Assembly: GCA_964016885.1 (NCBI GenBank)
Contig: CAXHJY010001643.1
Span: forward strand, 1 to 64,000
Source: Eledone cirrhosa
Taxonomy: Eukaryota
Direction of reading: 5' to 3'
Length of the DNA: 64,000 nucleotides
Part shown: piece after piece, positions 1 through 64,000 of the stretch
Numbering within the stretch: the first letter of the stretch is position 1
Layout of the letters: each line of letters opens with the position of its first letter
Notes under the pieces: model-generated
Told to the model about the DNA's origin: nothing
What the model saw: the letters and a program-made list of their open reading frames with translations, nothing else
Database searches by the model: none
Program-made: the position numbers and the translations under genes

Positions 1-32
<32 letters not shown>

Positions 33-654
33 TTATATACATATATATGTTTACGTTTGTATATATGTGTGTATACGTGACTGCGTCCACGTGCATGTTT
101 GTGTACGCGGGGGCGTGGTGTTTATGTGTAGTCATGTGAATGTGTTTCTACGTGTGAGAAGTAGTTTCTGCCCACCGGTTAAATTGTACAGCTACCAATT
201 TGCGGTATAGAATTTTCTTCGTTTATCCGCCTGATAACGGTTAATTACGTAGAGTTAAATCTAAAGACATTGAAATATCTTCCAGAGTCAATATAGCAAG
301 CCGTAGGGCTTTGTAATAGAAAAACAAAACGAAGAAACGAAGAAGCCAAGACTTATCTCTCTTGCCTGATGGTTACATCATTGAAATTACAGAAAGTACA
401 GAGACGATTTCTTATTTCTTGGCTCTGAAATGTAAGACGTAGCTCGTTATCATACTACAAACTACAAACTAAGTAGATTTGTACAGGAATATACACAGTA
501 TTAATAGAATATATATATATATATATAGCAAATAGTTTTATCACCCTCGCCCTCTCTCTACATACATATATATAAATATATACAAATGTACCTCGAATAT
601 GTGTCTATATATTCATATATATATATATATATGAATGCATACACACATATTGAA

Positions 655-822
655 TAAGGTACTCAATACATTATATAGTGAAAAAATCAAACAATAATAT
701 AGAAATGTCTTCTACAGGAAATAGAACTGTTTCATTCATATGAAATCATCAGCAATTCACATTCCTGCTGATTTCAAGTGAATGATAGAGTTCCATTCCT
801 GTAGAAGCCATTTCTATATTAA
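655..822. mobile_element. Family A hammerhead cassette, fold-back copy
   Basis: Inverted arms AATATAGAAATG.CTTCTACAGG / CCTGTAGAAGCCATTTCTATATT. CTGATGA core on minus (750-ish), degenerate CTGCTGA core on plus. Confidence 0.6.
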
Positions 823-937
823 TCTATCTATATATATCTCAGTCGATCGACTTTCGTCAAATCGGACCGAGGAAACAATGTTTTCCGTCGGTCTTTCTAA
901 TTGCTAATACTATCTATCGGTCGCAACTCTAGCTAGA

Positions 938-1052
938 AGGAGCAGCGTGAAATAAAGTGTCTTGCTCAAGGAGATAACGCATCAACCGGTCCGGGAATCG
1001 AACTCACAACCTCACGATTAAGAATGCAATTCTCTTACCACACAGCCACGCG
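938..1052 (-). mobile_element. SINE family 2, 5' part
   Basis: AAGTGTCTTGCTCAAGG...CCGGGAATCGAACTC...CCACACAGCCACGCGC. Confidence 0.68.
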
Positions 1053-1089
1053 CATATATATATATATAATATATATATATATTAAGGTA

Positions 1090-1325
1090 AGGTTGAGGAA
1101 AAAGAGGAAGAGAAGAAGGGAGTACTCACTCTTGGTGCTCCTGGAGATGAGGGTTGTACTTTTTTTCGGGGTCTGTACAACCCCTGTGTAACACCTCCCC
1201 CTATTGGGGATTTCAATTGTTATTTGTTATTGTATTAATAGTTTTATTTTCATATACCTGTATGTAAACTCCCCATTTGTATTTGTCCCCTTCTTTTGTG
1301 CCCTTGTGGCTAATAAAGAAATTTA
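1090..1325 (+). mobile_element. Probable LINE 3'UTR remnant
   Basis: T-rich body ending GTCCCC...TGTGGCTAATAAAGAAA. Similar ends at about 16000-16225 (+) and 27610-27650 (-). Confidence 0.3.
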
Positions 1326-1355
1326 TGAAAATTTATCTATATAGCTGTCTCTGTT

Positions 1356-1392
<37 letters not shown>

Positions 1393-1430
1393 CTATTTCT
1401 CTCTCCCTCCCTTTCTCTTTCTCTCTCTTA

Positions 1431-1511
<81 letters not shown>

Positions 1512-1535
1512 TCACTCTATTTATCTACCTGTATG

Positions 1536-1597
<62 letters not shown>

Positions 1598-3791
1598 CAT
1601 CTATCTATCTATCTATCTATCTATGGGGTCGATTTAATCCACTTTACCCCGAAAAAAAAAAAAAATATTGGTCTTGTGCTTAAATCAGAAACGAATATTT
1701 AGAATCTTAGTAAAGTTGCTGGAATCGAATTTTGATCAAGAAACATCTTATGAGTTGTCTAAGGACGCTACAAAATGATGAATTGGCCTTAACATTATTT
1801 TTATATTAAAATGAAAATATGAATTTTATGATGAATTATTTATATTAGAATTTACTGTCATGTATCTATTATAAAGCAAAGATGGCAAATCACGTGTAAT
1901 ATCGATTCAAGGCATTCATAAATGTTTTATATTAACGTGAGAGCGGCAGAGACCAGATACTAAAAAGTATCGATGATTATGGAAATACATATGGCATACG
2001 GTTTAACAAATAGAGTTTCATAAGACCTATGTTGTGCTATAGTTTGTTAACCTCAGGTCAGGCCCATGTTTGTAATCGTTCCAACCAGGAACAATCCATA
2101 TCTTTTTATATACAGGGTGACTAAATATATACTAGCCTTATTTTTATATGTGATCCCTATTTGTTTCCATATTTTCCCTTAGTTCAGTGATGATCCTGGG
2201 TTTGTTGATATATACCGTATGCTTCAGATAGCCCCCAAGAAAGAAATCAGTGTGTCTGTATTGTCCATTGTAGACATATATATTTTAGATGGTTGTTTAT
2301 AATTTCAGAGAGATTTAGTTGCGACTCCTATTGTGTCGAGTGGCCGTTTAAAGGCTTCTTTCCTAGCTCTTTAATAGAAATACAATTTTAAATATCTCGC
2401 CTAGACAAACATATAACTAATATAAAATAATAACTAAAAGCCAATAAACTAAACATCCGAATTAAAGAGGACATTGATTCAATTACCAAAGTAAAAGTTT
2501 ATAATTTTTACCCGTAACTGTATTATTGAAATCTCATGTCTCCTCGCTAAGATGTTAACGCCTTATAGAATCCTGTTTATGTCCTGACGTTAATGTCAAC
2601 AGTACAATAAAAGGGTATGTTATGTCTTTACACATTGGCTTGGTAGATAGGGAATAAGCCCTGTAGTCACTAATTAAAATGAAAATGAATTACAGATATT
2701 AAATGAAATATATTATTTCTCAGACAGTTTCCCAATTACACAAAGTTTAACTACATTTAAATCAGGATGATATCACAACTAGATTGAACATACCCATAAT
2801 ACATACACGAATCAATGAAGTCATTCACACTTGTTACCTCGACGTGTTAGAAATAGCATATAACTCTCTCACTCTCAAAATAGACCCTACACGCAATCAT
2901 AATAGAACGTCATATATATATATATATATATGGCTATCAAATTTAAGCTCTATCACCTATAACGTTTTAGAATTTAGACAAAAAAGGCTTACATACACAC
3001 AATATATTTCCTGTCTAGGTGACGGTGCTACAATAAATGTTTCGCGTTTCAATGACAAGTTTCTGGGTTCCAAACCTACATTCTCCGTCCCTATAAATTG
3101 TCATTTCTCCAAAGCCACTCTTACATTTAATCAGTATGTCATTTGTACATATATGTAATTATATCTTAGAAATAAATAATTAAAATATCGTTTCTATCTT
3201 TTCAACTTAAACTATAGGGCCTCTCGTATGCAAATATTAATTCATCAAAATAATGTCTATTGTCTAGGATGTGTACGGCGTATTTTCCATTTTCAGTGAA
3301 TATTCTCACGTAAATGTTTCTGTATAAGGGTTTCCATATACATCGAATTACTTATTTCTCTTATGTTCCTAACGCTTTTCATTAAGCATATAAACATTCC
3401 ATCTCTCTGAAATATATAACTATCTATCTCTGTAAGTTATCATTATATTTATAATAGCAATTGTTAACAGACTCCATAGGGCACCAGGCGGCAAAGCACT
3501 TTGATGTATTTGGACACCTCTGTTTACATTCTGGGTTCAAATTACTGCGACGTTGACCACACTGTTTGAACCTCCAGGATCGATAAAATAATTGCATAGA
3601 TATCAGTTTAGTAACAATGGTTGATTTAATCAATAATCGACCATTGGTAAAATATGTAAATTTGAATTTATCTTAGAAACAATTTATAATAATTTTGTTC
3701 ATATGAATAGGTGTGGAAATTTTAGAAACGGTCTAGTGTCGGATTAAAATAAACCATGGTATTTAGTAACAACCCCTTATGTCATTACTTC

Positions 3792-3912
3792 TAATAATGA
3801 TTTCTGATTAAGGCACAAGGCCAACAATTTATGAGAAGGGGAAATATCAACCCCAGCACGTGATTGGTTCTTTATTTTATCGACCCCGAAAGGATGAAAG
3901 GCAAAGTAGACC
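3792..3912 (-). mobile_element. SINE family 1 fragment
   Basis: TTTTATCGACCCCGAAAGGATGAAAGGCAAAG plus tail. A tail-only + copy lies at 1624-1699. Confidence 0.7.
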
Positions 3913-4164
3913 ATGTGGAGTATTTACTTCTAGTAATGTTGGTTTCCACATCAACTTTCATCTTTTCTCCATAGCTTGTCTGTTTATCACTTCTATACAA
4001 ATTTATCAGAAAAAGGAAATCACTGTTTCGTTTTTGCTTTTGTAATAGATACAAAATATCAGAGCCTCTATATTCTTTATCAGCTCGCCCCGAATTTGCA
4101 GGTATAAATATAGTCTAGATAGATGAGAAATAAAACGAGGATGTAGTTTATGGAACACCCAAAT

Positions 4165-4851
4165 GATTTAGAAGTCGACCTCAAGTAGGAGCAATAACAT
4201 TAAGAAAGACATGAACGACACCACATGATTTTGTATTGAACATTTTGAAAGTAGGTTTATAAGTATGAATTTTCATAGGATATTCGTAGTTGTCTCTGTG
4301 GGCTAGCGGTAGGTACTAGAGTCGGTGGAGATCCTGGTCTTGGGTTCAATCCTGGTCAAGAAGTGCATGTAACTTTTTCAGTTTTTATTTTACAACCAAT
4401 AGAAAAAAAAACTGAAAAGGTTTACCGGGAACCCTTCTCCCGCCCAGGATAGAACTTCAAACCCGGATTACCACCATCTATGACTCCTCCAACTCAGCCA
4501 CTGAGACAGATACGAGAGTAAAATGAAAATTGATAATTATAAACCTACTTTCAAAATCAAAGTTAAAAAGATGTGGTGTCGTTCATGGCTTTCCTAGAGC
4601 TATTAGTAATATTTAGAGTCGACTTCTGGTCATTAGTGAAAGTCTCTGGATTTCGCAAAATACATAATATATCTTATTGGAGAAGGTAAGATATTTTTCC
4701 GCAAAAATTTGATTGCATTGTTTTGTTTCCACTTATGTATTTTTCGAAAATGTTATTTATTCATTATAAAAATTAAATGATAGCATTCTATATGTAGGTG
4801 GGCCCCCTTCATCTCCTGGCAACCAATATTTTTAGACCGAGTCCGCCACTG

Positions 4852-4853
<2 letters not shown>
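4165..4853. mobile_element. Non-autonomous DNA element with internal ~230-bp inverted repeat
   Basis: Inverted arms 4168-4360 / 4440-4628. Right end GTCCGCCACTG abuts (TA)n. A second partial copy lies at 46280-46666. Confidence 0.6.
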
Positions 4854-4882
<29 letters not shown>

Positions 4883-6334
4883 TTGTGTGTTTGTGTGTGT
4901 GTGTGTGTGTGTATTCTTCACTTCTTCTCTGTCATTCTATGTACAAGAATTAGGATCAATAAATTTCCACAAGTCATTGTCCCTTTTTTGATCTTCGAAT
5001 CAAAATTATGATTAGCATTGCAAAATGTGATACCTCATTTTTTTTAGGTCACAACTTAATGGAGACTTTTCAGACCTTTCAAGCTTGCTGAAGGAGCGTA
5101 GTTTAAACTGTGCAGTATAATGAGACAATGTTTTCATCAATTAGGTTCTTGCGATCACATTAGACCACATACTATAGACCCAATGTAAATATTAGTTTCA
5201 TGTAGCTTGAAAATATCATGTTTGCAGAGTAATTTGTGAATTAAATTATTCCTATGAAGTTATTTAATTCCACGCGTGATCGGGAATTCACACTGAATAT
5301 TAATTGAAATTTTGGTTTTGTTCTATAATATTTTATTTATGATTTGTTACAGAACTTTGATTGATGAAAGCCATGCTTTGTTTGACGAGGGCTTCCCATA
5401 ACGTGTTGCTTTTACTGTAGAACCAGGGTTCATTTGGTTTATGCAATATATATAATTAATTTTGTTGTTTAATTTATACTATTACTTTTATTTTGTTGAA
5501 TCTCTTTCCTTTATTTTCTTTCCTATGATTACTAAATTATGCTGTATATCCATTATTCTCGAGTCATTATTTGATTCCATTAATTCTTTTGATTTATATT
5601 TCTTCATTGGCGGAGGAAAAGTAACTAATAAAAAGGATTGTTTGAGTAAGGATTTTATAAATTACATGTTATATCTGTACTGACATTAATTATGTCTATA
5701 ACTATATAAGCACTTATTGTTTTATTTTTAATGCTTAAAGATTCAATATACGTATTAATTATATTTCGATCCTTACACTTACAAATAGTGTTGTTGATGA
5801 ATGCCCTGTGTATTGAATTAAACTAGATGGCAGATATTTCGTCAGCTTGCCATCTTTAGCTTGTCGAGCAACAAAACCTGAGGATCGCAATCTGTTGAAG
5901 TAACTTTCCGATAGGTTTGTAGTTGAATCTATAGTGATGGAGACTTCGGAGGTTTAAGTCCTTCAATTATTTCTCTACTCATTGCTATGAAGACAGAGTT
6001 AGCCTCTCGCAGTAATGAGTCTCCAGGTTTTGAATGTCGCTATCCTCCAAGGCAGCGATTTCTCCGTTCCGTCTGCTCGGAGCTGAAGGCGTCATGCATC
6101 TGTGATTCAACACACCGAAGACACACACACACTCTCTCTCCACTCTTTCTCTCTCACTCACACGCGCACACACACACACACACATACATGCTCTCTCTCC
6201 CATTCTTTCTCACTCACACACACTCACACACGTCCTTCATCGTTCATTTAATAAGGAAAATTACATTATTGTTGAATGCTGGGATATCGTATTACATATT
6301 ATTTTTTAAATGACGTTTTTTCTCGTAGACATAT

Positions 6335-6429
6335 TGGAGGTGTTGTAATGCTGGAGGTGTTGTAATGCTGGAGGTGTTGTAATGTTGGAGGTGTTGTAAT
6401 GTTGGAGATGTTGTAATGTTGGAGGTGTT
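6335..6429. repeat. 17-bp tandem repeat x5
   Basis: GGAGGTGTTGTAATG(C/T)T. Confidence 0.9.
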
Positions 6430-6982
6430 TGTTTGTAACGTTATTGTTGTTTGAGAGAGCAGACGATATATTGGTAAAAGGTCATTACAGACATGACCAA
6501 TATATCACCTTCTATTTTGGAAAAGTGTACACAGGAGAATGTTATCTCTGGCCTATATTCACAAGAAGTGCATATAAACAGATAAAATGAGTAATAAATT
6601 TACTCAAAGTCTGCCGTGAGGAATACTAAAAGTCTAACATTGATAGAAACCGTCACCACACAGACTTTCTGCCTAAAATGTTAGAATTTTTTACTCTTCC
6701 TGAGAATTCTCATAAATTCATTGATTAGGCAAATTAAAGAAATGATATTAGAAAATTTCCCATGAGTTTATTCCGCATATAGAACGCATAGTTAGGAGCA
6801 AATTACCGTGTTTCGGCGTTAGACTGCAAATAGATTTTTAAAACAATTGATATTATAACACTGAGATTTTCGAATATCATTATTTTGAATTGTGGAATCA
6901 GTGAATTATCAGCCCACAACATCCTATATCTTTTAGTCAGCATGAGGTCTATGTATTGCTATAGTGGTGTCTTTTTATAATA

Positions 6983-7164
6983 AGGGTGGCGGAGTGGCAG
7001 TATCGGTAGAGCGTCAGGCACACTGCTTTACAGCAGAGAGTTACGCCTCTTACGGTGTAAGTTCAAATCCCGCCGAGGATAGCTTTGCCTTTCATCCTTA
7101 CGAGGTCGATAAAATAAAGTACCAGTAATACACTAGGATCGGTTTAATCGACATTCCCCTCCCC
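6983..7164 (+). mobile_element. tRNA-derived SINE, family 1 (Deu/Nin-like core)
   Basis: A-box-like GGCAGTATCGGTAGAG, B-box GTTCAAATCCC, core CTTTGCCTTTCATCCTTACG.GGTCGATAAAATAAAGTACCAG. Confidence 0.8.
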
Positions 7165-7179
7165 ATGTGTGTGTGTGAG

Positions 7180-7352
7180 TCCCGGCTTCAATCGGGGGTA
7201 AACACAGTAGGTAAGGTACTTAAGACATTAGTAGAGTGTAAACATCATGTTTAATTTAGAAATTGCTTCTACAGGACTAGAACTATTTCATTCTTGATGA
7301 TTTCTTTTGAATGAAACAGTTCTAGTCATGTAGAAGCCATTTCTATATTAAA
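7180..7352. mobile_element. Family A hammerhead cassette, fold-back copy
   Basis: Same arms. TTGATGA-TTTC(tttt)GAAT-GAAACAGTTCTAGTC.TGTAGAAGCC, followed by (TA)n. Confidence 0.6.
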
Positions 7353-8933
7353 CTTGATACATATATATATATATAAGGGAAATCTTATATAAACGTCTGT
7401 ATGAGTGAGACTTTATGTTTACCGGTGTAAATATGGATTGATAAAATAAGTCCCAGTTGAAATTATATACCGGGTTTTATATGCAATTACTGACAACCTT
7501 GAAGAGGATGTTACAGCTTTGTAAGAAGAACAAACAAAATACTATAAGAATAGAGTGCAGTCACTGGAAAATAAAGTCGTTTTAGTTTATAAATGAAATA
7601 ACATTGAATTTATTCTCGGTTATTATACACTTAAGGTAGAGAATAAAACAAATATTATTTACACTTAACCCCATGAGGAGGTGGTCATATCAGATTCGTT
7701 TATGCTTAATGAAAACAAATTACTATGATGTTTTAAGAATCTCTAAAAACAACACTATGACTGTACAACATTGATGTCTTTACTTAAGGTTATTGCGAAT
7801 TTCCATAAAGATATGTCCACTAGTAAAAACACATATATTAAACATTTGAATTAACAATTCTAGATTTAGATTGCTTTTGTTAATTGATTTTTGTGTGTGT
7901 GTTTGATAAATCATTAAATGATGTAAGAGGTAATGATTAAATTTAACCAAGAGCGGGGTAAGAGAAAGGCTTTTAATTTATTAAAACTACAATGTCGGCA
8001 ATACAGTAGTGGCAGTCAGTTTAAACTTGTGAATTTATTTAGTACTAGAATTTTTTTCCATACGCTGACGGGTATGTATATGTGTGTGTGTGTGTGTATA
8101 TGTGTGTGTATGTGTATATGCATACATTTATATATATGAGTATATAAATATAAACGCACAAACAGACACACTTACAAAAATACACACTCACAGACATACA
8201 TCCACACAAACACATAGATGTATTCACACAAACACATACATTTACACAAACACACACATATAACCATACACACATACAGCGTAGTCTTTTCACCATCCCC
8301 TTCCTTCCTTTTACACACACATATATTCACTCAGGCAGCAGACGTAAAAAGAGAGGAGTAGTATGAGGTAGTCAAACTACTCCTTTCTCCTTACATGTTG
8401 TGACAGAATCGCAGAAATTTGTATTTAAATAAGACCCTATTCTAGATCAACAGTAAATAATGAAGAACTATAAAAAGTAATGGAAGCAAATGGAATGGAC
8501 TGACGGGAAGATAGCAAGGTGGAATATAGGTAAAATATACAGCAACTGAAACAGCTTCAGGTAGCACATACACACACATATATACATATATACACAAATA
8601 TACATATATACACATACACTCATACATATACACCTATACACATCCACATATACATATATATATACATATATACACAAATATATATATACACATACACACA
8701 CATACACATATATACATATACACATACACTGACGTGCACACATACAAACTTATACACATATACAAATATACATATATACACACATCGATATAGTAAAATA
8801 ACTGCCACTGAAATCCCAATTCACAACAATAACAATAACAAAGATCTATAGGTGTGTATATAGTATAGAGGTAGAATAAGAGAAAATACACACACACACA
8901 CACACATATATATAAATATGTGTGTATGTATAT

Positions 8934-8991
<58 letters not shown>

Positions 8992-9379
8992 TTATATATA
9001 TATACATATATATATGTATATATATGCCTTGGCTATGTGTCTGTGTGTGTAACATACAGATAGATAAATAAATATACAGATCGATAGTGATAGGTAGATA
9101 GTTAGCTAGATATATAGTTAAACAGAGCGTCCGATTAGAAGTGAGATAGTATAGATGCAGATTTGGCGAGACGGTTTGCTTGTAGTGTCATAGAAGACAT
9201 TCTAATAGGTGGCCATTAGAGTAGATAATTGCTAGCTTCCTTCTCTCAAGGCTGGAGTTATTACCCCAAACACAACACACTGCTTTATTGACATTACAGG
9301 TCAATAAGAGTAGTTTCAAATACAGCCTTATAGATCGGAAGGCCAGTTAGTGTACATGGCTATATAAGCTGGTCTGTGT

Positions 9380-9419
<40 letters not shown>

Positions 9420-9865
9420 GTGCTTGTGGTGCTGGTGTTGGTGATGGTTGTTGTTGGTGCTGTTGTTGTTGTTATTAGTGCTTGTGGTGCTGGTGGTGGT
9501 TGTTGCTGGTGTTGTTGTTGTTGTTGTTAGTGCTTCTGGTGGTGGTGGCGTTGTTGTTGTTGGTGGTGGTTGTTGCTGGTGGTGTTGTTGTTGTTATTAG
9601 TGCTTGTGGTGCTGGTGTTGTTGTTGGTGGTGGTCATGTTAGTGCTGGTGTTGGTACTGTTGTTGTTGGTGGTGATACTGGTGCTGCTTGGCTTGTGTGA
9701 GAAGGACATGTGTTAATCACGTGTTTACACTTGGATGTTCTGTCGCGGGATAGTCTTTCTCTATCTCCCATCTTCCTTGTTACATTACAAGTTGTCATGG
9801 TGACTATCTAATTTCCAACCTAGTCTGGCCAAAGCCATTTGTCACTCCGTATGTGTGTAAGGTTA

Positions 9866-9935
<70 letters not shown>

Positions 9936-10082
9936 GTATGTATGTATGTATGTATATATATATATATATATATATACATCACTTAATCACTCACCCTTCA
10001 TTCGTCCTGACTGTCTGTCATTATGTCTTTTTATTCCTGTATACACACCCACACACAAACCCACACACATACACACACACGC

Positions 10083-10145
<63 letters not shown>

Positions 10146-11055
10146 CAGAGGAATAAATAGCTAGATAGATAAATCGGTAGACGAATTGATTGATAGATTG
10201 ATAGATATAGTGACATCAAACACAAGAAGAAGAAGAAGAAGAAGAAGAAGAAGAAGAAGAAGAAATTATCGACTGTAGGATTGGACTGGTACTTCTTTAT
10301 CGACCTCGAATGGATGTGAGGTAAAGCTGCCCTCGGCGGGTTTTGACCTCGGAGGGCAGCGAGAGGGACCGAATACCTGAAAGCATTTTATCCGACATTC
10401 TAATAACTATGCTAGATATACAGTACTCGGAGATGAAGGTGATTGACATGTGATTGGCCTTCGATCCCCTATCTGCTTGATGAAGGTTTACTTGGTATTT
10501 GGGGCCTAAACTGCAAACGTCAATTTACCTCTGTTTTCCCATATAAGGTAATCAATTTACATGACGGAAAACTTGTGAGCGAAATTGCGTAGACAAAATT
10601 TTATAGCTCTCAAGGCCATCTCTGTACGTAATTAAAGAGTCAGCTTTGTTGATCGTTGTGTCATACTGAATCTTCCTGAGATTTTCGTTAAATGTTTATG
10701 TGTAATACACTTCTATTCATTAGTAAAATTAGTCAAAAGGCTGTTCAATTACTTATGCAACTAAATCAATCATCGTGGAAGCTGACGGCGGTCCATTTAC
10801 TACTTTCACTGCAGAGGCTAATTTATGAAAAATAACCTCGAGCGGGTTGACAGAACAGAAATGTATCAATTTAAGATTTTGATAACTAGAAATAAATAAC
10901 GTTTGTTGGAGAGTGTTGTCAGAATGAAGCAATATTTGGCACCAGTAGACAGTTAATAAATGGGAATAGTCAGGGCAGTGACACGTTGGAAATGGGAAAT
11001 GATGGATACTCAATTATATATTTATTTGATTATATATAGCATATTGTGAACTAGA

Positions 11056-11149
11056 GTGTCGTTGAATACAGGTTTCTGTCGGGTCAATCTCTGGTTTGTA
11101 GCCACATGTGTCGTTGAATGCAGGTTTCTGTCGGGTCAATCTCTGGTTT
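11056..11149. repeat. 52-bp tandem duplication
   Basis: GTGTCGTTGAAT.CAGGTTTCTGTCGGGTCAATCTCTGGTTT twice. Confidence 0.9.
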
Positions 11150-11287
11150 TTACTACGCGATCTCATTGAAAATGAATTTCCCGAGAGGGAAAATCTAAAT
11201 TCAGTAAGTGTTGTTGATATGTTTGTAGTTTCTTTATATATTTTAGATAACCTATATAACATCACAGTGAGTGTGTGTCTTTGATAT

Positions 11288-11397
11288 AATTGTTTCTACT
11301 TTTGGCACAAGGCCAGTACCTACCCTGTGTATTATTGGTACTTTATTTTATCGACCTCGTAAGGATGAAAAGCAAAGTTAACCTCAGCGGGATTTGA
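11288..11397 (-). mobile_element. SINE family 1 fragment
   Basis: Core and tail. Confidence 0.75.
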
Positions 11398-12381
11398 TAT
11401 AATGTTTACTAAAGTGATTAAAACTCTAGTGAAATAAACTGATAAAGAAGCCAAATCATTGATAAAGATTCTTCGTTAAACTTTCTGCAGTACTTCGTTA
11501 CTTTCTGCATTGGAACATATAATGGCAAAGTGTTTCTCCAGGGTTTCCACAAGATCATAGACGTGATTTCATACGACCAGTTCATGATAAAATATAGTCC
11601 AACGGTATAAGACCAGTTCGAAGGAAGCATAGTCTTTATTTATTTAAACTATTGAGTGTGTGATACGCTTTAAAAGTTGACAGAACTGGCTTAAATGATT
11701 GAGGGTTGAAATTTGAGAGTTTATCACAAGATTCCTCCGAAAGGTATGTCTTGTGATCAAATAACATCAAAAACACGAACAACAACAATGATACTATCAC
11801 CAAACATTTTGACAGAGTTCAGTTTTTGGTTCACGCTCAGTAGAAAGTTAGTTTAATTTTTGTTCTGATTTAAAAATAAACTAAAAATAAACCCCACCCC
11901 AAATCTATTATAAACCAACAATAATAAAAATAGCCCCCCCCCCACGAAAATACCATTTAAAAAATTACAAACAACAAAGAACATAAACAACAACAACCAC
12001 GAAAGCAACAATGACAGCATCATCAACAACAACAACAGCAAAAATAACAACACCACCAGCACCAACTCCAACACTAACAACAACAACAGCACCACCACCA
12101 CCAGCAACAACAACCACCACTAACAACAACAACAACAATAACAACATCAAGGATCAAAAGCAACCAAATATAAAGTAATCAAAATAAATGGAATAATTGT
12201 TATATATTTGACTTTAAAATAGAGCCGTGGTGATTCTAAAAGCTTATAGCTCTGCCCTCTCAAGATGGCGGATATTAAGGTATAAACCTGCCACCAGACA
12301 ATAAAAACAATATATAAAGATCAGTTTCAGTCAGTCATCATTATTTATTTTCTTTACCGCAAAGAATTTTATATTGTGTTC

Positions 12382-12623
12382 TTATATATTAACCGACCTC
12401 TCTATACTGACACACGAGCGTAAGAGCTCTCTCTCTCACCCTCTCTCTCGCTCTCTCTCTCTCGCTCCCTCTCTCTCTCTTATATATTAACCGACCTCTC
12501 TATACTGACACGCGAGCGTAAGAGCTCTCTCACTCCCTCTCTCTCGCTCTCTCTCTCTCGCTCCCTCTCTCTCTCTTATATATTAACCGACCTCTCTATA
12601 CTGACACACGAGCATAAGAGCTC

Positions 12624-12668
<45 letters not shown>

Positions 12669-12897
12669 TATATATTAACCGACCTCTCTATACTGACACG
12701 CGAGCGTAAGAGCTCTCTCTCTCCCCTCTCTCTCGCTCTCTCTCTGTCTCTCTCTTATATATTAACCGACCTCTCTATACTGACACGCGAGCGTAAGAGC
12801 TCTCTCTCTCTCTCTCTCTCTCCCTCTCTCTCTCTCTCTGTCTCTTTCTTATATATTAACCGACCTCTCTATACTGACACACGAGCGTAAGAGCTCC
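12382..12897. repeat. Minisatellite, 6 x (46-bp constant + variable (CT)n)
   Basis: TTATATATTAACCGACCTCTCTATACTGACAC(A/G)CGAGCGTAAGAGC repeated six times. Confidence 0.95.
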
Positions 12898-13062
12898 GTC
12901 TTTCTCTCTCTCCCCCCCCTCTCTCTGTCTTTCTCTCTTTCACACATACACTCTCTTTCTTTCTCTCATTCTCTCTCCTCACTTTGTGCCATTAGTTTCA
13001 TTCTTGATGTTTGTTCCTGTTAGTCTCCCCTCCCACCTATTCTCCCATCATAATCTTCCTGC

Positions 13063-13155
13063 TGTAGTGTATTACTGGTACTTTATTTTATCGACCCTGT
13101 AAGGATGTAAGGCAAAGTTAACCTCGGCAGGATTTGAACTCAGAATGTAAAGGGC
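13063..13155 (-). mobile_element. SINE family 1 fragment
   Basis: Core and B-box. Confidence 0.75.
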
Positions 13156-13408
13156 TAAGAATTTCTTCTTCTTCTTCTTCTTCTTCTTCTTCTTCTTCTT
13201 CTTCTTCTCCTCCTTCGTCTTCTACTCACACCTCCCTCCCCATCCCCACCCCACGACAATCCATCATTTGTTTCTCCTTTATCTCTTATTTTCCACATTC
13301 TTCCAGTTTCCAAGTATAGACCAAACAGCGTGAACAAGACAAACATGTCATAAACACACTACAACACACTAACACACATAACACACACGTACACACTATA
13401 ACACACAG

Positions 13409-13488
13409 GTATATATATATGTATATATATATATATACATATATATATATACATATATGTATACATATATATATATATATATATATGT

Positions 13489-13574
<86 letters not shown>

Positions 13575-13665
13575 GTATATATATATGTATATATATATAT
13601 GTATATATATGTATATATGTATTTATATATATATATGTATATATATATGTATATATATATGTATA

Positions 13666-13696
<31 letters not shown>

Positions 13697-15910
13697 GTAT
13701 TTATATATATATATATGTATTTATATATATATATATGTATTTATATATATATATACATTATATATATATATATATACATTATATATATATATATACATAT
13801 ATATACATATATATATATATATACATATATATACATATATATATATATACATATATACATATATATTGCATACAAATATATAAACATATATATATATATT
13901 TGCATACAAATATATAAACATATATATATATATTTGCATACAAATATATAAACATATATATATATATAAATACGTGCACATACATACACATATACACATA
14001 TACACATATACATATAAAAGCTCATACTCAAACAATGAAAGTATGTAGTACTGTAGTACTGTACTACTATATATGTCTAAGAAGACAAGAATTATGTCGG
14101 CCATTTCCAATCTCATACAGTAATGAGCCGACAAACGTGGCCAAGAAAAATTTGATCGTTAAAGAATAGGGTTATCATCATTTATCGTAACAGGTTGAAG
14201 TAAAGATGGCGGATTTTACGTTGAAAATGTGGCAGGTTACTTTTCTAACGAGGCAACTACAGATTAACGGAGACGACTTTTATAGCTAATCGTTTGCACT
14301 TAGGCGCTCAATATCTCAGTGTTTTAAATATATCTGGTGGCTATCAGCCAATCATGTGCTACACTCCACTGCCTAACAGAGTGAAATTAACCGTCTTCCT
14401 TTTGACGTAAATACACACACAATGTATATATATATGTATGTATAAATATAATATATATATATATGTATATATATGTATATATATACGGGTGCATATACAT
14501 ATATGTATGAATATATATTTACATGCATACAAATGCAAACATTACATACATACGTACGTACACACATACACACACACACACACACATATATATAAATATA
14601 TATATACGCATGTATATAAATATTTGTAAGTGTGTGTGTGTGTGTGCCTGTGTTTGTGTGTGCAAGTGTGTGTATGTGTGTGAGAGTGATGCCTAGCTTG
14701 AAGGCATATACTTGTTTTTCTCTGACACTTGAATAATTACACATATCCGACAAACCTGACAATGTTGGGCTAACAACCTACCCCTGACGCAGCCCTCCAA
14801 GCGAAACCAGGGTGTGTATATATTATGTCTGTATTGTGCTCTAGCTCTGTATGCTTCTGTGAGCATACGTATGTTTGCGGCTGTCTCTATGTATGCATGT
14901 ACATATGTATGTATATATGTGTGTACGTATGTATGTATATATGTGTGTATGTATGTATGTATGTGTGTATGTATGTATATATGTATATATGTATCTATGT
15001 ATGTACATATGTATGTATGTGTGTATGTATGTGTGTATGTATGTATGTGTGTATGTATGTATGCATGTACATATGTATGCATGTACATATGTATGTATGT
15101 ATGTATGTGTGTAAGTGTGTATGTGTGTATGTGTGTATGTATGTATTTATGTACATATGTGTGTATGTATGTGTGTATGTATGTGTGTATGTATGTGTGT
15201 ATGTATGTGTGTATGTATGTGTGTATGTATATATGTATGTATGTGCGTATGTATGTATGTATGTATGTATGTATGTATGTGTGTATGTATGTGTGTCTGT
15301 ATGTATGTTTGTATGTATGTGTTTGTGAATAGGTATTTCTGAGAAAGAGGATTTAAGAGAGGGTGTTCCTGTATATGTCAGTGTATGTGTGTGTGTGTGT
15401 GTATGTGTGTGTATGTGTGTGTACGTGTGTGTATGTGTGTGTATGTGTGTGTGAGAGAAGCGAGGATATGTGACTGTTCAGTAATGTATGGAGAAATGAC
15501 TATGTGAATGTGTGTGTAAGTATACAGACGTGTGCATGTGTGTGTGTAAGTATGTAGACGGCGGTGTGAATGTGTGTGTATGTAGACGGTGGTGTGAATG
15601 TGTATATATGTGAATGTGTATATATGTGAATATGTATATATATGAATGTGTATATATATGAGTATGTATATATATGAATGTGTATATATATGAATGTGTA
15701 TATATATGAATGTGTATATATATGAATATGTATATATGTGAATGTGCATATATGTGAATGTGTATATATGTGAATGTGTATATATGTGAATGTGTATATA
15801 TGTGAGTATGTATATATATGAATATGTATATATATGAATGTGTATATATGTGAATGTGTATATATGTGAATATTGATATATGTGAATGTGTATATATGTG
15901 AATATGTATA
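13409..15910. repeat. Cluster of TA / TATG / GAATGTGTATATAT simple repeats (interrupted by unique 14015-14410)
   Basis: Direct inspection. Confidence 0.85.
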
Positions 15911-16245
15911 ATCAAAACTAGAACTGACATAGTTTCAGCAGAGAGTATTATGTCTTTTAGCAGATGTTATCATCAATGGTATACAGTTCTTTGGCTACAA
16001 CCAAAGAGACAGAATCATGGTGTACAAAAGAGAGACGGAGTGGTGGGGTGCCTGAGTCACCCCTGGGTGGCCCACCCCTCCCTTTTGGGGAATTTATTTT
16101 GTTATATTTTTATTGATAATTGTCTTTGTTAATTTGTTTGTTGTCGATTTTATTGAAAGCCAGCACTGTCCCCGCGTTGTCCCCTATCTGTTGACCATAG
16201 CAGCCGATAAAAAATTATTATTATTATTTTTTTAAGATGGAGTCG

Positions 16246-16567
16246 TCGGTGGATGGGAAGTATTGGTACAGGGCAGGGCAACATGTTTGTGGCATGTAGT
16301 TACGGACTTTTAGGTTCTGAGCTCAAATCACGGCGAGGTTAGCTTTGCCATTCATCCTTACGGGGTCGGTCGATAAAATAAAATACCAGTAATGCACTGG
16401 GGTCGATTTAATTGACTTTCCCCTTCCCCTAAAATTGTTGGGCCTTGTGCCTATATCAGAGACCATTAGGTTGACTTTGCCTTTCATCCTTACGGGGTCG
16501 ATAAAATAAAGTACCAGTAATGCACTGGGTAATTGCTGGCCTTGTGCCTAAAGTAGAAACAATTATT
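16246..16567 (+). mobile_element. SINE family 1 head-to-tail dimer
   Basis: Full unit to about 16467, then a 5'-truncated unit 16468-16567. Confidence 0.8.
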
Positions 16568-16889
16568 GTATAAGAGGAGGAGAAGGGGATGGAGGTGGGC
16601 GAGAAGAAGAAGAAGAAGAAGAAGAAGAAGAGGAGGAGGAGATGTAGAATCTAGTGTAAGCTAGCGTATGACATAAGTATTTCATAATTGTAATTACTAT
16701 TTCAAACATATATTTGTAGTCTTGAAGGGATATCAATCAATTCTTTGTAGAAACAACTGTTTAGTAAGTTCTTAGAAACTTCCAGAAGGATAGCAGATAT
16801 TTAATTAACAATTCTCTTGTCACTAAAGGCAATACAGATTTCATTAATTGCTCCGCGTGTATACACGCACCATTCTCATATACTTACAT

Positions 16890-18925
<2,036 letters not shown>

Positions 18926-19186
18926 TCGACATGGAGGTATAACTTACTTCTAAAAGATATGTGAAGTGGAATATAAGGAAACTTATATAACCTCGGATTA
19001 CTTTCTAAGTTACCTGCATCTCGAATATAATTCGTGAGACAGGTAATATAGAGAATGAGACTTGGCAGGTAGAGCTGTAGATTAGGAATGACAACAATGA
19101 AGGCGAGGAGTGGCGTTGCTAGATAGCATTTTTTGTAAGTAGAGAGAATATATATATACGTACATATACATATATATACATATATA

Positions 19187-19266
<80 letters not shown>

Positions 19267-19298
19267 CATACATATATATATATATGTTTGTAATCTTT

Positions 19299-19574
19299 TC
19301 ATTTCACTGCTACCTTTTCTTGATTATAGGAGCTTACAGACATTTTTGAATTTGCAGCTGAAGTTGGTAATTTAACCTGGTCCAGTATCCACGGGCTGTT
19401 TAATATGTCATGTATCTTCAACCGTGACTCGGGTTCTGGATATAAAATCCCCTTTATGAGATTTTTGCAAGCACGCGATATATTCCTTTTTTTTCTGAAA
19501 TTAAACCTCTGGTGCAACTGGTCAGCTATGGCTTTCTTAATATTGCTGTCATCAAATGGCATTGCGGCACATAT
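19299..19574 (-). CDS. TSSK: TSSK coding exon 4 (91 aa + stop)
   Basis: Acceptor CTTCAG|, [14 protein letters not shown]...[23 protein letters not shown]...TGA. Spliced CDS 288+149+208+276=921 nt, 306 aa, no stops. Confidence 0.93.
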
Positions 19575-20470
19575 CTGAAGAATAAAAATACCTCTAGATA
19601 AAATGCCACCTAAAATGTTTGACAAATATACTGAAAATATATACCAAATGATGTAAAACTAGTTGATTTTCGTTTAAATCGTGATTTTTTTTGTCAACTA
19701 ACCAGACTGGATTCCAAAAGTGTCAGGAACGCTGGGGTCGGTGTATTGCTGCTCAAGGTGACAATTTCGAAGGAAATGATGTTAAGACCAAGGAAAATAT
19801 ATATTCCACGAATTTCTGATACTATCTCGTATATTTAACAAAAATTATATAGTCTATTCTACAATAAAACCTACTTCATATTATGTAATATGAATGTATA
19901 TATTAGAGAAAAAGTATTCACTATTCATAGTTAAGTTTAGTACTTCGTCTGAACGACTCTAAAGAAGTGTGTTATTTACGCAGCAACAGATAGCTTGGAG
20001 CAATTGCTCTCAGAATATTGGAACAGAAAATAACCTCCTGTTCGTATTTTGTCTTTGTACAATTAAACAAATCAGGGCCTCTAGGTTTCATAAGAGAGAA
20101 CTGTGAGACAAATCACAACTCCTTGGTTATATTTAAAATGGAGGCTTCTGATAAACGTTAGAACAGAGTAGTCATGCTAAATGACCCAAAACTAAGAGAG
20201 GTGCTAAATTAGTTGACAGATTATTTCTACAATCATTTACGAACATCCTCCACTGAAATATTGCTCTTGGAAATGTTCCTCTTGTTTAACAAATGTAATT
20301 AAATATATAATAGTGGTCGTTAATGTCCCCCCCCCCCCCCAACCAAAAAAGGGACAACATAATTGTGAATAGGTTTCTACCAGAAACAAACTATTCAAGA
20401 CCTTACCAGTTTCACAAGTTTCAGTATTTTCAAGTGTTAAGAGAGAAGGAAAGATATGTGGCTATGCGAG

Positions 20471-20867
20471 TACTGACATACGGCGTTTCTTGAGCAATTT
20501 AAATCTGGCAAAGCCCATCCCTCTCCAGGCCTGAGTACAGCAGATTTCTTCCAGAGAAGGATAGGAAGTGAGAGAGAGGAAATGAGAAAGAGTTATAGAA
20601 GAAGAATTGACCCCAGTACTAGGCTGGTACTGTATATATATATATATATATATATATATGGAGGGACAGGGTGAGAGAGGGGAAATGAGAAAGAGATATA
20701 CAGGAAGAATCGACTCCAGTACTAGACTGGCACTTTTTTTTATCGACCTCGAAAGGATGAAAGGCAAAGTTGACCTCGGTGGGATTTGAACTCAGAGAGT
20801 AGAGAGCCGGAATGAATACCACAAAGTATTCTATCTGATGTTCTAACGACTCTGACAATTCGCCGCC
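20471..20867 (-). mobile_element. SINE family 1b (different head, long 3' extension) in TSSK intron 3
   Basis: Same core. Head GGCGGCGAATTG.CAGAGTCGTTAGAAC. The 3' extension is shared with the 23843 copy. Confidence 0.75.
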
Positions 20868-20932
20868 TACACATACTACTTATGTTATATACAATTGATA
20901 GACTTATTAATTTTTGGTAACGAAAACATTAC

Positions 20933-21140
20933 CATATTGTAAAGAATCACGCCTAGGGCCCATAGATCATGTAGAACAGGGTTGTACGGGATTCCTTGTA
21001 ATATCTCTGGAGGTGCATATGCAGCACTGCCACAGAACGTCTTCAACAAATCGTTTGTTTGGAAGTACCTGGCAAAGCCAAAATCAGTCAGTTTAATGTT
21101 GTTTTCACCATCTAACATAATGTTTTCACATTTCAGGTCC
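20933..21140 (-). CDS. TSSK: TSSK coding exon 3 (208 nt; catalytic and activation loops)
   Basis: Acceptor CCAACAG|G, then [10 protein letters not shown]...DFGFAR...[13 protein letters not shown]...[12 protein letters not shown], donor |GTAATG. HRDLKCEN and TFCGSAAY are TSSK hallmarks. Confidence 0.95.
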
Positions 21141-22106
21141 CTGTTGGAAAAGAAAAAGAAAATCAGCAAACAAAGACAGTCACACGAAAGCGCATGCGCA
21201 TGCACGCGAGTGCACATACACACACGTCTCCACACGAAAGTGGAGACACGCACCATACACGTACACATAAGCTAGCGCACATACAAACATACACATAAAT
21301 CAACACGTACACACACACACACATGAACGAAAACATAGTCACACATGCACACATAAATCAACAGACACACACACAACCCTCCCCCCATACAAACCTAACC
21401 AACACATAATCACACACAGTGACACCCTCATCCAAACAAACACATACACATGTAAACCAAAACACACACACACACATGTAAACAGACACAGACACCTTCA
21501 TCAAAACACACACATACACACACGTAAAGCAACACACACACACACAGACACATTCATCGAAACACACACTTAAAGAGTACACAAACTGGTTTTCCCTGGC
21601 GATCTTCTTCTGTTTCATTCAACAATGACCAATCTACTTCTGTCTTTGTTCCGTCCTTATCCAAGGCAAGCTACGTAGTTTCACATAAAATAATGTAGAA
21701 TATGTTTAGATTCTCAAACTGTGAAATACACGTCTTTCTCAATGCACATCCAACATGTTTAATGTTACTTTAAGCTAGTTTTAGGATTCACAAGAGTAGG
21801 CTTTAGTTTACTTGGTCTTGTCAAATCTCATCAAATCAGAATTAAAACTTCTTAAAAATAAATGCTATTAGTTGAGAAAAATATCTGCTTTTGCAAATCT
21901 TCGTATATTACTTGGTTGGTCGGACAATGAGATTCAAGGGAAAATCCTAGGATTTATCTCTTCTGTCTGTGTTTCAGTTATTACCATCGCTGACGAGGTT
22001 GGAGTCGACGTATGTATTTGATGGAAGCAACACGGAGTTTTATGATTTTGAAGCCAACTTCTGAAAAGCTAATCTCTACCTACACCTGCTCCCCCCCACA
22101 CACATA

Positions 22107-22215
22107 CAGTGCATTACTGGTACTTCATTTTATCAACCCAGTAAAGATGAAAGGCAAAGCTAACCTCGACGGGATTTAAACGCAGAACGTAAAGGGCCGT
22201 AACTCCATGCTGCAA
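22107..22215 (-). mobile_element. SINE family 1 fragment in TSSK intron 2
   Basis: Core and partial head. Confidence 0.75.
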
Positions 22216-22316
22216 ATAATAATAATAATAATAGCAGCTGCGCTATAGCAGATATCCATCGAATTATAAGAAGCAGCCAATATATATATATATATTTATA
22301 TATATATGTGTGTGTG

Positions 22317-22379
<63 letters not shown>

Positions 22380-23842
22380 ATGTGTGTGTGTGTGTGTCGA
22401 TCATACGCATCAGCAAGTTATAATGCAAGTTAGAATCAATCTAAATATTTTAAGGAGTGTTTATTATTGGAGTCGCCCGAAGAACCAGTCTTTTGGATAA
22501 GGTACACCTAACTCTGCACGGTATCTTCCAGCATATTATTTGTAACGGGATTTACCTATCACACATCCTTCACCATATGCACTTTTTTCCTTTAGACAAT
22601 TTGCGGTTTAGCCTTCAAAACGATACATATTTGACAAGGTAAAATTTGACATGTGCTTCAAACGAGTTTGCAAAAGATATACGAAATTTTAAAAGAAAAC
22701 CTACAGGCTTCACTCAAAATCATGTTCTCATTTTCCTTAGCTTCTAACGGTACATAAAGAAGTTACCATGAAAATAAATCGCCAGTGAGGCAATAACAAG
22801 CAAAAGAATAACTATAGACTAAGAAAGGTCCTGCTCCAGGATAAGATTAAGCTTGATGAGAAGTGTGTAGAGACCATTGTTAATACGATAGTGAAGTCAT
22901 TGTGCTTCCACTGGAATAGACGTAATAAAAATGTTGCCTGACACAACAGCTCAGTCTACCAGAGTGAGGAAGGATTACGATTTACTTCATGCTTGGCAGA
23001 AATGCTCAGCAGGCGTGACCAAGAATCAGTATGATAAGAACAAGAAAAGATTTTCTATGCACTTTCTGGGGACCATTGCATGGTGAAGGTTGTTCAGGAA
23101 ATCCTCTACAAACATGGAAAACACAAAACACAAGCATATTCCTCAGTAATCGCCACCGGCTACACTATTTCCAATAGCTGATGATGATGATTAAAAACCA
23201 GACATTTTAGAAAAATCCTATTGTTCAGCACTTGCTAGAAAAGTTCTGTTGTTTACACAGACAATGACGAATATAAACGCAACTACACACCTAGAAATAA
23301 AATATATCTGAAAAGACACTACTTATCCAGGTTGATCATTCTGAGCTATTGCCCATAGAAAAAATATATGAAATGACCTGGTTTTTCATGATCCATATTA
23401 CTTCTATATACATTCATACCTTTTATTCAGCGACAACTAAAGTAAAAGCAACTTAAACGGATAAACTGTCTGATACAGCTTAGATAACTTACATTTCATT
23501 TCTACTTTCTTACGATTGCGAATATCACCAGAAAATAGACATATTAACAATATTGATTTAGGTGAACCTTCATTAATTGTATTCTTAAAACCATTTATTG
23601 CATGAATTAAAAAAATGATAAAACGCATTTCTGTTCTATTTCAAGGAGCCAAGAAGTTTTCAATAGGAATATTCAACACAGTATTAATCATGTAAGTTAT
23701 GTAGCATCATTCGTCATGCGCTTACGTCAACTATATATTAGAAAAGTCCTCACAGTATTTTGTACCAGAAACTTAGACAATTCTCCACCACAGTATGCTA
23801 TGGTATAGTCCCGTAACTCATGATAGAGTCGTATGGGCACCC

Positions 23843-24111
23843 TATTGACATATGGCGTTTCTTGGGCATTTTAAGACTGGCGGAGCCCATCGCTCTCTAG
23901 TCCTGAGTACAGCATATTTCTTCCAGAGAAATATAGAATGTGAGAGGAAATGAGAAAGAGCTATAGAGGACGAACCGACCCCAGTACCAGACTGGTTCTT
24001 TTTTAATCGACCTAAAAAGGATGAAAGGTAAAGTTGACCTCGGTGGGATTTGAACTCAGAGAGCAGAGAGTCGGAACGAAGACCATAAAGCATTCTATCT
24101 GACGTTCTAAC
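23843..24111 (-). mobile_element. SINE family 1b in TSSK intron 2
   Basis: Collinear with 20471-20867. Older related copies at 10269-10413, 25145-25225 and 51355-51495. Confidence 0.75.
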
Positions 24112-24439
24112 GAATTGATAATCCAAGTGTACAATCGGAATTGATGGAGATGCCCTATAGAAAAAGGCTTTCAAATTATAACAATTCTATTTCGGTTTAA
24201 GCATTTAATTTTCCAAATATATACTTGTGTGGTTTGAGTAAGATTCAACTGCTTTATCCAGTAGATCGAATGGACGTATAGAAGCTTCTGTTGGTTTAGT
24301 CCAAACCACATGTCGCTACATCTCATAATGGAAATCATTACAATGGGTTTATTTTACATTACAGAAATCTAAAATTATAATGTCAAATAGTTTCTATTTC
24401 AAGACACTCTACATCTCACTACACATGTGATATCTCCAC

Positions 24440-24630
24440 ACTATCTTTTCTATCTCTTTCATGGTGTCTGCCTCCCCGAATTGGCTGCATTTCTACGACA
24501 TTTCTTCGCAGTAACTCATGTTTATTTCCTTCTCTCGTTATACACATTGTATCTTGTCCACTCGGCACTAACCATTTCCTCCAACCTATTCTTCCTAAAC
24601 TGTGACACATCTGCAACTGAGACCCTCACC
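24440..24630 (-). pseudogene. Possible decayed LINE ORF2 C-terminal fragment in TSSK intron 2
   Basis: Minus frames read RVSVADV..FRKNRL.. and ..RGGR.., loosely like the RTE C-terminus. Heavily degraded. Confidence 0.25.
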
Positions 24631-24715
24631 CTATTTTCATCCCACGGTCAATGTTTAACATGAACAGCAACCCTATCAACCACTCCAGTATCAATAGCAT
24701 AATTATAACACTTAC

Positions 24716-24864
24716 CTGTGCACTATGAAGTTTGAATGAAGATAATTTACTGCATTAACTATGGGGAGGTACATTTTTCTGGAATTCGCTTCGCTTAAAC
24801 TGCCTCTCAAGTTGATATACTCCAGCAGTGTGCCATGACTCGCAAATTCCATGATGATAAATGT
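24716..24864 (-). CDS. TSSK: TSSK coding exon 2 (149 nt; not in ORF track)
   Basis: Read manually: acceptor TCACAG|, TFIIMEFASHGTLLEYINLRGSLSEANSRKMYLPIVNAVNYLHSNFIVH-AG, donor |GTAAG. Phase joins exon 3 to build HRD. Confidence 0.93.
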
Positions 24865-26120
24865 CTGTGATTAGAGTTATGACACATCATTGGGTTTACA
24901 CAAGCCAGAAAAATTAAACTTATAATAAGATATATGACAAGATTATTATTCATCACATGTGCAAATAACACTGACAGACGAATACAATATGGAGGTGTTT
25001 ATGTAGACGCCCAACTTGGGACAAAAGTCAATGTTTACCCTACACTCTTATGAAAGGATACGGTAGTAAATATAGACTTGCGTCTCTTGCATATAGAAAC
25101 ATGTTTCACATTTTACAGTTCCGTAAATATACTTGCAATTTCCCAGTGAGCCATGTTTTATTGACTGCAGGAAGATTAAATACAAAATTTGCTTCGGTGG
25201 AATTTGATCTCAGAACGTGACAACATGAAGTTAAATGTTATCTGTCTATGTTCCCATTTCAAGATGGCGATATTATTTGAGTTGTTGATCTTCAGCCTGA
25301 GTTTGTCCCTGTCATTAATTAAGCAGAACTATGATATAATCTAAGTTGTTTAGAAACAGATCAGTTCTGATTATGTAGAACTATGATATCATTTGAGTTG
25401 TCTAGCCTATATATCAGTTCTGATTAAGCCAAATTGATTGAATCTATGACTATTGCTTATTTTTAGGAGGGACGTGGCTTAAACTACATACCCATTAAGT
25501 GTGTTCTTTAAGCAGTTATGGTATGATATTTTGGATACTATTTCTAATAGGTGGAGTGACAATGTTCAACTATCTTCAGCTCGCCACTGAACCCTGGAAG
25601 CAACTTTATTGTACGAAATTACATCGGAACGTTAGAATGTGATACTTAGTGAAATAAGATGAGATGAAAGGTTGAATTATCTTGAATCACTGAATGAATT
25701 CCACGAGATGATATAAGATAGTTGAGTTGATAGGATCTTTAACAGACGTGCTATCTATCACCAACACAATGAAAATTACTAATTCAATATGTAATATAAT
25801 TTGAAATTATATGGTAATACCTATGGGCACGATAGTTAATATTTTGGACGAAGGAATATAATTTAGCTAGGTTAACTGTGGGGTTAAATTACGTGTTGTG
25901 ACATAAATTACAACGAAAGGGAATTCAACATGGTGGGCTAAATTAAATGAGTTGATGATAGTGTCTTCATACCCTTACCATATGACCTTCATAATGGAAA
26001 TATCTGATGCAATAATTTAGAATAGCAAATAATCCTCATACACAAGCACTCTCACACACAGGCATGTGAGTGTGGGGATATATTTTTGCTGCTTTACAGG
26101 GGGGAAATGAATGAACTAAC

Positions 26121-26408
26121 CTTTTTCTCAATCGTGAGTATCTCGTAAACAGCAGCTATATTTGGATGTGTAACCGCTTGGACTATTGCAATTTCTCTTG
26201 GTAAAAATCGATCTCTAAACTCAGCCGGAATTTTATTCAAATCAATGATTTTGATAGCGACCTTTTTGCGCTCGTTTTCACTGAAGCCCAATTTAACTTT
26301 ACTGTATGACCCATGACCGATAGTTGGACCAAATTTATATCCGCTTATCTCTAGTTGGTTGTCTTCCGAATAGCGCGTTGATTTCTGTGTTTCCGCGTCA
26401 ACATTCAT
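26121..26408 (-). CDS. TSSK: Testis-specific Ser/Thr kinase (TSSK family), coding exon 1 (96 codons)
   Basis: MNVDAE...IGHGSYSKVK (Gly-rich loop), VAIKII (catalytic Lys), FLPREI (helix C Glu), HPNI. In-frame TGA at 26415-26417 upstream of the ATG. Donor AAG|GTTAGT at 26121/26120, phase 0. Confidence 0.93.
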
Positions 26409-26748
26409 GTTTAGTCATTTTGAGATTCAGTAATGATGGTAGCTTTTCTAATTTGGGGGAGTCTTGTTGTTTTTGGTCTAAGGTTTTGATCTTTTTTGAA
26501 GAAATATTTCTGTCCCTTTTTCTAGTTATACGATCGAAAGTTTCGAAACGGTCGAAATTGCAACCAGAAAATCATTTCCCTTCCATATTTTTCAGTGAAA
26601 CGATCGATAAAATATAAATAAATGAGAACATTTAATTTAATAATTGATAGTAAAATGAAATAAAAAAAATTCTTCCTACTTTTAATTTATATTTTATTTT
26701 TCTTATTTTTTCTTTACGTATTTCCTCGTGGTTGTATAACATTCATTT

Positions 26749-26758
26749 ATGACGTCAT
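26749..26758. promoter_or_regulatory. Palindromic CRE (ATGACGTCAT) upstream of TSSK
   Basis: Perfect TGACGTCA at 26750-26757, about 340 bp 5' of the start codon. A CCAAT lies at 26850-26854. Confidence 0.55.
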
Positions 26759-27392
26759 AGCAAACTGTTGTCTTTGCGTACTGAGATTTGCCACAACATA
26801 TCCATTTAGCGACCGTTATAGAAGAATATTATTTTTACAATGTTTTGGTCCAATCGAAGGTATGAAAGAAATCCCTTGCTTAAGGTGGCAGTGGAATAAA
26901 GCATCTATGTGGGAATAAAATGTCGAACTCAGACCGTATATATTACATATACATTTAAATTTGTTCTAATCCTTCCGCCAATTTATCGCAAGTACTCATT
27001 AATGTCTTAGAATAGTTAGTATACTTGATTGATAAATTTTATTTATATCCTGAATATATTATGTAAATACAGTTTAATAGAAAAAGAAAAAAAGAAAATT
27101 TAGATTGAGAAGAAAGAATGGAAATATAAAATAAGAAAATATAAAGAAAGAACGGAAAAGGGAGAGAATGGCAAGGATTCTAGTATCACTGAAGAATGTG
27201 GAGGGTGTTGATGATTGGGTTCTGAGTCCAGGGCGCGGGGTGATGGGGACAAGGGCATTAAAGCTTTCAACAAGTTATAGTTGAATCGGTGAGATGTTCA
27301 AATGGCAACGGCACACAACAGCAACAACATCACCAACAACACTAACACCCCAACAAACACTCCCTCACCACAACGACCATCAACAGCAACAA

Positions 27393-27600
27393 TCGGTGAA
27401 TTGGCAGACACCCTGCTTTTCTACACAGAGTTATGGCCCTTTACATTCTTACTTCAAATCCTGCCGAGGTTAACTTTGCCTTTCATCCTTACAGGGTCGA
27501 TAAAATAAAGTACCAGTAATGTACTGGGGTCAATTTAATCCGACTTTCTCCTGCCCTAAAATTGCTGGCCTTGTGCCTAAAAGTAGAAACATTATTATTA
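27393..27600 (+). mobile_element. SINE family 1
   Basis: Core and long tail ending in (ATT)n. Confidence 0.8.
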
Positions 27601-27764
27601 TTATTATTATTGTTATTATTTCTTTTATTAGCCACAAGCACCTAAAACTTTTGTGACGATATAAGGATATAATTGTTTCCACCTTTGGCAGCAGGCCAGC
27701 AATGACCCCGTAATTAACCATAATTACCTAATTGTAGGCATTCTCCGAATACGAATAACCATTG

Positions 27765-28065
27765 CTTTGCATTTAGAAAGCTCCCCTCCGAGGCAGAAGC
27801 ATGGGCAAGGTTGTTTGTGGAAGACCAGCAATTACCCATGTATACTGGTCTCCCCTCTCCTGGTCACCATGTTGACCAAGGAAAGGCAATGACTGATACA
27901 GCTAGACACCAGTGACCTCGTAGCTCATTTCTACAGCTGAGTTAATTGAAGCAACGAGCAATAATGTGTCTTGCTCAAGGACACATCGCATCATCCAATA
28001 CGGGAATCGAACTAACAAATTATCGATTGCAAGCCCAACGATCTAACCACTAAGTCATGCACCTT
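27765..28065 (-). mobile_element. tRNA-derived SINE family 2 (CORE-like motif)
   Basis: Minus strand: tRNA head (GTTCGATTCCC), CCTTGAGCAAGACAC. A second copy lies at 938-1052. Confidence 0.7.
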
Positions 28066-28700
28066 CCTAAATATACTAATTACGCACAAATTGAATATTC
28101 AAGACTGAATTTTACCAGAAAGTGGTATGTTATGAAAACGGCTAACATCTTTTAGATAGAAATTTAAATTATTAATATGACTTCATTGATAGTGAAAAAA
28201 ACATAGCTCTAATTTGCTAATTCTATTTTATTTAATAAGCAGCCAATTTTAATGAAACGTTAGTATATAGAAGTTATTCTTTCCAATTAATTATAGTTGG
28301 AATCAACTGAATTTCAGATTTATCTTCATATTGTTGAAGTACAATTAAAGTGGTTTGTATCCTTATTTTAATGAGTAACAGTTTGAAGAAAATAATCAAC
28401 AGCAAGAAACAAAGAGGAAATAAAAATGAAATGAAATGCGAAGGCCAATTAACAAACTCAACTAATAAACATTATTCAATTAGATAAATATAAATTTCTT
28501 ACATCGTTTGGATGTCACATTTCTTAGGAGTCGTTTAAAGATTCACTAATAATATTAGTATAGAGACCCTTGAATTGTAAAGTTGCTGAGTTTGACATAT
28601 TAGGAATAGAAATGTTTCTATGATGGGAGAAGTAAGATAGGGATATAATGAGACACTTTGCTGTGTTACACAGTCTACTTCTCATTATATTGCATAGATT

Positions 28701-29022
28701 GGATTGTCAGTATCAGTAGAGGGTCGGACGCCATGCTTTCCAGCATAGTTACGTCCCTTTACGATCTGAGTTCAAATCCCGCCGAGGTTGACTTTGCCTT
28801 TCATCCTTACGGGGTCGATAAAATAAAGTACCAGTAATGCACTGGGTAATTGCTGGCCTTGTGCCTAAAGTAGAAACAATTATATTGCATAGATTTAGGG
28901 TCTGAGTTCAAATCCAGCCGAGGTTAACTTTGCCTTTCATCCTTACGGGGTCGATAAAATAAAGTACCAGTAATGTACTGGGACAATTGCTAGCCTTGTA
29001 CCAAAAGTAGAAACTATTATTA
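28701..29022 (+). mobile_element. SINE family 1 head-to-tail dimer
   Basis: Units 28701-28883 and 28898-29022. Confidence 0.82.
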
Positions 29023-29189
29023 TATTGTTTGGATTAAGGCCCATATGTAAATTTGGCTGAGATTTCTCATACAACATAAACGCACAAACACACATACACA
29101 CAGATATATACATAAGTGGGCCTTTGTGTGCATATTTCAATCTAAATATATACATATATGTATTGGTATGTGTATATATATATATATAT

Positions 29190-29324
29190 CCCGTGTTCAA
29201 TCGGGGGTAACCACAGTAAGAAAGGTACTCAATACATAGCAGAGTATAAATATTCAATATAGAAATGCCTTTCCTGATGATTTCTCCCGAATGAAACAGT
29301 TCTAGTCCTGTAGCAGCCATTTCT
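29190..29324. mobile_element. Family A hammerhead cassette (ribozyme on + at 29261-29324)
   Basis: TTC-CTGATGA-TTTC(tccc)GAAT-GAA-ACAG(ttctagtc)CTGT-A^G. Joined to an inverted element end; flanked by (TA)n and (CT)n. Confidence 0.65.
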
Positions 29325-29333
29325 CTCTCTCTC

Positions 29334-29398
<65 letters not shown>

Positions 29399-29799
29399 GT
29401 ATAGATATTGAGAGTCAGAGACTTACCTATAAACGTAAAGACAATTTGAGTGAGTGTACGTGCGCAGGAGCGTGTGTGCGTGTGTGCGCCTCAGTGTGTA
29501 CGTGTTTGCACGTTCAGTGTATGTGTGTGAGTGTGTGCGCCTCAGTATGTGCGTGAGTGTACGTTCAGTGTGTGAGAGTGTGTGCGTGTGCGTACCTCAG
29601 TGTGCGTGTTTGCACGCTCAGTGTGTGCGTGCGTGTGTGTGTGTATGTGCGTGCGTGTGTGCGTGTGTGGGTGTGTGTGTGCGTGTGTGCGTGTGTGTGT
29701 GTGTGTATGTGCGCGTGTGTGTGCCAACGTTAAGGTAGAAACGCAGCCTGCATATTAGGTCGGTTCCATGCAGTCGTAAATGAAATTATACACATATAC

Positions 29800-30355
29800 C
29801 GACCTTACATATACATATACGTTACATATACATACATATACAGATACATTACATATACATATACGTTACATATACATACATATACAGATACATTACATAT
29901 ACATATACGTTACATATACATACATATACAGATACATTACATATACATATACGTTACATATACATACATATACAGATACATTACATATACATATACGTTA
30001 CATATACATACATATACAGATACATTACATATACATATACGTTACATATACATACATATACAGATACATTACATATACATATACATTACATATACAGATA
30101 CATTACAGATACATTACATATACGTACATATACAGATACATTACATATACATATACGTTACATATACATACATATACAGATACATTACATATACAGATAC
30201 ATTACAGATACATTACATATACATACATATACGTTACAGATACATTACATATACAGATACATTACAGATACATTACATATACATACATATACGTTACAGA
30301 TACATTACATATACAGATACATTACATATACATACATATACAGGTACATTACATA
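29800..30355. repeat. ~42-bp minisatellite (TACATATACAGATACATTACATATACATATACGT-type)
   Basis: Direct tandem repeats, degenerating 3'. Confidence 0.9.
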
Positions 30356-30759
30356 CGTATTTCTATACCAACGTTACGTTAGTGCTTATCACCAATAGTT
30401 TATGGTTCGCTGTTATGTCTGTGAACTACACTTATAGAATACACTACAAACACACACACGTACACACATAGTACCACACACACACACACATAGTACCACA
30501 CACACACACATACACATAGTACCACACACACACACACATAGTACAACACACACAGACACACACAGACACAAACAGACACACACATACACACATACACACA
30601 CACACAGACACACATACAGACACACAGACACACACACAGACACTCAGACACACACCAACACACATCTATATATATATATACGTGCATATATGTATACAAA
30701 CACGTACATATGTATACATATATACATGTATTTAGATAATATATATATATAAATATATA

Positions 30760-31805
30760 TGTGTGTCTCTCTGTGCGTGTGTGTGTCTGTGTGTGTCTGT
30801 GTGTCTGTGTGTGTGTGTGTCTGTGTGTCTGTGTATCTCTGTGTGTGTGGTTGTGTCTGTGTGCGTGTACGTGTGTCTGTGTGTGTGTGTAGATGTCTCT
30901 TGTGTCTGTGTGTGTGTGGTTGTGTCTGTGTGCGTGGTTGTGTCTGTGTGTGTGGTTGTGTCTGTGTGCGTGGTTGTGTCTGTGTGTGTGGTTGTGTCTG
31001 TGTGTGTGGTTGTCTCTGTGTGTGGTTGTGTCTGTGTGTGTGTGTACTATTGTCTGTGTGTGTATGTAGATGTCTCTCTGTGTCTGTGTGTGTGTGTGTG
31101 TGTGTAGATGTCTCTTGTGTCTGTGTGTGTGTGGTTGTGTCTGTATGTGTGCGTGGTTGTGTCTGTGTGTGTGTACGAGTGTCTGTGTGTGTGTGTGTGT
31201 ACGAGTGTCTGTGTGTGTGTGTAGATGTCTCTCTGTGTCTGTGTGTGTGTGTGTGTGTAGATGTCTCTTGTGTCTGTGTGTGTGTGGTTGTGTCTGTGTG
31301 AGTGGTTGTGTCTGTGTGTGTGGTTGTGTCTGTGTGTGTGGTTGTCTCTGTGTGTGTGTACTAGTGTCTGTGAGTGTGTACTAGTGTCTGTGTGTGTGTA
31401 CTAGTCTCTCTGTGTGTGTGTGTGTGTGTGTAGATGTCTCTTGTGTCTGTGTGTGTGTACGAGTGTCTGTGTGTGTGTGTGTACGAGTGTCTGTGTGTGT
31501 GTGTACGAGTGTCTGTGTGTGTGTGTGTACGAGTGTCTGTGTGTGTGTGTACGAGTGTCTGTGTGTGTGTAGCTGAAGGTATATATCTGGATGACGGAGC
31601 AGGACTGGCTATGTTGTATATGTATACACTATGTTGTATATGTATACACTATGTAGTATGTGTATACACTATGTATACACTATGCTGTATATGTATACAC
31701 TATGTAGTATGTGTATACACTATGTATACACTATGTAGTATATGTATACACTATGTAGTATGTGTATACACTATGTATACACTATGCTGTATATGTATAC
31801 ACTAT
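30760..31805. repeat. GT-rich compound minisatellite followed by TATACACTATG repeats
   Basis: Direct inspection. Confidence 0.9.
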
Positions 31806-31983
31806 GTGTGAACAGAGATATATTTACTGGAGCTCGGCTGGTGTGAAAGGTGATGTACTTCACCTTGTAAGGTATTTAATCTTTATTGAGTAGGAAGACT
31901 TGTCAACTGTTAATTAACAGCAATGACATATAGACTATTTGATGGGTGGTAGTAAGAGGATGTGTGAGGAAGAGCGACGTATG

Positions 31984-32031
<48 letters not shown>

Positions 32032-32433
32032 TATATGTATATGTATATATATATGTGTGTGTGTGTGTATGAATATAAAATATGTATATACATTTGTACA
32101 TATATATATATATAAACATATATGTCTATATTTATGTATCTATATATATGTATATATGTGTGTCTGTGTGTGTGTGTGTATAAGTGTGTATATACATGTG
32201 GCTGTTATAGTGTGAGAGATATAATATGGTGATAAAGATAAAGGAAAGAGAGAAGTTGTGATCTAGAAGGATATCAAAGTCAAATAAAAAACAGAACGAC
32301 ATACATGAGAGTGGAATAGCATTGAGTGGCAGAGAGAAAGATGGTCGACCAGGTGGACATACAAATGGATTAATAGGTAATTAGAATTGCATGCATACGT
32401 ATTTATATATATACAGATACAATATATATATAT

Positions 32434-32531
32434 AATAATAAATTTGAAGACTAAAATCCAAAGAGGGTTAGTTTCAGCAGATCCTGTTAAGGGTGAAAGC
32501 AGCGATTCTTTGCTTAAACTTTAATCTGTTA

Positions 32532-32540
<9 letters not shown>
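32434..32540. mobile_element. Family C cassette, inverted-junction copy (hammerhead + 32470-32520)
   Basis: Element end in minus orientation fused to a plus-strand AGTTT-CAGCAGA-TCCT..GGGT-GAAAGCA..TGCTT-AAACT. Confidence 0.55.
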
Positions 32541-32560
<20 letters not shown>

Positions 32561-32563
<3 letters not shown>

Positions 32564-32753
32564 GGAACAAGTAAGACCCCGACGGCTGAGCTCAAGCCGT
32601 TTCAACGGCTAATTCTGTACAGAATTAGCCGTCGAAACGGCTTGAGCTCAGTCGTCGGGGTCTTACTTGTTCCTATTACCCACTCTACTACCCTAAGTAT
32701 TGAGTACTTTGGTGCGTTATGGTCCACCTGGTTCCTTACCACATTTCCTTCGT
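32561..32753 (+). mobile_element. Family B fold-back cassette (116-bp palindrome + tail)
   Basis: Near-perfect palindrome 32561-32676 containing GAAACGGCT(TGAGCTC)AGTCGTC, i.e. hammerhead GAAA-stem III-GUC. TA tracts on both sides. Confidence 0.6.
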
Positions 32754-33082
32754 TATATATATATATATATTTATATATTCGAGTGATCAGTGGCCTTTAG
32801 ACTCACCTGATCAAAGAAACAATTGTTAATACTGTAAATAAAACCCTTTCTGTACAGACGACCATGTTATTCTTCACTCTTTCACTACTGTCACTCCAAG
32901 AATAACCTACATGGGAATTCTCGCAAACTCACCACCGAACTAAGGAAACCTCTTGTTGAGTCAAACAACGCCGTACGTCAAAACTATCCATAATACAGAG
33001 TACCCACAACCTCTAACTGGATTACCTAAAACGATAACTTGTTAGTTATCCAATATATATATACACACACATGCAGTATATA

Positions 33083-33118
<36 letters not shown>

Positions 33119-33304
33119 TATATATATACATACAGTATTTTGATAATTTGACTGGTATAAGCAGTATTTAAAATCGAGTGTCACAACAACATTGCAGATA
33201 GTAATTTTAAGACGGATTCAACCACAAAGTCGCAATGAAACACATGTTAATACTTGGAATAAATCCTACTGTATAGCTTATCCTCGTTATTCTTCATTGT
33301 TTCG

Positions 33305-33341
<37 letters not shown>

Positions 33342-33399
33342 TATATATATATGTCGATTCAATTTGGATTGCCTCGGAAACATAACAGAAATGTAACAA

Positions 33400-33473
33400 G
33401 CTGTCTGATGATGTCACGACACTCGCACACAGAACAGTGTGGCCAGTGTCGCCATTGAAATATATATCACAGC
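33400..33473 (+). ncRNA. Type I hammerhead ribozyme (palindromic minimal stem III)
   Basis: GCTGT-CTGATGA-long stem II (CGACACT/AGTGTCG, CACAC/GTGTG)-GAA-ATATATAT-C^ACAGC. AUC triplet. Confidence 0.75.
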
Positions 33474-33922
33474 ATTATTATTAAAGGACTTGAACATCTG
33501 AAACTACTTCGCTTTTCCTTATTCGATATTTACTCCGTCACTCCTATGTGGAAAAAGTACGTTGAGTGCTTGAATTGAATTGCATCAATGTTTACCCTAA
33601 TATATATATATATATATTAGATACAAAGCGTAGCGTAGAATTTGAAATGGTAAAATAGTGCTTCCGCCGTATATTTGACTAAGTAAATTATCCTATTAGT
33701 TGGAGTTATAAAACCCCATAGAATATGAAAAATGGGATGGCCATTGACGTACAAGAGACACGAACCCACATATATGTATATGTGCGTGCGTGTATATATA
33801 TATATATGATTCCAGTTCCTCAGAGAAATAACAACGCAACCAGGAGCTGGACATATCGGAGTATTGACGGAGTAAAACACACTTCAACAACATGTGTACC
33901 TGTCTTTCCCACACCAATTCGG

Positions 33923-33977
33923 ACTGCCTGAAGAGGTCACAGCCAATGATGGCTGTCACCGAAATATATATAGCAGT
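33923..33977 (+). ncRNA. Type I hammerhead ribozyme (palindromic minimal stem III)
   Basis: ACTGC-CTGAAGA-GGTcACAGCCA(atga)TGGCTGTcACC-GAA-ATATATAT-A^GCAGT. All core nucleotides present, G10.1-C11.1 pair, AUA cleavage triplet. Confidence 0.85.
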
Positions 33978-34158
33978 ATATCTATAATTTATAATAAACG
34001 AAGCCAAATTTTACCTATTTGACTTAATTATTTTATATATATATATATTGACTGTTGGTTAATCAATGATAAACATTGATTATCAGCTGAATTAATTATA
34101 CAAGTATAAAATATACTGAAAGGAAAACCATCTCAAACTAAACACTGTTTTTTTTTAC

Positions 34159-34196
<38 letters not shown>

Positions 34197-34228
34197 AATC
34201 GGTTATCCATCCATAAGTATATATATAT

Positions 34229-34290
34229 AGGACTAGAACTGTTTCATTCCAATGAAACCAACAAGTCGCTTAGAAAGTATTTCTATATTG
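34229..34290. mobile_element. Family A cassette fragment
   Basis: AGGACTAGAACTGTTTCATTC...ATGAAAC...ATTTCTATATT between TA tracts. Confidence 0.45.
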
Positions 34291-34302
34291 ATTATATATA
34301 TC

Positions 34303-34428
34303 CTGTTGCTTAAACTTTAATCTGTTATTTTATTAAATATTTGCTCTACGGTTCTTATATATTTGATATATATTTATCCCTATCGAGCACTCTTTGGATT
34401 TTAGTCTTCAAATTTATTATTATTACTA
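34303..34428 (+). mobile_element. Family C cassette, 3' fragment
   Basis: Reverse complement of 57590-57710, between TA tracts. A further deleted/inverted copy lies at 50658-50712. Confidence 0.55.
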
Positions 34429-34963
34429 TATATATATATATATATTCCATTATTTAAACATAGAGCAATCCATCTCTCTATCTCTTCATATTCTATATCA
34501 ATATACATAAGTGTGTGTGTGTGTGTGTGTGTGCGTGTGCGTGCGTGTGTGTGTGTGTGTGTGTGTGTTTGCCTGTTCGTGCGTTTCATTTAATAAACGT
34601 GATTGATGATACACGACCTACCACCTGTAGAGCTTTGATCTGTTACTTCCGCCATCAGGTAGGATGTTATTAAGGTGTTATATTGTAGAATGAATGGAGT
34701 GAGGTGGGGGTGTCAAGAAGAGGAGGAGAATAAGGAGGAAGAAGGGGATTAGAAATAGGGAAGAGTATGAGGGTAATGATGGATATTCCCAATGGCAGTC
34801 AGCCTGCAAATTTTATAACATGATAATGTATCACACATAATTTGGGATGAAATGTAATACAATCGTTTATACACCATATATAATCTCAGGCACACACGCA
34901 GCCCCTCATATATATATATACATACGCGCGTACACAGACGCACACACACATACACACACACAC

Positions 34964-35089
<126 letters not shown>

Positions 35090-35717
35090 GTCTGTGTGTG
35101 TGTGTGTGTGCATGTACGCTTGAGTAAGTGTGTGTTTATGTGTGAATCTTTGTAGTACCGACTTCATGACAATGGTGTATTTTTAATAGGTCACATTCAA
35201 TTTTCCTTTATTTACGGATCTTAGATTTTATTGTACATATCCAATATCATAACTTGATTTAATGTGAAATAAAGTATTAAATCTTTTATAGAGTCCAGTC
35301 TACTATAATAATTGTATTAAATTGTACAAGATTCAAAGAAGAGATATTTTATATTGTTGATTTATTTCAGACACACCTACACATACATACACATACACTC
35401 AGACACACACACACACATGTAAACGTCTAAGTGGATCTCCGTCAGTTTAATGATGTATATTCTAGATGATTGGTGATTCACAGTAATGAAGCCATGACAG
35501 CAAAACACACTGAGTGAAACGACAGAACATTTTAACTACATATATAGTTCAACCTACGGTCTTCCAAATAATATATATATATATATATATATAAGTATTG
35601 AAATTTCCGTTGGAAACAGAAAAGGTCATAGAAATGAAGAGTGCTTTTATTTCGTATTCGCCTCATTCGGGAAACCTCTGGTAATGAGGTAATTATATTG
35701 TATTGATATTTTTATAC

Positions 35718-35779
<62 letters not shown>

Positions 35780-35842
35780 AATATTTATATTTATATTTAT
35801 ATAAATATGTATATATACATATATACTTATACATGTGTATAC

Positions 35843-35901
<59 letters not shown>

Positions 35902-35932
35902 AGAAGAAAAGATGGTTAAAGGAGTTCCATGT

Positions 35933-36001
35933 ATTTTATTATGCGCATTTCAAAAACAAATATCATCATGCAATAATATTTGAGTTTTCATCAGATAAAA
36001 C
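35933..36001 (-). ncRNA. Type I hammerhead ribozyme, left arm of 330-bp palindrome
   Basis: Minus strand: TTTTAT-CTGATGA-AAACTCAAATATTAT...ATGATATTTGTTTTT-GAA-ATGCGCAT-A^ATAAAA. Confidence 0.78.
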
Positions 36002-36125
36002 AGGAAGACATGATATGAAGGTTAAAGACACTTGTGGATAGTGCAGTTTTAAATCAACATATCATATGTTGATTTAAAACTGCACTATCCACAAGTGTTT
36101 TTTAACCTTCATATCATGTCTTCCT

Positions 36126-36194
36126 GTTTTATCTGATGAAAACACAAATATTATTGCATGATGAGGTTTGTTTTTGAAATGCGCATAATAAAAT
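36126..36194 (+). ncRNA. Type I hammerhead ribozyme, right arm of 330-bp palindrome
   Basis: TTTTAT-CTGATGA-AAACACAAA...TTTGTTTTT-GAA-ATGCGCAT-A^ATAAAA. Confidence 0.78.
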
Positions 36195-36320
36195 ACATGG
36201 AACTCTATTAACCATCTTTTCTTCTTATATATTATGTATACTCCAGTCCTACAAACTGTAGAGTGCTTCTTATCCGATATCTTTTATGTATTTATTGTAC
36301 TACAATAAAACTCACCTCCT

Positions 36321-36423
<103 letters not shown>

Positions 36424-36434
36424 CATATATATAC

Positions 36435-36466
<32 letters not shown>

Positions 36467-36524
36467 TAATATTTATATTTATATAAATATGTATATATAC
36501 ATATATACTTATACATGTGTATAC

Positions 36525-36577
<53 letters not shown>

Positions 36578-36784
36578 ATATATATATATATATATGCTTA
36601 TAAAAAACCCCGCATGACCAAGTCTTTAGAATAAGAGGGCACACAGGACAAAGACATTGGAAAAAAGAACCTAAACACAGACAGACTCTGTAACAGAATA
36701 TACCTACAATACTTCTGATAAGAAATATATAATTTACACACACGCTGAATTGTTTTTCTCCTCCAGGAAGGCTTACTTAGTAAG

Positions 36785-36837
<53 letters not shown>

Positions 36838-37329
36838 CTGTGTTTGTGTAGGCGTCATTGTATGCGTGTGTGTGAGTGCTCCTGTGTGTATGTGGGCATC
36901 CTTTTATATATGTGTGTATGTGCTTGTATGAGTATGTGGGTGTTATCTTGTGTGTGTTTCTGTGTTCATGTGTAAATACGTGCGGATATGCGCGAGGCTA
37001 TTCGCAAATATTTGTGTTGGAATTTTTTGAAAATATTTATTACGTTGTAAAACCAATTGCAATACCGCTTTCTTATCAGTGTGGCATTTTTTTCTATTCT
37101 TTGATAAAAGATAACACGATTCTGACCTCTAACGAAAGCCTCCTTCAAGGAGCCACATTTGACATGCAATAACGTTCTCCTATAAATTCTCTGAAATATT
37201 ATTCTCATAAATTTCCCGCCGAATGTATTGTATGTTTATAGAAGCCACACAGCAGAACATAAGGCACCTATTGAGACAAACACGCACACGCAATCCAATG
37301 GTATAGCAAATATATATCATACATACAGT

Positions 37330-37378
<49 letters not shown>

Positions 37379-37381
<3 letters not shown>

Positions 37382-37590
37382 GGAAAAGAGTCAGAACCCC
37401 GACGGCAGAGCTCAAGCCGTTTTGACAGCTATTTCTGGAGGCTATTTGAGTCCAGAAATAGCTGTCGAAACGGTTTGAGCTCTGCCGTCGTCGTAGTTCT
37501 GACTCTTTTCCTATTATCTACTCTACAACCCAAAGTATCGAGTATTCTGGTGCGTTATGGTCCACCTGGTTCCTTACCACACTTCCTTCG

Positions 37591-37592
<2 letters not shown>
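37379..37592 (+). mobile_element. Family B fold-back cassette, second copy
   Basis: Palindrome 37379-37514 plus tail GGTGCGTTATGGTCCACCTGGTTCCTTACCAC shared with the 32561 copy. TA flanks. Confidence 0.6.
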
Positions 37593-37629
<37 letters not shown>

Positions 37630-37878
37630 TGTTAATATTCGACCTGTTTGTATTTATCTTAGTTGTGGTATAAGTATTGCCATCTGAATTAAAAGTAAGT
37701 CGCTTATCATGGTGTTACATTTTCTTAATCTTTGTATTCTCTCTAATGTGTTAAATCTTTGTATCACTGAGTGCTTTGTGATTGCCAAAAACAATACGAT
37801 TGGTGTCTGCTATAACTTTGGATTATTCATACATACATACTTACACACACACACATATATATATATATACAGAGAGAG

Positions 37879-37945
<67 letters not shown>

Positions 37946-38834
37946 ACTCTGAGACTATGGGCATGTGGTTAGAATGTCTTAGGAAAAAATCGATGACTAG
38001 ATTTTACGGGCAAAACCAACCGGCAGGAAGAAGAAGAAGAAGAAGAAGAAGAAGAAGAAGAAGAAGAAGAAGATTGATGCAGATGAAATCGATGAAACCC
38101 ATCTAAAAACAGGAAAGTGTTATTCTATATCTGACGATGACAAGACATGTATAATTTACTATTGAATCCAACCTGTATATAAAATATTTTGAAATTAGAA
38201 AGTTATATAATATGTATATTATAAAATTGAAATGAACGCCTTTTATATATTTGTCGATATTTGTCAATACAGGATATTTTATATGTGATATTAAATATAT
38301 ATTTGAGAACAGTTTGATTATGTTTGAATTTAATTATGGAAATATTTGCCGTGCAATATTTCGAATTATTTTGAATATTAAATTTAGCAATGACACCTCC
38401 TCCCTGTTTGTGTTTTATTAATTTGATATTTGACTGGTTCCAGTCATTGCACAGCTATTTTGCTGTAAAGGTAGAAGGGAAAATCTATGTAGTTTTTAGA
38501 CCTGCTAAAAATAGTTGCGATATATGTCTCAAATATCATCATAGGGATTTAAGTGGCCCGATGTTGCTTTCAGATATAAGGAAAACGTTGCATTGTCAAA
38601 ACCGAAATACCTTTCCTTATAAGTCGGCCTGTACAGAGATGATGATATGTTAAACAATAAATGCAACAATACGGCTTGTAGAGTGTTTACTCGATCATAT
38701 GAAACCCAGTACGTATTTCATTGCATAACATATTGGATCGATCATTTTTTATCAAGTAGCTGATATGTTTTTCACAGAAACAGGGAGGGAAATTGCAGAG
38801 AAAGAAATAATTGAATTTATGTGTTACATATATT

Positions 38835-38967
<133 letters not shown>

Positions 38968-39035
38968 ACATATATATATATACACACATATATATATATA
39001 TATATATATACATATATACATATACATATATATAC

Positions 39036-39066
<31 letters not shown>

Positions 39067-39415
39067 AATATATATATACATACATACATACACAACTGCA
39101 CACACACACACATATATATACATATATACATATACACATATGTAAGGAGCAAATACATTCCATAAATGAATATTCTTCAATTTAATGAAATAACGAAATG
39201 TGTTGTGAACCAGTTATTACAAATCTAATACATGTCGCCCATGATCGAAGCAACCAACATACATATAATCAGGTTTTGTTTTTCATTCAGGAAATATTTA
39301 ATAAATTTATTGGAAGTTACCATTTATTTATTAATGTATATATGTACGTACACTATATACGTATGGATAACTCAACACTTCTAAATCTGTTACACATACA
39401 CATGTACACCCACAA

Positions 39416-39489
<74 letters not shown>

Positions 39490-39515
39490 TTATATATATG
39501 TACATGTGTATATAC

Positions 39516-39590
<75 letters not shown>

Positions 39591-39752
39591 TATGTATGCA
39601 TGTATATATATGTATATATACTATTATATATACTATTATATATACTATTATATACATTGATATATAACACTTCCCAACCTGTAACACATACACTGACACA
39701 CACAGACCTCTCTCTCCTTCTTACACATACACATGCGCACACAAACATATAC

Positions 39753-39819
<67 letters not shown>

Positions 39820-40630
39820 TATGTATGTATATATGTACATACACTATTGTATACATTCATATCTGAGCACATTCCAACAAACTCACACACTCTCTCTCTC
39901 ACGCACACACACGCACATACACACATATAATCACACATATATATGCATGTATATATGTATGTAATTATGTATATATGTTTATATGTATATATGTATATAT
40001 GTATGTATGTAGGTATGTAATTATGTATGTATGTATGTATATATGTATGAATGTATAATGTGTGTCTCTGGGTAACCACAATATCCATGATACTTGCTGT
40101 AATTGTTTTTACTACTACTACTACTACTACTGCTACTGCTACTACTGCTACTACTACTACTACTACTACTGCTGTTACCACCATCACCACCACCACCACC
40201 ACCACCACACATGGTTAACTTGCGTAAATCGGTTGTTCAATTTATGAATATGAAAAGCTCGGCTGATATCCTGATCATGGGAATATATTTGATATCCTTA
40301 CATGGGAATACATTTGTTGGCAACATACACACAGCTTATCAATGCAAACCCTGGATGAATGGACATGCAGGACAGTACCACCGTCATATGTTTATGTCAC
40401 ATAGTATAGGTTTCTGGTGTCTCATGCACAGTTGTATCACCCGATATTTTTTCCGATAAGACCAGATACCAAATATATTTGAATATGATTCGTTTTACCC
40501 AACCTGAACGGCCTCTAGAGGATTCAACAAAAGTTGTACCCGTCACACTTAGACTTGTTCCCTCGTGTTCACATCAGTCCATTTATGGTCTACGTGACTG
40601 ATATAAAATGCGGATGTTGAATTTCCATAT

Positions 40631-40826
40631 AATAATTGTTTCTACTTTTGGAACAAGGCCAGCAATTACCCCACTGCATTACTAGTACTTTATTTTATCG
40701 ATCCCGTAAGGATGAAAGGCAAAGTTAACCCCGGCGGGATTTGAACTCAGAATGATAAGGGCCGTAACTCTAAACGTCAAAGCATGGCGTCCGACTCTCT
40801 ACCGATACTGCCAATCCATCGCCCCT
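40631..40826 (-). mobile_element. SINE family 1, full length
   Basis: Head, core and GGCCTTGT..CAAAAGTAGAAACAATTATT tail on the minus strand. Confidence 0.85.
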
Positions 40827-57587: not shown

Positions 57588-57830
57588 AGTAATAATAATA
57601 AATTTGAAGACTAAAATCCAAAGAGGGCTCGATAAGGATAAATATATATCAAGTATATAAGAACCGTAGAGCAAATATTTTTATTAAAATAACAGATTAA
57701 AGTTTAAGCAAAGAATCGCTGCTTTCACCCTTAACGGGATCTTCTGAAACTAACAAAGTCAATCTGTAAACGCAGAAGTGGATATTTCAAAAAACGTTGC
57801 AACCGGAGGAAGACAGGAAGACGATACTTA
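57588..57830 (-). mobile_element. Family C cassette with variant-core hammerhead (57701-57751)
   Basis: Minus strand: AGTTT-CAGAAGA-TCCC(gttaa)GGGT-GAA-AGCA...TGCT-T^AAACT. TA flanks. Confidence 0.6.
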
Positions 57831-58209
57831 TATATATATATACTTTGATAAAAAACTTTGACCGGAAGAACCCACGCCAATCGTGGATAGCAAACATCCT
57901 AAATTTCTCATTTTAAACCACAAAACAATATTTTGAAATCTCCTGTTATCCATTCCACTATGCCTTCCGTCCCCCATGTTCATCTCCTCGCCTCTCATAA
58001 CCATCTCCTTCTTTCCTTCTCCTCTATCTCTTTTCCTCCGCCATCCCCATCTACTACATATTAACACCATCGTCTTCTTCCCCATCTTCTTCTTCCCATC
58101 CATCTCTCTTCTATCGACCTTTCCCCTAAATTACTCCCACTTATTCTCATCTCAAAGAAATTTTAAATTCCGTACGAAACTTAACAATTTCGTCTGATTT
58201 ACGTGGTTA

Positions 58210-58257
58210 TTTCATATGAACGAAACAGGTCTAGTCCTGTAGAAATCATTTCTATAT
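58210..58257 (+). mobile_element. Family A cassette fragment (3' half of hammerhead)
   Basis: TTTCATATGAACGAAACAGGTCTAGTCCTGTAGAAATCATTTCTATA. Confidence 0.45.
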
Positions 58258-58433
58258 GATATATAATCCTTGATATTGGATTATATCAACACGTATACGC
58301 ACACACGTAACCTTATCCACACACGAAAACAAATATATCATAACTCATACACAGTTATATGGTCATACAAACATACCTATATATACATTCATACACGCCT
58401 ACATACACACACTAACACATAAATATGCACGTA

Positions 58434-58526
<93 letters not shown>

Positions 58527-59091
58527 CACACATTAAGGCCTAAAGTACCAGTAAAAATCTAGATGATATAATGAAGTAATACATTTATTATTTTCAATTT
58601 GTTGAAGTAAACGTCAGACACTGAGAGAAGAGAAATGTCTTGACAACATCTCTGAGCGCCATCTTTGTTTTTGGAAAGACGGTAATGTACAGTAATTTAT
58701 ATGATCTCAATGGCTGCAGTGTGGCGATAATAGGTGATTTCAGGGAAAATGGCTTTTAGCAATAGAAGTTATTTTAGCTTTTTTTGGTTCTACTTTTCTT
58801 TCGAGTTTCATCTTTTTGTCCTTATTTGGAAATGTCTATATCACCTTTACGCAAGGGACGTATACATACGCACACACACACATGTACACACACACACACA
58901 CAAATACACGCACACACACACATATATACATGTATATATATATACGCACATAAGGATACATACATGCATAAATATATACACACATATATACATATATATA
59001 TGTATGTGTTTATGTATATATATACATAAATATATATATACATGTATATAGATACACTCACAATCACATACGCATACACTCACACAGACAG

Positions 59092-59123
<32 letters not shown>

Positions 59124-59237
59124 GTGTGTCAATTTATTCATGCTGTTCACACTACAGACACCTCAACTCTGGAATACAATGGTACAAGAGACAGATCTTG
59201 TGGCAGCGTCGAGTTCTTGAACGGCCTACCGACTATA

Positions 59238-59609
59238 ACTCTAATTATCTATCTATCTAGGGCGGGTAAAATTCCCGAGATTCATTGACGAGTTCTCTCC
59301 AGCCTTCTCTGTCCCTCATTATCGCTGCCATGTCCTGCGTCTCCAACAGACCAGTGTCTGTCCCTAGGGCATCAACATACGTTAACCTTGATTTTCCTCT
59401 TCATTGCTGTAGTGGAGTCTGTGCTGCTGTATGGGTCTGAGACTTCGACACTGAGCAAGAAACTCACTCAGATGTTGGATGGGTGCTACACGAGAATGCT
59501 GAGGATGGCTCTGAACATTAATCAATATACACTGAGGATGAAAAACTTAGAGCTGTATGGGAGCCTCCCAAATGTCAGCTCAAAAGTGACACAGAGTGAC
59601 TCTAGTTAT
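59238..59609. mobile_element. 5'-truncated, 5'-inverted RTE-like LINE
   Basis: Plus 59391-59598 encodes LFIAVVESVLLYGSET..L.......LDGCYTRMLR (post-RT domain). Minus 59257-59390 encodes RLTYVDAL..DTG......IMRDREGWRELV..* with a (TAGA)n tail. Putative TSD ACTCTA(A/G)TTAT. Confidence 0.8.
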
Positions 59610-59689
59610 ATATATAAATTTATATATATATATGTGTTATATATGTGCGTGCGTGTATTTACATGAAAACATATAACCACCCACCAACA

Positions 59690-64000
<4,311 letters not shown>

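What the first reader, a model, noticed from the sequence alone, without database searches (positions are those of the whole stretch)
33923..33977. Textbook hammerhead whose stem III is the host microsatellite sequence (AU)4
Seen: a 5-bp stem I, CUGAAGA, an 11-position stem II with one C-C mismatch, GAA, ATATATAT, A17. Known: PLE minimal hammerheads with palindromic stem III cleave as dimers by intermolecular pairing. Inference: since this stem III is shared with the different ribozyme 520 bp upstream (33400-33473, same strand), the two could form a heterodimer in one transcript. Abundant (AU)n RNA could also compete with or modulate dimerisation.
Basis: partly seen in the sequence, partly recalled or inferred. 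Interest (0 to 1): 0.75.

Follow-up and report, generated by a model that had tools for sequence, protein, structure and literature searches.

The report
Ordinary Penelope retrotransposon hammerhead ribozyme
This is a small hammerhead RNA motif, predicted to cut itself only in pairs, at the end of a known kind of jumping gene with thousands of copies in this animal genome; its AT-repeat stem belongs to the element, and pairing with the neighbouring motif is unlikely.

Summary
The hammerhead at 33923-33977 is real and as described. It lies in a 230-bp solo terminal repeat (33804-34033) of a Hydra-clade Penelope-like retrotransposon inserted in (TA)n. The genome holds 7,810 exact copies of its 3' half, and longer copies carry the reverse transcriptase and endonuclease.

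The (AU)4 stem III is part of the element, not host microsatellite. It is shared by about 49,500 hammerheads of many families. Sister families use other palindromes (GCGC, GATC, ACGT centres; over 30,000 motifs), so self-complementarity is what is kept. This supports the published dimer model.

The upstream hammerhead is a separate insertion of a related non-coding family. A type I dimer must swap stem I as well, and here one swapped stem I has a C.A mismatch beside the cut site. The heterodimer would be at most half-active, and folding predicts under 1% in-register pairing in cis. Predicted (AU)n binding is weak. About 245 such same-strand neighbours are expected by chance.

No RNA data were available and cutting is untested. 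The scan noted this class before on other DNA of this genome. Ordinary.

The parts
33804..34033 (+). Solo pseudo-LTR of a Hydra-clade Penelope-like element (family B); 5'-truncated 124 nt before the core, ending at the family's short 3' end, without the optional tail
   Evidence: Matches in all 19 other loci; 96.5% identical over 231 bp to the pLTR behind an endonuclease gene in L066 and 90.5% to that behind RT plus endonuclease in L068
33923..33977 (+). Type I hammerhead motif of family B; predicted cut after A33972 (AUA triplet)
   Evidence: Sequence, descriptor scan; 7,810 exact copies of its 3' half
33935..33960 (+). Stem II, 3 bp + C.C mismatch + 7 bp + 4-nt loop; the mismatch position is conserved across families
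   Evidence: C.C at position 4 in 44,699 of 49,509 motifs; 12 C.C and 2 C.U in 14 family representatives whose paired positions vary (whose pattern already demanded C and a pyrimidine there)
33964..33971 (+). Palindromic stem III segment (AU)4, element-encoded; predicted to form 8 bp between two copies
   Evidence: Homodimer minimum-energy fold; sister families carry other palindromes
33793..33807 (.). (TA)n target tract, 5' flank of family B insertion (overlaps the element by the ATAT microhomology)
   Evidence: Sequence
34034..34048 (.). (TA)n target tract, 3' flank of family B insertion
   Evidence: Sequence
33351..33600 (+). Separate insertion: terminal repeat plus tail of family A, a related non-coding element with a unit of about 1.3 kb; flanked by its own (TA)n tracts
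   Evidence: 1,034 exact copies of its hammerhead 3' part, tandem arrays spaced about 1.32 kb; longest open frame 102 aa; no tblastn match to the Hydra ORF
33400..33473 (+). Hammerhead motif of family A; predicted cut after C33468; weak stem II base (U.U, G.U, U-A, C.C, and A.C in this copy)
   Evidence: 85 of the first 100 listed copies have A-U where this copy has A.C (counted by eye)

Best explanation
The motif is the hammerhead of a solo terminal repeat of a Hydra-clade Penelope-like retrotransposon, inserted in a (TA)n tract, and it likely cuts only when two copies of the same family pair through their palindromic stem III and swap stem I. Shown: the element, its boundaries, copy number, parent ORF and the palindrome covariation. 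Inferred: in a full element (repeat-ORF-repeat) or between two transcripts, the two hammerheads would form a double hammerhead and trim or release unit-length RNA, probably helped by the element's protein; a lone copy would stay uncut. The RNA that was reverse-transcribed into this insertion was uncut (or re-ligated), since the copy runs through the cut site. This solo copy is probably inert. (AU)4 is probably the inherited palindrome of one branch of the clade, shared with the upstream family A by descent, and the two insertions are probably neighbours because both target (TA)n.
For: Parent element: repeat-ORF-repeat in L096, hammerheads 4.15 kb apart; 856-aa open frame in L094 with DKT, MGS, YRDD, WYNPP, CxCX5C, LVY..YIG without CCHH, CxxC-E and N..CxH; RWK upstream; these are the Hydra features in PMC8557442. 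Two alternative 3' ends: of 37 copies, 12 with tail, 19 ending in (TA)n 40-70 nt past the motif, 6 other; inverted partners. Palindrome covariation: 31,941 motifs of the same stem II class have a base other than A at position 3; 89 of the first 100 listed are palindromes (60 GCGC, 28 GATC, 1 GTAC centres, counted by eye); 28 of the first 100 have an ACGT centre. Homodimer in active topology is the minimum-energy fold, -42.4 kcal/mol, about 6 kcal/mol better than two monomers. Ends are not at the cut site: 0 of 30 copies with a longer AT run end there; at most 31 copies start there against 7,810 intact. This matches the anole PLE, where hammerhead cutting needs protein and is not needed for insertion (PMC11167929). 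Published minimal PLE hammerheads cut only as dimers and weakly (PMC4209133).
Against: No cleavage or expression data for this motif. A 2-bp stem III with a tetraloop is present in axolotl and invertebrate hammerheads that cut to some degree as monomers (PMC7229834), so a monomer route is open. Clade assignment rests on motifs and by-eye comparison with published Hydra proteins, not on a tree; Pfam, NCBIfam and PDB searches of the ORF found nothing. The long open frames belong to a sister subfamily 79-83% identical in the repeat; the inspected ORFs of the window's own subfamily are broken. Energies ignore the non-canonical A15.1-U16.1 pair and tertiary contacts. A recurrent non-palindromic variant with a G.U-tolerant centre makes up 10 of 236 motifs.
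Confidence: 0.8

Rival explanations
1. One reading: the two neighbouring hammerheads form an active heterodimer in one transcript through the shared (AU)4.
For: Same strand, 504 nt between the palindromes, identical 8-mer. One swapped helix (family A 5' strand with family B 3' strand) can form 5 pairs, two of them G.U, so A's core could in principle cut B's site.
Against: The other swapped helix has 3 pairs and a C.A mismatch next to the cut site. Active heterodimer -35.7 kcal/mol against -42.4 (BB), -38.8 (AA) and -44.8 for the two separate ensembles; in the 601-nt transcript the palindromes pair in register with probability 0.007-0.008. A's core has a weak stem II base and prefers a fold that buries core bases. 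Co-occurrence is low: 1 of 19 A-centred loci holds a B motif (1.5 kb away), 0 of 62 B-centred loci holds an A motif. About 245 same-strand (AU)4 pairs within 600 bp, and 0.8 A-B pairs from exact copies alone, are expected at random.
Confidence: 0.06
2. The motif cuts as a monomer with a 2-bp stem III, stabilised by protein or by a tertiary contact involving the conserved C.C mismatch; the palindrome is incidental.
For: C.C conserved in 90% of motifs; axolotl HHR_Amex2 with 2 bp plus tetraloop and a U.U base cuts weakly as monomer; anole PLE hammerhead is protein-assisted.
Against: The central four bases would be an unpaired loop in a monomer, yet they change in complementary pairs across families. 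No extended stem I or conserved loop for a tertiary contact was seen across families.
Confidence: 0.1
3. (AU)4 is selected to sense (AU)n RNA or to anneal with the nicked (TA)n target DNA after cutting.
For: Cutting would leave a 3' end of (AU)4A complementary to the target; (AU)4 is the commonest palindrome of the class; the window has 2,705 overlapping ATATATAT matches.
Against: Copies do not end at the cut site (0 of 30). Sister families in (TA)n use GCGC (window 35932-36195), and 0 of the 25 Hydra hammerhead rows in PMC8557442 File S2 has an all-AU stem III although nearly all target (TA)n. Predicted (AU)n binding gains 1.3-2.8 kcal/mol for n = 4-10, needs stem I to open, and is lost for (AU)20, which folds on itself.
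Confidence: 0.04

Closest known systems
Hydra clade of C-terminal EN+ Penelope-like elements and their hammerheads (Craig et al. 2021, PMC8557442; passages, Files S1, S2 and protein excerpts seen)
   Same: RWK, DKT, CxCX5C linker, no CCHH, CxxC and CxH around E and N, (TA)n insertion, type I hammerhead in the 3' repeat, inverted 5' copies.
   Different: Stem III here is an even 8-nt perfect palindrome; the published ones are mostly 4 bp around a 1-2 nt loop and none is all-AU. Stem II is longer with a fixed C.C mismatch. The unit is 4.15 kb against under 3 kb, with a 3' UTR of about 1.2 kb and low-complexity stretches in the ORF.
Minimal and palindromic-helix-III hammerheads of metazoan PLEs (Cervera and de la Pena 2014, PMC4209133; text parts 1-2 of 4 seen, supplements not seen)
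   Same: Type I, short helix I (5 bp), long helix II, palindromic helix III, mostly single truncated copies, pairs on opposite strands.
   Different: No extra unpaired base between A9 and G10.1 in family B; internal C.C mismatch in helix II; 8-nt rather than minimal helix III.
Poseidon element PAc of Anolis (Frangieh et al. 2024, PMC11167929; text parts 1-2 of 4 seen)
   Same: Two alternative 3' ends that define a tail; copies do not begin or end at the hammerhead cut site.
   Different: Other clade; tail here about 90 nt rather than 30-40; ORF starts about 200 nt after the hammerhead rather than inside it.
Metazoan non-LTR retrozymes (PMC7229834, passages; bioRxiv 10.64898/2026.07.22.740005, part 1 of 5)
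   Same: Family A (upstream) is non-coding, tandem and hammerhead-bearing, and shares tail motifs with the coding PLE.
   Different: Unit of about 1.3 kb rather than 170-450 nt; keeps the PLE tail and inverted structures. Family B is not a retrozyme.

Membership tests
Type I hammerhead ribozyme | Core CUGANGA, GAAA and NUH around three helices, open at helix I | tested here: met
   covarying pairs in helices I and II across 14 family representatives
Type I hammerhead ribozyme | Site-specific self-cleavage after H17 | not testable with these tools
   No assay and no RNA run
Type I hammerhead ribozyme | Match to an Rfam hammerhead model | tested here: not met
   No hammerhead family among hits at gathering score or E up to 5
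Dimer-type PLE hammerhead | Stem III too short as monomer and palindromic | tested here: met
   2 bp as monomer, 8 bp in predicted homodimer; compensatory palindromes in sister families
Dimer-type PLE hammerhead | Lies in the pseudo-LTR of a PLE | tested here: met
   L096 repeat-ORF-repeat; window copy 96.5% to the repeat in L066
EN+ Penelope-like element | Single ORF with RT followed by GIY-YIG endonuclease | tested here: met
   RT and GIY-YIG motifs read in one 856-aa frame in L094; by motifs only, profile libraries gave no hit
EN+ Penelope-like element | Pseudo-LTRs, optional tail, inverted 5'-truncated copies | tested here: met
Hydra clade | RWK motif and DKT in place of DKG | tested here: met
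   RRMRWKAF; ADKT
Hydra clade | CxCX5C linker, CCHH absent, CxxC and CxH around E and N | tested here: met
   CNCRNPESC, LVYGCRVK..YIG, CKLCLNE, N..CRH
Hydra clade | Insertion into (TA)n | tested here: met
   Both flanks in the window and most inspected loci
Hydra clade | Groups with Hydra RTs in a phylogeny | not tested
   Only by-eye comparison with Hydra-1_Amil, Hydra-2_Amil and Hydra-1_Obim excerpts
Non-LTR retrozyme (family B) | Short non-coding tandem unit of 170-450 nt | tested here: not met
   Family B is the end of a 4-kb coding element
Host microsatellite | Lies outside the element and varies in length among copies | tested here: not met
   Inside the element; 7,810 copies with four units against 307 with a longer run, 25 of 30 inspected having one extra unit

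The most novel reading that the evidence does not exclude
Because tens of thousands of hammerheads from many families share (AU)4, their RNAs cross-pair in trans, and stem I decides who cuts whom. Some families are fully compatible, and others form half-active pairs: the non-coding family A could cut the RNA of the coding family B but not be cut in return. Retroelement families would then regulate or sabotage each other through ribozyme heterodimers, with palindrome changes (GCGC, GATC, ACGT) as escape.
Probability: 0.08. Interest if true: 0.65.

Novelty: new member of a known kind. Interest (0 to 1): 0.2.

Why it matters
As a locus it matters little: it is one of thousands of solo ends of a known retrotransposon clade. 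As a class, the genome offers a large natural covariation set that supports the published double-hammerhead model for PLE ribozymes, and a ready panel of families that share stem III but differ in stem I for testing dimer specificity. If cross-family cutting were shown, it would give these poorly understood ribozymes a role in conflict between elements.

Tried and rejected
Rfam: no hammerhead hit. Pfam, NCBIfam and PDB sequence searches of the parent ORF: nothing. RNA evidence: no RNA holder listed, so expression and cut-site ends are untested. The three runs of unstated kind, one sample, laid on 33351-34150 gave no piece spanning the stretch and no readable empty-site allele. Idea that cutting makes the priming 3' end on (TA)n DNA: rejected, 0 of 30 copies end there. 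Idea that cutting defines the 5' end: 31 pattern matches against 7,810; of 15 inspected, 9 start there in unrelated DNA, 3 beside another family B piece, 3 are only expanded stems. Idea that A and B form one composite element: rejected. Idea that family B is very young because of 100% identical hits: not kept, since longer copies are 84-93% alike and only the best 40 of 1,640 candidates were scored. Rows dropped: the co-occurrence count used 16 of 25 and 27 of 30 loci in two of the B sets (centre motif not recognised in the rest); one search kept 14 of 19 clusters and thereby dropped a family whose intact copies (L185) have the same stem I as family B. Luense et al. 2017 on PLE hammerhead dimers is not held; only its title was seen in reference lists. 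Literature searches for hammerhead heterodimers in PLEs and for octopus PLE hammerheads listed nothing on this variant; searches likewise; unseen supplements of PMC4209133 and the Luense paper may hold it.

Full report
Observation. The motif is in the sequence as described: a 5-bp stem I, CUGAAGA, an 11-position stem II with one C.C mismatch, GAA, ATATATAT at 33964-33971 and A17 at 33972. The upstream motif at 33400-33473 has the same 8-mer and C17 at 33468. A strict descriptor finds 3 motifs in the window and none in 100 dinucleotide shuffles. Rfam sees neither.

What it belongs to. The genome is 3.0 Gb and rich in microsatellites; names on two protein hits point to an octopod (inference). 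A search with the motif and its flanks gave 1,640 candidates, of which the best 40 were scored, with matches at 95-100% identity. The shared stretch is about 33804-34033 and has (TA)n on both sides. The exact 3' half of the hammerhead occurs 7,810 times. Longer copies lead upstream through a 3' UTR into an endonuclease and a reverse transcriptase. L096 shows repeat-ORF-repeat with hammerheads 4.15 kb apart, and L094 holds an 856-aa open frame. The protein has RWK, DKT, CxCX5C, no CCHH, and CxxC and CxH around the catalytic E and N, which are the features given for the Hydra clade of Penelope-like elements in PMC8557442; it resembles the published Hydra proteins by eye. No tree was made and profile libraries gave no hit. 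The window copy is 96.5% identical to the repeat in L066 and 79-83% to those of the subfamily with long open frames. Copies end at two alternative 3' sites (12 with tail, 19 short, 6 other of 37) and often have inverted partners. The window copy is a solo repeat with the short end.

The upstream motif. It lies in a different insertion, 33351-33600, with its own (TA)n flanks. This family A has 1,034 exact copies of its hammerhead 3' part and forms tandem arrays of about 1.32 kb. The unit has no frame over 102 aa and no match to the Hydra protein. It shares short motifs in and after the tail with family B and two other families, so common descent is likely, although blastn finds no match between the two units.

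Is stem III the host microsatellite? No. It is inside the element and fixed at four units in 7,810 copies; 307 have a longer run. Of 30 of these, 25 have one extra unit and 5 a run of ten letters; all continue in element sequence. The core plus (AT)4 pattern has 49,509 matches against 190 in the control, spread over many families, and 44,699 of them have C.C at the fourth position of stem II. The same class has 31,941 motifs with another base at position 3 of the 8-mer; 89 of the first 100 listed are again palindromes (GCGC 60, GATC 28, GTAC 1), and 28 of the first 100 of 3,059 matches have an ACGT centre (the rest are mostly single changes or pattern overruns). These counts were made by eye. 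What is kept is therefore self-complementarity, in four bases that would be an unpaired loop in a monomer. This supports the double-hammerhead model published for PLE ribozymes (PMC4209133; PMC6765202; PMC6466107). None of the 25 Hydra hammerhead rows in File S2 of PMC8557442 has an all-AU stem III, though nearly all of those families target (TA)n, so target choice does not need it.

Could the two motifs form a heterodimer? In a type I double hammerhead each core takes U16.1, H17 and the 3' strand of stem I from the partner; this follows from strand order and is what the predicted homodimer shows. Family A's 5' strand can pair with family B's 3' strand (5 pairs, two G.U). Family B's 5' strand pairs with family A's 3' strand at only 3 positions and has a C.A mismatch beside the cut site. 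The active heterodimer is -35.7 kcal/mol, against -42.4 for BB, -38.8 for AA and -44.8 for the two separate ensembles. In a 33390-33990 transcript the palindromes pair in register with probability 0.007-0.008. These energies omit tertiary contacts and protein. The pairing is also not a pattern: within about 1.5 kb, 1 of 19 A loci holds a B motif and 0 of 62 B loci holds an A motif. At random about 245 same-strand (AU)4 pairs within 600 bp and 0.8 A-B pairs are expected, more with shared (TA)n targeting. Against my reading: compatible pairs do exist between other families. 7 of 21 pairs of (AU)4 representatives can swap both stems, and the family in L185 has the same stem I as B. Cross-family dimers in trans are thus possible in this genome, which is the novel case; a search for such heterodimers in print listed nothing relevant.

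(AU)n competition. Predicted binding of (AU)4 to (AU)10 gains 1.3-2.8 kcal/mol and needs stem I to open; (AU)20 folds on itself; the homodimer gains about 6. A competitor supplies no core and could only inhibit.

How it most likely works. Shown: anatomy, copy number, parent element, covariation. Inferred: two hammerheads of one family, from the two repeats of a full transcript or from two transcripts, pair and cut after A17, probably weakly and with protein help; a lone copy stays uncut. Insertions do not end at the cut site (0 of 30) and rarely start there (at most 31 against 7,810), so reverse transcription used uncut RNA from internal start sites, as shown for the anole element (PMC11167929). 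This solo copy is probably inert. No RNA run was listed, so expression is untested. The rates of NUH triplets and hammerhead numbering are from my own knowledge.

Papers seen: PMC4209133 text parts 1-2 of 4; PMC8557442 passages and supplement parts 1-2 plus search excerpts; PMC11167929 parts 1-2 of 4 and passages; bioRxiv 10.64898/2026.07.22.740005 part 1 of 5; passages of PMC6765202, PMC7229834, PMC6466107; Luense et al. 2017 title only.

Verdict. Observation confirmed, interpretation partly supported. A new member of a known kind. Earlier notes of this scan on the same genome already cover the C.C mismatch, the shared palindromes and the tail hairpins. Interest 0.2.

Noticed in passing
L096:3080-3230, L039, L148, L171; window 33533-33570: Each of the two alternative 3' ends is followed within a few bases by a similar small stem (ACUC..GAGU after the short end, GCUC..GAGC after the long end) in four families; a candidate signal for the two reverse-transcription start sites. 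Seen by eye; earlier notes of the scan report the same.
   Followed up: partly
window 33804; L002-L020, L102-L131: 5' truncation hotspot about 124 nt before the hammerhead core: 6 of 30 copies chosen without regard to 5' extent and 12 of 19 chosen by the window query start within 120-139 nt. Possibly a transcription start or a microhomology with (TA)n.
   Followed up: partly
window 35932-36002 (-) and 36125-36195 (+): Head-to-head inverted pair of hammerheads of a sister family with an ATGCGCAT stem III and C.U at the mismatch position; a very abundant family.
   Followed up: partly
window 32561-32778: Another (TA)n-flanked repeat: a near-perfect inverted repeat of about 58 bp per arm followed by a tail-like end; recurs in L002, L015, L028, L034.
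   Followed up: no
window 32800-33050 and 33160-33305: Two further short (TA)n-bounded segments with weak mutual similarity (families D14 and D20); probably more retroelement ends, so the region is a cluster of independent insertions.
   Followed up: no
L150 (G000:C1:130884000-130893900): Family A array of about 1.32-kb units that switches orientation in the middle; a long retrozyme-like non-coding element.
   Followed up: partly
L102-L131: Slippage in the (AT)4 stem III gives (AT)5, which is still palindromic; 25 of 30 inspected extended copies are of this kind.
   Followed up: yes
G000:C1:53208135-53208194 and C1:55963079-55963138: Inverted copy pairs joined right at the stem II loop of the family B hammerhead, which suggests fold-back priming at that hairpin.
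   Followed up: no
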